A stretch of 64,000 nt of DNA from a phage. Positions 1-64,000 of this stretch are shown here, one piece after another. The notes under the pieces are model-generated. The model had not been told where the DNA came from and ran no database searches. It was given only the letters and a program-made list of their open reading frames with translations. The stretch lies in the sequence record PZ445436.1. One strand, 5' to 3'. The position numbers were made by a program, and so were the translations under genes. Within the stretch, counting starts at the first letter, position 1; every line of letters starts with the position of its first letter.

Positions 1-1836
<1,836 letters not shown>

Positions 1837-1864
1837 TATTAAAGCATATTAAAGAGGATTAAAA

Positions 1865-3844
1865 ATGACTTTATTATCTCCGGGCATTGAGCTCAAAGAA
1901 ACTACGGTTCAAAGCACCGTGGTTAATAACTCTACTGGTACAGCAGCTTTGGCCGGTAAATTCCAGTGGGGTCCTGCTTTTCAAATTAAACAGGTTACAA
2001 ATGAAGTAGATTTAGTTAATACTTTTGGTCAACCTACAGCTGAAACTGCTGACTATTTTATGTCTGCAATGAATTTCTTACAATACGGAAATGATTTGCG
2101 AGTTGTGCGTGCTGTCGATAGAGATACCGCTAAAAACTCATCTCCGATTGCCGGTAATATTGAATACACTATTTCTACCCCAGGTAGTAACTACGCGGTT
2201 GGAGATAAAATCACTGTTAAGTATGTTTCAGAAGATGTTGAAACAGAAGGTAAAATTACTGAAGTAGATGCTGATGGAAAAATTAAGAAAATTAATATTC
2301 CTACCGCAAAAATTATCGCTAAAGCGAAAGAAGTAGGCGAATATCCAGCATTAGGTTCTAACTGGACTGCGGAAATTTCTTCGTCTTCCTCTGGTTTAGC
2401 TGCAGTAATAACTCTTGGAAAAATTATTACTGATTCTGGTATTTTATTAGCTGAAATTGAAAATGCCGAAGCTGCTATGACAGCTGTTGACTTTCAAGCA
2501 AATCTCGAAAAATATGGAATTCCAGGAGTAGTAGCTCTTTATCCAGGCGAGTTGGGCGATAAAATCGAAATTGAAATCGTATCTAAAGCTGACTACGCAA
2601 AAGGTGCTTCTGCATTACTCCCAATTTATCCAGGTGGCGGAACACGCGCATCTACTGCCAAAGCAGTGTTTGGATATGGACCACAAACTGATTCACAATA
2701 CGCTATTATAGTTCGTCGCAATGATGCTATTGTTCAAAGCGTTGTTCTTTCAACGAAGCGTGGTGAAAAAGATATTTACGATAGTAACATCTATATTGAT
2801 GACTTTTTCGCAAAAGGTGGTTCAGAATATATTTTCGCAACTGCACAAAACTGGCCAGAAGGCTTCTCTGGAATTTTAACTCTGTCTGGTGGTTTATCAT
2901 CAAATGCTGAAGTAACAGCAGGAGATTTGATGGAAGCTTGGGACTTCTTTGCTGACCGTGAATCTGTTGACGTTCAGTTGTTTATTGCGGGTTCTTGTGC
3001 CGGTGAATCTTTAGAAACAGCATCTACTGTCCAAAAACACGTCGTTTCAATTGGGGATGCTCGCCAAGATTGCTTAGTATTGTGCTCTCCTCCGCGTGAA
3101 ACTGTAGTTGGAATTCCTGTAACTCGTGCTGTTGATAACTTAGTCAATTGGAGAACTGCAGCAGGTTCATACACTGATAATAACTTTAATATCAGTTCAA
3201 CCTACGCAGCAATTGATGGTAACTACAAGTATCAGTACGACAAATATAATGATGTGAATCGTTGGGTTCCATTAGCAGCTGATATTGCTGGTTTATGCGC
3301 AAGAACTGATAACGTTTCTCAGACTTGGATGTCTCCAGCTGGTTATAATCGTGGCCAGATTCTTAACGTTATTAAACTTGCTATTGAAACTCGTCAGGCG
3401 CAGCGCGACCGTTTATACCAAGAAGCTATCAACCCAGTAACTGGTACAGGTGGTGATGGTTACGTATTGTATGGTGATAAAACAGCTACTTCTGTTCCTT
3501 CTCCATTTGATCGTATTAACGTTCGTCGTCTGTTTAATATGTTAAAAACGAATATCGGACGTAGTTCAAAATATCGTTTGTTCGAATTAAACAACGCGTT
3601 TACTCGTTCATCGTTCCGCACAGAAACTTCCCAGTACTTACAGGGAATTAAAGCTCTCGGTGGAATTTATGAATATCGTGTAGTTTGCGATACAACAAAT
3701 AACACTCCGTCAGTAATTGATAGAAATGAGTTTGTTGCAACATTCTACATTCAACCGGCTAGAAGCATTAACTACATTACCTTAAACTTCGTAGCAACTG
3801 CTACTGGTGCAGATTTCGATGAGTTAACTGGTCTTGCAGGTTAA
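1865..3844 (+). CDS. 18: Contractile tail sheath protein, T4 gp18-like
   Basis: 659-aa ORF, same length as T4 gp18; preceded by TATAAATA late promoter and AGAGGA SD. Confidence 0.95.
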   Translation: MTLLSPGIELKETTVQSTVVNNSTGTAALAGKFQWGPAFQIKQVTNEVDLVNTFGQPTAETADYFMSAMNFLQYGNDLRVVRAVDRDTAKNSSPIAGNIEYTISTPGSNYAVGDKITVKYVSEDVETEGKITEVDADGKIKKINIPTAKIIAKAKEVGEYPALGSNWTAEISSSSSGLAAVITLGKIITDSGILLAEIENAEAAMTAVDFQANLEKYGIPGVVALYPGELGDKIEIEIVSKADYAKGASALLPIYPGGGTRASTAKAVFGYGPQTDSQYAIIVRRNDAIVQSVVLSTKRGEKDIYDSNIYIDDFFAKGGSEYIFATAQNWPEGFSGILTLSGGLSSNAEVTAGDLMEAWDFFADRESVDVQLFIAGSCAGESLETASTVQKHVVSIGDARQDCLVLCSPPRETVVGIPVTRAVDNLVNWRTAAGSYTDNNFNISSTYAAIDGNYKYQYDKYNDVNRWVPLAADIAGLCARTDNVSQTWMSPAGYNRGQILNVIKLAIETRQAQRDRLYQEAINPVTGTGGDGYVLYGDKTATSVPSPFDRINVRRLFNMLKTNIGRSSKYRLFELNNAFTRSSFRTETSQYLQGIKALGGIYEYRVVCDTTNNTPSVIDRNEFVATFYIQPARSINYITLNFVATATGADFDELTGLAG

Positions 3845-3860
3845 TACGGTGCATTCTAAA

Positions 3861-3878
3861 GGCCTGTTTCGGCAGGCC
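3861..3878 (+). other. GC-rich hairpin after gene 18
   Basis: GGCCTG-TTTCGG-CAGGCC; no clear U-tract. Confidence 0.45.
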
Positions 3879-3879
3879 A

Positions 3880-3887
3880 TATAAATA
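3880..3887 (+). promoter_or_regulatory. Late promoter (TATAAATA), distal, upstream of gene 19
   Basis: Exact TATAAATA immediately after the GGCCTG/CAGGCC hairpin. Confidence 0.5.
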
Positions 3888-3938
3888 CACTATATCCTTA
3901 ATTCTTTAATTCTATATGCCCTAGGTTAAACATAGGGA

Positions 3939-3946
3939 TATAAATA
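3939..3946 (+). promoter_or_regulatory. Late promoter (TATAAATA) for gene 19
   Basis: Exact TATAAATA 15 nt upstream of gene 19 ATG. Confidence 0.6.
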
Positions 3947-3960
3947 CTACAGAGGCTAAT

Positions 3961-4452
3961 ATGTTTGTAGATGATGTAACACGAGCGTTTGAATCTGGTG
4001 ATTTTGCTCGACCTAACTTATTCCAAGTAGAAATTTCTTATCTTGGACAAAATTTTACGTTTCAATGTAAAGCCACTGCTTTACCAGCTGGTATTGTAGA
4101 AAAAATTCCAGTCGGATTTATGAACCGTAAAATTAACGTAGCAGGCGATCGTACATTCGATGACTGGACTGTTACAGTAATGAACGATGAGGCACATGAT
4201 GCTCGCCAGAAGTTTGTTGATTGGCAAAGCATTGCTGCTGGGCAAGGGAACGAAATTACTGGTGGAAAACCAGCAGAGTATAAAAAGAGCGCTGTTGTTC
4301 GCCAATATGCTCGTGACGCTAAAACTGTAACAAAAGAAGTCGAAATTAAAGGCTTGTGGCCTACCAACGTGGGTGAACTTCAATTAGATTGGGATTCAAA
4401 CAATGAAATCCAAACCTTTGAAGTAACTCTCGCTCTCGATTATTGGGAATAA
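3961..4452 (+). CDS. 19: Tail tube protein, T4 gp19-like
   Basis: 163-aa ORF, length and sequence as T4 gp19; two TATAAATA motifs upstream. Confidence 0.95.
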   Translation: MFVDDVTRAFESGDFARPNLFQVEISYLGQNFTFQCKATALPAGIVEKIPVGFMNRKINVAGDRTFDDWTVTVMNDEAHDARQKFVDWQSIAAGQGNEITGGKPAEYKKSAVVRQYARDAKTVTKEVEIKGLWPTNVGELQLDWDSNNEIQTFEVTLALDYWE

Positions 4453-4484
4453 AATGAATGGGGAGAAATCCCCATCCTGCTTAA

Positions 4485-6109
<1,625 letters not shown>

Positions 6110-6110
<1 letters not shown>

Positions 6111-6358
6111 TGGAAGGTTTAATTGAAGCTATTAAATCAAACGACCTCGTAGCCGCTCGTAAATTATTTGCTGAAGCCATGGCTGCAAGAACGATTGATT
6201 TAATTAAAGAAGAAAAAATCGCTATCGCTCGTAATTTCTTAATCGAAGGTGAAGAACCTGATGATGAGGATGACGAAGACGAGGATGATGACGAAGATAG
6301 CGATGATAAAGACGACAAAAAAGACAAAGACTCTGACGAAGACGAGGATGATGAATAA
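6110..6358 (+). CDS. 67: Prohead core protein, T4 gp67-like
   Basis: 82-aa ORF with poly-acidic C-terminal tract, in the T4 gp67 position between 20 and 68. Confidence 0.8.
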
Positions 6359-6783
6359 TGCTTCTGATCCCTGAAACTCATGAATTAGTTCTCGAGAATG
6401 TCGAAGCACTTATTCCTGAAGCACAGGGTCGCTTTGACGAATTGTCTTCTGCTTTAAATAAAGACGATATAAATACAATTATCGAGAATATGCTTGATGA
6501 TGAAACTGATTTAGCAATTGCATTAGCTTCTATTAATGAAGATATGCCGCTAAATGAATTCATCGTTAAACATGTTTCAGCTCGTGGTGAAATTACACGT
6601 ACTAAAGACCGCAAGACGCGTGAACGTAATGCATTTCAAACCACCGGGCTGTCTAAAGCAAAACGTAGACAAATTGCTCGCAAAGCTACCAAAACGAAGA
6701 TTGCCAATCCAGCAGGTCAATCTCGTGCTCAGCGTAAGCGTAAAAAAGCTCTTAAACGCCGTAAAGCATTAGGATTAAGCTAA
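6358..6783 (+). CDS. 68: Prohead core protein, T4 gp68-like
   Basis: 141-aa ORF with basic C-terminus, length and position as T4 gp68. Confidence 0.8.
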
Positions 6784-7421
6784 TGAATGAACCCCAATTA
6801 CTAATTGAAACTTGGGGTCAACCTGGCGAAATTATTGATGGTGTGCCAATGCTTGAATCCCACGATGGAAAAGACTTAGGTTTAAAACCTGGTTTATACA
6901 TCGAAGGAATATTCATGCAAGCGGAAGTCGTCAATAGAAATAAACGTCTTTATCCAAAACGCATATTAGAAAAAGCGGTAAAAGACTATATCAATGAGCA
7001 AGTTTTAACTAAACAAGCTCTCGGAGAATTAAATCATCCTCCACGCGCTAATGTTGACCCAATGCAAGCCGCTATCATTATAGAAGATATGTGGTGGAAA
7101 GGAAATGACGTATACGGACGAGCTCGTGTTATTGAAGGTGACCATGGTCCTGGAGATAAATTAGCAGCTAATATTCGTGCCGGATGGATTCCAGGAGTTT
7201 CTTCCCGTGGATTAGGTTCATTGACTGACACAAATAAAGGTTATCGTATCGTAAACGAAGGATTCAAATTAACTGTAGGTGTTGATGCAGTATGGGGTCC
7301 AAGTGCTCCAGATGCATGGGTAACTCCTAAGGAAATTACCGAATCACAGACGGCGGAAGCCGATACAAGTGCCGATGACGCCTATATGGCTCTCGCAGAG
7401 GCCATGAAAAAAGCGTTATAA
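6783..7421 (+). CDS. 21: Prohead core scaffold protein and protease, T4 gp21-like
   Basis: 212-aa ORF, length and position as T4 gp21. Confidence 0.9.
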   Translation: MNEPQLLIETWGQPGEIIDGVPMLESHDGKDLGLKPGLYIEGIFMQAEVVNRNKRLYPKRILEKAVKDYINEQVLTKQALGELNHPPRANVDPMQAAIIIEDMWWKGNDVYGRARVIEGDHGPGDKLAANIRAGWIPGVSSRGLGSLTDTNKGYRIVNEGFKLTVGVDAVWGPSAPDAWVTPKEITESQTAEADTSADDAYMALAEAMKKAL

Positions 7422-7424
7422 ATA
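7417..7424 (+). promoter_or_regulatory. Late promoter (TATAAATA) for gene 22
   Basis: Exact TATAAATA 27 nt upstream of gene 22 ATG. Confidence 0.6.
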
Positions 7425-7451
7425 TTATTATCTAAACAACAGGACTACAAA

Positions 7452-8261
7452 ATGCTTAAAGAACAACTGATTGCCGAAGCGCAGAAAATTGATGCTTCCG
7501 TTGCTCTTGATAGTATTTTCGAATCAGTTAATATTTCTCCGGAAGCAAAAGAAACTTTCGGCACTGTATTCGAAGCTACCGTCAAGCAGCACGCCGTTAA
7601 ATTAGCTGAATCTCATATCGCTAAAATTGCTGAAAAAGCAGAAGAAGAAGTAGAAAAAAATAAAGAAGAAGCCGAAGAAAAAGCTGAGAAGAAAATCGCT
7701 GAGCAAGCTTCTAAATTCATTGACCATCTTGCGAAAGAATGGCTCGCTGAAAATAAATTAGCAGTTGATAAAGGCATCAAAGCCGAACTGTTTGAATCCA
7801 TGCTTGGTGGATTAAAAGAGCTCTTTGTTGAACACAACGTTGTTGTTCCAGAAGAATCGGTTGATGTTGTAGCTGAAATGGAAGAAGAGCTGCAAGAACA
7901 TAAAGAAGAATCAGCTCGTCTGTTCGAAGAACTCAATAAGCGTGACGCATATATCAATTATGTGCAGCGTGAAGTGGCATTGAGCGAAAGTACTAAAGAT
8001 CTGACTGAGTCTCAAAAAGAAAAAGTCTCTGCTCTGGTCGAAGGTATGGATTATTCAGATGCATTCTCAAGTAAATTGAGTGCAATCGTAGAAATGGTGA
8101 AGAAATCTAATAAAGATGAAAGCACTATTACTGAGAGTATAAATACTCCTGATACTGAAGCAGCCGGACTGAATTTCGTCACTGAAGCTGTAGAAGATAA
8201 AGCTGCACAGGGTGCAGAAGATATTGTAAGTGTATATGCGAAAGTCGCATCTCGTTTCTAA
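7452..8261 (+). CDS. 22: Prohead core scaffolding protein, T4 gp22-like
   Basis: 269-aa ORF, strongly acidic/helical, length as T4 gp22; TATAAATA upstream. Confidence 0.9.
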   Translation: MLKEQLIAEAQKIDASVALDSIFESVNISPEAKETFGTVFEATVKQHAVKLAESHIAKIAEKAEEEVEKNKEEAEEKAEKKIAEQASKFIDHLAKEWLAENKLAVDKGIKAELFESMLGGLKELFVEHNVVVPEESVDVVAEMEEELQEHKEESARLFEELNKRDAYINYVQREVALSESTKDLTESQKEKVSALVEGMDYSDAFSSKLSAIVEMVKKSNKDESTITESINTPDTEAAGLNFVTEAVEDKAAQGAEDIVSVYAKVASRF

Positions 8262-8279
8262 TTTTAAAGGTTAACACAA

Positions 8280-9845
8280 ATGACTATCAAAACTAAAGCT
8301 GAACTTTTGAACAAATGGAAGCCATTACTGGAAGGTGAAGGTTTACCGGAAATTGCTAATAGCAAACAAGCGATTATCGCTAAAATCTTTGAAAACCAGG
8401 AAAAAGATTTCCAGACAGCTCCAGAATATAAAGACGAAAAAATTGCTCAGGCATTTGGTTCTTTCTTAACAGAAGCTGAAATCGGTGGTGACCACGGTTA
8501 CAATGCTACCAACATCGCTGCAGGTCAGACTTCTGGCGCAGTAACTCAGATTGGCCCAGCTGTTATGGGTATGGTACGTCGTGCTATTCCTAACCTGATT
8601 GCTTTCGATATTTGTGGTGTTCAGCCGATGAACAGCCCAACCGGTCAGGTATTCGCACTCCGCGCGGTATATGGTAAAGATCCGATCGCTGCCGGTGCTA
8701 AAGAAGCATTCCACCCAATGTATGGTCCAGATGCAATGTTCTCTGGTCAGGGTGCTGCTAAGAAATTCCCAGCTCTGGCTGCTAGCACAGAAACCACAGT
8801 AGGTGATATCTATACTCACTTCTTCCAGGACACTGGTACTGTGTATCTGCAAGCTTCTGCTCAAGTAACAATTAGTGCAAGCGCAACTGATGCAGATAAA
8901 TTAGATGCTGAAATTAAGAAACAAATGGAAGCTGGTGCACTGGTAGAAATCGCTGAAGGTATGGCTACTTCTATCGCTGAACTCCAGGAAGGTTTCAACG
9001 GTTCTACCGATAACCCATGGAATGAAATGGGCTTCCGTATCGATAAACAAGTTATCGAAGCTAAATCTCGCCAGCTGAAAGCTGCTTACTCTATCGAATT
9101 AGCACAAGACCTCCGCGCTGTTCACGGTATGGATGCTGACGCTGAACTGTCTGGTATTCTGGCTACAGAAATTATGCTGGAAATCAACCGTGAAGTTGTT
9201 GATTGGATTAACTACTCAGCTCAGGTTGGTAAATCTGGTATGACTCTGACTCCGGGTTCTAAAGCTGGTGTATTTGACTTCCAGGACCCAATCGATATTC
9301 GTGGTGCTCGCTGGGCGGGTGAATCCTTTAAAGCTCTGTTGTTCCAGATTGACAAAGAAGCAGTTGAAATTGCTCGTCAAACCGGTCGCGGCGAAGGTAA
9401 CTTCATTATCGCTTCTCGTAACGTAGTTAACGTACTGGCTTCTGTTGATACTGGCATTTCTTATGCTGCTCAAGGTTTGGCAACCGGTTTTAATACTGAT
9501 ACTACTAAGTCAGTATTTGCAGGTGTTCTGGGTGGTAAATACCGTGTATATATCGACCAGTATGCTAAACAGGATTATTTCACTGTAGGTTATAAAGGTC
9601 CGAACGAAATGGATGCTGGTATTTACTATGCTCCATATGTAGCTCTGACTCCGCTGCGTGGTTCCGATCCGAAGAACTTCCAACCAGTAATGGGATTCAA
9701 AACTCGTTACGGTATCGGTATCAACCCATTTGCAGAATCCGCTGCTCAGGCTCCGGCTTCTCGCATTCAGAGTGGTATGCCTTCTATCCTGAACAGCCTT
9801 GGTAAGAACGCTTACTTCCGCCGTGTATATGTTAAAGGTATCTAA
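8280..9845 (+). CDS. 23: Major capsid protein, T4 gp23-like
   Basis: 521-aa ORF, length as T4 gp23; high codon bias; followed by strong terminator hairpin. Confidence 0.95.
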   Translation: MTIKTKAELLNKWKPLLEGEGLPEIANSKQAIIAKIFENQEKDFQTAPEYKDEKIAQAFGSFLTEAEIGGDHGYNATNIAAGQTSGAVTQIGPAVMGMVRRAIPNLIAFDICGVQPMNSPTGQVFALRAVYGKDPIAAGAKEAFHPMYGPDAMFSGQGAAKKFPALAASTETTVGDIYTHFFQDTGTVYLQASAQVTISASATDADKLDAEIKKQMEAGALVEIAEGMATSIAELQEGFNGSTDNPWNEMGFRIDKQVIEAKSRQLKAAYSIELAQDLRAVHGMDADAELSGILATEIMLEINREVVDWINYSAQVGKSGMTLTPGSKAGVFDFQDPIDIRGARWAGESFKALLFQIDKEAVEIARQTGRGEGNFIIASRNVVNVLASVDTGISYAAQGLATGFNTDTTKSVFAGVLGGKYRVYIDQYAKQDYFTVGYKGPNEMDAGIYYAPYVALTPLRGSDPKNFQPVMGFKTRYGIGINPFAESAAQAPASRIQSGMPSILNSLGKNAYFRRVYVKGI

Positions 9846-9859
9846 TCTTTGACGATTTA

Positions 9860-9877
9860 AGGGACCTTCGGGTCCCT
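9860..9877 (+). terminator. Intrinsic terminator after gene 23
   Basis: AGGGACC-UUCG-GGUCCCU hairpin followed by T-rich tract. Confidence 0.75.
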
Positions 9878-9893
9878 TTAGTTGTTTTTATGG

Positions 9894-9901
9894 TATAAAT
9901 A
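9894..9901 (+). promoter_or_regulatory. Late promoter (TATAAATA) for gene 24
   Basis: Exact TATAAATA after the gene 23 terminator, 27 nt upstream of gene 24 ATG. Confidence 0.6.
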
Positions 9902-9928
9902 AATCATATAAACTGAAAGGAAAGCGCA

Positions 9929-11212
9929 ATGGCTAAAATCAACGAACTTCTGCGCGAATCAACCACAACGAATAGCAACTCAATCGGTCGCCCAAATCTC
10001 GTTGCTTTGACTCGCGCTACCACTAAATTAATATATTCTGACATTGTAGCAACGCAAAGAACTAATCAACCTGTTGCTGCTTTTTATGGTATCAAATACC
10101 TTAACCCAGACAATGAATTTACATTTAAAACTGGTGCTACTTACGCTGGCGAAGCTGGATATGTAGACCGAGAACAAATCACAGAATTGACAGAAGAGTC
10201 TAAATTAACTCTCAATAAAGGCGATTTATTCAAATATAATAATATCGTTTATAAAGTATTAGAAGATACTCCATTTGCTGATATTGAAGAAAGCGATTTA
10301 GAATTAGCTCTTCAGATTGCAATTGTTCTTTTAAAGGTTCGTCTATTTTCTGACGCAGCGTCAACAAGCAAATTTGAAAGCTCTGATAGCGAAATTGCGG
10401 ATGCTAGATTCCAGATTAATAAATGGCAAACCGCCGTTAAATCTCGTAAACTTAAAACTGGCATTACAGTTGAATTGGCTCAAGATTTAGAAGCAAACGG
10501 ATTCGACGCTCCTAATTTCCTGGAAGATTTGCTTGCAACTGAAATGGCAGATGAAATCAATAAAGATATTCTGCAGTCTTTGATTACGGTATCAAAACGT
10601 TATAAAGTTACAGGAATTACTGATAGTGGATTCATCGATTTGAGTTATGCATCTGCTCCTGAAGCGGGTCGTTCATTATATCGAATGGTATGTGAAATGG
10701 TTTCGCATATTCAAAAAGAATCAACTTATACAGCAACGTTCTGTGTTGCTTCAGCTCGTGCTGCTGCGATTCTTGCTGCATCAGGTTGGTTAAAACATAA
10801 ACCAGAAGATGACAAATATCTTTCACAAAATGCCTATGGGTTCTTAGCTAATGGTTTACCGCTTTATTGCGATACTAACAGCCCATTAGATTATGTAATC
10901 GTTGGTGTAGTAGAAAATATCGGTGAAAAAGAAATTGTTGGATCAATTTTCTATGCTCCGTATACAGAAGGTCTCGATTTAGATGACCCTGAACATGTAG
11001 GTGCATTTAAAGTTGTTGTTGATCCAGAAAGCTTACAACCATCTATCGGTTTATTAGTTAGATATGCTTTATCAGCAAATCCTTACACCGTAGCAAAAGA
11101 TGAAAAAGAAGCAAGAGTAATTGATGGTGGAGACATGGATAAAATGGCGGGTCGTTCAGATTTGTCTGTTTTATTAGGTGTTAAATTACCAAAAATTATT
11201 ATTGATGAATAA
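9929..11212 (+). CDS. 24: Capsid vertex protein, T4 gp24-like
   Basis: 427-aa ORF, length as T4 gp24; late promoter upstream; terminator downstream. Confidence 0.95.
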   Translation: MAKINELLRESTTTNSNSIGRPNLVALTRATTKLIYSDIVATQRTNQPVAAFYGIKYLNPDNEFTFKTGATYAGEAGYVDREQITELTEESKLTLNKGDLFKYNNIVYKVLEDTPFADIEESDLELALQIAIVLLKVRLFSDAASTSKFESSDSEIADARFQINKWQTAVKSRKLKTGITVELAQDLEANGFDAPNFLEDLLATEMADEINKDILQSLITVSKRYKVTGITDSGFIDLSYASAPEAGRSLYRMVCEMVSHIQKESTYTATFCVASARAAAILAASGWLKHKPEDDKYLSQNAYGFLANGLPLYCDTNSPLDYVIVGVVENIGEKEIVGSIFYAPYTEGLDLDDPEHVGAFKVVVDPESLQPSIGLLVRYALSANPYTVAKDEKEARVIDGGDMDKMAGRSDLSVLLGVKLPKIIIDE

Positions 11213-11217
11213 AGCAA

Positions 11218-11235
11218 AGGGACCTTTCGGTCCCT
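11218..11235. terminator. Bidirectional terminator between gene 24 (+) and rnlB (-)
   Basis: AGGGACC-UUUCG-GUCCCU hairpin flanked by A-run and T-run. Confidence 0.75.
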
Positions 11236-11241
11236 TTTTAT

Positions 11242-12246
11242 TTAGCTCACCAACTCAATCCAAGCTGGACGAAGTACATCTTGCACCATTTTAACTAATT
11301 CCTTTTTAATCAAAGAAGGATTATCTGCTTGAGTTAAAGTAATACCTTCACGAGAAGTTTCTTCCAAAATATCTTGAACAGTTAGCCCCATCACCTTTCC
11401 AAAATCTTTAGGACCAATTTCGCCAATTTTAGAAATAACGTTATTTACCCGGTTCAGTGTCACGTAACAAGCTAAAATTCCCACCAATTTGTTATCAGCT
11501 TCTGATAGTTCAACTTTAGCTTTAATAGGCTTATCAGACTTTTTCTTTTCACTAAATTTGGAATTCTTGCATTTAATCGCTACACGATTGCGATTAGGCA
11601 GCCAAGAAGGATAACAAGGTTTCAATACATATCCTTCAGCGGTAAATACTTCGCCTTTTGCTTTGGAATTCCAAACGCATTTATTTGCATCAACTAATCC
11701 AGCATGATCTACTGTAAAATTATAATCTTGGACGACAGAATCTAAATCATTTGGCAATTTAATAAGCTCTTCAAATTTACCGCGACCTAAAAGTGGAGCC
11801 ATTTTAAATTTAAATGTATTACAGAATGATTCCATCATATAATCATCGACATAAGTCACATCGCCACTTTCTGTAGTAACAATAATGTCAAATACATAAA
11901 AATCTTTATCGCCATAATCAACATTCTTCTGAATGCCAGGTCCAGCGAATTCGCCAAAGACTTGATAAGATACAACCGCTGAGGTTTCCATAATATCTTG
12001 TACTGCTTTAATGGAATCAGCATAATTCTTTAAAATAATTTCATACCCAAAGAAATCTTCAGCAGGAAGAATCGGTCCAGTACGTTTAGCGCAAGTTACT
12101 TTATCACGCTCAATAATCAATGAGAAATTTGTGCCGTGAATCTTTTCACGAGCTACCCATTCGCCGCCAGTCAATCCCAGGCTATAAAGTTTTTCAATAA
12201 ATTTAGAATTGTAATGATTTTCAAGACTGCTATACTTTTTAAACAT
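11242..12246 (-). CDS. rnlB: RNA ligase 2, T4 RnlB-like
   Basis: 334-aa ORF; nucleotidyltransferase lysine motif EKIHGTN; length as T4 Rnl2. Confidence 0.9.
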
Positions 12247-12255
12247 AATTAATCC

Positions 12256-12534
12256 TCAAAATGTAATTTCTAACCAATCACCATCACGCTGATCACTATT
12301 GACTTTAAAATTAAATCCTTCTTTTCTCAGCCAATCACCAATTTCTTCAGTAATCAATTTATCGCGAGCAGTACAATAATAACTAAAATATGTTTTACCT
12401 TGTTCAGCTGCTTTATTAGCAAGTTCTGAAAAATCTTTAATAAAACATTCTAGTTTAAACTGTTTACTTTTAAGTGCTTTTTCTCGCAATTGATTAGCAA
12501 AAGATTCATTTTCATAAATATCATACTGTTCCAT
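12256..12534 (-). CDS. Hypothetical protein (T4 24.2-like position)
   Basis: 92-aa ORF between rnlB and hoc, tightly packed. Confidence 0.6.
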   Translation of the reverse strand: MEQYDIYENESFANQLREKALKSKQFKLECFIKDFSELANKAAEQGKTYFSYYCTARDKLITEEIGDWLRKEGFNFKVNSDQRDGDWLEITF

Positions 12535-12736
12535 TTTTCACCTTTTTATTGATATGTCTTTTTCTATAGACAACTTTTTCTCGAGTTTCAAATTTATTCT
12601 TAGCAGTCATAGCTCGAGCCCATAATACAGCCACTTCTTTTGCCTGTAAGTTTAATTCACGAGCAATTTCAATGAATGACTTTCCAGACTCATGAAGAGT
12701 AAACACCACAACCTCAGTTCTCATAATCAATCTCAT
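12521..12736 (-). CDS. Hypothetical small basic protein, possible HTH (T4 24.3-like position)
   Basis: 71-aa ORF overlapping the next gene by 14 nt; basic C-terminus. Confidence 0.55.
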   Translation of the reverse strand: MRLIMRTEVVVFTLHESGKSFIEIARELNLQAKEVAVLWARAMTAKNKFETREKVVYRKRHINKKVKNGTV

Positions 12737-12805
12737 GTTATCGAGTTGGTGCCATTATATACATCATTTTCTGATTGTGTTTTGTGTGCTTTCAAAATGA
12801 AGAAA

Positions 12806-12819
12806 GGGGCCGAAGCCCC
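12806..12819 (-). terminator. Terminator-like hairpin after hoc
   Basis: GGGGC-CGAA-GCCCC followed on minus strand by U-rich tract. Confidence 0.55.
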
Positions 12820-12825
12820 TTACGA

Positions 12826-14244
12826 TTATGGATAGGTATAGATGATACCAGTTTCTAAAGCAGTTTTGTGAATGATGTATCCATTACGCGATTCTTGGAC
12901 ATCAACTTCTGGATAGTCTTTCATCATCTTCTGAAGCGTATAACGATGCAGGTAGTATTTACTATCTGGATCTTCAGTTTTCCAATCTTTACCTTCTTCA
13001 GTCATTTTTTGGATTTCATCCATAACCCACCAACCGCACCAGATGTAAGCTGAAGTACGATGTGGAAGAGGATGAACATAAGGTAATTCACCTTCTGGTT
13101 CTGGAGCAACTTTATCAGTCACTTGAACTTGACCTTCTGCTGTAATAGTTTTACTATCATAATCAGTTGCCGTAACGATAGCAGTAACTTCAATAGTTTG
13201 ACTTCCAACAGATGACGTATCAACGGTATACACATTAGTTGATCCTTCTACAGGAGAAGAATCTTTCTTCCATGAATAAGCAATTTGTGCTTCTTCTGGT
13301 GCATCAGTGACATTAGCAGTAAATGTGGCCGAAGCATCTTGCTGAACATTAATAGAAGGAGGAGTCAATGTAACCTGTGGATTCATTGTCTTCTTATTAA
13401 CTGTTAATGATACTTCATTCGAAGTAACTTCCTTTTCATTGTAATTTTCAGCAGTTACTTGGGCTACGCATTTAATTTTTTTTACTCCACTTGTAGTTGG
13501 AGTATAGCTAAATGTAGAGTTAGTTTCTCCACCAACTTGTGAATCATCTACATACCACTGATACGTAGCAGACGCTCCAACTGGTTGAGAAGCTAAGGCA
13601 GCAGTAAATTGAACTGGGGTTCCAATTACTCCAGCTGAAGGACTATCGGGAGTTACTGCCAAAGTAGTTGTCTGTGTCTTTTTATTAACAGTCAGTGACA
13701 CTTCATTAGAAGTAACGCTTAGTGCGTCATAATCTGTTGCGGTTACTTGAGCCACACACTTGATTTTTTTAACTCCGCTTGTGGTAGGAGTGTAATTGAA
13801 TGTAGCGCTAGTTGCTTCGTCCACAGGAGAATCATCTACATGCCACTGATATGTAGCATTTGCGCCCGATGGCTGCGAAGCTAAAGTAGCGGTAAATTCA
13901 ACAGCTGTTCCGATTACTCCTTCCGGAGGACTATTAGGAGTTACAGCTAAGGTAGTCGTTTGTGTCTTATTTTGAACTGTGATAGTTGTACTAATTTCAG
14001 CTGTTTCTGGACTACTATCGGCAACTTGATTTGTTGCAACTACTTTAATAGTCTTTTGACCGGCAGGTCCTTTTAATACATAACTAAAAGTTGCTTCAGC
14101 CCCATCTTGTGGAACATCATCTACAGTCCAAGCATATGTAATAGGTCCATCTCCAGTTTGACCACTGGGTGTAGCAGTAAACTGCTGAGTCTGATCTATA
14201 ACTCCAGTAGGTGTTTTAGGAGTTATATCAACTGTAAAAGCCAT
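12826..14244 (-). CDS. hoc: Highly immunogenic outer capsid protein Hoc, with four Ig-like domains
   Basis: 472-aa ORF; N-terminus MAFTVDITPKTPTGVID and C-terminal capsid-binding region as in T4 Hoc; contains a tandemly duplicated 96-aa Ig-like unit. Confidence 0.9.
   Translation of the reverse strand: MAFTVDITPKTPTGVIDQTQQFTATPSGQTGDGPITYAWTVDDVPQDGAEATFSYVLKGPAGQKTIKVVATNQVADSSPETAEISTTITVQNKTQTTTLAVTPNSPPEGVIGTAVEFTATLASQPSGANATYQWHVDDSPVDEATSATFNYTPTTSGVKKIKCVAQVTATDYDALSVTSNEVSLTVNKKTQTTTLAVTPDSPSAGVIGTPVQFTAALASQPVGASATYQWYVDDSQVGGETNSTFSYTPTTSGVKKIKCVAQVTAENYNEKEVTSNEVSLTVNKKTMNPQVTLTPPSINVQQDASATFTANVTDAPEEAQIAYSWKKDSSPVEGSTNVYTVDTSSVGSQTIEVTAIVTATDYDSKTITAEGQVQVTDKVAPEPEGELPYVHPLPHRTSAYIWCGWWVMDEIQKMTEEGKDWKTEDPDSKYYLHRYTLQKMMKDYPEVDVQESRNGYIIHKTALETGIIYTYP
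13393..13968 (-). repeat. In-frame tandem duplication (2 x 288 bp) encoding two Ig-like domains of Hoc
   Basis: Units 13393-13680 and 13681-13968 both encode KTQTTTLAVTP...SNEVSLTVNK, roughly three quarters identical at protein level. Confidence 0.85.
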
Positions 14245-14253
14245 AAGTTATCC

Positions 14254-14934
14254 TTATTTTAATGTTACGAAAGAAGAATTGCGTGTTTCACGAATTAAAA
14301 CTGATCCGTCACGGTTAATGTAATAAATTAAGCTAAATAAAGTTTGGTGTGCTGACGCATGCTCAAAACTTGTTGGGTGAGATTTCCAATCCGGAGTTTC
14401 AGCAATCCATTGATAAATCCACCAAGGAACAGTGCAGAATCCTGGATTTTTTCCAATCAGTTGAAGATTCGGACTAAAGTTTTCCGGAAGAGTAAATACA
14501 GACGGCTTTTCAGATTCAATAATCTCAGCTACAGCCTGTTCAAATTTTTCTTCAACAAAAGGAGTATCTTCAATCAAAACATCGGTATTTTCAGGAATTT
14601 TATCCTTTTCTACTACTTCAATTTTAATGTCAGATTTAACTGGAGAATCAATTAGAAGTGCTGCTTCTGGATTGACTTCTTCATCGTCATATTTTAATCC
14701 CTCTGCGGCATCAGCAGCATCAATTAAGTCTTTAATAGATAACCCATCAGTCTCTGGCATAGGCTCACTAGCGAGCTTCTGGAGGGCTTCTTCAATATCA
14801 GCAACGATATTATCAAAAGATTTATTCTTTTTGACCTTTATACCAAACTGTTCAGCATATTCAGCTAATTTAGCTTTAGCTTCTTTGTTATCATCAAGAG
14901 CCTTCAGCTCTGCAATATAATCTTTATCTATCAT
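14254..14934 (-). CDS. inh: Inhibitor of prohead protease, T4 Inh (hoc.1)-like
   Basis: 226-aa ORF, length and position as T4 inh. Confidence 0.85.
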   Translation of the reverse strand: MIDKDYIAELKALDDNKEAKAKLAEYAEQFGIKVKKNKSFDNIVADIEEALQKLASEPMPETDGLSIKDLIDAADAAEGLKYDDEEVNPEAALLIDSPVKSDIKIEVVEKDKIPENTDVLIEDTPFVEEKFEQAVAEIIESEKPSVFTLPENFSPNLQLIGKNPGFCTVPWWIYQWIAETPDWKSHPTSFEHASAHQTLFSLIYYINRDGSVLIRETRNSSFVTLK

Positions 14935-14947
14935 AATATTTCCTCAG

Positions 14948-14955
14948 TATAAATA
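14948..14955 (+). promoter_or_regulatory. Late promoter (TATAAATA) for uvsW
   Basis: Exact TATAAATA 29 nt upstream of uvsW ATG. Confidence 0.6.
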
Positions 14956-14984
14956 TAGATATATTTATTACATGGTATTTAGAC

Positions 14985-16496
14985 ATGACTGACATTAAAG
15001 TACATTTTTATGATTTTAGTCACGTGAGAATTGATTGTGAAGAAAGTACATTTCATGAACTCCGTGATTTCTTTAGCTTTGAAGCTGATGGGTATCGTTT
15101 TAATCCGAAATACAAATATGGCCACTGGGATGGACGAATCCGTCTTTTAGATTATAATCGTCTTCTTCCATTCGGCTTAGTCGGGCAAATTAAAAAGTTC
15201 TGTGATAACTTTGGCTATAAAGCCTGGATTGACCCACAAATTAACGAAAAAGAAGAATTATCAAGAAAAGATTTTGATGAATGGCTTTCTAAATTAGAAA
15301 TCTATTCAGGAAATAAAAGAATTGAACCACACTGGTATCAAAAAGATGCAGTGTTCGAAGGATTAGTTAATCGTCGTAGAATTCTTAATCTTCCAACATC
15401 CGCTGGTAAATCTTTAATTCAAGCTTTGCTTGCGCGATATTATTTGGAAAATTATGAAGGTAAAATTCTTATCATTGTTCCAACAACTGCTCTGACAACT
15501 CAGATGGCTGATGACTTCGTTGACTATCGTTTATTCAGTCATGCAATGATAAAGAAAATTGGCGGCGGAGCATCAAAAGATGATAAATATAAAAATGATG
15601 CACCAGTCGTTGTTGGTACATGGCAAACTGTAGTAAAACAACCGAAAGAATGGTTCTCACAGTTTGGAATGATGATGAATGATGAATGTCATCTTGCTAC
15701 AGGAAAAAGTATTTCATCCATCATATCAGGTTTAAATAACTGCATGTTCAAATTCGGTTTGTCTGGTTCATTACGTGATGGCAAAGCTAATATCATGCAG
15801 TATGTTGGAATGTTTGGTGAAATATTTAAGCCAGTAACGACTTCTAAATTAATGGAAGATGGACAAGTAACTGAGCTAAAAATTAATAGTATTTTTCTTC
15901 GCTATCCCGATGAGTTCACTACTAAATTAAAGGGAAAAACTTATCAAGAAGAAATAAAAATTATTACTGGGCTTAGTAAAAGAAATAAATGGATCGCTAA
16001 ATTAGCTATTAAGCTTGCGCAAAAAGATGAAAACGCTTTTGTCATGTTTAAACATGTATCGCATGGTAAAGCTATTTTCGATTTAATTAAAAATGAATAC
16101 GATAAAGTTTATTACGTATCAGGGGAAGTTGATACCGAAACCCGCAATATAATGAAAACCTTAGCTGAAAATGGTAAAGGAATAATTATAGTAGCTAGTT
16201 ATGGTGTATTTTCTACTGGTATTTCAGTTAAAAATCTGCATCACGTTGTTTTAGCGCACGGTGTTAAATCAAAAATCATTGTATTACAAACAATCGGTCG
16301 TGTATTACGTAAGCATGGTTCTAAGACAATAGCAACAGTCTGGGACCTCATAGATGATTGTGGTGTTAAGCCAAAATCTGCTAATACGAAAAAGAAATAT
16401 GTTCATTTGAACTATCTTTTAAAACACGGCATTGATCGTATTCAGCGCTACGCAGATGAAAAATTTAATTACGTAATGAAAACAGTTAATTTATAA
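14985..16496 (+). CDS. uvsW: UvsW DNA/RNA helicase (SF2)
   Basis: 503-aa ORF; Walker A PTSAGKS and DECH box; late promoter upstream. Confidence 0.95.
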   Translation: MTDIKVHFYDFSHVRIDCEESTFHELRDFFSFEADGYRFNPKYKYGHWDGRIRLLDYNRLLPFGLVGQIKKFCDNFGYKAWIDPQINEKEELSRKDFDEWLSKLEIYSGNKRIEPHWYQKDAVFEGLVNRRRILNLPTSAGKSLIQALLARYYLENYEGKILIIVPTTALTTQMADDFVDYRLFSHAMIKKIGGGASKDDKYKNDAPVVVGTWQTVVKQPKEWFSQFGMMMNDECHLATGKSISSIISGLNNCMFKFGLSGSLRDGKANIMQYVGMFGEIFKPVTTSKLMEDGQVTELKINSIFLRYPDEFTTKLKGKTYQEEIKIITGLSKRNKWIAKLAIKLAQKDENAFVMFKHVSHGKAIFDLIKNEYDKVYYVSGEVDTETRNIMKTLAENGKGIIIVASYGVFSTGISVKNLHHVVLAHGVKSKIIVLQTIGRVLRKHGSKTIATVWDLIDDCGVKPKSANTKKKYVHLNYLLKHGIDRIQRYADEKFNYVMKTVNL

Positions 16497-16508
16497 GGGC
16501 TTCGGCCC
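16497..16508 (+). other. UUCG-tetraloop hairpin between uvsW and uvsW.1
   Basis: GGGC-UUCG-GCCC followed by TTT and the uvsW.1 SD. Confidence 0.45.
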
Positions 16509-16521
16509 TTTGGAGAAAAAG

Positions 16522-16752
16522 ATGTTACTAGAATTTAAACAATTTCTTTATGAAGCTTCTATTGATGAATTTATGGGTAAAATTGCCTCTTGTCAAACAT
16601 TAGAAGGTTTAGAAGAACTTGAAGCTTATTATAAGAAAAGAGTTAAAGAAACTGAATTAAAAGATACTGATGACATCTCAGTTAGAGATGCTTTGGCAGG
16701 AAAAAGAGCTGAATTAGAAGATTCAGACGATGAAGTAGAAGAAAGCTTTTAA
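16522..16752 (+). CDS. uvsW.1: UvsW.1 small acidic protein
   Basis: ORF-track start 16510 is a TTG; first ATG at 16522 follows GGAG SD; 76 aa as T4 UvsW.1. Confidence 0.75.
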   Translation: MLLEFKQFLYEASIDEFMGKIASCQTLEGLEELEAYYKKRVKETELKDTDDISVRDALAGKRAELEDSDDEVEESF

Positions 16753-16807
16753 ATTAAAAAAGGCCCAACCAAAAAGGAAGGGCCAAAACTATAGACTAAA
16801 GGTCACA

Positions 16808-16975
16808 CTATAGCAAAAGTTGTGTTTCATTTAATTGTTCTTCCGAACTTTCTGAAACTGGTAGTTCTTTAATGTAATTATAGCAAGGCCCAGGATGTAC
16901 AGGACCTTTGTCTGTTTCAACAACCAATGCAGAATCGATTGGAGTTTTACAGACAACACAAATCTTATCTGACAT
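16808..16975 (-). CDS. Small Cys-containing protein, T4 UvsY.-2-like
   Basis: 55-aa ORF translated by hand (MSDKICVVCKTPIDS...), below the ORF-track length cut-off; fills the gap before uvsY.-1. Confidence 0.5.
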   Translation of the reverse strand: MSDKICVVCKTPIDSALVVETDKGPVHPGPCYNYIKELPVSESSEEQLNETQLLL

Positions 16976-17000
16976 GATTGTCTCCTCTGAATTATATATC

Positions 17001-17008
17001 TATTTATA
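17001..17008 (-). promoter_or_regulatory. Possible late promoter for the uvsY.-2-like ORF
   Basis: Plus-strand TATTTATA (minus TATAAATA) 26 nt upstream of the small ORF start. Confidence 0.4.
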
Positions 17009-17228
17009 CAACTCTCATATGCATATCAATGCCCATATCTTTAGAATAAAAATATTCATCAAGATATCCGGCAAATTTTCCTTTAATATAAAGGACATCT
17101 TCACCACACGGGTGGTCGGCCAGGATACGAATATCCTGACGCTTAAGATTATGCTTTTTCATTAAGAATTGAATTTCCGTTTCAAATTCTTCTTCATAAT
17201 TAAAAGCATCATCAATGCTATATCTCAT
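17004..17228 (-). CDS. Hypothetical protein, T4 UvsY.-1-like
   Basis: 74-aa ORF directly downstream of uvsY. Confidence 0.7.
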   Translation of the reverse strand: MRYSIDDAFNYEEEFETEIQFLMKKHNLKRQDIRILADHPCGEDVLYIKGKFAGYLDEYFYSKDMGIDMHMRVV

Positions 17229-17641
17229 TATTTTCCAGCCTCAAATGCTCGCATGTCTTGAATATGCTTAATAGCAAATCCGCGTGATTTGATAGCATCA
17301 AGAGCTCCGCTACAGAAATCTAATAAAATCCCCCAATACTGTAACGAGGTATCAACCTTTAAAACATCCTTATCAGCTGATAGAACTGTTTTCATTTCTG
17401 ATTTCTCGTAACGATCCATACTAAATTCATCACCATCTCCTCGTCCCGAGTAGTAGTCTAATTTAGCTTTAAGAGCAACTTTTTTCTGTGCATCAATTCT
17501 AAGCATTTCCTTTTTAATACTTGAATGCTTATTAAGCCATTTACTATATAACATCACATTATTAGCTGCTTCATACTGTAATTTAGTCGAATCTATAAAC
17601 ACATCTTTCTTCAATTCTTCTTGAAGATCTTCTAATTTCAT
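17228..17641 (-). CDS. uvsY: Recombination mediator protein UvsY
   Basis: 137-aa ORF, length and sequence as T4 UvsY; MotA-box middle promoter upstream. Confidence 0.9.
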   Translation of the reverse strand: MKLEDLQEELKKDVFIDSTKLQYEAANNVMLYSKWLNKHSSIKKEMLRIDAQKKVALKAKLDYYSGRGDGDEFSMDRYEKSEMKTVLSADKDVLKVDTSLQYWGILLDFCSGALDAIKSRGFAIKHIQDMRAFEAGK

Positions 17642-17681
17642 ATTGTTCTCTATTCAATTGTTATTGGATGGACTTAGATTC

Positions 17682-17707
17682 ATTATACCACGTTTATACG
17701 TGAAGCA
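17682..17707 (-). promoter_or_regulatory. MotA-dependent middle promoter of uvsY
   Basis: Minus strand MotA box TAATGCTTCA, 13-nt spacer, TATAAT; about 40 nt upstream of the uvsY ATG; T4 ori(uvsY) maps to this neighbourhood (not verified here). Confidence 0.55.
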
Positions 17708-18106
17708 TTATACTCTATTACTGGAAGCCAATTGCAGTTTTATCTGCTCAATATCATCAGGGTTATCGATGACCGAAAAGCGTATTTCTACTATCAGAGT
17801 ATAATCATCATAAACCGGTATTACATTAACTGCTAATTTATCAATACGTGGCTCGTAGTTTCTTACTGCGCTTTCGATGTTACGCTCAACTGTATCAGCA
17901 GTAAGAGGAGTCATATTCTCAAAAAGCTGATCAGATAAATCGCATCCAAATTCTGGGTCAAAAGGTCTCGACCCTTTTCTGGTTGTAATAATTCCTAAAA
18001 GGCTATTTTTAATTGACCTTAATCCAAGAGATCTAGAAACATCTTTGTCCCAATCCATTTTCATTTCTGGGTCAATGTCAGAATAAAGCTTATTAATATT
18101 TGCCAT
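17708..18106 (-). CDS. 25: Baseplate wedge protein, T4 gp25-like
   Basis: 132-aa ORF, length as T4 gp25. Confidence 0.9.
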   Translation of the reverse strand: MANINKLYSDIDPEMKMDWDKDVSRSLGLRSIKNSLLGIITTRKGSRPFDPEFGCDLSDQLFENMTPLTADTVERNIESAVRNYEPRIDKLAVNVIPVYDDYTLIVEIRFSVIDNPDDIEQIKLQLASSNRV

Positions 18107-18732
18107 TACAATAGCTCAAAGAATTCTTTGAGTCCTCTTATTACATGAGCGTGAGTTTTTCCACACTCTGGACACTTAATTGGAACAGCCAAATAAACAG
18201 TAGGCTTTAAAAGCATATCTTTTATAGCTACAATATCTGACTCTGTGATGATAGAATATAAATCTTCCAGTTCCTTTTCATTTAAGTCTTCAACTGGAAT
18301 GCTTTCCCCGTTAGCGTGAATCGTTTCTATGCATGATACTATCATGTGGGCTATATTTTTATCATCAAAAATTTTGGGGTAATGGAACTTAATTTTAATG
18401 TCACCCAGTGTATACCAGAGGTCTTCTGGTGCATCTATTTGCGTATGTAATAGATTTATATGGGTTGGTATTTCAGTTCCACAGGTGCACTTCCAGGAGT
18501 TTTCGTGATTAACTTCCCCAAGAGAATGTGCCCATAAATGAATCAACAAGAGTTCTGATTCTTGGCGGTTTAAATCTTTTGCATTTGTGCAGTCTTTGAT
18601 TAGCTTTTTAACAATTACTTCTACAGAACCATTATTTTTGGCAGTAATAAGTTCTAGATATTCTTTAAGCTTGAATGCGCGACAATTGATTATTTTAGAA
18701 CCAACTCTCACATCAAATTTGTATTCATACAT
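18106..18732 (-). CDS. 26: Baseplate hub protein, T4 gp26-like
   Basis: 208-aa ORF; late promoter on minus strand upstream. Confidence 0.85.
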
Positions 18733-18753
18733 ATTTAGCTCCTTTATTTATCA

Positions 18754-18761
18754 TATTTATA
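18754..18761 (-). promoter_or_regulatory. Late promoter (TATAAATA on minus strand) for gene 26
   Basis: Plus TATTTATA 22 nt upstream of gene 26 start; overlaps the divergent gene 51 promoter. Confidence 0.55.
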
Positions 18762-18765
18762 AATA
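18758..18765 (+). promoter_or_regulatory. Late promoter (TATAAATA) for gene 51
   Basis: Exact TATAAATA 17 nt upstream of gene 51 ATG. Confidence 0.6.
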
Positions 18766-18782
18766 GAATAAAAGGAGCATCT

Positions 18783-19532
18783 ATGGCAAACATTATTCGT
18801 TGTAAATTACCAGATGGTGTTCATCGTTTTAAACCATTTACGGTAGAAGATTATCGAGATTTTTTGTTAGTTCGAAACGATATAGAACATCGGTCACCAC
18901 AAGAACAAAAAGAAATAATTGCTGATTTAATTGCCGATTATTTTGGAGACTATCCGAAGACTTGGCAACCATTTATATTTTTGCAGGTATTTGTAGGGTC
19001 AATAGGTAAAACTAAAGTACCGGTCACATTTGTATGTCCAAAATGTAAAAAAGAAAAGACAGTTCCATTTGAAATATATCAAAAAGAATTAAAGGAACCT
19101 GTTTTTGATGTAGCTAATGTTAAAATTAAATTAAAGTTTCCTTCTGAGTTTTATGAAAATAAAGCAAAGATGATTACTGAAAATATTCATTCTGTTCAAG
19201 TAGATGAAATATGGTATGATTGGAAGGAAATTAGCGAGTCCAGTCAAATAGAACTAGTTGACGCCATCGAGATAGAAACATTAGAAAAAATTCTCGATGC
19301 AATGAATCCTATTAATTTAACTCTACATATGTCATGCTGTAATAAGTACATTAAAAAATACACTGATATAGTAGACGTGTTTAAGCTATTAGTTAACCCA
19401 GATGAGATATTTACTTTTTATCAAATTAATCACACACTCGTAAAAAGTAATTATAGCTTAAATTCAATAATGAAAATGATTCCTGCCGAGCGCGGATTCG
19501 TATTAAAACTGATTGAGAAGGATAAACAATAA
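18783..19532 (+). CDS. 51: Baseplate hub assembly catalyst, T4 gp51-like
   Basis: 249-aa ORF divergent from gene 26; late promoter upstream. Confidence 0.85.
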
Positions 19533-20707
19533 TGAGTATGTTGCAACGCCCCGGATATCCAAATCTCAGCGTTAAATTATTTGATAGCTACGACGCTTGG
19601 AGTAATAATAGATTTGTTGAATTAGCTGCTACTATTACTACATTAACTATGCGGGATTCTCTTTATGGCCGAAATGAAGGAATGCTGCAGTTTTATGATT
19701 CTAAAAACATCCATACAAAAATGGATGGAAATGAAATAATTCAGATTTCTGTAGCTAATGCAAATGATATTAATAATGTTAAAACACGAATTTATGGATG
19801 TAAGCATTTTTCCGTGTCAGTAGATTCAAAAGGTGATAACATCATTGCTATTGAATTGGGAACTATTCATTCTATAGAAAATCTTAAATTTGGTAGACCA
19901 TTTTTCCCTGATGCAGGTGAATCTATAAAAGAAATGCTTGGCGTCATTTATCAGGATCGCACATTATTAACTCCAGCAATAAATGCTATAAATGCTTATG
20001 TTCCTGATATTCCGTGGACTAGCACATTTGAAAACTATTTGTCATATGTAAGAGAAGTTGCTCTAGCTGTAGGAAGCGACAAATTTGTATTTGTGTGGCA
20101 AGACATCATGGGAGTTAACATGATGGACTATGATATGATGATAAATCAAGAACCATATCCAATGATTGTTGGTGAGCCATCTTTAATAGGTCAATTTGTC
20201 CAAGAATTAAAATACCCATTAGCATATGATTTTGTTTGGTTGACTAAATCGAATCCTCACAAACGTGACCCAATGAAAAATGCTACTATCTATGCTCATT
20301 CATTTTTAGATTCTTCACTGCCAATGATTACTACAGGAAAGGGCGAAAACTCTATTGTAGTGTCAAGATCAGGTGCTTATTCTGAAATGACTTATAGGAA
20401 TGGATATGAAGAAGCTATTCGTCTTCAAACTATGGCACAATATGACGGCTATGCTAAATGTTCTACTGTCGGTAATTTTAACTTGACTCCTGGTGTTAAA
20501 ATTATTTTTAATGACAGTAAAAACCAATTTAAAACAGAATTTTACGTTGATGAAGTTATCCATGAATTATCAAATAATAATTCAGTAACTCATTTATATA
20601 TGTTCACTAATGCAACGAAACTGGAAACAATAGACCCAGTTAAGGTTAAAAATGAATTTAAATCTGATACTACCACTGAAGAAAGTAGTTCTTCCAATAA
20701 GCAATAA
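19532..20707 (+). CDS. 27: Baseplate hub protein, T4 gp27-like
   Basis: 391-aa ORF, length as T4 gp27. Confidence 0.9.
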
Positions 20708-21185
20708 AGAAGTTTCTATTCCTAAAATGGGTCTTAAACATTATAACATTTTAAAAGATGTTAAAGGTCCTGATGAAAATTTAAAACTTCTTATTGATTC
20801 TATTTGTCCGAATTTATCACCGGCAGAAGTTGATTTCGTTTCTATTCATTTATTGGAATTTAATGGAAAGATTAAATCTCGTAAAGAAATAGATGGCTAT
20901 ACTTATGACATTAATGATGTTTATGTATGCCAAAGATTAGAATTTCAATACCAAGGAAATACATTTTATTTTAGACCTCCTGGAAAATTTGAACAATTTT
21001 TAACGGTGAGCGATATGTTATCTAAATGCTTGCTTAAGGTTAACGATGAAGTTAAAGAAATTAATTTTCTTGAGATGCCAGCATTCGTTTTAAAATGGGC
21101 AAATGATATTTTTACAACTTTAGCAATTCCTGGCCCTAATGGTCCAATAACTGGAATTGGCAATATTATTGGATTATTTGAATGA
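20652..21185 (+). CDS. 28: Baseplate hub distal subunit, T4 gp28-like
   Basis: 177-aa ORF overlapping the 3' end of gene 27, as in T4. Confidence 0.85.
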
Positions 21186-22954
21186 AAAAGCCACAAGAAA
21201 TGCAAACGATGCGTAGAAAAGTTATTTCAGATAATAAACCAACACAGGAAGCGGCTAAATCCGCTTCCAATACTTTATCTGGACTTAATGATATATCTAC
21301 GAAATTGGATGATGCTCAAGCTGCTTCTGAATTAATAGCTCAAACTGTCGAAGAAAAATCGAATGAAATAGTTGGAGCAATTGGTAACGTAGAAAGCGCA
21401 GTGAGTGATACTACTGCTGGTTCTGAGTTAATTGCTGAAACTGTCGAAATTGGCAACAATATTAATAAAGAAATAGGTGAATCGCTCGGAAGTAAATTAG
21501 ATAAATTAACAAGTTTACTAGAGCAAAAAATTCAGACAGCTGGAATTCAACAGACTGGAACTAGTTTAGCCACAGTTGAAAGCGCTATTCCTGTTAAAGT
21601 CGTTGAGGATGATACTGCTGAATCTGTGGGTCCTTTATTACCGGCTCCTGAAGCAGTTAATAATGATCCTGACGCTGATTTTTTCCCTACCCCTCAGCCA
21701 GTTGAACCCAAACAAGAATCGCCAGAAGAAAAACAGAAAAAAGAAGCATTTAACTTAAAATTATCTCAAGCTTTAGATAAATTAACGAAGACTGTTGATT
21801 TTGGATTTAAAAAATCCATTTCAATTACTGATAAAATATCAAGCATGTTATTTAAGTACACCATCAGTGCTGCTATTGAAGCTGCTAAAATGACTGCAAT
21901 GATATTGGCTGTTGTTGTTGGAATAGACCTGTTGATGGTTCATTTTAAATACTGGTCAGATAAATTTTCAAAAGCCTGGGATTTATTTAATACTGACTTT
22001 ACTAAATTCTCTAGCGAAACCGGAACATGGGGTCCTTTATTACAGAGCATCTTTGATTCTATTGATAAAATTAAACAACTTTGGGAAGCGGGAGATTGGG
22101 GTGGATTGACAGCAGCTATTGTTGAAGGACTCGGAAGTGTTCTTTTTAATTTAGGTGAACTTATTCAATTAGGTATGGCTAAATTATCTGCAGCAATTCT
22201 TCGAGTCATTCCTGGTATGAAGGATACTGCTGATGAAGTAGAAGGAAGAGCATTAGAAAATTTCCAAAATTCTACTGGAGCATCTCTCAATAAAGAAGAC
22301 CAGGAAAAAGTTGCAAATTATCAAGATAAACGAATGAACGGAGACCTTGGTCCGATAGCAAAAGGATTAGATAAAATTGCTAATTGGAAAACTCGTGCAT
22401 CTAATTGGATTCGTGGGGTTGATAATAAAGAAGCACTAACTACCGACGAAGAACGTGCAGCAGAAGAAGAAAAATTAAAGCAACTTTCACCTGAAGAAAG
22501 AAAAAATGCTTTAATGAAGGCTAATGAAGCCCGTGCCGCAATGATTCGCTTTGAAAAATATGCTGATTCAGCTGATATGAGTAAAGACTCAACGGTTAAA
22601 TCTGTTGAATCTGCCTATGAAGACCTTAAAAAACGGATGGATGACCCGGATTTAAATAATTCACCGGCAGTTAAAAAAGAACTTGCTGCTAGATTTTCTA
22701 AAATTGATGCTACTTATCAAGAGCTCAAGAAAAATCAGCCTAATGCCAAACCTGAAACTTCTGCTAAATCGCCAGAAGCAAAACAAGTCCAGGTAATAGA
22801 AAAGAACAAAGCACAGCAAGCTCCTGTTCAACAAGCATCTCCTTCAATCAATAATACTAATAATGTTATTAAGAAAAATACTGTCGTTCATAATATGACA
22901 CCTGTCACAAGCACAACTGCTCCTGGTGTATTTGATGCGACTGGGGTTAATTAA
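21182..22954 (+). CDS. 29: Baseplate hub / tail length determinant (tape measure), T4 gp29-like
   Basis: 590-aa ORF, length as T4 gp29. Confidence 0.9.
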   Translation: MKKPQEMQTMRRKVISDNKPTQEAAKSASNTLSGLNDISTKLDDAQAASELIAQTVEEKSNEIVGAIGNVESAVSDTTAGSELIAETVEIGNNINKEIGESLGSKLDKLTSLLEQKIQTAGIQQTGTSLATVESAIPVKVVEDDTAESVGPLLPAPEAVNNDPDADFFPTPQPVEPKQESPEEKQKKEAFNLKLSQALDKLTKTVDFGFKKSISITDKISSMLFKYTISAAIEAAKMTAMILAVVVGIDLLMVHFKYWSDKFSKAWDLFNTDFTKFSSETGTWGPLLQSIFDSIDKIKQLWEAGDWGGLTAAIVEGLGSVLFNLGELIQLGMAKLSAAILRVIPGMKDTADEVEGRALENFQNSTGASLNKEDQEKVANYQDKRMNGDLGPIAKGLDKIANWKTRASNWIRGVDNKEALTTDEERAAEEEKLKQLSPEERKNALMKANEARAAMIRFEKYADSADMSKDSTVKSVESAYEDLKKRMDDPDLNNSPAVKKELAARFSKIDATYQELKKNQPNAKPETSAKSPEAKQVQVIEKNKAQQAPVQQASPSINNTNNVIKKNTVVHNMTPVTSTTAPGVFDATGVN

Positions 22955-22962
22955 GGAATAAT

Positions 22963-24057
22963 ATGGCAATTGTTAAAGAAATAACTGCTGATTTAATTAA
23001 AAAGTCCGGTGAGAAAATTTCAGCCGGACAGAGTACTAAATCAGAAGTAGGAACTAAAACATACACAGCCCAGTTTCCAACTGGGCGTGCTAGTGGTAAT
23101 GACACTACAGGGGACTTCCAGGTAACAGATCTATATAAGAATGGATTATTATTTACTGCATACAATATGTCATCTAGGGATTCTGGAAGTCTTAGATCGA
23201 TGAGATCTAACTACTCTTCTTCATCTTCGAGTATTTTACGTACAGCCAGAAACACTATCAGTAATACAGTATCAAAACTGTCAAATGGATTAATATCAGA
23301 TAATAATTCAGGAACAATAAGTAAAGCCCCTGTTGCAAATATTCTTTTACCAAGATCTAAATCCGATGTTGATACATCATCACATAGATTTAATGATGTT
23401 CAAGAAAGTCTTATCAGCAGAGGCGGAGGTACTGCTACTGGTGTGCTAAGTAATATTGCTTCAACTGCAGTATTTGGAGCACTGGAAAGTATAACACAAG
23501 GTATAATGGCTGATAATAATGAACAAATATACACTACGGCTCGAAGTATGTATGGTGGTGCTGAAAATAGAACTAAAGTGTTTACTTGGGATTTGACTCC
23601 ACGTTCAACAGAAGATTTAATGGCTATTATTAATATCTATCAATATTTTAACTATTTTTCTTATGGTGAAACTGGTAAATCTCAATATGCTGCTGAAATA
23701 AAGGGGTATTTAGATGATTGGTATCGTTCTACGTTAATTGAACCTTTATCTCCGGAAGACGCAGCTAAAAATAAAACACTATTTGAGAAAATGACATCGA
23801 GTTTAACTAACGTTCTAGTAGTTTCAAACCCGACAATTTGGATGGTGAAAAACTTTGGTGCAACATCTAAGTTTGATGGAAAAACGGAAATATTTGGCCC
23901 ATGCCAAATACAAAGCATCAGATTTGATAAAACACCTAATGGTAACTTTAACGGATTGGCTATTGCTCCAAACCTCCCTAGTACATTTACCCTTGAGATT
24001 ACTATGAGAGAAATTATCACGTTAAACCGTGCTTCTTTATATGCGGGGACTTTTTAA
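22963..24057 (+). CDS. 48: Baseplate tail tube cap, T4 gp48-like
   Basis: 364-aa ORF, length as T4 gp48. Confidence 0.9.
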   Translation: MAIVKEITADLIKKSGEKISAGQSTKSEVGTKTYTAQFPTGRASGNDTTGDFQVTDLYKNGLLFTAYNMSSRDSGSLRSMRSNYSSSSSSILRTARNTISNTVSKLSNGLISDNNSGTISKAPVANILLPRSKSDVDTSSHRFNDVQESLISRGGGTATGVLSNIASTAVFGALESITQGIMADNNEQIYTTARSMYGGAENRTKVFTWDLTPRSTEDLMAIINIYQYFNYFSYGETGKSQYAAEIKGYLDDWYRSTLIEPLSPEDAAKNKTLFEKMTSSLTNVLVVSNPTIWMVKNFGATSKFDGKTEIFGPCQIQSIRFDKTPNGNFNGLAIAPNLPSTFTLEITMREIITLNRASLYAGTF

Positions 24058-25022
24058 TGTATTCTTTAGAGGAATTTAATAATCAAGCAATAAACGCAGA
24101 TTTCCAACGTAATAATATGTTTAGCTGCGTTTTTGCGACAACTCCATCAACTAAAAGCTCTTCGTTGATAAGTTCAATTAGCAACTTTTCTTATAATAAC
24201 TTGGGCCTAAATTCAGATTGGTTAGGATTGACTCAAGGTGATATTAATCAGGGAATTACCACGCTAATTACTGCTGGCACACAAAAACTGATAAGAAAAT
24301 CAGGGGTTAGTAAATATCTTATTGGTGCCATGAGTCAACGTACAGTTCAAAGTTTATTAGGCTCATTTACAGTTGGTACATATTTAATTGACTTCTTTAA
24401 CATGGCATATAACTCATCTGGATTGATGATATATTCAGTAAAAATGCCAGAGAATAGATTATCCTATGAAACTGACTGGAACTATAATTCTCCTAATATT
24501 CGTATAACTGGGAGAGAATTAGACCCTTTGGTTATTTCATTTAGAATGGATTCAGAAGCATGTAACTATCGTGCAATGCAAGACTGGGTTAACGCTGTTC
24601 AAGACCCAGTAACTGGATTACGCGCTTTGCCACAAGATGTCGAGGCAGATATTCAGGTTAATCTTCATTCTCGCAATGGATTACCTCATACTGCGGTGAT
24701 GTTCACAGGATGCATTCCAATATCAGTGAGCGCTCCTGAGTTATCATATGATGGAGATAACCAAATAACTACATTTGATGTTACTTTTGCGTACAGAGTG
24801 ATGCAGGCTGGAGCAGTTGATAGGCAAGCTGCGCTTGAATGGCTTGAATCTGCTGCTATAAATGGTATTCAAAGCGTTCTCGGAAATAGTGGAGGTGTTA
24901 CTGGACTATCTAATTCGCTTTCACGACTCAGTAGATTAGGAGGAACTGCGGGGAGCATTTCAAACATTAATACTATGACAGGAATTGTCAATTCGCAAAG
25001 TAAAATATTAGGAGCAATATAA
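24057..25022 (+). CDS. 54: Baseplate tail tube initiator, T4 gp54-like
   Basis: 321-aa ORF followed by bidirectional terminator hairpin. Confidence 0.9.
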   Translation: MYSLEEFNNQAINADFQRNNMFSCVFATTPSTKSSSLISSISNFSYNNLGLNSDWLGLTQGDINQGITTLITAGTQKLIRKSGVSKYLIGAMSQRTVQSLLGSFTVGTYLIDFFNMAYNSSGLMIYSVKMPENRLSYETDWNYNSPNIRITGRELDPLVISFRMDSEACNYRAMQDWVNAVQDPVTGLRALPQDVEADIQVNLHSRNGLPHTAVMFTGCIPISVSAPELSYDGDNQITTFDVTFAYRVMQAGAVDRQAALEWLESAAINGIQSVLGNSGGVTGLSNSLSRLSRLGGTAGSISNINTMTGIVNSQSKILGAI

Positions 25023-25026
25023 CAAT

Positions 25027-25044
25027 GGGGACCGAAAGGTCCCC
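25027..25044. terminator. Bidirectional terminator between gene 54 (+) and the alt.-3-like ORF (-)
   Basis: GGGGACC-GAAA-GGUCCCC hairpin followed by T-rich tract. Confidence 0.75.
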
Positions 25045-25050
25045 ATATTT

Positions 25051-25341
25051 TTATTTACGGAATGAAATAAAAGCAGCAACTGAAGCAACTAAACTGTCTT
25101 CAATATAAACTTCAATTTTTACCGGAGCTTCTGACTCAAATTTACCTGTTACTACACCTTGGAAAATGCTTTCAGTCTGCTGTGGCTTTGAAAAATTTTC
25201 AGAAGGAAAAATTCCGAACTTTTTATCTGTTCCAAAAATTTTGATAAATTCATCGTAAACTGCTTCATTAAAAGCATTATCAGCAGGAATAACGCCTTCA
25301 ACTACAAGTTCTTGACCTAAAAAGCGCAAAGAAGATTTCAT
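25051..25341 (-). CDS. Hypothetical protein (T4 alt.-3-like position)
   Basis: 96-aa ORF immediately downstream of a T4-type early promoter. Confidence 0.6.
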   Translation of the reverse strand: MKSSLRFLGQELVVEGVIPADNAFNEAVYDEFIKIFGTDKKFGIFPSENFSKPQQTESIFQGVVTGKFESEAPVKIEVYIEDSLVASVAAFISFRK

Positions 25342-25347
25342 TTTGTG

Positions 25348-25402
25348 TTCCTCATGTTATGCCAGTAAGACTACTATAACACAACACGAGGGACTTGTAA
25401 AC
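25348..25402 (-). repeat. 55-bp promoter cassette, copy 1 (near-identical copy at 41198-41252)
   Basis: tcctcatgttatgCcagtaagactactataacacaacacgagggacttgtaaac; one mismatch to copy 2. Confidence 0.9.
25373..25402 (-). promoter_or_regulatory. T4-type early promoter upstream of the alt.-3-like ORF
   Basis: Minus strand GTTTAC-N18-TATAGT with TGT immediately before the -10 (extended -10). Confidence 0.6.
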
Positions 25403-27459
25403 TACATTTTGAACTTTTTAGACATTCCGTTGATGTTAACCAAAGAAGCCAAGATTTGAGAAACTTCGTTTTCCTCTTCTTTTGATTCTTCTACAAGGAA
25501 TTGATTAAATCCAGCCATTGGACGAACTTCACCAGTTTCCATTAGATGGTCGCCATCATATACCGATTCCTCTAATTGTTCAGAAGGAGGAACGATTGTA
25601 CCTTCTATTAGATACTTGTTATAAGCAGTTTCTTTCATAAAGTACGTGCTCACTTTATTAATCTTCAGTAAAATTCCACGCGGTAGAATAACTTCAGCTT
25701 CTGATGGAAATCCTGATAAATGACCTGGAACGATAACTTTGATTCGCTCAGCTCCTTTAATTACCATACCCACGCTAGTTTCAGCATCTTCATTAGCATA
25801 TGTAGAATGACTACCCATATGCATCAAATCTTCTGCATCAACGGAACCTTCTCCTTCGCCAGAAAATACTGCGCCGGAATCATCTAGAGCCATATAGTTT
25901 TTACCGTGCTCACCGAAAATATTTGGTTTAAGCGATGTGGATACGAAGTTCTTGAAATAGAACATTTTGTTTTCAATATTATGACGCAAAGTTTTAAAGG
26001 TAACTTCTTGTCCACGGTAAAGTGTAGTTCCTGGAGGAAGAACTGAACCTTTAGCGAATGCAGAATCAAGCGTCTCAATATGTTTAATAGCTCGTTCCAT
26101 ATATTCTTCACGGGTAGAATCTGGTTTACCCAAAAGGAACGAGTTCATTTCAACATATGAATCTGCACAATAATCTTCAATTACATCAGATTCAGCTTGA
26201 GTTAATCCTTTTGGAGTTACTTCGGTGCTTGCGTATTCATATGCCTGAGCGGCAGATTCATTAATCAATTTATAAATGCCATTCATTACAAATTGAATAA
26301 TAGCTGTCTTTTCATCTGGCGTAGCTTTAGAACCTTTAACCAAATCATTGATAATTTTCTTAATAACATCAAAGCTATTAGAAATATTAATGTCAGCAAG
26401 ATCGCTTAAAATTTTATCAGTTTTATAATCAAAGAATTCTTTATTCTTTAAATATTCTTGAGAACCTTGATATGCTATATCGCTCTGCAACTTGATAGAT
26501 GGATCACGTAAACGTGCATGGGCTAATGCAATATGATTTCGGAAGTTTTCTAGTTCGTAATCGCTAGATTTAAAACGAGAAGCACTTCTCATACCACCAA
26601 TAGCTCCTTTGCTGAAGTTTGAACCAATCTGAATAACGCCAGAGTTCATTGGTCCTTCTGCTTTATACACCGGAACTTTAGATTCAAACTCTTGATATTT
26701 CTTAGCAGCGAAGCTATCACCCTGAAGTGAAGCATCGACAGTAGAATATTGAGCTTGTGCTGCTAATCGACGACTAATTTTAGTTTTCTGAATAACAGCT
26801 TGATCAGTGCGCTTATCATTTTCTAAAGCAATAGAAGCAGCAACAGCGACAGCTTTAGGAACAGCATTACCTGTTTTAACGTCTACATAAACATCACCAA
26901 CCTTTGATTCAACTTTTGTGAATAACTCAGTTGAAATAGGAGGTACACCTGGAATGTCTTCTAAATTGGCATTTTTACGGTAAACCATAATATATGCATA
27001 TTTCTTATCATAGTCCCAGATTTCCTTTAAAAGAACATATCGACCTGCTCCTTTAGTACGTACTAAACGGTCAGCAATAACTTGCATTTGACGAGCAGCG
27101 CCATTTGTTTTACTCTTTAGTACGCGGAATAGGCATGCGTCGATTTTATACTGTTTCATTGTTTGAAGAGCAGTATCAAAAACGGCATTAATGACGCCAA
27201 TTGGATTTCCACCCAAGTTTCTAAGCTTGACTAACGATAATTTCTCGTTGACACCTATCATTACGATATGCATCATTTTGTCGCCTGGCTTAACGTTTTT
27301 ATTCGTATCACCGCCAGAGGTGTATGTACAAAATCTAAATCCAGGAAGAACGCTTTCTTCACCGGCTTGAATAGCAAAAATTTGTGGTATTTTATGCTTA
27401 GGATTTAAGTTAACAACCGGCGCCGAAGCGCCGTCAAATAATTCTGTAATAAGTTCCAT
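25402..27459 (-). CDS. Alt-type ADP-ribosyltransferase paralog (685 aa)
   Basis: N-terminus MELITELFD shared with the upstream Alt; C-terminal ART signature YRGQ / FVSTS / EAEVILPRG (R-S-ExE); ATG 3 nt after the upstream stop with AAGGA SD. Confidence 0.85.
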   Translation of the reverse strand: MELITELFDGASAPVVNLNPKHKIPQIFAIQAGEESVLPGFRFCTYTSGGDTNKNVKPGDKMMHIVMIGVNEKLSLVKLRNLGGNPIGVINAVFDTALQTMKQYKIDACLFRVLKSKTNGAARQMQVIADRLVRTKGAGRYVLLKEIWDYDKKYAYIMVYRKNANLEDIPGVPPISTELFTKVESKVGDVYVDVKTGNAVPKAVAVAASIALENDKRTDQAVIQKTKISRRLAAQAQYSTVDASLQGDSFAAKKYQEFESKVPVYKAEGPMNSGVIQIGSNFSKGAIGGMRSASRFKSSDYELENFRNHIALAHARLRDPSIKLQSDIAYQGSQEYLKNKEFFDYKTDKILSDLADINISNSFDVIKKIINDLVKGSKATPDEKTAIIQFVMNGIYKLINESAAQAYEYASTEVTPKGLTQAESDVIEDYCADSYVEMNSFLLGKPDSTREEYMERAIKHIETLDSAFAKGSVLPPGTTLYRGQEVTFKTLRHNIENKMFYFKNFVSTSLKPNIFGEHGKNYMALDDSGAVFSGEGEGSVDAEDLMHMGSHSTYANEDAETSVGMVIKGAERIKVIVPGHLSGFPSEAEVILPRGILLKINKVSTYFMKETAYNKYLIEGTIVPPSEQLEESVYDGDHLMETGEVRPMAGFNQFLVEESKEEENEVSQILASLVNINGMSKKFKM

Positions 27460-27462
27460 GAT

Positions 27463-29559
27463 TTATCCTTGAACGAACTTGTAAGGCATGTTTGTAATAT
27501 CTATGCAAGACGCAATAATTCCAAGAGATGATTCTACTTTCTGTTTAACGTTTGATGAAACAAATGATGCAAAGTCAACTCTGTCTTCTATTTCAATATC
27601 ACCTGTCATTGCAACCAATTCACCAGTTTCCATTAAATGGTCTCCATCATAGATTACCGATTCGGTGAGCTCTTCCGTGGTCATAACTTCAGCTTGAATG
27701 AGTTTTGTATTATTAGATGTTGTTCCGTCATTATTAGAAGCATCAGTTATTTTATTAACTTTGACCATCAATCCACGCGGTAGAATAACTTCAGCTTCTG
27801 TTGCTATTCCGAGACTTCCTGGATATACAACATTAACTTTATGTGCGCCGTCAATTGCCCATCCTATTTGAACTTTAACGTATTCAGGATTTTCTTTATA
27901 CGCTCTTATTTCGTTTGGATTAATAGTTATTCCTTCTTCATTTTTATCAACTGTCAATTCATTACGAGCTTCTGGTTCTAAAAGACCAATACCAGCATGT
28001 GTAATTCCAAAACGCCCAAAAATGATAGGAGTTAAAGAAGTAGATACAAAATTTCTGAAATAGAACACTTTATTTTTAACTAGCGCTTCGTATATAGGAG
28101 CAGTCATACTTTGAGCACGATAAACTGTAATGCCTTCCGGTATGCGGTCACCATTTTCAAAAGCTGAATCTAAATTATTTATAGCAGATTCAATTTCTTT
28201 TTCACTCATTACATCATATCGTTCTGGATTGTAACGACCTAAAAGAAGATTATTGATGTCAGTATATCCTGAACCACAATACTCTCTAATGCCGCGCTTT
28301 TGTGATGGAGTATATTTAGAACCATCACGGGCAATAGTAATATCAATCATTGGACCTGCACCAATTCCAGAAAAACTATAAATCATTCTTTTGAGGAATT
28401 TAGTTTTTGCTGCGTTCCAGGAATTTTTAGTCATTTCTTCCCAGACTTCATCTGGCTGCCCTTTACGAGTTTTATTATGTTTATCAAGCCAATTATCTTT
28501 ATATTCTTCAAAGAATTTATTAACAGCTGCTGCGTATTTCTCTAAACATTTTATTGAAGTAGTTGGCTCATTTTTTATCGCGTTAAAAATTACATCTTTA
28601 ATTTTTTCGGAAACTTCATCAACCTCACTTTTTGAAAAGAATTTATAGTCATAATGAAGTTCATTCGCAGTTCCTTCGGCAATAATTTTTGCTGCCTTAG
28701 TTTTAGAAGCTAATGAATTAATTCCAAGCTTCATTTCTTCTGCTTCGGGAATTAAAGGAGCGGTAGCAGGTTTATTAAAATTAGCTGCTGTAGATTCATA
28801 CTTCTGGAATAATTCACTTTCAAATCTAGAAGATTCCAATGATTGACTTTGCGCAATTGCTCTACGGGAAATTTTAACTTTAACGATTACAGCTTGGTCA
28901 GAACGTTTATCATTTTCTTGTGCAATAGATGCTGCAATTGCCTCATTTTTAGTTACTTGAGCTCCAGTATCTTTATTGATATAAACATCACCGACCTTCG
29001 ATTCAACTTTAGTAAAGAGCTCGGTACTAATTTCCGGAACCCCTGGAATGTCTTCTAGTGATACATTTTTGCGATGTATAAGAATATATGCATACTTTTT
29101 ATCGTAATCCCAGAGTTCCTTAAGAAGGACGTATCTGCCACCTGAACGACTACGGATAAGTCTATCAGCAATAACTTGAATTTGTCGAGCTTGACCAGCG
29201 GTTTTAGACTTAAGAATACGGAGCATACAGGCATCAATTTTATACTGACGCATTGTTTGTATTGCAACAGTAAAAACTGAATTGATATAATTAATTGGGC
29301 TTGGACCGAGACCTTTTAATTTAGCAATTGAACCTTTGGCAGTTAATGTAAAAGGAACGATATGCATCATTTTATCGCCCATTTTTAAATCGCGATTAGT
29401 ATCACCTCCAGATGTATAGGTACATAAACGAAAGCCTGGTTGTTCAATTGCATCATCAACATGAACTGAAAAAATTTGTGGTATTTTCTTCTTTGGGTTT
29501 AAGTTTGTAATCGGAAGAGTAGTATCTTCGTCAAATAATTCTGTAATGAGTTCCATCAT
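27463..29559 (-). CDS. alt: Alt ADP-ribosyltransferase (698 aa)
   Basis: N-terminus MMELITELFD; ART signature YRAQ / FVSTS / EAEVILPRG; minus-strand TATAAATA 21 nt upstream. Confidence 0.85.
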   Translation of the reverse strand: MMELITELFDEDTTLPITNLNPKKKIPQIFSVHVDDAIEQPGFRLCTYTSGGDTNRDLKMGDKMMHIVPFTLTAKGSIAKLKGLGPSPINYINSVFTVAIQTMRQYKIDACMLRILKSKTAGQARQIQVIADRLIRSRSGGRYVLLKELWDYDKKYAYILIHRKNVSLEDIPGVPEISTELFTKVESKVGDVYINKDTGAQVTKNEAIAASIAQENDKRSDQAVIVKVKISRRAIAQSQSLESSRFESELFQKYESTAANFNKPATAPLIPEAEEMKLGINSLASKTKAAKIIAEGTANELHYDYKFFSKSEVDEVSEKIKDVIFNAIKNEPTTSIKCLEKYAAAVNKFFEEYKDNWLDKHNKTRKGQPDEVWEEMTKNSWNAAKTKFLKRMIYSFSGIGAGPMIDITIARDGSKYTPSQKRGIREYCGSGYTDINNLLLGRYNPERYDVMSEKEIESAINNLDSAFENGDRIPEGITVYRAQSMTAPIYEALVKNKVFYFRNFVSTSLTPIIFGRFGITHAGIGLLEPEARNELTVDKNEEGITINPNEIRAYKENPEYVKVQIGWAIDGAHKVNVVYPGSLGIATEAEVILPRGLMVKVNKITDASNNDGTTSNNTKLIQAEVMTTEELTESVIYDGDHLMETGELVAMTGDIEIEDRVDFASFVSSNVKQKVESSLGIIASCIDITNMPYKFVQG

Positions 29560-29579
29560 ATCCTCTCTAGTGTTTATTC

Positions 29580-29587
29580 TATTTATA
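29580..29587 (-). promoter_or_regulatory. Late promoter (TATAAATA on minus strand) for alt
   Basis: Plus TATTTATA 21 nt upstream of the alt start. Confidence 0.6.
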
Positions 29588-29592
29588 AAATT

Positions 29593-29610
29593 AAAGGCCC
29601 GAAGGCCTTT
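29593..29610 (-). terminator. Terminator-like hairpin downstream of the gene 30 operon
   Basis: AAAGGCC-CGAA-GGCCUUU hairpin overlapping the stop of the 62-aa ORF. Confidence 0.55.
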
Positions 29611-29797
29611 AATAATCTATTGGTAAGAGAGTACGATATATTTCAAACTTTGGACCTTTTTCATAAGCATCAAAAGTTTCTGTGAATTTATTATAAGCAT
29701 ATGCATCTATAAATTCAATCATGATTTGTGATACAGAAGTAGAAACATCTCCACCTTCTTTTTGAGCCACGACAATTGTTTCTAAGTAAGCTTTCAT
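29609..29797 (-). CDS. Hypothetical small protein between ligase and alt
   Basis: 62-aa ORF with ATGA overlap to the gene 30 stop. Confidence 0.5.
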   Translation of the reverse strand: MKAYLETIVVAQKEGGDVSTSVSQIMIEFIDAYAYNKFTETFDAYEKGPKFEIYRTLLPIDY

Positions 29798-31257
29798 AGA
29801 CCAGTTACCTCATGAAAATCACCAAATACATCTTCGAATGTATTAGCTTTAGTTTTATCTTCACGTAAACGAATCGCAATCGGAAGAAATAATTTAACGT
29901 AATCAGTGCGGCCATCGGATTTTAACCAACCGTTGCATTCGCATTCTAGAATTTTTCCAATATAATAATTTTGGTTTTCCATAATGCGAGTACGGTCAAG
30001 TTCATGTGATTTTACGCCGGCTTTATCTTTTAAGCCTGAACCGGCATTTACCTTAATTTTTCCACACTCTGACTCAAGAATAAATCCACCTGCTTTAGTA
30101 GGGTCTTTACGGTGAGGATAAATTCCTACAATTTTTAAATCAACATCAATTACTTCTTTAAATTTATAGAGATTTTTTGAACGAGCATTTTCCCATAATC
30201 CATCGATATTTTTGAGAATAATACCTTCAAGACCTTGGTCAATATACTTTTTATAAATTACCTTAGCTTCATCTAGGTTATTTACTACTTGGTTTTCAAT
30301 TAAAATTACTTTATCATAGCCTGATGTCATTTGTTCTAGTTTAGAAAAACGTACATCATACTTTAAACGAAATGCAGGAAGACCATATATTTCTACTAAT
30401 GGAACATAGTCCCAGACCTGAAACTTCATGCATTGAGCTTCTTTTTCGGAAATGGTTCCCTTTAAAGATTTATTAGCGATTCCATTAGAAGCAGTACGTG
30501 ATTCAGCTACTTCGGCGAATTCTTTAGCTTTACTAATTTCAGGATAAGCATCAAAAAGAAAATCTAGGCCTTCTGGTTCCTTTTCAACTTGCTCATGATA
30601 TACCAATTCGCCATCAATTAACACACCTTCTGGATGAATCTGGCGGGCTTCAGCGGTCATTTTGATTAACTCTTCCTTAAGAAGGTCTAATCCTAGATAT
30701 TCATTACCAGCTCGTGATAAAAGACGAACATCATCTAATTCATCACCTCTAACTTCAGCAAAACACCGAGCTCCATCAGCTTTTAACTGGGCAAAGGCTG
30801 GAAATTTGATATTCTTATTAATGCCTTTTTCATCATAAGAACTTGCCAGCATTTGAGGTTGTTCAGGAATTAAACCTGGCCAAACTTTGTTTGCAATAGA
30901 TACTGAAGCACCACATTCAAGGTCTCGCATCATCACTCGACGCAAAACTTCAACATCATCTTTTTTACCATCGGTGATGTATCCAGTTAATTCCTCAATT
31001 GCCGCATTTCCAGTCAATTTCCGAGTAGCTAACGTGAATTCAATGAAGTCAAGCATATCGGTAAGAGTCAACATTCCAAAACTCTGGGTAGCAATACCAG
31101 GTTTAGGCCATTTCTTGATATAATACTGTAACCCACGAGAATAAGTCAGACGATATACTCGTTTAAGCAATTCATTATCTTTGTTCTTTTCAAGAATTGC
31201 TTGCTTCTGCTTAGTTGAACCAATAGATGCTATTTCGTTCAGAATTTTAAGAATCAT
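29794..31257 (-). CDS. 30: ATP-dependent DNA ligase, T4 gp30
   Basis: 487-aa ORF with adenylation motif KADG (FAQLKADGARCF); length as T4 DNA ligase. Confidence 0.95.
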   Translation of the reverse strand: MILKILNEIASIGSTKQKQAILEKNKDNELLKRVYRLTYSRGLQYYIKKWPKPGIATQSFGMLTLTDMLDFIEFTLATRKLTGNAAIEELTGYITDGKKDDVEVLRRVMMRDLECGASVSIANKVWPGLIPEQPQMLASSYDEKGINKNIKFPAFAQLKADGARCFAEVRGDELDDVRLLSRAGNEYLGLDLLKEELIKMTAEARQIHPEGVLIDGELVYHEQVEKEPEGLDFLFDAYPEISKAKEFAEVAESRTASNGIANKSLKGTISEKEAQCMKFQVWDYVPLVEIYGLPAFRLKYDVRFSKLEQMTSGYDKVILIENQVVNNLDEAKVIYKKYIDQGLEGIILKNIDGLWENARSKNLYKFKEVIDVDLKIVGIYPHRKDPTKAGGFILESECGKIKVNAGSGLKDKAGVKSHELDRTRIMENQNYYIGKILECECNGWLKSDGRTDYVKLFLPIAIRLREDKTKANTFEDVFGDFHEVTGL

Positions 31258-31523
31258 TGTTCATCCTTTAGAGTTTGGTTTACAGCTCTATTATAAATCA
31301 ATTCATCATTAAGCTCAGTCAAAGACCTGTGGTACGTGGTTCTAACTTTATTTCCTTGCATCCAGTGCTTGACGTAAATGAAACCTTGCTCTACACATTT
31401 TTTAAAAATTCGTTCGTCTTTTTGAGCTCGGAATTCTGGATTGCATCTAAAAAATTGATTTACGTGACCGTAATCACGTGTAGTATTACCTTCATTTTCA
31501 TAAATAGTATGAACAACAAACAT
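31254..31523 (-). CDS. Hypothetical protein (30.1-like position)
   Basis: 89-aa ORF translationally coupled to gene 30. Confidence 0.6.
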   Translation of the reverse strand: MFVVHTIYENEGNTTRDYGHVNQFFRCNPEFRAQKDERIFKKCVEQGFIYVKHWMQGNKVRTTYHRSLTELNDELIYNRAVNQTLKDEQ

Positions 31524-32365
31524 TAGAATGCTCCTTGTAAAATATTATCACCACTAGTAGGTCTATTATACAAATACTCTATGCCACCAGGTTTAATATA
31601 GTTCCATGTATGAAATGGATGCACATGATATGGATGTGTATAATATGGATGGTATGGATTTAATCCAGGAGTTCTCCAGGTAGTATTCCAACGAAAAGAA
31701 TTGTTTTTAATCATCTTTTCAATTACATCTTTTATAGCTTTTTCACTATCAAAACTTTCTTTATTTTCCTTCGATGGAAAAAGCTTATTCTCTACATCAT
31801 TCCATGTATAAACTCGCTGTGCAGTTTTTGGAATACTGTCACGCTCCCCTCGAGCCATCCAATAAACAGGAACATTTAATATTTCACTCGCGTGATCGCA
31901 GTGGTGAGCGAGATCGTCAATATAACAAATTACGTTATATTTCTCTTTTGCCTTTTTGAACAACTCTTCTTTTGAAGAATCATGACCACACATCAATACT
32001 TCTGAGAAGGCACCAGGAAAAAGAGCATTCAAATTAAATTGACGATTCAACAGAGCGTCAATAGAATCACCCAATGCTGTAACAGCTACAAAATTATAAT
32101 CTTCTTTTAATTTGTTAATTACACACAGGGCATCTTTATATGGAGACAAGTAACGAATAAAATCTGAACGATTGTATTTTTCAATTAGCTTAACGCCAAG
32201 CTCTTCATCGCAATTAAATAGTTTACCTGGAGAGATAAATTTCTCATCTTGGATCATTTTTAAAATATGTTCCAACGGAAGATTATATTTCTGAGCAAAA
32301 TAAGGAAGACCTGATTGCCAGCTTAAACATACTCCATCAATATCAGTTAAAATAGTAGGCTTCAT
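31523..32365 (-). CDS. HAD-like hydrolase/phosphatase with His/Tyr/Pro-rich C-terminal tail (30.2-like position)
   Basis: 280-aa ORF; N-terminal DIDGV resembling HAD motif I; C-terminal NPYHPYYTHPYHVHPFH. Confidence 0.65.
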   Translation of the reverse strand: MKPTILTDIDGVCLSWQSGLPYFAQKYNLPLEHILKMIQDEKFISPGKLFNCDEELGVKLIEKYNRSDFIRYLSPYKDALCVINKLKEDYNFVAVTALGDSIDALLNRQFNLNALFPGAFSEVLMCGHDSSKEELFKKAKEKYNVICYIDDLAHHCDHASEILNVPVYWMARGERDSIPKTAQRVYTWNDVENKLFPSKENKESFDSEKAIKDVIEKMIKNNSFRWNTTWRTPGLNPYHPYYTHPYHVHPFHTWNYIKPGGIEYLYNRPTSGDNILQGAF

Positions 32366-32826
32366 AGAGAGTCTCTTAATAGGTTTAACACATCAATAAA
32401 TTCAGCTTCGGTTAGTATTGTATCATCTTTTGTTAGACCACTAGCCATGCTGTGCTTCAAAACTTTTCCTTTCGAGGCTTGTAATGCATCACGAAAGCCC
32501 TTGTTTTGGATCGCTGCTTCAAAATATGCATTTGTGTATAATTCTTTCCACGCCGGGGAGTATCTTGAAAACGGAACTCCAATCCAGAAGAGGGTCCCAC
32601 GGTCCTGAGCTCTGGCATAAGACCTTCCAGCTTGTTGGGCGGCAAGCCCGGATAACCCAAATATACGACGTTGTTGTTCAACATTTTTCACCTTACACCC
32701 TTGGAGGAATCCTTCAAGACCTCCAAATTGAATACCATCCATAACGAAAGGCCATTGGGCGAAATTACTTAATGCACATGATGGCCACCTAAAATTGCTT
32801 CTAATCTCTAACTCAGACATTTTCAA
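32362..32826 (-). CDS. NADAR (YbiA/DUF1768-like) domain protein (30.3-like position)
   Basis: 154-aa ORF; LSNFAQWP...DG...EGFLQ matches the YbiA pattern FSNFAAWP...DGKTWPTSEHYFQ. Confidence 0.65.
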   Translation of the reverse strand: MKMSELEIRSNFRWPSCALSNFAQWPFVMDGIQFGGLEGFLQGCKVKNVEQQRRIFGLSGLAAQQAGRSYARAQDRGTLFWIGVPFSRYSPAWKELYTNAYFEAAIQNKGFRDALQASKGKVLKHSMASGLTKDDTILTEAEFIDVLNLLRDSL

Positions 32827-33019
32827 TGCTTATAATTTCAACATCAGCCCAATGACCATAGCAAGGAAGACGAAATTCAACTGGCCAGTTAGGGTCCTTT
32901 TCTAATATAATAGACTCAACTCGTGGTTCTTCATGTTCATCAGTATATGGATTTTTATCTGTTACTTTATATGTGACCTTAATGTACTGAATTCCAAAAA
33001 TCTTATTAATTATATTCAT
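32813..33019 (-). CDS. Hypothetical small protein
   Basis: 68-aa ORF in tightly packed 30.x-like cluster. Confidence 0.5.
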   Translation of the reverse strand: MNIINKIFGIQYIKVTYKVTDKNPYTDEHEEPRVESIILEKDPNWPVEFRLPCYGHWADVEIISIENV

Positions 33020-33213
33020 ACTAATTCCTTTAATCCGTAGATAGGAGATAATTCATCACCCATACGAAGGTCTTCATTTCCATCCACCCAGGAAACAATA
33101 TAAGCCTCTTTTATTTGAACACCACTCCATTTAAATGGAGGTAGAACCTTAGAAATTAATCCAGGTATACCAATTCCCTTTAATTCAACAGTTTGACCTA
33201 AAAAGAATTTCAT
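33016..33213 (-). CDS. Hypothetical small protein
   Basis: 65-aa ORF with ATGA overlap to neighbour. Confidence 0.5.
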   Translation of the reverse strand: MKFFLGQTVELKGIGIPGLISKVLPPFKWSGVQIKEAYIVSWVDGNEDLRMGDELSPIYGLKELV

Positions 33214-33500
33214 TAGAACCTCATCTGAAAACCGTGCGATTTAACATTACCGCCGCCAATATCAGAAATATTAATTTCACGCGCAATTGAAGGGTCAATG
33301 TCAATTTCACGATTGAGTTTAGTGATAGCTAAAGTATCGCGCCCATTTACAGTACGGAACTCTAAAGGACAAACCACATCAACGTAGTTTTTAATCGATT
33401 CACTAGTAGGCTGCAAATGAGCAGGAAGGTCTTTGGGCGCCTTTGAGAAAACCACTTCACAGAAATTTTTACGGGTATCAAAATAAGTAGTCATAAACAT
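33213..33500 (-). CDS. Hypothetical protein
   Basis: 95-aa ORF with GAGGAAAAT SD. Confidence 0.55.
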   Translation of the reverse strand: MFMTTYFDTRKNFCEVVFSKAPKDLPAHLQPTSESIKNYVDVVCPLEFRTVNGRDTLAITKLNREIDIDPSIAREINISDIGGGNVKSHGFQMRF

Positions 33501-33516
33501 GGTATTTTCCTCAGTA

Positions 33517-33532
33517 AGGGGCCGAAGCCCCT
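33517..33532 (-). other. Intercistronic tetraloop hairpin between two 30.x ORFs
   Basis: GGGGC-CGAA-GCCCC just upstream of the next SD; no U-tract on the coding strand. Confidence 0.45.
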
Positions 33533-33541
33533 CATTTTATT

Positions 33542-33907
33542 TTAAATATCAAATTCATTAAGAACTACATCAAAGATTGCTTCGAGATGTTCAGGTTTAG
33601 CTCTGTTACTCAGAATATGACGAATCCAAGTTTTAACCAAAAGCTTGCGATTAGCACCATTCCAGCAAGGATGAGTCCCTAAATCGCGTTGACGAAAATC
33701 ATCATCCAGAGCGATTTTAAAGTTGGAACCTTCCATTGTGATTGAAACCGTGATGCCATTTTCAAATCGCATATAAACGTAATTAGGAGTCATATACTGT
33801 TCAATTTCGCATACTGATCCATTTTGATGTTTCCAAAGGCAAATAGTATCAATAGAACCTGCAATACCATTAGAAACATATTTACGTTCAAAGTTGATGT
33901 AGTTCAT
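33542..33907 (-). CDS. Hypothetical protein
   Basis: 121-aa ORF preceded by a T4-type early promoter. Confidence 0.6.
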   Translation of the reverse strand: MNYINFERKYVSNGIAGSIDTICLWKHQNGSVCEIEQYMTPNYVYMRFENGITVSITMEGSNFKIALDDDFRQRDLGTHPCWNGANRKLLVKTWIRHILSNRAKPEHLEAIFDVVLNEFDI

Positions 33908-33944
33908 TTTTGTTCTCCGAGATGTTTAATTGCGGTACAGGTAT

Positions 33945-33973
33945 ATAATATCATATCCTGTACCAAAGTAAAC
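33945..33973 (-). promoter_or_regulatory. T4-type early promoter upstream of the 121-aa ORF
   Basis: Minus strand GTTTAC-N17-TATTAT with TGA before -10; flanked by 8-bp inverted repeat GGTACAGG/CCTGTACC. Confidence 0.55.
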
Positions 33974-33975
33974 AA

Positions 33976-34308
33976 TTATTTTACTACTTTCCAATGCTGC
34001 ATGTCAAGTTTACCAACTTTTTTCATCTTCTCAATTAAGCGTTCGGCACGTTGGCGAGCTGTAACATAATGCCATTCGCCTAATTCATTTTGTTCAATTT
34101 TTCCAACGATTACTGTATTCAATTCATAAATCCAACCAGTAAAGAAATTATGAACTTGAATTGTAAAGGTGAAATCTGTTCCCATACCTTCTGTTGTTTC
34201 TACTTCAATAATATCACCTTCAACTGCCATTAAGAACCACATAGTTTCATCATATTTACCATTGAAGCATTTAGTTTTAACTGCAGCGTTCAGATTAATC
34301 GTTTTCAT
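33976..34308 (-). CDS. Hypothetical protein
   Basis: 110-aa ORF preceded by a T4-type early promoter. Confidence 0.6.
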   Translation of the reverse strand: MKTINLNAAVKTKCFNGKYDETMWFLMAVEGDIIEVETTEGMGTDFTFTIQVHNFFTGWIYELNTVIVGKIEQNELGEWHYVTARQRAERLIEKMKKVGKLDMQHWKVVK

Positions 34309-34335
34309 TTTATTCTCCTTTGTTTGTGTAAGATA

Positions 34336-34365
34336 ATACTATCACAAAGGAACCATACTGTAAAC
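34336..34365 (-). promoter_or_regulatory. T4-type early promoter upstream of the 110-aa ORF
   Basis: Minus strand GTTTAC-N18-TAGTAT with TGA before -10; lies just after a terminator. Confidence 0.5.
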
Positions 34366-34394
34366 AACTTTGTGCAATCTTTGGAAAATAAAAA

Positions 34395-34414
34395 AGGACT
34401 CCCGAAGGAGTCCT
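34395..34414 (-). terminator. Intrinsic terminator after the 30.9-like ORF
   Basis: AGGACUCC-UUCG-GGAGUCCU hairpin followed on minus strand by UUUUUUAUUUU. Confidence 0.7.
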
Positions 34415-34418
34415 CAAC

Positions 34419-34595
34419 TTATGCTTTCTGCTTACCAAAACGAGAAGCATCATCTCGAAGAACCGCACGTGCTCGGCGCATGATCTTCTCAACAGTTTGA
34501 TTGATACGAGAGTTCGACCCACGCTTGTAGCCAGCGCGTTTAGAATCACCAACTTTCTTTTCAACTGCTTTCTTTGCTTTAACTTGTTTTGCCAT
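34419..34595 (-). CDS. Small highly basic protein (30.9-like position)
   Basis: MAKQVKAKKAVEKK..., 58 aa from the internal ATG of the 72-aa ORF-track entry; followed by terminator hairpin. Confidence 0.5.
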   Translation of the reverse strand: MAKQVKAKKAVEKKVGDSKRAGYKRGSNSRINQTVEKIMRRARAVLRDDASRFGKQKA

Positions 34596-34882
34596 TATAA
34601 ATTCTCTTTTAAATGAAAATGCAGGACTTATTGGCATTGCCTGCGCAAGCCCTCAAGGGGAACATAGGTTTTGAATATTTACCGACAGGATAACCATAAA
34701 CCCGTCATCATACCACCAAGACTTACACAGATAACACTTTTCTGACGCATGATAGTAACATTCAAGAGGTACACCATAAAACTGCCGGGGTCTTAAAACT
34801 ATAATGATTCGCAAATCATTAATCAGACAGTTCGATGGCTCCTCGTTTTAACTTCACACTAAGGCAGTGAATCTCCAATAAA

Positions 34883-35131
34883 TTACTTCAATGTTACCAC
34901 AAAGTGACGAACTGCTTTTCGTGCAGCAGAAGCCAAAGGCTTAGCATATTTAAGTTCATCTTTTTCCTGAAGCTCAGCAGCTAATGCAGTTTGAGCAGGA
35001 TTCAGATGTTTGAAATAACGCAGGATTTCAAGAGCTTCGGCTTCAACATCAATAGATGCGCCATAGTTTTCGTGACCATTATTCCATGCGTTTCGTTGCA
35101 GTTCAAGAGCGTGTTGTAATTGTTTAATCAT
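34883..35131 (-). CDS. rIII: Lysis inhibition accessory protein RIII
   Basis: 82-aa ORF, length and sequence as T4 rIII. Confidence 0.85.
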   Translation of the reverse strand: MIKQLQHALELQRNAWNNGHENYGASIDVEAEALEILRYFKHLNPAQTALAAELQEKDELKYAKPLASAARKAVRHFVVTLK

Positions 35132-35270
35132 TTAAAAATTCTCGTTAGAGATTAAAACTCGGTAGTCACGTTCTTCTGAATTTCATCTTCTTTCGACAGA
35201 TCTCTCAGTTGTAGACTACCACATAGAATTGTTCGGTTAACTTATTATTCCGACACCCAATTCATATTAT

Positions 35271-35278
35271 TATTTATA
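35271..35278 (-). promoter_or_regulatory. Possible late promoter between gene 31 and rIII
   Basis: Plus TATTTATA directly after the gene 31 stop, about 140 nt upstream of rIII. Confidence 0.3.
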
Positions 35279-35614
35279 TCACTTATAAAGACACGGAATA
35301 GCTTTATAGTGACAAGTAACGAATTTTTGTTTAATTTCTTTTGGCTGCTTAAGACCCAGAGCTACAAAAGGATGCGGAACATTTCGAATTTGACCAACTG
35401 GAAGAGAAGTCAAATCACCAACTTCGCAGAAACCTTCAGGAACATCAGGACCGACAGAGTGAACTACACACAGTTCAGGAACTTCACCTTGAACACGTTT
35501 ACCAATAATAAGTCCTGATTCTGTAACTTCTTCATCACCGGCTTGTGCAGGTTCAGAAACTAAAATAACATATTCACCGACAGCACGAATTGGTAGCTGT
35601 TGTACTTCAGACAT
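35279..35614 (-). CDS. 31: Co-chaperonin for GroEL, T4 gp31
   Basis: 111-aa ORF; MotA-box middle promoter upstream. Confidence 0.9.
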
Positions 35615-35644
35615 CGTTTTTCCTTTTTGTTAACAGATGAATTA

Positions 35645-35669
35645 ATAATAACAAATAATTCTTAAAGCA
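35645..35669 (-). promoter_or_regulatory. MotA-dependent middle promoter of gene 31
   Basis: Minus strand AAATGCTTTA, 12-nt spacer, TATTAT, about 30 nt upstream of the gene 31 ATG. Confidence 0.5.
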
Positions 35670-35670
35670 T

Positions 35671-35979
35671 TTATTTACCAATAAATTGAAGCAAATGCTC
35701 AACTTTCATACCATTAACGGAAATCAATTTGTCAATAGAAAAACCTCGCCACGCACCAAGCTCAACATCAAATACTGGAATCATATCAGTAGATTCTTTC
35801 CGGGTAGATTCAGTCAATTTACCAGTTTGCATGGTTGGCATAAAGTCTGCGTCGCGAGTACCTTTCATAGTACGAATAGTACCATCAGACTTTTCAAAAA
35901 CTACGTTTGAAACACCCATGGACAGTTTAGTTTTCAAAATTTCACGAATTGCTACTTTCTGCTCAGTTGTCAGTTTCAT
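35671..35979 (-). CDS. Hypothetical protein (31.1-like position)
   Basis: 102-aa ORF. Confidence 0.6.
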   Translation of the reverse strand: MKLTTEQKVAIREILKTKLSMGVSNVVFEKSDGTIRTMKGTRDADFMPTMQTGKLTESTRKESTDMIPVFDVELGAWRGFSIDKLISVNGMKVEHLLQFIGK

Positions 35980-36216
35980 TTATTTACCTATTACAGTTTT
36001 AATATGAGTTGTTCCACGTTCTTTAAGGGTGGAAAGTAATTTTTGGCATTTTTCTAAATCAGATTTCCAACTATATGGTTTATCAATACAAACCCAATTT
36101 GTCTTATAATACTGTTTCCATTTAGAGAAAAAATATTTCTTATACTCTACAGCAAACGAGATGTTCTCATTAGAATAAGAACTAATTGCTGTAAGCTTTA
36201 CCAAACGAAATTTCAT
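35980..36216 (-). CDS. Hypothetical protein (31.2-like position)
   Basis: 78-aa ORF. Confidence 0.55.
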   Translation of the reverse strand: MKFRLVKLTAISSYSNENISFAVEYKKYFFSKWKQYYKTNWVCIDKPYSWKSDLEKCQKLLSTLKERGTTHIKTVIGK

Positions 36217-36797
36217 TATTCACCACAGAATTCGTTGATATTTTCCCAGTTTAACTTATTCAAGTTTTTCTTAGGAACATTAAACACTTCAATACCCGCA
36301 TTTCGCAGAATATCATCCCAGCCAGGTTTATTTTTATCGTATGTTTCGCAATAAACCAGCTTTTTAATGCCAGATTGAGCTATCGCTTTTGCACAATCTG
36401 GGCAAGGAGAAAGTGTTACATACATAGTAGCACCTTCAATAGAAGAACCATTTCGTGCAGCAAACAAAATTGCATTTAGTTCAGCATGAATTTCATTTTT
36501 AGACGACCATTCAGAGTGAGCGCTACGGTGTTCTTTCGCCAAAACAAAACGATCAGTTGAACCAAATGATACGCATTCAGACTTATGGCCTTGAATGATA
36601 GTGTGTTTAGGCTTATTCAGCAACCAACCTTGCTCAGCAGCATAATCACAACAGTTCACACCCCCTGCGGGTGAACCATTATACCCAGTAGAAATAATAC
36701 GTCCATTCTTTTCAATTACTGCTCCTACCTTCCAAGAGCAACATTTTGATTCCTGCGATACTAAATATGCAATTTGAAGTACTGTACTCGCTTTCAT
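36216..36797 (-). CDS. cd: dCMP deaminase
   Basis: 193-aa ORF with cytidine/dCMP deaminase zinc motif HAELNA ... PCPDC. Confidence 0.9.
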   Translation of the reverse strand: MKASTVLQIAYLVSQESKCCSWKVGAVIEKNGRIISTGYNGSPAGGVNCCDYAAEQGWLLNKPKHTIIQGHKSECVSFGSTDRFVLAKEHRSAHSEWSSKNEIHAELNAILFAARNGSSIEGATMYVTLSPCPDCAKAIAQSGIKKLVYCETYDKNKPGWDDILRNAGIEVFNVPKKNLNKLNWENINEFCGE

Positions 36798-37132
36798 TTC
36801 ATAATCACCAGATAAGCAGATTTAGCAGTTTCAACACGATAAATTTCGTGACGAAGTTTAGTTATACTTTTAATAACAGAACTAATTATATTCTGCCCAT
36901 CTTTAAAGCGGTTTTTCTTATCAATAAAAATTGCGCCAACCATCTTTTTGTGAAGCTCAACTGGATACTTCGTCACAATAATAGCATCATATACAGAAGG
37001 ATGAATACTATTCACCAGAGTGTCATTCATTAAAGTTATTCTAATGAACTGTGCTGTTTCAGAATCAAGCGCTCTATGATCGCCAGTATCATTTTCAAGA
37101 CAATTATCAATTATATCAGTTAAATTCATCAT
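36794..37132 (-). CDS. Hypothetical protein (cd.x cluster)
   Basis: 112-aa ORF with ATGA coupling to cd. Confidence 0.55.
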   Translation of the reverse strand: MMNLTDIIDNCLENDTGDHRALDSETAQFIRITLMNDTLVNSIHPSVYDAIIVTKYPVELHKKMVGAIFIDKKNRFKDGQNIISSVIKSITKLRHEIYRVETAKSAYLVIMK

Positions 37133-37365
37133 AGTACGCCATACACCCTTTGTGCTTCAACTAATCCATCAAAATCCAATTTAAGATGCGATATTTGATC
37201 GCCATCGCCTGGATTCACAATTACTAATACTGAACGAGGAGTTTCGGTAATAACACGAACCGATGTTTCAGGAAATCGTTCAGAAACCTTATTTACTAAT
37301 TCCTGCGCAAATAGTTTAACTTTTTCTTGGAATTCTTTAACAGTAATTGGTTTTTCACTTAGCAT
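37129..37365 (-). CDS. Hypothetical protein (cd.x cluster)
   Basis: 78-aa ORF. Confidence 0.55.
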   Translation of the reverse strand: MLSEKPITVKEFQEKVKLFAQELVNKVSERFPETSVRVITETPRSVLVIVNPGDGDQISHLKLDFDGLVEAQRVYGVL

Positions 37366-37886
37366 GTTGATCCCAGCTCCTTACTTTCAACATTTTTAAC
37401 TAATTTGACAGAAACTAATTCAGCATCTTGAGTAATCATTACCGGACCTTCTTCATACTCTTCAAGATATTCTAGAGCTTTCTTTTTAGCTTCTTCCTTC
37501 GTATCAGTTTGAGCATAGATATAAAACATACAACCAGTAATACCTACTACTTTCCACTTAATTTCTTTATCAGCTTTAATTTCAAATTTACTGACAGAAT
37601 CATCTTTTTGAACTTCTTCGAAAAAAGAATATTCTAACATATAAGCAATTGAAAATAACGGGCTATCTTTATAGGATTCGCCCATTACATCAATAGCTTT
37701 ATACCAACAGTCATCAATTTCGCGTTTAATGCTAATAACATTCTTTGCAGGGTCAATTTTTACTTTAAATAAATTTTCCCCAATAAACTGGGCAATTCGT
37801 TTATTAGCCCCGCAAGTTTCATTAAAAATATCTTTATACCCAGTTTTAAAGCGATAAACCTTATCTTCTTCAAACCATTCGCTCAT
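37359..37886 (-). CDS. Hypothetical protein (cd.x cluster)
   Basis: 175-aa ORF preceded by early promoter. Confidence 0.6.
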   Translation of the reverse strand: MSEWFEEDKVYRFKTGYKDIFNETCGANKRIAQFIGENLFKVKIDPAKNVISIKREIDDCWYKAIDVMGESYKDSPLFSIAYMLEYSFFEEVQKDDSVSKFEIKADKEIKWKVVGITGCMFYIYAQTDTKEEAKKKALEYLEEYEEGPVMITQDAELVSVKLVKNVESKELGSTC

Positions 37887-37916
37887 TTCAATTTCCTCAT
37901 TTGTTTTGGTAGAGCT

Positions 37917-37946
37917 ATAATATCACAACTCTACCGTAAAGTAAAC
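37917..37946 (-). promoter_or_regulatory. T4-type early promoter upstream of the 175-aa cd.x ORF
   Basis: Minus strand GTTTAC-N18-TATTAT with TGA before -10; 7-bp inverted repeat GGTAGAG/CTCTACC around -10. Confidence 0.55.
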
Positions 37947-37948
37947 CA

Positions 37949-38224
37949 TTAAATCGCTTTGAATTCCGCAGTTTGAGATTCAAAGCGAATGTCGCCTTTG
38001 ATAACTAGCTCAGCATCAAGACCGAATACGACAATGATATGTGCTGAACCTGGATACAACGTAATTGCAATAGAATCCACCTGGCCTGGAAGCAAAGTAT
38101 TCAATACATGAGTCACTTGAGCATGAATTCGAAGCTCAGCTGCGTTATCAAGCTTTTCAAACATATTATTAGCAATAATTTGACTAAACACTACTTCTAC
38201 GATTTTAGAATAAGTCGGAAACAT
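37949..38224 (-). CDS. Hypothetical protein (cd.x cluster)
   Basis: 91-aa ORF. Confidence 0.55.
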   Translation of the reverse strand: MFPTYSKIVEVVFSQIIANNMFEKLDNAAELRIHAQVTHVLNTLLPGQVDSIAITLYPGSAHIIVVFGLDAELVIKGDIRFESQTAEFKAI

Positions 38225-38226
38225 AT

Positions 38227-38419
38227 TTACCTCACATAATTTTCTTCAAGCCAATCAATAACATCCAACGCATTATCAAAAGTTGAACCATCTACTTTGT
38301 CTTCTGTTTCATAATCAAGAACATCTAAGCCTAATCTTCCGTTAACAATAGGCCATAGACAAAATAGATATTTCTTTTCTTTTTCAATTTTATCACAAAG
38401 ACGATAAATCTTTTCTAGG

Positions 38420-38427
<8 letters not shown>
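38227..38427 (-). CDS. Hypothetical protein (cd.x cluster)
   Basis: 66-aa ORF. Confidence 0.5.
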
Positions 38428-39820
<1,393 letters not shown>

Positions 39821-39824
<4 letters not shown>

Positions 39825-40051
39825 TTATTTTTCTCAACCAATGATTGAATATAATCGTGTAGGTCTTTAGATGCTTTGCCCCACTTATTTTGATATTCAT
39901 TTTTAAGATTAGCACGTGATTGAGCTAATAAAACATCATTAGTTGGAGGTAAAGATTCCAACCGCTGAATCTGGCGTCCATAAATCATTGCAGCCATCTC
40001 GGATTCATAAATCAATCCTTTGAGATGTTCAAATTGATGCCATGAAATCAT
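39821..40051 (-). CDS. Hypothetical protein (pseT.x cluster)
   Basis: 76-aa ORF with ATGA coupling. Confidence 0.5.
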
Positions 40052-40347
40052 TTACATTTATCCTCTTTTAACTCTTGACGATAATAACATATCATAGTTT
40101 TCTGGTCATGTACATATCGTTTTACATCATTAAGCCAAATACGAAATTCCTGGGAATCTTCAAATGGCATACCGACCCAAGCTTTACCATCAATAACTTT
40201 AACTTGCCAAGATAGTTTAGCTTCATCATATGACTTTATTTGTACAGGCCAATTAGGATGAACTGTTTCTTTCTTTACTTCTAGAGGCTTTGTCGAACAA
40301 CCAACTAGAAGACCAATAGATAATATTACTGCTGATAGTTTAATCAT
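40048..40347 (-). CDS. Outer-membrane spanin (o-spanin) lipoprotein
   Basis: 99-aa ORF with signal peptide and lipobox LLVGC. Confidence 0.7.
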   Translation of the reverse strand: MIKLSAVILSIGLLVGCSTKPLEVKKETVHPNWPVQIKSYDEAKLSWQVKVIDGKAWVGMPFEDSQEFRIWLNDVKRYVHDQKTMICYYRQELKEDKCK

Positions 40348-40697
40348 TTAGAAAGGTCCTGGATGTCTTCTGCGAACTTGTTGAAGGAGTTGTTGATTTG
40401 TTTTTCAACCAATCCTGGCTTATGAGCCACCACATCCGCCTTCTTTGCGTCTTTGCGCAGTTTTTCATTTTCACGCTCAATAGCAGCAATTGCCTCACGA
40501 TTTTTATTATTCATCGCATCAATATAATTATACTGAATTCGCAAATTATTTAATGCTAAGGCGTTTTCATTGGCTGTTTTTGTAATTTCAGTAACTGATG
40601 TTTCTAATCTTTCTACCTTATTTTTTAAAATAATAGATGTTCCGCCAAATGCTATTACAAGTAATAGCAATCCAGCTGTAAAATTACTTACATGCAT
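40344..40697 (-). CDS. Inner-membrane spanin (i-spanin)
   Basis: 117-aa ORF with N-terminal transmembrane helix then charged coiled-coil; directly upstream of o-spanin. Confidence 0.65.
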   Translation of the reverse strand: MHVSNFTAGLLLLVIAFGGTSIILKNKVERLETSVTEITKTANENALALNNLRIQYNYIDAMNNKNREAIAAIERENEKLRKDAKKADVVAHKPGLVEKQINNSFNKFAEDIQDLSK

Positions 40698-41194
40698 AAA
40701 GTTTTAATAACCTCTATAATATCGTCTTGAGAAAGACCGTTAATTAAAATATGATGTTCAGCTGGAGATTTAGAAATTTTAAAGCATGCCTCAACATCTT
40801 CTGCCATATCCGATGCACTACGATTTGGATTACTAATACCAAGGCGGTGTTTTCCCGTCAAAGGATTAACGATGATATAGCATTTGCAGCTATTGATATG
40901 AACATTTGGTTGAGTCTGATTAATGAACACTTCACAATCATACTTAGCGAGTTGATTTTCTAAAAAGACTTTCATCTCTTCAACCGCATCAGGAAGCATA
41001 TCACGGGCTTGCTCAAGACGACGATTTCGATATTCTTTAATGGTCGTTTTCCGCTTGACTTGCTTAGCTAAATCTTTCTTAAGATCAGTGATATATCCAA
41101 CTCGACGATTTCCTTTGAATACAGAAATCCCATCTGTAGTATCACCGTATGCTTCAACGACCATTTCAGTAGTAATAAGCTGCAAATCCATCAT
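40688..41194 (-). CDS. alc: Alc, inhibitor of host transcription
   Basis: 168-aa ORF, length and position as T4 alc; early promoter upstream. Confidence 0.8.
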   Translation of the reverse strand: MMDLQLITTEMVVEAYGDTTDGISVFKGNRRVGYITDLKKDLAKQVKRKTTIKEYRNRRLEQARDMLPDAVEEMKVFLENQLAKYDCEVFINQTQPNVHINSCKCYIIVNPLTGKHRLGISNPNRSASDMAEDVEACFKISKSPAEHHILINGLSQDDIIEVIKTLCM

Positions 41195-41197
41195 AAA

Positions 41198-41252
41198 GTC
41201 CTCATGTTATGTCAGTAAGACTACTATAACACAACACGAGGGACTTGTAAAC
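41198..41252 (-). repeat. 55-bp promoter cassette, copy 2
   Basis: tcctcatgttatgTcagtaagactactataacacaacacgagggacttgtaaac. Confidence 0.9.
41223..41252 (-). promoter_or_regulatory. T4-type early promoter upstream of alc
   Basis: Identical core to the 25373-25402 promoter. Confidence 0.6.
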
Positions 41253-41255
41253 AGC

Positions 41256-42843
<1,588 letters not shown>

Positions 42844-42870
42844 AATAAAATGGGCCTTGCGGCCCACTCC
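42844..42870 (-). promoter_or_regulatory. denA translation initiation region with hairpin between SD and ATG
   Basis: Minus strand: nrdB stop, GGAG, hairpin TGGGCC-GCAA-GGCCCA, UUUUAUU, ATG. Confidence 0.5.
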
Positions 42871-44049
42871 TTAAAAATATTTTTTAAAACTCATCATAAC
42901 TTTATCATCAACATCATTATCAATCTGTGCAACAAGGTAAGATGACAGTTCTACTTCTTGTGGCGCGGATTGAACATTATCAGAATTAAGATATTCACGA
43001 ATCCAAGGATACGGATGTTTAACCGGAGCATCAGTAATTGGGCACGGAAGACCACACTGTTTCATACGAGATACAGTTAAGTAATCAATAAAGCTCCACA
43101 TGCTATTTGTATTTAATCCAGGAACATCGCCATCTTTAAATAAATGAACTGCCCAATCTTTTTCTTGGCGGTTAACTTCCATGAAAATATCAACTGCTTC
43201 TTGTTCACACTCTTTGGCAATTTTAACCCATTCATCACCATCCGTGCCAAGTTGAAGTTGACGAATAATATATTGTGTACCTTTAAGATGAAGCTGCTCA
43301 TCACGTGCAATGAACTTCATAATCTTGGCATTACCTTCCATGATTTCCATGTTCTTATGGAAGTTAAAGGTACATGCGAAAGATACATAAAAACGAATAG
43401 CTTCCAATGCGTTGATTACATGCAGACAAAGGTAAAGAGAACGCATTAGTTCGTATTTGCATTCTTCTACATGCATAAGGCTATTTGAATATGCGTCCAA
43501 ATCATATTCATTCTCTGAAAAACACCTAAAAATTTCTTTTGCGTTTTCCCATTCACGAGTTTTCTCAATAACATCATCATAATAACGACCAATAGATTCA
43601 GCACGTTTCATGATAGCTTTATCTAATACAATCTCATCAAATACCTTTGACGGGTCAGTATAAAGATTTCGCATAATATGAGTGTATGAACGGCTGTGAA
43701 TAGTTTCACTAAAAGTCCATGTAGCAACCCATGTATCAAGGCTTGGGTCTGAAATTAATGACATAAGTACAGCAGACGGTGCACGACCCTGAATGCTATC
43801 TAGAAGTGATTGATACTTCAGGTTATTAGTAAAAATATCTTGCTGATACTGAGGAAGCTTGTTAAATTGTGCAGCATCCATCATCAAGTTTACTTCTTCA
43901 GGACGCCAGAAAAATGACAATTGCTTTTCGGTTAAATCTTCAAAAACTTTATGGCGTTGAATATCATAACGCGCAATACCAAGACCTGAACCGAAGAACA
44001 TAGGTTCTTTTAAAACATCAACTGGATTTGTATTAAAAACTGTGCTCAT
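42871..44049 (-). CDS. nrdB: Ribonucleotide reductase small subunit, uninterrupted
   Basis: 392-aa contiguous ORF. Confidence 0.9.
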   Translation of the reverse strand: MSTVFNTNPVDVLKEPMFFGSGLGIARYDIQRHKVFEDLTEKQLSFFWRPEEVNLMMDAAQFNKLPQYQQDIFTNNLKYQSLLDSIQGRAPSAVLMSLISDPSLDTWVATWTFSETIHSRSYTHIMRNLYTDPSKVFDEIVLDKAIMKRAESIGRYYDDVIEKTREWENAKEIFRCFSENEYDLDAYSNSLMHVEECKYELMRSLYLCLHVINALEAIRFYVSFACTFNFHKNMEIMEGNAKIMKFIARDEQLHLKGTQYIIRQLQLGTDGDEWVKIAKECEQEAVDIFMEVNRQEKDWAVHLFKDGDVPGLNTNSMWSFIDYLTVSRMKQCGLPCPITDAPVKHPYPWIREYLNSDNVQSAPQEVELSSYLVAQIDNDVDDKVMMSFKKYF

Positions 44050-44100
44050 AAATTTTCCGCTTAGTTAATAGATAGTGACTCGTCCATGAGTCAAATTATA

Positions 44101-46365
44101 TCATAATTTACAGGATGAACAATCTTCAGCTTTTGGAGTTTCTATTTCATAATCATCAGTACCAGAACCGTCACGTGTATTATGATAATAGAAATTTTTT
44201 CCGCCAAAATACCAAAAATACAAAAGGTCATCAATCATTATTGACATTGGAACCTTGCCTTTAGGGAAGATTTGGGGGTCATAGTATGTATTCGCCGAAG
44301 CTGATTGACAAACCCATTTCAGCATAATAGCTACCTGCGTAAGATAAGGTTTATTACCTTTCTTAGCTAATTTCCATGTATAGTCGTAAAGGTCTATGTT
44401 ATGCTCAATATTGGGCACGACCTGATTAAAGGAGCCCTCTTTTGATTCTTTAACAGAGACTGGTCCACGTGGAGGCTCGATACCGTTTGTACTGTTAGAA
44501 ACTTGGGAAGATGACTCACATGGCATAAGTGCTGATAATGTACTATTACGGATGCCAAAGAGCTTAAGGTCTTCCCGCAGCGCCGACCAGTCACAAACGT
44601 ATTTTGGAGCTGCGATTTGGTCAATCTTTTTATTGTACCAGTCGATAGGTAATTCGCCTCGAGACCAACGAGTGTCTGAATAATATTCGCAAGGTCCTTT
44701 TTCTTTGGCGAGCTTAATGGATGCTTTAATGAGTCCATACTGTAATCTCTCAAATAGTTCATGTGTTAAATCGTTAGCATCTTCATAAGAAGCAAAGTTA
44801 CTTGCCAGCCAAGCTGCATAGTTAGTAACACCTACACCGAGGTTACGACGCTTTTTAGCTTTTTCTGCTTCAGGAACTGGATATCCTTGGTAATCCAAAA
44901 GATTATCAAGAGCACGAACTTGAACTTCTGCTAATTCATTAATTTTATCTTGGTCTTGCCAATCGAAGTTATCCAGCACAAATGCAGATAACGTGCACAA
45001 TCCAATTTCAGCATCGGGGCTATTCACATCATTTGTTGGAATAGCAATTTCACAGCACAAGTTACTCTGACGAATAGGTGCCTTTTCACGAATAAATGGA
45101 GTATAGTTATTCGTATTATCAATGAACTGTACATAAATCCTTGCTGTTCCTGAACGTTCAGTCATGAGCAATTCAAATAGTTCACGGGCTTTAATACGCT
45201 TTTTACGAATATTAGGGTCTTTTTCTGCTGCTTCGTATAATTCACGGAAACGGTCTTGGTCTTTAAAATAAGAATAATAAAGCTCTCCACCCATTTCATG
45301 TGGACTGAACAAAGTAATGTAATCGTTCTTTCCAAAACGTTCCATCATCAAATCATTCAGCTGAACACCATAATCCATATGACGAATGCGGTTTTCTTCT
45401 ACGCCTTTGTTATTTTTCAAAACGAGAAGATTTTCAACTTCCAAATGCCAAATAGGATAATAAGCAGTAGCAGCGCCGCCACGAATTCCACCCTGTGAAC
45501 ATGATTTAACTGCAGTCTGAAAATGTTTCCAAAAAGGAATAACACCGGTATGGCGTACTTCACCCATGCCAATCTTAGAACCTTCGGCACGAATCATACC
45601 AACGTTAATACCAATTCCAGCGCGTTTAGAGATATATTCAACAATTGAAGCGGAAGCCTTATTGATAGACTTTAATGAATCACCTGCCTCAATAACAACA
45701 CATGAACTAAACTGTCGAGTCGGAGTACGGCAACCAGCCATAATAGGAGTTGGCAGTGAAATCTGTCGAGTAGATACCGCTTCATAAAAACGGATAACAT
45801 GTTTTAATCTATCAACAGGTTCATCTTGATGCAATGCCATTCCAATAGTCATAAATGCAAACTGTGGAGTTTCATAAATTTGACCAGTGGTTTTATCTTT
45901 AACTAAATATTTTTCTTTTAATTGCATCGCCCCGGAATAAGTAAATTCCATATCCCGTTCGTGCTTAATTTTTGATTCTAAAAATGTAATTTCTTCTGCT
46001 GAATATTTTGACAATAATTCAGGGTCATATTTACCTTCATTTACACAGTAAGAAATATGGTCAATAAATGAACGTGGTTCATACTGCCCATAAACATGCT
46101 TACGAAGAGCAAACATTAAACAGCGTGCAGCTACGTATTGATAATCAGGCTCTTCAACTGAAATAGAATTCGCAGCAGCCTTAATTACAATGGTTTGAAT
46201 GTCATCAGTGGTCATTCCATCACGGAGATATGATTTAATATTTTCATATAATTCATAAGGATCTACTGATGTTCCCTCAGCTGCCCAAGATAAAACTTTA
46301 ATAATTTTTTGTGGGTCAAAGCTCTGAGAAACACCACTACTTTTGATAACATTAATTAATTGCAT
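44101..46365 (-). CDS. nrdA: Ribonucleotide reductase large subunit
   Basis: 754-aa ORF, length as T4 NrdA. Confidence 0.95.
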   Translation of the reverse strand: MQLINVIKSSGVSQSFDPQKIIKVLSWAAEGTSVDPYELYENIKSYLRDGMTTDDIQTIVIKAAANSISVEEPDYQYVAARCLMFALRKHVYGQYEPRSFIDHISYCVNEGKYDPELLSKYSAEEITFLESKIKHERDMEFTYSGAMQLKEKYLVKDKTTGQIYETPQFAFMTIGMALHQDEPVDRLKHVIRFYEAVSTRQISLPTPIMAGCRTPTRQFSSCVVIEAGDSLKSINKASASIVEYISKRAGIGINVGMIRAEGSKIGMGEVRHTGVIPFWKHFQTAVKSCSQGGIRGGAATAYYPIWHLEVENLLVLKNNKGVEENRIRHMDYGVQLNDLMMERFGKNDYITLFSPHEMGGELYYSYFKDQDRFRELYEAAEKDPNIRKKRIKARELFELLMTERSGTARIYVQFIDNTNNYTPFIREKAPIRQSNLCCEIAIPTNDVNSPDAEIGLCTLSAFVLDNFDWQDQDKINELAEVQVRALDNLLDYQGYPVPEAEKAKKRRNLGVGVTNYAAWLASNFASYEDANDLTHELFERLQYGLIKASIKLAKEKGPCEYYSDTRWSRGELPIDWYNKKIDQIAAPKYVCDWSALREDLKLFGIRNSTLSALMPCESSSQVSNSTNGIEPPRGPVSVKESKEGSFNQVVPNIEHNIDLYDYTWKLAKKGNKPYLTQVAIMLKWVCQSASANTYYDPQIFPKGKVPMSIMIDDLLYFWYFGGKNFYYHNTRDGSGTDDYEIETPKAEDCSSCKL

Positions 46366-46682
46366 AAGTCCTCAACTTGAAAATCGTCTTTAAACAATCG
46401 GTTAACTATATGAGCTATTATATCACCATGACACGGCTTTGGTTTACATGTGCATCCTAGCCTCATTCCACGTAAAGGCTCTAAATGTGCTTTAGTTATT
46501 TCTCCGGATTTAATTCGACGTATAAAATCTTTTTTGAATAATTCAATGGCAGCCTCCCGGCTGCCAGCATCTTTACCGACGTAATTTCCCCAAAATGTAC
46601 CACGGTGAATATTAACATCAAAGTCGGATTTATATTTATTCACTACCCGGCATAGACGGCCCGGTTGGTAATAATTCTTCAT
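46356..46682 (-). CDS. Hypothetical protein (nrdA.1-like position)
   Basis: 108-aa ORF with confirmed ATG start; Cys cluster [11 protein letters not shown]. Confidence 0.6.
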
Positions 46683-46899
46683 ATTGTTTTTCCGTTAATA
46701 CAGTAATATCATAGTAACAATCGGAAGAAGTTTTAACTGTGGAAATTTTATTGTCAAAATACTCACGAGTCATTTTATGAGTATAATATTTTTTACCATA
46801 AATGGTAATAGGCTGTTCTGGTCCTGGAACTTCTAACTCGCTTGGATTAGGAAGTGTAAAAAGAACGACACCAGAAGTATCTTTAAATCGTAAAATCAT
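46636..46899 (-). CDS. Hypothetical protein (nrdA.2-like position)
   Basis: 87-aa ORF; ATGA overlap with td; 47-nt overlap with downstream ORF. Confidence 0.5.
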
Positions 46900-47756
46900 A
46901 TTGCCATTTTCCCTTTAATTGCTGGATGCGATTCATAATTTTCAAGGATAAAATCTTTCGGTTTCATGTATTCAGTTAACCAGTAAAGCTGTGTTTCGGT
47001 GTCACAATTTTCAAACTCTATAGGCCAATCAATTTTAAGTTCACACAGTTCTTTAGGCTCACGACGTAAAATTTCTTTACATTGCTCAGTATGATTCATA
47101 TAGATGTGAGTATTACCACCAGAAAATATCAAATCTCCTGGGATAAGATTACACATCTTAGCCACAATATGCGTCAAGGCAGCGTACGAGGCAATGTTGA
47201 ACGGCAAACCCAAGAAAACATCTACACTTCTTTGGTACCATTGTAAATCAAGATAACCATTACGCACATTAAACTGATAGAACATATGACAGGGCGGTAA
47301 TGCCATTTGATTGATTTCAGCTGGATTCCATGCTGAAACGATTTGACGTCGATCAGTTGGTAATTTTTTAATACGATCAATAGTTTCAACTAATTGATCC
47401 ACACCACCGAAATCACGCCATTGTTTACCGTATATAGGACCAAGTTCACCACTATGATATCCTAGGTCTTTAGCTTGGTTTTCATAATTGTCATCCCAGA
47501 TAGTTTTACCTTGAATAAGACTACCGTGAGTAAGAAGACGTAAATCATTAACATTGGTAGAACCGGAAATAAACCATAAAAGCTCAGCAATGCATGCATT
47601 CCAGGCGAGCTTCTTAGTTGTTACTGCAGGAAAACCTTTAGTTAAATCCCAGCGTAATTTAGTACCGAACAAAGCAATTGTTCCTGTGCCCGTTCGGTCA
47701 TCGGTTTCATAGCCATTTTCAAAAATGTCTTTAATTAAATCTTGGTATTGTTTCAT
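46896..47756 (-). CDS. td: Thymidylate synthase, uninterrupted
   Basis: 286-aa contiguous ORF with active-site PPCH motif. Confidence 0.95.
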
Positions 47757-47801
47757 TTAGTACCTTATATAAATTATAATACATTTTATGAAGCTGAATA
47801 A

Positions 47802-48149
47802 TCAATACGGTTTAGCATCAAATTTTCTCTCAATTTCAGGTGTGAAATATAATTCTTTACCGCGTTTGGAAAAGCGACCAATAATATGATAATTATTCTC
47901 ATCAAACGTAATATTACCAATATCCATAGCTTTCAACCAAATATCGATATTTCTATCCAGCTTTATGTCAAAATTCCAATACGGAGAACTATTACCGAAA
48001 ATACTGCAAGCGGATTCAGTGAAACAACTGCTATAAATCTTGTCTTTAGGAACTACTAATTGATAGACACCTTTAATAAACTGAGGACCTTGCCATTTTG
48101 GCTGTTTCGTGTCTTTTTCTAATAGAATAGGGTAATAATTAAAATTCAT
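47802..48149 (-). CDS. Hypothetical protein inserted between frd and td
   Basis: 115-aa ORF with ATG start, 19 nt downstream of the frd stop; no recognisable motif. Confidence 0.6.
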   Translation of the reverse strand: MNFNYYPILLEKDTKQPKWQGPQFIKGVYQLVVPKDKIYSSCFTESACSIFGNSSPYWNFDIKLDRNIDIWLKAMDIGNITFDENNYHIIGRFSKRGKELYFTPEIERKFDAKPY

Positions 48150-48168
48150 ATTTCCGCCACGCGTTATT

Positions 48169-48989
<821 letters not shown>

Positions 48990-48998
48990 TATATTTCC

Positions 48999-49241
48999 TC
49001 AAACAGACTTTTTCACAATTTTCCAATCAGCTTTAAACTGATCGACGTCAGAATGATAAATCCAAAATCCTGCGCTTTCACCGTCTTCATAAAGCGGACA
49101 CCCATCACATTCATCTTCCCATCCCATGCCACGTAAAAGGTGTTCAGCTTTTTCAACAAGTTCAGAATCTTTACCGATGATATTAAAATACCATTTACCT
49201 CTAACTTCCGAATCTTTGATGCTCTGACGTTGTAATCTCAT
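48999..49241 (-). CDS. Hypothetical protein (frd.x cluster)
   Basis: 80-aa ORF preceded by early promoter. Confidence 0.55.
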   Translation of the reverse strand: MRLQRQSIKDSEVRGKWYFNIIGKDSELVEKAEHLLRGMGWEDECDGCPLYEDGESAGFWIYHSDVDQFKADWKIVKKSV

Positions 49242-49267
49242 TTTATTCTCCTCAAGTTGATAAGGCT

Positions 49268-49297
49268 ATAGTATCATTACCATAGCCCGTTGTAAAC
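49268..49297 (-). promoter_or_regulatory. T4-type early promoter upstream of the 80-aa frd.x ORF
   Basis: Minus strand GTTTAC-N18-TACTAT with TGA before -10. Confidence 0.5.
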
Positions 49298-49299
49298 AA

Positions 49300-49560
49300 T
49301 TATTTTTGAATTTTATCGAGCCACTTACCAAGCTTAATCATTTCTTTAGTAGCCTTTTCCATACTTCTGAACTTGACCAATAGAGGATAGGTATCGACAC
49401 CCATAACTAAACTGGTTACAAGACTGTGTTCACCCACAAGCCATAACGAATACGTTTGAATATCGAGCCCGTAATTTCTGTCTTTATGGACCCGTACACC
49501 CATCACTTCAAATTTCTCACTAGCTTTTTCTACCGCATCCAGGAAATCATCTTTAGTCAT
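49300..49560 (-). CDS. Hypothetical protein (frd.x cluster)
   Basis: Start placed at internal ATG (MTKDDFLDAV, AAGG SD, 1 nt after upstream stop), 86 aa. Confidence 0.5.
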   Translation of the reverse strand: MTKDDFLDAVEKASEKFEVMGVRVHKDRNYGLDIQTYSLWLVGEHSLVTSLVMGVDTYPLLVKFRSMEKATKEMIKLGKWLDKIQK

Positions 49561-49561
49561 A

Positions 49562-49942
49562 TTAGGCCTTAAAAGTTTTTCGCAAAAGTTCAATGATTTC
49601 ATCTACATTGTTTTCGTCAACAATGCAGTGAATTTTTGTTACGCCAGAAACCTTGTCTTTGACTTCATCTTCTTCAGAAGTCGGTTCTTTATACTCACGA
49701 AAACAATGAAATTCATCTTCGCAAATTTCTAAAAGTCTATCTTTGAGGTAAAAATGCTTTCCATTTGCGCATTCAATGTGTTTTACTGCTTTATATCCAT
49801 TAGCGACGGAAACTTCTTTAACTTCAAACCATCCGCCATTATCTCGAATAGCTTTAACGATTGATGAATTAGAACGTGGGCTATAATTAATAAATGTATC
49901 AATAAGTCTTGGAACAAGTTCATACTTTTTGCCAATATACAT
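49562..49942 (-). CDS. Hypothetical Cys/His-containing protein
   Basis: 126-aa ORF; HIECANGKH ... CEDEFHCF ... HC suggests possible metal binding. Confidence 0.55.
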   Translation of the reverse strand: MYIGKKYELVPRLIDTFINYSPRSNSSIVKAIRDNGGWFEVKEVSVANGYKAVKHIECANGKHFYLKDRLLEICEDEFHCFREYKEPTSEEDEVKDKVSGVTKIHCIVDENNVDEIIELLRKTFKA

Positions 49943-49985
49943 TACGTTTCCTCATTTTGATAGGGGCTTGATAGCCCCTTGATAA

Positions 49986-50213
49986 TTATTGTTCAATCAG
50001 TCCCATGTAAAATTCTGCGTCTTCGGCATCCATGCCATCACAATATTCATTAGCCATAAAGCGGGTGAGGTCTTCAAGAGGACCTTCAACAACAATTTGA
50101 ATACTCCAAAATTTAGAATCTTGCACGCTTGTGATACTAAGTTCAGGATAACGATTACGAATAATTTCTTCAATATATTCAAAATCAACAACATCAATAT
50201 CAACTTTAGCCAT
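49986..50213 (-). CDS. Hypothetical small acidic protein
   Basis: Start at internal ATG 50213 ([24 protein letters not shown]), 75 aa; early promoter upstream. Confidence 0.5.
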
Positions 50214-50256
50214 ATTATTTTCCTCTTTAATCATCAGCAGTATTGCCGATAGTTGT

Positions 50257-50286
50257 ATAGTACCATGGAAGGACAAGGATGTAAAC
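50257..50286 (-). promoter_or_regulatory. T4-type early promoter upstream of the 75-aa ORF
   Basis: Minus strand GTTTAC-N18-TACTAT with TGG before -10; just downstream of the gene 32 terminator. Confidence 0.5.
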
Positions 50287-50318
50287 CGTTTTGTGAAAAA
50301 ATTTTTGAAATAAAAAAA

Positions 50319-50337
50319 GGGGACCTCTAGGGTCCCC
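50319..50337 (-). terminator. Intrinsic terminator after gene 32
   Basis: GGGGACC-CUAGA-GGUCCCC hairpin followed on minus strand by U-run. Confidence 0.75.
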
Positions 50338-50359
50338 AATTAATTAGTAATATAATCTA

Positions 50360-51268
50360 TTAAAGGTCATTCAAAAGGTCATCCAGGTCCGTGTCATCAG
50401 CACTAGATGAACTGCCAGAGCTTGAGCTCATAAAATCATCTTCAGTTTTTGTATTGAAGTCATCAACATTGAATGCATCCAAATCATCAGCAACTTTATC
50501 AGCTTTCTTAGCAGCAGTTGCAGCGGCACCGCCCATCACAGCAGTTCCCATGACTTGACCGAATTTAGTGCTCAGTTCTTCAAACGATTTGAATTTATCT
50601 TTAGAAGTCATTTCAGAAAGGTCAACCATTTGTTCGAACAGTTCTTTCTGGAAAGATTCATCGTCAATGTTTGGAATCGCAGATTGATTCAGGAATTTAG
50701 ATTCGTCGTAGTTACTAAAACCAGAAACTTGTTTAACTTTCAGTACAAAGTTAGCACCTTCCCACGGACAAGTTACATCAACCGGAGTTTCACCCATTTC
50801 AACATCAACTGCAATCATTGCGTTGATTTTATCCCAGATTTTCTTACCGAAACGGTATTTAAATACTTTACCTTCATTTTCTGGAGCAGCTGGGTCTTTT
50901 ACAACAAGAATGTTAGCCCAGTAAGAAGTTTTACGTTTAACAAGACTGTACTCTTTATTGTCAGTGTTGTACAGATCATTTTTACTGATGTACTGACATA
51001 CTGGGCAAGAATCGTAATCACCGTGGGTAGATGAACAGTTTTCAATATACCATTTACCATTTTTCTTGAAACCATGATTTACAAGAATTGCGAATGGTGC
51101 TTGTTCATCATTTTTAGACGGAAGAAAACGAATTACTGCTTGACCGTTACCCGCATTGTCGAGTTTCAGTTTCCACTCGCCTTTATCTTCAGAAGAAAAA
51201 CCACCTTTATTTCCAGCCAGTTTAGCCATTTGTGCAGCGAGTTCAGCAGTAGATTTACGTTTAAACAT
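50360..51268 (-). CDS. 32: Single-stranded DNA-binding protein, T4 gp32
   Basis: 302-aa ORF; zinc-binding H...CPVC region and acidic C-terminus; A/U-rich UUAAA-repeat leader. Confidence 0.95.
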
Positions 51269-51342
51269 TTTTATTTCCTTTTTAATTTAATTAACAGTTG
51301 GTGCTATGACGATGTATGACCTCATAGCTGGTCAGTGAGATA
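51269..51342 (-). promoter_or_regulatory. Gene 32 5' leader / autogenous translational operator region
   Basis: Leader ends ...UUAAUUAAAUUAAAAAGGAAAUAAAAUG; in T4 gp32 binds this unstructured A/U-rich region next to a pseudoknot. Confidence 0.5.
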
Positions 51343-51367
51343 ATTATAATCTATTTATAATAAGCAA
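51343..51367 (-). promoter_or_regulatory. Possible middle-type promoter for gene 32 (imperfect MotA box)
   Basis: Minus strand TTGCTTA ... TATAAT; overlaps a TATAAATA motif. Confidence 0.3.
51352..51359 (-). promoter_or_regulatory. Possible late promoter for gene 32
   Basis: Plus TATTTATA about 85 nt upstream of the gene 32 start. Confidence 0.45.
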
Positions 51368-52021
51368 TTAATACTTGCAAGATTTCACAGTTTCAATAAA
51401 AACTTTTTTAGCTTCCTGTGAATCAATATTTAAAATTTTTCTATAAGCCTTTAACTTTATAGAATAATTATTCCAGACTAAATTATCAGTCTGTTCATCA
51501 TGTTTATCAATTATATTTAAAAATGAATCAAGCAAGATAAACGTCTCAAACGAAATTATGTTCGATTGCAGAAGTTTAAAAATATAACTTGATTGAACCT
51601 TTGGATTATATTCAAAGATTTCTTTAAAAGCAGAAACTTCAACTTTTTTACTAAAATAATAAATGTTGCGAATATCTTCTTCAAACTTAAATTTAATTTG
51701 CTTTAAGCGTCCGATATATTCACGATAAAACACAAGTGCATCAGCGTCAGAGATGTCGCCAATCCAAGCATCTTGGTTAGCAACCAAATTACTTATAAAG
51801 ATTAAAGCAAGTTCCTTTAATTTATATTTTTCTGATAACTTCTGGAAAAAATACTTATCCCTTCGCTTTTGATAAGCGGCATCAGACACCCGCATGCACC
51901 AATTATACTTAATTACATCATACTTTCCATTCATATGCTGTTTTATCATTAAGTATAATTTATAAACTGATTTACCATCAATGTATCTTTCACCACCAGC
52001 AGGCATGCGGAGTTTAATCAT
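51368..52021 (-). CDS. 59: Helicase loader, T4 gp59
   Basis: 217-aa ORF, length as T4 gp59. Confidence 0.9.
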   Translation of the reverse strand: MIKLRMPAGGERYIDGKSVYKLYLMIKQHMNGKYDVIKYNWCMRVSDAAYQKRRDKYFFQKLSEKYKLKELALIFISNLVANQDAWIGDISDADALVFYREYIGRLKQIKFKFEEDIRNIYYFSKKVEVSAFKEIFEYNPKVQSSYIFKLLQSNIISFETFILLDSFLNIIDKHDEQTDNLVWNNYSIKLKAYRKILNIDSQEAKKVFIETVKSCKY

Positions 52022-52356
52022 AGTAGAAAATCTAATGTATTAGTTTTTTCACAACGAACAACAGAAGGACGTAAAAGATTTTCGTCAATAGCTTCTGACT
52101 GAATTTTTTCAATTATACCCGAAGGAATAAATTTAGCAAATTGAGTTTCAGGAATAGAGTTTTCTTCCAAGAATGCTGTCGTAGCTTCAAGATAACTCAT
52201 TCCAAACTCTTCTACCATTTTTTCAATAATAAATCCATTTTCTTGACGATCAAGAAGCTTTGCTATTTCATCCTTTTCTTTCTTGATTGAAAGTTCTTTT
52301 TCTGAAAGACCGGTCTCATCGACCGGACGAATATCATTTAGAGAAAACTGTGTCAT
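52018..52356 (-). CDS. 33: Late transcription co-activator, T4 gp33
   Basis: Internal start giving MTQFSLNDIRPVDETG..., 112 aa as T4 gp33. Confidence 0.85.
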   Translation of the reverse strand: MTQFSLNDIRPVDETGLSEKELSIKKEKDEIAKLLDRQENGFIIEKMVEEFGMSYLEATTAFLEENSIPETQFAKFIPSGIIEKIQSEAIDENLLRPSVVRCEKTNTLDFLL

Positions 52357-52603
52357 AAAGTTCAACTACCTCTTCAGTTTCAGCTTCAAACACATCACGG
52401 TTATCTTTATGATACAAAGCTAACAGACGATTAAACATCTTACCATCAACGCCAAGTTCATCTTTAGCACGAATTCGAATATCTTTAATCAGTTCATTAT
52501 AACCGGAAATTTTCAGTTTATGATCAGATGCCTCTTTAATAAATTTAGCCAAGTCTTCGCCATGGATAGCTTCATCAAATTCAACCATTTCTTTTTTAGC
52601 CAT
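52334..52603 (-). CDS. dsbA: Double-stranded DNA-binding protein DsbA
   Basis: 89-aa ORF, length and position as T4 DsbA. Confidence 0.8.
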   Translation of the reverse strand: MAKKEMVEFDEAIHGEDLAKFIKEASDHKLKISGYNELIKDIRIRAKDELGVDGKMFNRLLALYHKDNRDVFEAETEEVVELYDTVFSK

Positions 52604-52611
52604 TATTCACC

Positions 52612-53529
52612 TCAAAATTCATTAATGCTATTAATTAATTTAGAAAGACCCGCTTTTACAAAATATGAATAAATTTTGCCACGCGGTGGTAATTTATATG
52701 AATTATAGTAATTCACAATGTTTGAAGCAATATTATCAGGAATATAATCAAAATCAATTAGAACTAAATTTTCTTTATAACGATTATATTCAGATTCTGT
52801 GAGAAGCACCTTAGCTTGCTCACGGTCATTAGCAATAGCTTCAACGATTGAAGTTTTCATCGAAGGAGTTCGTTCACCTTCAACTTTGGTAAACCAAAAG
52901 TCAGATCGTACTTTAACTGAAGCAACGTTATCCTTTTTGTCGCCTTTAAGGATTTTAGTCATACAGTCAATTTCAGCAGAACCGCTTTTAATTTTAACCC
53001 ATTTCTTATGCATCGGCGACCATTGCTTAACATTTGGGTATTTGTGAAGCTGTGTAAAGTCACCATCCGATGAAATGATTAAAATCTTGTGTCCTTCTAA
53101 AGAGAACTTTTTAACAAGAACAGCAATGTGGTCATCTGCTTCATACTTATCAATATCCATAACAATGTATGGCATATAAGCTTTCAATTCATCTATAACT
53201 TTATGGCTGGATTCAAAATAACCTTCCCAGTCCCAAGTCGATTCTTCTCGTGCTTTTCCACGGTTTTTCTTATAATAATAAGCGAAATCACGACGCCAAT
53301 ATCCAGATTTCGCATTATCAATACACAGTACAATTTTAGTGTATCCAAGCGTTTTTGCTTTTTTGACATTAAACTTAATTGAGTTCAATATCAAATGACG
53401 AACCATTGATAAATTAATTTTTTCTTTATCTGGGAAGTTTACTAAAGCAGTTGAAAGCGCAATTTGACTAAAGTCAATAAAGCAAATTCCTTCTTTGTAA
53501 TCTTCATCCAACATCATTTCTAAATCCAT
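52612..53529 (-). CDS. rnh: RNase H (5'-3' exonuclease, FEN family)
   Basis: ORF-track start is TTG; ATG at 53529 (MDLEMMLDEDYKEG, GAGG SD) gives 305 aa as T4 RNase H. Confidence 0.9.
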   Translation of the reverse strand: MDLEMMLDEDYKEGICFIDFSQIALSTALVNFPDKEKINLSMVRHLILNSIKFNVKKAKTLGYTKIVLCIDNAKSGYWRRDFAYYYKKNRGKAREESTWDWEGYFESSHKVIDELKAYMPYIVMDIDKYEADDHIAVLVKKFSLEGHKILIISSDGDFTQLHKYPNVKQWSPMHKKWVKIKSGSAEIDCMTKILKGDKKDNVASVKVRSDFWFTKVEGERTPSMKTSIVEAIANDREQAKVLLTESEYNRYKENLVLIDFDYIPDNIASNIVNYYNSYKLPPRGKIYSYFVKAGLSKLINSINEF

Positions 53530-53558
53530 ATGAACCTCGTTCAATTAGTGAGATTTTT

Positions 53559-53588
53559 ATTATATACCATCCAAATCTTAAAGTAAAC
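53559..53588 (-). promoter_or_regulatory. T4-type early promoter upstream of rnh
   Basis: Minus strand GTTTAC-N18-TATAAT (TGGTATATAAT). Confidence 0.55.
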
Positions 53589-53591
53589 AAG

Positions 53592-53599
53592 TATAAATA
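53592..53599 (+). promoter_or_regulatory. Late promoter (TATAAATA) for gene 34
   Basis: Exact TATAAATA 34 nt upstream of gene 34 ATG. Confidence 0.6.
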
Positions 53600-53633
53600 C
53601 TTATTATTGAAAACACAATAGGAGCCCGGGAGA

Positions 53634-56600
53634 ATGGCCGAGATTAAAAGAAAGTTCAGAGCAGAAGATGGTCTGGACGCAGGTGGTGATAAAATAATCA
53701 ACGTAGCTTTAGCTGATCGTGCCGTAGGAACTGACGGTGTTAACGTTGATTACTTAATTCAAGAAAACACAGTTCAACAATATGATCCAACTCGTGGATA
53801 TTTAAAAGATTTTGTAATCATTTATGATAACCGCTTTTGGGCTGCTATAAATGATATTCCAAAACCGGCAGGAGCTTTTAATAGCGGACGCTGGAGAGCA
53901 TTACGTACCGATGCTAACTGGATTACGGTTTCATCTGGTTCATATCAATTAAAATCTGGTGAAGCTATTTCGGTTAACACCGCAGCTGGTAATGATATTA
54001 CATTTACTTTACCATCTACCCCAATTGACGGTGATACTATCGTTCTCCAAGATATTGGAGGAAAACCTGGAGTTAACCAAGTTTTAATTGTAGCTCCGGT
54101 GCAAAGTATTGTAAACTTCAGAGGTCAACAGGTACGTTCAGTACTAATGACTCATCCAAAGTCACAGCTAGTTTTAATTTTTAGTAATCGTCTGTGGCAA
54201 ATGTATGTTGCTGATTATAGTAGAGAAGCTATAGTTGTAACACCAGCAAGTCTCTATCAGGCGCAATCTAATGATTTTATCGTACGTAGATTTACTTCTG
54301 CTGCACCAATTAATGTTAAACTTCCAAGATTTGCTAATCATGGCGATATTATTAATTTCGTTGATTTAGATAAACTGAATCCACTTTATCATACAATTGT
54401 TACTACATACGATGAAACGACTTCAGTACAAGAAGTTGGAACTCATTCCATTGAAGGCCGTACATCAATTGACGGTTTCTTGATGTTTGATGATAATGAG
54501 AAATTGTGGAGATTGTTTGACGGGGATAGTAAAGCACGTTTACGCATTATAACGACTAATTCTAATATTCGTCCAAACGAAGAAGTCATGGTATTTGGTG
54601 CGAATAACGGAACAACTCAAACAATTGAACTTCAGCTTCCAACTAATATTTCTGTTGGTGATACTGTTAAAATTTCCATGAATTACATGAGAAAAGGACA
54701 AACAGTTAAAATCAAAGCTGCCGGTGAAGATAAAATTGCTTCTTCAGTTCAATTGCTGCAATTCCCAAAACGTTCAGAATATCCACCTGAAACTAAATGG
54801 GTGACTGTTCAAGAATTAGTTTTTAACGGTGAAACTAATTATGTTCCAGTTTTGCAACTTGCTTACATAGAAGATTCTGATGGAAAATATTGGGTTGTGC
54901 AACAAAATGTTCCAACTGTAGAAAGAGTCGATTCTTTAAATGATTCTACTAGAGCAAGATTAGGCGTAATTGCTTTAGCTACACAAGCTCAAGCTAATGT
55001 CGATTTAGAAAATTCTCCACAAAAAGAATTAGCAATTACTCCAGAAACATTAGCTAACCGTACTGCTACTGAAACTCGCAGAGGTATTGCAAGAATAGCA
55101 ACTACTGCTCAAGTGAATCAGAACACCACATTCTCTTTTGCTGATGATATTATCATCACTCCTAAAAAGCTGAATGAAAGAACTGCTACAGAAACTCGCA
55201 GAGGTGTCGCAGAAATTGCTACGCAGCAAGAAACTAATGCAGGAACCGATGACACTACAATCATCACTCCTAAAAAGCTTCAAGCTCGTCAAGGTTCTGA
55301 ATCATTATCTGGTATTGTAACTTTTGTATCTACTGCAGGTGCTACTCCAGCTTCTAGCCGTGAATTAAATGGTACGAATGTTTATAATAAAAACACTAAT
55401 AATTTAGTTGTTTCGCCAAAAGCTTTGGATCAGTATAAAGCTACGCCTACTCAACAGGGTGCAGTAATTTTAGCCGTTGAAAGTGAAGTAATTGCTGGAC
55501 AAAGCCAAGAAGGATGGGCAAATGCTGTTGTAACGCCAGAAACGTTACACAAAAAGACATCAACTGATGCAAGAATTGGTTTAATTGAAATTGCTACGCA
55601 AAGTGAAGTTAATACAGGAACTGATTATACTCGTGCAGTCACTCCTAAAACTTTAAATGACCGTAGAGCAACTGAAAGTTTAAGTGGTATAGCTGAAATT
55701 GCTACGCAAGTTGAATTCGACGCAGGCGTCGACGATACTCGTATCTCTACACCATTAAAAATTAAAACCAGATTTAATAGTACTGATCGTACTTCTGTTG
55801 TTGCTCTATCTGGATTAGTTGAATCAGGAACTCTCTGGGACCATTATACCCTTAATATTCTTGAAGCAAATGAGACACAGCGTGGTACACTTCGTGTAGC
55901 TACACAGGTTGAAGCTGCTGCAGGAACATTAGATAATGTTTTAATAACTCCTAAAAAGCTTTTAGGTACTAAATCTACTGAAGCACAGGAAGGTGTTATT
56001 AAAGTTGCAACTCAAGCTGAAACCGTAGCTGGAACATCAGCAAATACTGCTGTATCTCCAAAAAATTTAAAATGGATTGTCCAGTCTGAACCAACATGGG
56101 CTGCTACTACGGCGATTCGTGGATTCGTTAAAACTTCATCCGGTTCTATTACATTTGTTGGTAATGATACAGTTGGTTCAACACAACCTTTAGAATCATA
56201 TGAGAAAAATAGCTATGCAGTATCACCATATGAATTAAACCGTGTACTTGCTAACTATTTGCCATTGAAAGCTAAAGCCGTAGATAGTAATTTATTAGAT
56301 GGCCTAGATTCATCTCAGTTCATTCGTAGGGACATTGCACAGACGGTTAATGGTTCACTAACCTTAACACAACAAACGAATCTGAGTGCCCCTCTCGTAT
56401 CATCTAGTACTGCTACGTTTGGTGGTTCAGTTTCGGCAAATAGTACATTAACTATTTCTAATACTGGAACGGCAACTCGTCTGATTTTTGAGAAAGGACC
56501 TCAAACTGGAACTAACCCAGCGCAGACGATGACTATTAGAGTTTGGGGAAATCAGTTTGGTGGTGGATCAGATACAACACGTTCTACTGTATTTGAAGTT

Positions 56601-57503
56601 GGTGATGAAACATCTAATCACTTTTATTCTCAACGTAATAAAGATGGGAATATAACGTTTAGCATTAATGGTACTGTGATGCCAATAAATGTTAACGCTT
56701 CAGGCACGTTAAATGCGAATGGCGTTGCAACATTCGGTCGTTCAGTTACTGCTAATGGCGAATTCATCAGCAAGTCTGCAAATGCTTTTAGAGCAATTAG
56801 TGGTGATTACGGATTCTTTATTCGCAATGATGCTGCTACCACCTATTTTATGCTCACTGCATCCGGTGATCAGACTGGCGGATTTAATGGATTACGTCCT
56901 TTAGCTATTAATAATGCATCTGGCCAAGTAACGATTGGTGAAAGCTTAATCATTGCCAAAGGTGCTACTATAAATTCAGGTGGTTTGACTGTTAACTCGA
57001 GAATTCGTTCTCAGGGTACTAAAACATCTGATTTATATACCCGTGCGCCAACATCTGATACTGTAGGATTCTGGTCAATCGATATTAACGATTCAGCCAC
57101 TTATAACCAGTTCCCAGGTTATTTTAAAATGGTTGAAAAAACTAATGAAGTGACTGGACTTCCATACTTAGAACGTGGCGAAGAAGTTAAATCTCCTGGT
57201 ACACTGACACAGTTTGGTAACACACTTGATTCGCTTTACCAAGATTGGATTACTTATCCAACGACACCAGAAGCGCGTACCACTCGCTGGACCCGTACAT
57301 GGCAGAAAACTAAAAACTCTTGGTCAAGTTTTGTTCAGGTATTTGACGGAGGTAACCCTCCTCAACCATCTGATATTGGCGCTTTACCATCTGATAATGC
57401 TACAATGGGGAATCTTACTATTCGTGATTTCTTACGAATTGGTAATGTTCGCATTATTCCTGACCCAGTGAATAAAACTGTTAAATTTGAATGGGTTGAA
57501 TAA
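53634..57503 (+). CDS. 34: Long tail fibre proximal subunit, T4 gp34
   Basis: 1289-aa ORF, length as T4 gp34; late promoter upstream. Confidence 0.95.
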   Translation: MAEIKRKFRAEDGLDAGGDKIINVALADRAVGTDGVNVDYLIQENTVQQYDPTRGYLKDFVIIYDNRFWAAINDIPKPAGAFNSGRWRALRTDANWITVSSGSYQLKSGEAISVNTAAGNDITFTLPSTPIDGDTIVLQDIGGKPGVNQVLIVAPVQSIVNFRGQQVRSVLMTHPKSQLVLIFSNRLWQMYVADYSREAIVVTPASLYQAQSNDFIVRRFTSAAPINVKLPRFANHGDIINFVDLDKLNPLYHTIVTTYDETTSVQEVGTHSIEGRTSIDGFLMFDDNEKLWRLFDGDSKARLRIITTNSNIRPNEEVMVFGANNGTTQTIELQLPTNISVGDTVKISMNYMRKGQTVKIKAAGEDKIASSVQLLQFPKRSEYPPETKWVTVQELVFNGETNYVPVLQLAYIEDSDGKYWVVQQNVPTVERVDSLNDSTRARLGVIALATQAQANVDLENSPQKELAITPETLANRTATETRRGIARIATTAQVNQNTTFSFADDIIITPKKLNERTATETRRGVAEIATQQETNAGTDDTTIITPKKLQARQGSESLSGIVTFVSTAGATPASSRELNGTNVYNKNTNNLVVSPKALDQYKATPTQQGAVILAVESEVIAGQSQEGWANAVVTPETLHKKTSTDARIGLIEIATQSEVNTGTDYTRAVTPKTLNDRRATESLSGIAEIATQVEFDAGVDDTRISTPLKIKTRFNSTDRTSVVALSGLVESGTLWDHYTLNILEANETQRGTLRVATQVEAAAGTLDNVLITPKKLLGTKSTEAQEGVIKVATQAETVAGTSANTAVSPKNLKWIVQSEPTWAATTAIRGFVKTSSGSITFVGNDTVGSTQPLESYEKNSYAVSPYELNRVLANYLPLKAKAVDSNLLDGLDSSQFIRRDIAQTVNGSLTLTQQTNLSAPLVSSSTATFGGSVSANSTLTISNTGTATRLIFEKGPQTGTNPAQTMTIRVWGNQFGGGSDTTRSTVFEVGDETSNHFYSQRNKDGNITFSINGTVMPINVNASGTLNANGVATFGRSVTANGEFISKSANAFRAISGDYGFFIRNDAATTYFMLTASGDQTGGFNGLRPLAINNASGQVTIGESLIIAKGATINSGGLTVNSRIRSQGTKTSDLYTRAPTSDTVGFWSIDINDSATYNQFPGYFKMVEKTNEVTGLPYLERGEEVKSPGTLTQFGNTLDSLYQDWITYPTTPEARTTRWTRTWQKTKNSWSSFVQVFDGGNPPQPSDIGALPSDNATMGNLTIRDFLRIGNVRIIPDPVNKTVKFEWVE

Positions 57504-57511
57504 GAGGTATT

Positions 57512-58627
57512 ATGGAAAAATTTATGGCAGAGTTTGGACAAGGATATGTCCAAACGCCGTTTTTATCGGAAAGCAATTCAGTAAGATATAAAATAAGCAT
57601 AGCGGGTTCTTGCCCGCTTTCTACAGCAGGACCATACGTTAAATTTCAGGATAATCCTGTCGGAAGTCAAACATTTAGCGCAGGCCTTCATTTAAGAGTT
57701 TTTGACCCTTCTACAGGAGCATTAGTTGATAGTAAGTCATATGCTTTTTCGACTTCAAATGATACTACATCAGCTGCTTTTGCTAGCTTCATGAATTCTT
57801 TGACAAATAACAGAATTGTTGCTATATTAACTAACGGAAAGGTTAATTTTCCTCCTGAAGTAGTATCTTGGTTAAGAACCGCCGGAACGTCTGCTTTTCC
57901 ATCTGACTCTATATTGTCAAGATTTGACGTATCATATGCTGCTTTTTATACTTCTTCTAAAAGAGCTATCGCATTAGAGCATGTTAAATTAAGTAATAGA
58001 AAAAGCACAGATGATTATCAAACTATTTTAGATGTTGTATTTGACAGTTTAGAAGATGTCGGAGCTACCGGGTTTCCAAGAAGAACGTATGAAAGTGTTG
58101 AGCAATTCATGTCAGCGGTTGGTGGAACTAATAACGAAATTGTGCGTCTACCAACTTCAGCTACTATAAGTAAACTCTCTGATTATAATTTAATTCCTGG
58201 TGACGTTCTTTATCTTAAAGCCCAGTTATATGCTGATGCCGATTTACTTGCTCTTGGAACAACAAATATATCTATCCGTTTTTATAATGCATCTAACGGA
58301 TATATTTCCTCGACACAAGCTGAGTTTACTGGACAAGCTGGGTCTTGGGAATTAAAGGAAGATTATGTAGTTGTTCCAGAAAATGCAGTTGGATTTACGA
58401 TATATGCACAAAGAACTGCTCAAGCTGGACAAGGCGGTATGCGAAATTTAAGCTTTTCTGAAGTATCAAGAAACGGCGGCATTTCAAAACCTGCTGAATT
58501 TGGCGTCAATGGTATTCGTGTTAATTATATCTGTGAATCTGCTTCACCTCCGGATATAATGGTACTTCCTACGCAAGCATCGTCTAAAACTGGTAAAGTG
58601 TTTGGGCAAGAATTTAGAGAAGTATAA
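57512..58627 (+). CDS. 35: Long tail fibre hinge protein, T4 gp35
   Basis: 371-aa ORF followed by UUCG-tetraloop terminator. Confidence 0.9.
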   Translation: MEKFMAEFGQGYVQTPFLSESNSVRYKISIAGSCPLSTAGPYVKFQDNPVGSQTFSAGLHLRVFDPSTGALVDSKSYAFSTSNDTTSAAFASFMNSLTNNRIVAILTNGKVNFPPEVVSWLRTAGTSAFPSDSILSRFDVSYAAFYTSSKRAIALEHVKLSNRKSTDDYQTILDVVFDSLEDVGATGFPRRTYESVEQFMSAVGGTNNEIVRLPTSATISKLSDYNLIPGDVLYLKAQLYADADLLALGTTNISIRFYNASNGYISSTQAEFTGQAGSWELKEDYVVVPENAVGFTIYAQRTAQAGQGGMRNLSFSEVSRNGGISKPAEFGVNGIRVNYICESASPPDIMVLPTQASSKTGKVFGQEFREV

Positions 58628-58632
58628 ATTGA

Positions 58633-58650
58633 GGGAGCCTTCGGGTTCCC
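58633..58650 (+). terminator. Intrinsic terminator after gene 35
   Basis: GGGAGCC-UUCG-GGUUCCC hairpin (one G-U pair) followed by TTTTT. Confidence 0.7.
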
Positions 58651-58658
58651 TTTTTCTT

Positions 58659-58666
58659 TATAAATA
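58659..58666 (+). promoter_or_regulatory. Late promoter (TATAAATA) for genes 36-37-38
   Basis: Exact TATAAATA after the gene 35 terminator, 23 nt upstream of gene 36 ATG. Confidence 0.6.
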
Positions 58667-58689
58667 CTATTAAAATAAAGGGGCATACA

Positions 58690-59355
58690 ATGGCTGATTT
58701 AAAAGTAGGTTCAACAACTGGAGGCTCTGTCATTTGGCATCAAGGAAATTTTCCATTGAATCCAGCCGGTGACGATGTACTCTATAAATCATTTAAAATA
58801 TATTCAGAATATAATAAACCGCAGGCAGCTGATAACGATTTCGTTTCTAAAGCTAATGGTGGTACTTATGCATCAAAGGTAACATTTAACGGCGGCGTCC
58901 AAGTCCCGTATGCTGTAAACAACACAAACCCATGCGGTATTTATCCAGGTAACGGTGATAATGCTACTTTTGCTGTAGCAAATATTGATATTGTTTCGTG
59001 GAATGGTATTGGTTTTAAATCATCGCAGGGTTCAGCAGCCCGAACTGTTGTAATTAATGCACGTAATGGTGATATTAGCACAAAAGGTGTTGTGTCTGCG
59101 GCAGGTCAAGTAAGAAGTGATGCAGCTGCTCCTATAGCAGCGAATGACCTTACTAGAAAGGACTATGTTGATGGAGCAATAAATACTGTTACAGCAAATG
59201 CGAACTCTAGAGTGTTGCGTTCTGGCGACACTATGATAGGTAATTTAACCGCGCCAAACTTTTTTTCACAGAATCCTGCGTCTCAACCTTCTCACGTTCC
59301 GCGATTTGATCAAATCGTAATTAAGGATTCTGTTCAAGATTTCGGCTATTATTAA
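58690..59355 (+). CDS. 36: Long tail fibre distal connector, T4 gp36
   Basis: 221-aa ORF; late promoter upstream. Confidence 0.9.
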
Positions 59356-59363
59356 GAGGACTT

Positions 59364-62300
59364 ATGGCTACTTTAAAACAAATACAATTTAAAAGAAGCA
59401 AAACTGCAGGTCAACGTCCTGCTGCTTCAGTATTAGCCGAAGGTGAATTGGCTATAAACTTAAAAGATAGAACAATTTTTACTAAAGATGATTCAGGAAA
59501 TATCATCGATTTAAGCATTTCTGCTGGTGGTAATATCAGTGGTAATATTACTCAAACTGGAGATTATTTACAGAACGGTACATACAATCTCAATGGAAAT
59601 CAGTTTGTTTATGCAGGAAAATATATTGAATTTTTACCTAAAACAGCTGGTAATGGTGCGTGGGCAAATCAACACCTAAATAAAGCTCCTATCTTTACAG
59701 ATTTAAGTTCAACTACTTCTATTTCAGAATATCATCCACTCATTAAGCAACGCTATAAAGATGGAACTTTTTCAGCGGGTACATTGGTTGCTGAAGGCAG
59801 TTTTAAAATTCATTTTATGAATGAATCTGGTGATTCGAAATATTGGACGTTTCGCCGTGACGGTGGATTTACTGTTGACAATGGAGGTTTAGCAGTATCA
59901 GGTGGTAGTATAACCACAACCGGAAACATCGCCGCGATCGGAAATATTACTTCGCCCCAGATTAATACTAAAAATATTATTTTAGATACAAAGGCATTCG
60001 GACAGTATGATTCACAGTCATTAGTTCAATATGTTTATCCTGGAACAGGTGAAGAAAATGGTATAAACTATCTTCGTAAAGTTCGAGCTAAATCAGGCGG
60101 AACTATTTACCATGAAATCGCTTCAGCTCAAACTGGTAAGAATGATGAAATTTCTTGGTGGACCGGAAATACACTTACTACTAAATTAATGGGTCTTCGT
60201 AATGATGGCGCAATGGTATTACGTCGTTCACTTGCTATTGGCACAATTACCACTGATGAAAATACTAACAACTACGGTTCTCCTACTCCAATGGGAGAAA
60301 GATATATTGCTTTGGGCGATGCTGCAACCGGTTTAAAATACATTAAGCAGGGTGTTTATGATTTAGTAGGTAATTGGAATTCTGTTGCTTCTATTACTCC
60401 TGACAGTTTCCGTAGTACTCGTAAAGCGTTATTTGGTCGTTCAGAAGACCAAGGTGGAACATGGATTATGCCTGGAACGAACGCTGCCTTTTTATCAGTC
60501 CAAACACAGGCTGATGAAAACACTGCTGGAGACGGTCAAACCCATATTGGATATAACTCTGGCGGTAAAATGAACCACTATTTCCGTGGTAAAGGAAAAA
60601 CTAATATTAATACTCAAGAAGGCATGGAAGTTAACCCGGGTATTTTGAAATTGGTAACTGGCTCTAATAATGTAATGTTTTATGCTGATGGCGGTATTAC
60701 ATCTGTTAAGCAGCTTTCAATATATAACGGCATATATTTAGCAGCTAATAATTCTACTGCTGGGCTAACATTCGCTCCAACTACTACAATTGATGGCACT
60801 AAGCAAATTTTGTGGGAAGGCGGTACTCGTGCTGGTCAGAATAAAAGCTATGTAACTGTTAAAGCATGGGGTAATTCATTTAACGCATCTGGCGATCGTA
60901 ATCGTGAAACGGTTTTTGAAGTAGCTGATGGACAAGGATATTATTTTTATTCACAGCGTGTGGCTCCAAGTGGCTCTGAAACTACTGGGCCTGTTGTAAC
61001 CCAGTTCAATGGACAAGTTAATGCTAGAGGAAGTATTATTACTGACGGAAGTTTTAAAGTTAATGGATTAAGCACTTTAGTCGGTAATGTTACTATGTCT
61101 AATGGTTTGTTTGTCCAAGGTGGTTCTTCTATTACTGGACAGGTAAAAATTGGTGGAACGGCTGATGCATTAAGAATTTGGAATGCTGAATACGGTGCTA
61201 TTTTCCGCCGTTCAGAAGCGTCATTACATATTATCCCTACTCCTAAAGATGCCGGTGAAAGCGGTGGAATAAGTAATCTCCGCCCACTTAGTATTAGCCT
61301 TAATAATGGTATGGTGCAAATGCGTCATTCCGTTACATTAGGTGATGATGGTGCAGGCGGTAATATGGTGACGGTTGATAATGATTCTAAAGTTATGGTA
61401 ATGACGACTAATAGCCGTATTAGTCCTAACTTCCGTATGCAAATTGGACAGTCGTCTTATATTGATGTGGAATGTACTGATGCTGTGAGACCTACTGGAG
61501 CCGGTTCTTTTGCTTCACAGAATAACGAAAACGTTCGCGCTCCGTTCTATATGAATATTGATAGAACAGATACAAGCACTTATGTTCCTATTGTGAAACA
61601 AAGATACGTTCAAAATAATAGTTGCTATTCTATTGGTACTTTAATTAATGGTGGTAACTTTAGAGTTCATTATCATGAAGGCGGTGACGGCGTTTCTACT
61701 GGTGCTATTATAAAGGATCTTGGATGGGAATTTAATAAAAACGGTGATTTTTATTCTCCTGGTAAATTAGGCGCTGGAAATATTAGAATAGGTACTGATG
61801 GTAATATTACTGGCGGAACTGGTAACTTTGCTAACTTGAACACAACTATCGAATCATTAAAAACCGATATTGTTTCAAGTTATCCTATTGGAGCTCCTAT
61901 TCCATGGCCTACAGATACTCCTCCTAATGGTTACGCTATTATGGAAGGACAGACTTTTGATAAGTCTGCATACCCAAAATTGGCTATAGCTTACCCATCT
62001 GGAGTAATTCCTGATATGCGCGGGCAAACTATCAAAGGTAAACCAAGCGGTCGTGCTGTGTTAAGTGCAGAAGCTGATGGTGTTAAGGCTCATAACCATA
62101 GTGCTTCAGCATCTAATACTGATTTAGGTACTAAAACTACATCAAGCTTTGATTATGGCACTAAGACGACAAGTAGCTTTGACTATGGCACTAAGACTAG
62201 CAATACCACAGGTAACCACTCTCATACTGTAAGCGGTACTACGAGTTCTGCTGGTGCACACCAACATGCGCGCTCAGGTCCTCAGATACAAGCCGGCATA

Positions 62301-62636
62301 CCCAATAACATATTCTATGACGGATATAATAGTGTAGGTGCAAACGCCAACGCTAAATTCACTGGAACCGTGAACGGTGCTACTGCATGGTCGAATATAG
62401 CCAAAACTTCTTCAGACGGTGCTCATACTCATACTTGGTCTGGTACTACAAGCACTACAGGTAACCATGCTCACACAGTAGGTATTGGTGCTCATACCCA
62501 TACTGTAGGTATCGGTGCTCATACCCACACGGTAGCAATTGGCTCGCATGGTCATACTATCACTGTAAATAGTACAGGTAATACAGAAAACACGGTTAAA
62601 AACATTGCTTTTAACTATATCGTTCGTTTAGCATAA
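59364..62636 (+). CDS. 37: Long tail fibre distal subunit (receptor-binding), T4 gp37-like
   Basis: 1090-aa ORF; C-terminal His-x-His repeats and terminal [11 protein letters not shown]. Confidence 0.9.
62127..62213 (+). repeat. In-frame 30-nt tandem repeat in gp37 tip ([10 protein letters not shown] x2 plus partial)
   Basis: GGTACTAAAACTACATCAAGCTTTGATTAT / GGCACTAAGACGACAAGTAGCTTTGACTAT / GGCACTAAGACT... Confidence 0.8.
62478..62558 (+). repeat. In-frame 27-nt tandem repeat in gp37 (VGIGAHTHT x2, VAIGSHGHT)
   Basis: Three consecutive 27-nt units each encoding a His-x-His motif. Confidence 0.8.
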
Positions 62637-62663
62637 GGAGAGGGGCTTCGGCCCCTTCTAAAT
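62636..62663 (+). promoter_or_regulatory. Gene 38 translation initiation region with hairpin-bridged SD
   Basis: AGGAG, then hairpin AGGGGC-UUCG-GCCCCU (62641-62656), then ATG 62664. Confidence 0.65.
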
Positions 62664-63215
62664 ATGAAAATATATCATTATTATTTTGACACTAAAGAAT
62701 TTTACAAAGAAGAAAATTACAAACCGGTTAAAGGCCTCGGTCTTCCTGCTCATTCAACAATTAAAAAACCTTTAGAACCTAAAGAAGGATATGCAGTTGT
62801 ATTTGATGAACGTACTCAGGATTGGATTTATGAAGAAGACCATCGCGGAAAACGAGCATGGACTTTTAATAAAGAAGAAATTTTCATAAGTGACATTGGA
62901 AGCCCGGTTGGTATAACTTTTGATGAGCCCGGCGAATTTGATATATGGACTGATGACGGTTGGAAAGAAGACGAAACATATAAGCGAGTTTTAATTCGTA
63001 ATAGAAAAATTGAAGAATTATATAAAGAGTTCCAAGTTTTAAATAATATGATTGAAGCTTCTGTCGCCAATAAAAAGGAAAAATTTTATTATAAAAACCT
63101 TAAGCGGTTCTTTGCTCTTTTAGAAAAGCATGAGCATTTAGGCGGTGAATTCCCTTCATGGCCTGAAAAAGAACGGAAACCTTGGTATAAGCGTTTATTC
63201 AAGCATTACGTATAA
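62664..63215 (+). CDS. 38: Tail fibre assembly chaperone, T4-type gp38
   Basis: 183-aa ORF; SD separated from ATG by a GGGGC/GCCCC hairpin. Confidence 0.85.
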   Translation: MKIYHYYFDTKEFYKEENYKPVKGLGLPAHSTIKKPLEPKEGYAVVFDERTQDWIYEEDHRGKRAWTFNKEEIFISDIGSPVGITFDEPGEFDIWTDDGWKEDETYKRVLIRNRKIEELYKEFQVLNNMIEASVANKKEKFYYKNLKRFFALLEKHEHLGGEFPSWPEKERKPWYKRLFKHYV

Positions 63216-63235
63216 ATATCTTAAAAGGAGGGTCT

Positions 63236-63892
63236 ATGGCAGCACCTAGAATATCATTTTCGCCCTCTGATATTCTATTTGGTGTTCTAGATCGCTTGTT
63301 CAAAGATAACGCTACTGGGAAAGTTCTTGCTTCCCGGGTAGCTGTCGTAATTCTTTTATTTATGATGGCGATTGTTTGGTATAGGGGAGATAGTTTCTTT
63401 GAGTACTATAAGCAATCAAAGTATGAAACATACAGTGAAATTATTGAAAAGGAAAGAAATGCACGCTTTGAATCTGTCGCCCTGGAACAACTCCAGATAG
63501 TTCACATATCATCTGAGGCAGACTTTAGTGCGGTGTATTCTTTCCGCCCTAAAAACTTAAACTATTTTGTTGATATTATAGCATACGAAGGAAGATTACC
63601 TTCAACAATAACTGAAAAATCACTTGGAGGATATCCTGTTGATAAAACTATGGATGAATATACAGTTCATTTAAATGGACGTCATTATTATTCCAACTCA
63701 AAATTTGCTTTTTTACCAACTAAAAAGCCTACTCCCGAAATAAACTACATGTACAGTTGTCCATATTTTAATTTGGATAATATCTATGCTGGAACGATAA
63801 CCATGTACTGGTATAGAAATGATCATATAAGTAATGACCGCCTTGAATCAATATGTGCTCAGGCGGCCAGAATATTAGGAAGGGCTAAATAA
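63236..63892 (+). CDS. t: Holin T
   Basis: 218-aa ORF with single N-proximal transmembrane helix and large periplasmic domain. Confidence 0.9.
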   Translation: MAAPRISFSPSDILFGVLDRLFKDNATGKVLASRVAVVILLFMMAIVWYRGDSFFEYYKQSKYETYSEIIEKERNARFESVALEQLQIVHISSEADFSAVYSFRPKNLNYFVDIIAYEGRLPSTITEKSLGGYPVDKTMDEYTVHLNGRHYYSNSKFAFLPTKKPTPEINYMYSCPYFNLDNIYAGTITMYWYRNDHISNDRLESICAQAARILGRAK

Positions 63893-64000
63893 TTATTTGT
63901 TCGTATACATCTCTAGATATCGATATACACCCTCAAAACCCTCGTTGAATTCGTCGATGAGGGTTTTCTTATCTTCTTGAGTTAATTCAGAAACAATTTT
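63893..64000 (-). CDS. asiA: Anti-sigma70 protein AsiA, C-terminal fragment (truncated by window edge)
   Basis: Hand translation of minus strand gives ...KIVSELTQEDKKTLIDEFNEGFEGVYRYLEMYTNK*. Confidence 0.7.
   Translation of the reverse strand, partial: KIVSELTQEDKKTLIDEFNEGFEGVYRYLEMYTNK
63935..63967 (+). terminator. Terminator-like hairpin downstream of holin t, inside convergent asiA coding sequence
   Basis: 9-bp stem AAAACCCTC/GAGGGTTTT with 15-nt loop, followed by T-rich tract. Confidence 0.5.

Follow-up and report, generated by a model that had tools for sequence, protein, structure and literature searches.

A small gene between frd and td

We analysed a 64,000-nucleotide stretch of phage DNA (PZ445436.1), referred to here as the window, which comes from a Tequatrovirus. 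The genes for dihydrofolate reductase (frd) and thymidylate synthase (td) are separated in the window by an ORF whose product begins MNFNYYPILLEKDTKQPKWQGPQ, and Escherichia phage vB_Eco_QOTSP is 100% identical across this stretch (Table 1). A preliminary description of the locus had reported this ORF with its ATG start and the distances to both neighbours, and all of these coordinates hold; it gave no strand, which is minus. The ATG is preceded by a weak Shine-Dalgarno-like sequence, GGCGGAAAT. The description of td as intron-less is likewise correct, because its 286 codons run without interruption. The overlap of frd and td in phage T4 is an often-cited case of overlapping phage genes. In NC_000866 it is a 4-nt ATGA (frd 145109-145690, td ending at 145112), as had been stated from general knowledge. 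The flanks of the T4 junction are as in the window, but no gene lies between them.

Table 1. Features of the frd-td region in the window
Feature	Position	Strand	Remarks
frd.1	48999..49241		
80-aa ORF	48747..48989	-	GTG start; overlaps frd start; between frd.1 and frd
frd (dihydrofolate reductase)	48169..48750	-	193 aa; 97.4% identity to T4 Frd
Left copy of 9-bp direct repeat TAAATGAAA	48167..48175	-	spans frd stop codon TGA, 48171-48169
frd/td.1 spacer, 19 nt	48150..48168	-	apparent relic of a 12-codon frd C-terminal extension
td.1 CDS	47802..48149	-	115 aa; ATG start, TGA stop; PHROG 1928 member; name from T2H record
td.1/td spacer, 45 nt	47757..47801	-	about 32 nt missing in F2, JoYop and NHEP36
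Promoter-like segment TCAGCTTCATAAAATGTATTATAATTTATATA	roughly 47766..47797	-	TATAAT at 47778-47773; sigma-70-like match 9/12
Right copy of 9-bp direct repeat TAAATGAAA	47751..47759	-	spans td ATG, 47756-47754
td (thymidylate synthase)	46896..47756	-	286 aa; uninterrupted
td position equivalent to T4 intron insertion site	47207/47206	-	from comparison with T4 exons

The ORF is an already catalogued hypothetical gene and not a new discovery. It is named td.1 in the GenBank entry of phage T2H (AY262132.2, ABI48932.1), and we use that name here. In the record of phage RB32 it appears as RB32ORF229c (YP_803171.1) with the annotators' remark "flanked by 9 bp repeat", a name that was taken over in the RB14 and RB51 records. 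These entries describe the same gene as the window ORF: the proteins are 97-99% identical, the location between frd and td and the 9-bp repeat on either side are shared, and there is no material difference. No function is given in the T2H or RB32 records or in PHROG 1928, and literature searches with gene names, accessions and peptide strings found no paper discussing td.1 or its function. The sequence is also absent from the text-form supplementary sequence tables of two systematic phage accessory-gene screens, which weighs neither for nor against an anti-defence role.

td.1 is widespread in its own genus and beyond. DNA comparison placed it in 353-358 of 536 phage records with matching frd/td flanks, and a tblastn search found it at 90% amino-acid identity or more in 362 records. 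Carriers include T2, T6, RB6, RB14, RB32, RB51, AR1 and wV7, and the protein is 100% identical in many Tequatrovirus records. Relatives below 60% identity occur in another 226 phage records.

A conserved family with a fixed place after frd

The product of td.1 matches PHROG 1928 at E=1e-35, with residues 4-111 aligned to profile positions 2-125 of 126. Searched in the other direction, the family HMM recovered the td.1 ORF from the window at E=8e-35 with no other match, and a six-frame translation of the window contained no td.1 paralogue. The family is small: a profile search of 1.84 billion representatives returned just 43 clusters, nearly all of them proteins of 95-139 aa. Large repeat proteins among these clusters (P0041, P0050 and P0053) were rejected as compositional noise, as their Pfam matches were to Ig-like repeats or were zero-stretch matches.

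Two forms of the family can be distinguished. Type 1 (about 100-116 aa) corresponds to td.1, and type 2 (about 117-139 aa) is a paralogue that matches PHROG 1928 at E=1e-33 to 1e-37. The type 2 proteins, among them PEi20 ORF-252, S16 gp154 and CC31p238, belong to the same PHROG and the same frd-td interval as td.1, and they share with it the motifs Q-K-x-W ... H-G-I-Y ... G-N ... G-R-F-x-K-x-G-x-x-x-x-F. They differ from td.1 in carrying an insert of about 20-40 residues after the first strand (consensus APTIxEYKxNPxKY), and are only 24-28% identical to it. The two types stand in tandem at many of the inspected loci. In the metagenomic locus L010 and in AmPh_EK29 the order is frd, td.1, the paralogue, an ORF of 68-69 aa and then td.

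At every carrier locus inspected, namely the window and 17 others from at least ten further genera, the gene directly 3' of frd and upstream of td belongs to the family. The other loci include PEi20 (Kanagawavirus), KP1 (Jiaodavirus), S16 (Gelderlandvirus), CBH8 (Winklervirus), CC31 (Karamvirus), Cronus (Roskildevirus), MP1 (Gualtarvirus), AmPh_EK29 (Marfavirus), two metagenomic contigs and Proteus phage PM2, where the placement after frd is probable, the ORF at the place of frd carrying no annotation. Identity between same-locus relatives in different genera falls to about 30%. At most inspected loci the start of the family gene overlaps the frd stop codon, an arrangement implying that the two genes would be translationally coupled in most genera. 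From this distribution, we regard it as well supported that td.1 belongs to the ancestral gene set of the T4-like (Straboviridae) phages of enterobacteria.

Some loci hold further genes or altered copies. Between the first family gene and td there can be one to three more small genes. In Morganella phage MP1 (L020 1801-3238) and Proteus phage PM2 (L017 829-2458), which are more distantly related Straboviridae, the frd-td interval contains three to four small genes. The td.1-family member comes first; the uncharacterised remainder comprises genes of 70, 81 and 185 aa in MP1 and of 90 aa in PM2. Protein P0015 (195 aa) joins an unrelated N-terminal part of 157 aa to the last 38 residues of a Klebsiella-phage td.1, and a match of this type is present in Klebsiella phage phi1_146043 (45942-46052). 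This chimera suggests a replacement or insertion event inside td.1 in some Jiaodavirus-like phage.

Judged by its substitution pattern, td.1 is a strongly constrained coding gene and is not hypervariable. In eight comparisons with the window its dN/dS is 0.00-0.13, at dS values of up to 0.8 within the genus and of 2-3 (to 2.9) against loci L010 and L011; the corresponding values are 0.04-0.11 for td and 0.06-0.31 for frd, those of td.1 being equal or lower. Conservation of td.1 within Tequatrovirus exceeds that of the neighbouring genes, at a dN/dS of about 0.05. Between genera the identities are 32-44% for td.1, 45-58% for Frd and 75-80% for Td.

Junction forms between frd and td

Surveying related phages confirmed the earlier suggestion that the frd-td junction is a variable site. 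Across Straboviridae the interval holds from zero to four small genes, and within Tequatrovirus at least four junction forms exist. In form A, the majority state and that of the window, td.1 stands between the 19-nt and 45-nt spacers. In form A', td.1 is tightly packed: in phages F2 and JoYop it overlaps frd by 11 nt and ends 13-15 nt ahead of td. Mosigvirus NHEP36 has the same form with a 4-nt frd overlap. Form B, found in 147 records, has in place of td.1 an unrelated ORF of 68 aa, which overlaps its neighbours at either end. Its representative in Yersinia phage fPS-65 (L008 1679-1885; product beginning MSNKLKVKDVPNAMALFICRQ) belongs to PHROG 9550, of unknown function; the ATG overlaps the frd stop and the stop codon overlaps the td ATG. 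Form C has no gene between frd and td and is seen in T4 and HY03, its count of roughly 40 or fewer of the 536 records being an estimate by subtraction.

The third gene of the L010 frd-td cassette (4670-4879) shares about 80% identity with the form B ORF. Alleles A and B thus resemble two different subsets of genes drawn from a larger cassette of the ancestor.

T4 as a probable deletion derivative

With T4 as the point of reference, the ORF had been described as an insertion between frd and td. The comparisons that we made lend good support to the reverse, namely that td.1 is the ancestral occupant of the frd-td interval and that the gene-less state of T4 is derived and rare.

The direction of change can be read from the 3' end of frd. 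In F2 (L012 894-1511) and JoYop (L013 798-1415) the gene encodes a Frd of 205 aa, with a 12-aa C-terminal extension (NEIATGGKYEF after ...SVYK). In these phages frd reads through the homologue of the 19-nt spacer of the window (…VYKNEIATGGKYEF*) and overlaps the start of td.1. Relative to them, the window and T4 share a 2-nt deletion that puts a TGA in frame and gives the present frd stop. Because frd of F2 and JoYop reads through it, the left copy of the 9-bp repeat is native frd sequence; the right copy is the native start region of td and is found in F2 too.

At this junction T4 is 416 bp shorter than the window, and its sequence is that of the window minus one repeat copy and the DNA between the copies, with exactly one copy kept. 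Since both repeats pre-existed and T4 has one, the 416 bp were probably lost in T4 by recombination between the repeats. In at least ten other genera td.1 directly follows frd, and this position, together with the 19-nt spacer as a relic of frd, also argues that T4 is a deletion derivative. This polarity argument combines parsimony with the reading frame of frd in F2 and JoYop.

The events may be ordered as follows. In the lineage of the window, the 2-nt deletion would have shortened frd and left the 19-nt spacer, and a promoter-like segment of about 32 nt would have been gained before td. In T4, a later and precise 416-bp deletion between the two native start-region repeats would have removed td.1 and created the ATGA overlap. 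On this account the textbook frd/td overlap of T4 would be a secondary and rare state; the commonest arrangement in its own genus is frd-td.1-td.

A similar change can be recognized in Mosigvirus. RB69 lacks td.1 and has an ATGA overlap of frd and td, and its junction fits a deletion between copies of TAAATGAA. NHEP36, whose Frd and Td are 97.4% and 97.6% identical to those of RB69, has td.1. RB69 thus appears to represent a parallel loss of td.1 within this genus.

The gene also seems to move between lineages. The td.1 copies of NHEP36 (L014 1501-1848) and Tequatrovirus F2 (L012 1501-1848) are 97.4% identical in nucleotide sequence, whereas the 3' ends of their frd genes are 28-66% identical and barely align. 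This combination of near-identical td.1 and divergent frd ends argues that td.1 is exchangeable by recombination and indicates a recent lateral transfer between Mosigvirus and Tequatrovirus, which would take place between co-infecting T-even lineages. Re-acquisition of td.1 by recombination therefore appears to happen and is possible for some lineages, which limits the polarity argument.

Predicted structure of the td.1 protein

An AlphaFold2 model built from a 48-sequence alignment has a pLDDT of 91.9 and a pTM of 0.85. It contains strands at residues 6-12, 27-34, 38-40, 48-50, 62-64, 80-82, 86-96 and 99-104 and a helix at residues 68-76. The td.1 product is accordingly predicted to be small, compact and rich in beta structure, with one helix. 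It is also mildly basic; most family members have a pI of 8-9.3. Across the 48 members only W19, G91, K95 and G97 are invariant, and G27, Y29, F93 and F102 are nearly so.

The protein had been described as lacking a recognisable motif, and sequence and profile searches likewise revealed none. Pfam (to E 10), NCBIfam and PADLOC scans of td.1 gave no match. A Pfam scan of the 48 family members gave scattered single matches only (E >= 0.011), and PDB sequence searches with the single protein and the family profile returned a best E of 0.12, which was spurious. Foldseek comparison of the model with BFVD retrieved uncharacterised T4-like phage proteins only. The 48-sequence alignment has no conserved Asp, Glu, His, Cys or Ser column; for this reason the protein is probably a binder and not an enzyme.

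Candidate functions of td.1

The invariant place behind frd, the overlap of start and stop codons, the constraint on the sequence and the lack of catalytic residues together suggest, tentatively, that td.1 belongs to the phage folate/thymidylate module as a dispensable binding partner without enzymatic activity. According to this proposal, td.1 would be made from the same message as Frd, usually in a coupled manner, and would partner dihydrofolate reductase or the thymidylate-synthesis module, tuning that module under some host or growth conditions. Position beside frd is weak evidence for a functional link because T4-like gene order can persist by inheritance. Any role in thymidylate synthesis would have to be dispensable, since T4, RB69 and about 140 allele-B phages are without td.1. 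We regard the account as a whole, with td.1 ancestral, lost from T4 and an accessory partner of the Frd/Td module, as somewhat more probable than its negation. A further version of this partnership seems unlikely: in it td.1 would have a fold unrecognised so far and would, as a non-enzymatic partner of dihydrofolate reductase, couple Frd to the Td/dNTP-synthesis complex or shield folate/thymidylate metabolism from host defence or antifolate stress. If it were true, the repeated precise loss in T4 and RB69 would reflect a host-dependent benefit. As a constrained gene that would be made together with Frd in many genera and whose product possibly has a new fold, td.1 is a well-defined functional target, and T4 and RB69 offer natural knock-outs for comparison.

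The preliminary description pointed instead to a host-takeover or anti-defence role, for which insertions at such junctions in T-even phages are typical sites. On this reading td.1 would be a small early protein that neutralises a host factor, such as a defence or nucleotide-depleting enzyme, and would be kept or lost according to host. Such a role would accord with the presence/absence polymorphism of td.1 in Tequatrovirus and Mosigvirus, its lateral exchange between genera, its dispensability in T4 and the small, non-enzymatic-looking product with no known fold. It would also accord with the divergence of td.1 between genera, which is faster than that of Td and mostly faster than that of Frd. 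Against it stand the low dN/dS within Tequatrovirus, where td.1 is more conserved than its neighbours, and its fixed place and apparent translational coupling to a metabolic gene in at least ten genera, which are unlike those of typical accessory-region genes. The negative PADLOC result concerns a library of defence systems, not of counter-defence. We found no specific support for the role, and given that td.1 is constrained and not hypervariable we consider it rather unlikely.

Nucleic-acid-binding domains of the OB fold (HIN-200, Cdc13, Teb1, S1 and RPA) were considered as well. In this fold five beta-strands form a closed barrel, and a helix lies between the third and the fourth. As a divergent, OB-fold-like nucleic-acid binder, td.1 might regulate the translation or mRNA stability of the frd-td-nrd transcripts, or might bind single-stranded DNA in connection with the replication/dNTP-synthesis machinery; we hold this to be improbable.

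A mobile origin of td.1, as a free-standing homing-endonuclease gene or the remnant of one that was inserted with the 9-bp repeats as its target-site duplication, is very unlikely and largely refuted. The idea has some precedent in annotation, as the KarlGJung entry bas37_0070 (MZ501089) labels td.1 a 'putative homing endonuclease'. Direct repeats of 9 bp flank the gene, a short 'GVYQL' string is reminiscent of the GIY motif in I-TevI, and the nearby nrd/td region of T-even phages hosts mobE and I-TevI. The seg and mob genes of these phages (for example mobE between nrdA and nrdB) are likewise optional small genes amid nucleotide-metabolism genes. Unlike them, td.1 has no nuclease motif or fold, occupies one locus across genera and is flanked by native repeats. 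An hhalign comparison of the family profile with I-TevI gave a probability of 0.4% over 12 columns, and none of the 48 members matched GIY-YIG, HNH or any other nuclease family in Pfam (E up to 1). Only G27 and Y29 of the 'G-I/V-Y' string are conserved. An HNH nuclease would be expected to show a conserved His-Asn-His catalytic motif; the window protein contains a single His and two Cys, and no column of the family alignment conserves His, Cys, Asp or Glu. The model showed no nuclease fold. The left repeat falls within the coding part of frd in F2 and JoYop, and the right one lies at the td start, which argues against a target-site duplication. The presence of td.1 at the same place in distant genera at 30-45% identity is consistent with mostly vertical descent.

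Conservation already refutes the idea that the ORF is a chance or non-functional open frame, in favour of which the weak Shine-Dalgarno-like sequence speaks. The reading frame stays open in hundreds of genomes and in relatives that share as little as about 25-30% identity, dN/dS is 0.02-0.13 at dS up to 0.8-2.9, and the fold is predicted with confidence.

The td.1/td spacer and neighbouring genes

The promoter-like segment of about 32 nt in the td.1/td spacer is conserved in RB32, T2H and KarlGJung and absent from F2, JoYop and NHEP36, in which the spacer is 13-15 nt. It may be a putative promoter for td. A MotA middle promoter was considered for the 45-nt spacer and rejected, as the box is mismatched (AGCTTCA) and stands only 10 nt from TATAAT; the T4 MotA consensus has the core TGCTT and a spacer of about 11-13 nt.

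On the other side of frd, the 80-aa ORF that overlaps the frd start belongs to PHROG 4308, of unknown function, and is present in RB32 (RB32ORF231c), fPS-65 and KarlGJung. T4 has a gap of only 71 nt at this site and so lacks a second small gene beside frd. The td gene of the window is a mosaic: roughly its first 180 nt share 90% or more identity with T4, T2H and RB32, and over the remaining 680 nt or so no sampled td comes closer than about 80%. Where T4 has its intron and the homing site of I-TevI, 21 of the 85 bases compared do not match the T4 exons.

Follow-up and report, generated by a model that had tools for sequence, protein, structure and literature searches.

The stretch analysed here, a window of 64,000 nucleotides from phage sequence record PZ445436.1, belongs to a Tequatrovirus (T4-like) genome and contains gene 37, gene 38 and the holin gene t in that order; all features described below lie on the + strand. 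Gene 37 (59364–62636) is an open reading frame of 1090 aa encoding the distal subunit of the long tail fibre with its C-terminal adhesin. It has full-length matches at 83–92% nucleotide identity among Tequatrovirus gp37 records, and the 20 kb upstream of it are 95–96% identical to phages such as R5505, RB18 and QOTSP. Gene 38 (62664–63215) encodes a protein of 183 aa that shares 99% identity with T4 gp38 and has the same sequence as TuIb gp38 (100%). Because no Pfam family matched gp38 at E ≤ 0.01, we assigned it as a tail-fibre assembly chaperone from these two identities, and the view formed from the sequence alone that it is the T4-type chaperone and not the T2-type adhesin is upheld. A distal fibre of the T2/T6 type, in which a C-terminal chaperone is cleaved from gp37 and a gp38 adhesin of ~260 aa caps the fibre, was ruled out by the T4-like, 183-aa gp38.

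The C-terminal region of gp37 contains a collar domain (aa 843–890, 61890–62033) that scored 43.6 with Pfam PF07484 Collar (cut-off 24, E = 2.8e-11) and aligns with D10 in PDB 2XGF. Eight HxH motifs are present in the last 290 aa, three before and five after a 52-aa segment free of them, so the further HxH motifs mentioned in the sequence-only reading are there. The first, H910-N-H912 (62091–62099), is where the descending needle arm begins, and both of its histidines are invariant in a four-way gp37 alignment including T4, SH_GT and teqhad. It is followed by two 10-residue units, which we call FDY units 1 (aa 922–931, 62127–62156) and 2 (aa 932–941, 62157–62186), and by a partial third unit (aa 942–951, 62187–62216) whose first 11 nt are the same as those of FDY unit 2 and which leads into HxH motif 2. 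The distal descending module (62217–62267) comprises HxH motifs 2 and 3, from H952-S-H954 to H966-Q-H968, and is homologous to the T4 segment from H915/H917 to H929/H931. Between HxH motifs 3 and 4 lies the head, or tip subdomain, a 52-aa segment of the TuIb type (62268–62423) in which codon 1009 is TGG (Trp; 62388–62390). The distal ascending module (62424–62474), with HxH motifs 4 and 5 from H1021-T-H1023 to H1035-A-H1037, precedes three 9-residue His units that carry HxH motifs 6, 7 and 8, namely VGIGAHTHT (His unit 1, aa 1039–1047, 62478–62504), VGIGAHTHT again (His unit 2, aa 1048–1056, 62505–62531) and VAIGSHGHT (His unit 3, aa 1057–1065, 62532–62558). The gene ends with a conserved 25-residue return into the collar and the stop codon (62559–62636); the protein sequence of this return is identical in T4, SH_GT and teqhad, and the final ~70 nt of gene 37 have 100% DNA identity to T4.

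Tandem Repeats Finder reported a repeat of period 30 at 62130–62199 (2.3 copies, score 98) and another of period 27 at 62472–62535 (2.4 copies, score 100). In frame, these are the two FDY units plus the partial third (62127–62216) and the array of three His units, 27 residues in all (62478–62558), with the first two units making up 18 residues. The coordinates and translations originally given for a 30-nt unit present twice with a partial third and a 27-nt unit present three times (62127–62558) proved exact. Perfect tandem repeats of 10 and of 9 residues are far beyond chance, and both are also kept in homologues.

Alignment with T4 (NC_000866) confirmed that gp37 is the longer protein here, at 1090 aa versus 1026 aa. 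The last 278 residues were aligned to the T4 tip structure, PDB 2XGF (T4 gp37 785–1026), by phmmer with E = 2.4e-94 over chain residues 2–242 of 2xgf_A, and the sole gaps in the tip were +10 after the FDY unit, +15 and +3 in the head, and +9 at VGIGAHTHT; the four-way gp37 alignment placed the tip gaps identically. The tip thus holds 37 of the 64 extra residues (10 in the FDY unit, 18 in the head and 9 in the His unit), while the other 27 are found in a divergent N-terminal block at aa ~60–200 and an 11-aa insertion near aa 655. Repeat number is not the same in the two phages: T4 has a single full FDY unit and a single VGIGAHTHT unit, one fewer of each than here. FDY unit 1 and His unit 3 each have a T4 counterpart (the single T4 FDY unit and the T4 VAIGSHGHT unit) from which they differ at 2 nt, whereas FDY unit 2 and one of His units 1 and 2 are extra. 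T4 gp37 also has 7 HxH motifs versus 8, and a head of 34 aa between the flanking HxH motifs, versus 52 aa, that is unrelated in sequence. Shared by both are a near-identical collar, an identical C-terminus, the same gp38 chaperone and, as seen in the T4 tip structure (PDB 2XGF; Bartual et al. 2010), the same organisation of collar, needle and head with HxH motifs on both arms.

At the DNA level, identity to T4 is 72–84% in the collar and first HxH motif, 36–53% across 62118–62478 (36–43% in the head, 62268–62423) and 83–100% over the His units and on to the stop codon. Given this drop across 62118–62478, the repeats border the exchanged cassette, which agrees with published mutagenesis that maps the T4 specificity residues to the tip subdomain, and with the T4 specificity region, the divergent segment between the repeats, at residues 907–996 or 932–965 as cited in PMC9659904.

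Searches with the 741-nt tip (61900–62640) found 106 phage records that match over at least 80% of its length, 86 of them at 90% identity or more. Shigella phage vb_GEC_SH_GT matched at 99.7% identity, and some twenty further genomes, including teqhad, Ozark, R5505, AdolfPortmann, FelixPlatter and FriedrichZschokke, were ~96% identical. The gene 37/38 record of phage TuIb (X55191; Montag, Hashemolhosseini & Henning 1990) aligned ungapped at 95.5% identity; compared over the tip, TuIb has the same two FDY units plus partial, the same three His units and the same type of head, with 8 aa differences that include G1009W in the head. Unit-by-unit comparison of the DNA found two-and-a-bit FDY units and three His units in TuIb, teqhad and SH_GT alike, and the teqhad record already annotates the His array as a repeat_region. 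The head cassette itself (62187–62477) is present in 54 phage records, 18 of which, including FelixPlatter, match it at 99.7% identity with a single mismatch, and T4's own cassette is present in 45, many of them T4 stocks. FelixPlatter (Bas40), AdolfPortmann, teqhad, Ozark and R5505 carry a head cassette 99.7% identical to the one here, with Gly at residue 1009, and Gly is likewise found there in vb_GEC_SH_GT, whose gp37 is ~100% identical from ~aa 500 to the end; the N-terminal rod segments of SH_GT and of the FelixPlatter relatives are mosaic and differ among themselves. More distantly, the lambda Stf-like side tail fibres of enterobacterial prophages have a homologous collar, needle and head, many with two FDY and three His units (P0009–P0012 have the same unit counts as gp37 here). 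They differ in their N-terminal shafts and heads, and are served by a different family of assembly chaperone (PMC9659904). Judged by these matches, the tip of gp37 is a TuIb-type allele, long known and common, and neither new nor unstable. The initial impression that the repeats are an unusual or variable feature was not borne out, as the allele occurs ungapped in dozens of phage genomes and its unit counts recur in prophage fibres.

For the meaning of the extra units, the T4 structure provides a frame. Its stem arms run down over residues 882–931 and back over 960–1009, with the tip subdomain (932–959) between them (PMC6957217), and each of its seven HxH motifs coordinates iron on the trimer axis (PMC6957217, PMC12609058), in support of the premise that HxH motifs bind iron in the needle. 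From the inter-chain contacts G921–F970 and H929–G964 (PMC6957217), the arms are in antiparallel register, with the numbers of paired residues adding up to ~1891–1893. By this register, the T4 FDY unit (895–904) faces residues 987–998, within the two T4 His units (984–1001). With FDY opposite His units in T4, the extra 10-aa descending unit and the extra 9-aa ascending unit of gp37 would occupy the same axial zone, a placement that we infer from T4 numbering and from the co-variation of arm lengths described below. Converted numbering gives stem arms of ~60 and 59 aa here, compared with 50 and 50 in T4. An AlphaFold2 monomer model of aa 801–1090, built from a 55-sequence alignment, reached a pLDDT of 54 and a pTM of 0.22 and was set aside as of no use for an intertwined trimer. 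[quoted passage not shown] These proteins are distant in sequence, the collar of a related short tail fibre alone being detectable at that level (9cuy, E = 5e-7).

We surveyed arm lengths, taken on each arm as the span between its first and last HxH motifs, across 266 homologues, 120 from a word-indexed search and 146 from an exhaustive search of 50% representatives. Measurement of 245 homologues, lambda-Stf-like prophage fibres included, yielded 173 distinct tips, whose (descending, ascending) lengths group into the classes (32,18), (42,27), (46,32), which is that of T4, (52,36), (55–56,41), which is that of gp37 here and of many of the prophage fibres, (70,55), (73,54) and (76,59); class (56,41) comprises 28 distinct tips. 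The two arms rise together, with a Pearson r of 0.997 over 173 distinct tips that are not phylogenetically independent, the signal being carried by about eight length classes; across the eight classes, Spearman rho is 0.98 (p = 3e-5, slope 0.92). The difference between arms is 14–15 aa in 163 of the 173 tips. One 10-aa FDY unit is therefore matched by one 9-aa His unit, and the survey shows that the arms are kept in balance. Twenty-three sequences excluded by the filter were inspected by hand; most proved to be intact tips without a match to the collar-anchor pattern, the others being truncated or frameshifted, and no unbalanced arms were seen among the full-length tips. One of the 23, P0220, is without the distal descending HxH motifs. 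The number of layers varies over the family, with two proximal and two distal in P0062 and four proximal and one distal in P0175, and the total of HxH motifs per tip ranges from 5 to 10. The survey sharpens the known idea linking di-histidine number to needle length and is not a new discovery. The suggestion that repeat number could alter needle length gains from this strict co-variation of the two arms; its other half, that repeat number could alter adsorption specificity, finds no support, as the same needle class is found with different heads.

We thus consider it very probable that gene 37 carries a TuIb-type allele in which the two tandem repeats are paired halves of one extra needle layer. 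The tip would consist of a trimeric collar, needle and head. Every chain would descend along the needle, fold into the head and return, so that the needle has six strands bundled by metal ions, with each ion coordinated octahedrally by an HxH motif from all three chains. A proximal layer would pair a 10-aa FDY unit of the descending arm, which has no histidine, with a 9-aa V-x-I-G-x-H-x-H-T unit of the ascending arm, and the latter would supply the layer's one metal site; a distal layer would be a 14-aa segment from HxH to HxH on each arm. On this count T4 has one proximal and one distal layer, and gp37 here two proximal layers and one distal. The eighth HxH motif would bind metal, and the needle would be longer than that of T4 by roughly one layer. 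Recombination in the conserved sequence on either side probably brought in the layer number together with the whole FDY–head–His cassette.

The TuIb-type head is the most likely seat of specificity and the part predicted to bind OmpC. The dependence of FelixPlatter on OmpC was demonstrated by knock-out and complementation (PMC8594841), and TuIb is listed with OmpC as its receptor (PMC9659904); by extrapolation from these two phages, to a head that differs at G1009W, OmpC is likely the receptor here as well. The tryptophan is unique to this sequence, every other record with a TuIb-type head having GGG (Gly) at the codon, and it is the only locally unusual item. A broader proposal would make the needle an adjustable spacer of matched layers (10/9 aa and 14/14 aa), tuned to the depth of the receptor under LPS or O-antigen and changing only by cassette exchange or by paired unequal crossovers that preserve arm balance, with G1009W as a host-range adaptation of a TuIb-type fibre. 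We consider this doubtful as a whole, and the role of the needle as a 'ruler' and the effect of G1009W are speculation.

In our view it is distinctly unlikely that repeat copy number itself sets adsorption specificity or host range, as in laboratory duplication mutants of T4 gene 37. Such duplications reportedly bring Yersinia into the host range (Tetart et al. 1996, as cited in PMC7002106 and PMC3157838). A longer needle could also alter the reach through LPS. Those mutants reportedly carry a tandem duplication of a segment bounded by His boxes that includes the receptor-recognising region. A host-range duplication of that kind was ruled out here: there is a single head segment, and the duplicated units are stem layers that flank it. 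Within the survey, needles of class (56,41) bear heads with a gap of 33–58 aa and unrelated sequences (e.g. P0005 and P0006), and repeat number is therefore a poor candidate for specificity. Arm length is weakly correlated with head size (r = 0.31), OmpC is used by T4 with 7 HxH motifs as well as by FelixPlatter and TuIb with 8, and the specificity residues of T4 are in the tip subdomain.

The repeats are short, in frame, in tandem and in a receptor-binding gene, as would be expected of a contingency locus prone to slippage or recombination, at which copy number and with it the properties of the fibre switch at high frequency. Their divergence argues for a different history. Seven of 30 nt, spread over five codons and including one TCA/AGT serine switch, separate FDY units 1 and 2; for His units 1 and 2 the figure is 3 of 27 nt. 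Every change is synonymous, and the longest exact runs between copies are 8 and 14 nt. Copy number is constant, with 40 of 40 alignments of the 741-nt tip among the matches listed ungapped and full length; the phages concerned were sequenced between 1990 and 2024. The hairpin would also lose its balance if one arm alone changed, and no such allele was seen in the survey. From the synonymous-only divergence and the fixed copy number in close relatives, the duplication of FDY and His units is evidently old, with both copies under purifying selection, and the architecture appears to be a selected one and not a slippage switch. Each single unit of T4 resembles a chimera that begins like copy 1 (5′ part) and ends like copy 2 (3′ part) of the units here, which is compatible with a past unequal crossover; the T4 lineage may have lost a layer in this way, a reading that depends on about four informative sites and is given little weight. 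A hypervariable tandem-repeat locus was thus ruled out by the unvarying copy number among close relatives in the matches listed, and high-frequency switching is very improbable. An assembly or sequencing artefact, with the repeat collapsed or expanded, has a negligible chance of explaining the extra units, given that TuIb and dozens of genomes sequenced independently share the repeat structure, and that the reading frame is intact to the conserved C-terminus.

The extra units of gp37 belong to an allele already on record, in a structure that has been studied well, and they resolve no open question. Their value is mainly for annotation and engineering: the tip of the fibre can be annotated as a TuIb/FelixPlatter-type, probably OmpC-binding adhesin with an eight-layer needle. 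By the arm-balance rule, lengthening or shortening needles or grafting heads onto them requires that FDY and His units be changed together. The same rule explains why conserved repeats mark the borders of the swapped specificity cassette.

Judged by its sequence relationships, gp37 (59364-62636), the distal subunit of the long tail fibre, is a recombinational mosaic. Shigella phage vb_GEC_SH_GT shares approximately 100% nucleotide identity with the window's gene over about residues 500 to 1090, yet both it and T4 show merely 32-40% identity at residues 60-200, where teqhad and KAW1E185 instead resemble the window; teqhad is also 99-100% identical to it at residues 412-560.

Comparing T4 (L002, 8543-11623) with the repeats of the window, we found that the single 10-residue FDY unit of T4 has synonymous variants matching copy 1 in its 5′ part and copy 2 in its 3′ part (62127-62186), and that its single VGIGAHTHT unit, from the array of 9-residue His units, combines the two window copies in the same way (62478-62531). 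Deletion of one copy by unequal crossover would give this pattern and may be its origin, although informative sites are too few for certainty. The His-unit array already bears a repeat_region label from the depositors of teqhad (L004, 3574-3636), teqdroes and teqskov.

In the spacer that separates the stop codon of gp37 from the start codon of gp38, the chaperone gene, we noted a GGGGC-UUCG-GCCCC tetraloop hairpin (62642-62655; -15.6 kcal/mol, z=-2.75), which is also kept in the TuIb phage record and, minus one C, in T4. Stable C(UUCG)G hairpins have been described in T4 intergenic regions, and this one resembles them.

Within the predicted receptor-binding head, codon 1009 (62388-62390, + strand) is TGG (Trp) in the window versus GGG (Gly) in SH_GT, teqhad and TuIb. 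Over the surrounding 60 nt, none of 48 matching phage records was identical throughout, with the best matches listed differing by a single base. The head of the OmpC-dependent phage FelixPlatter is the same as the window's apart from this residue. The Trp could be a base-calling error, or else a host-range substitution.
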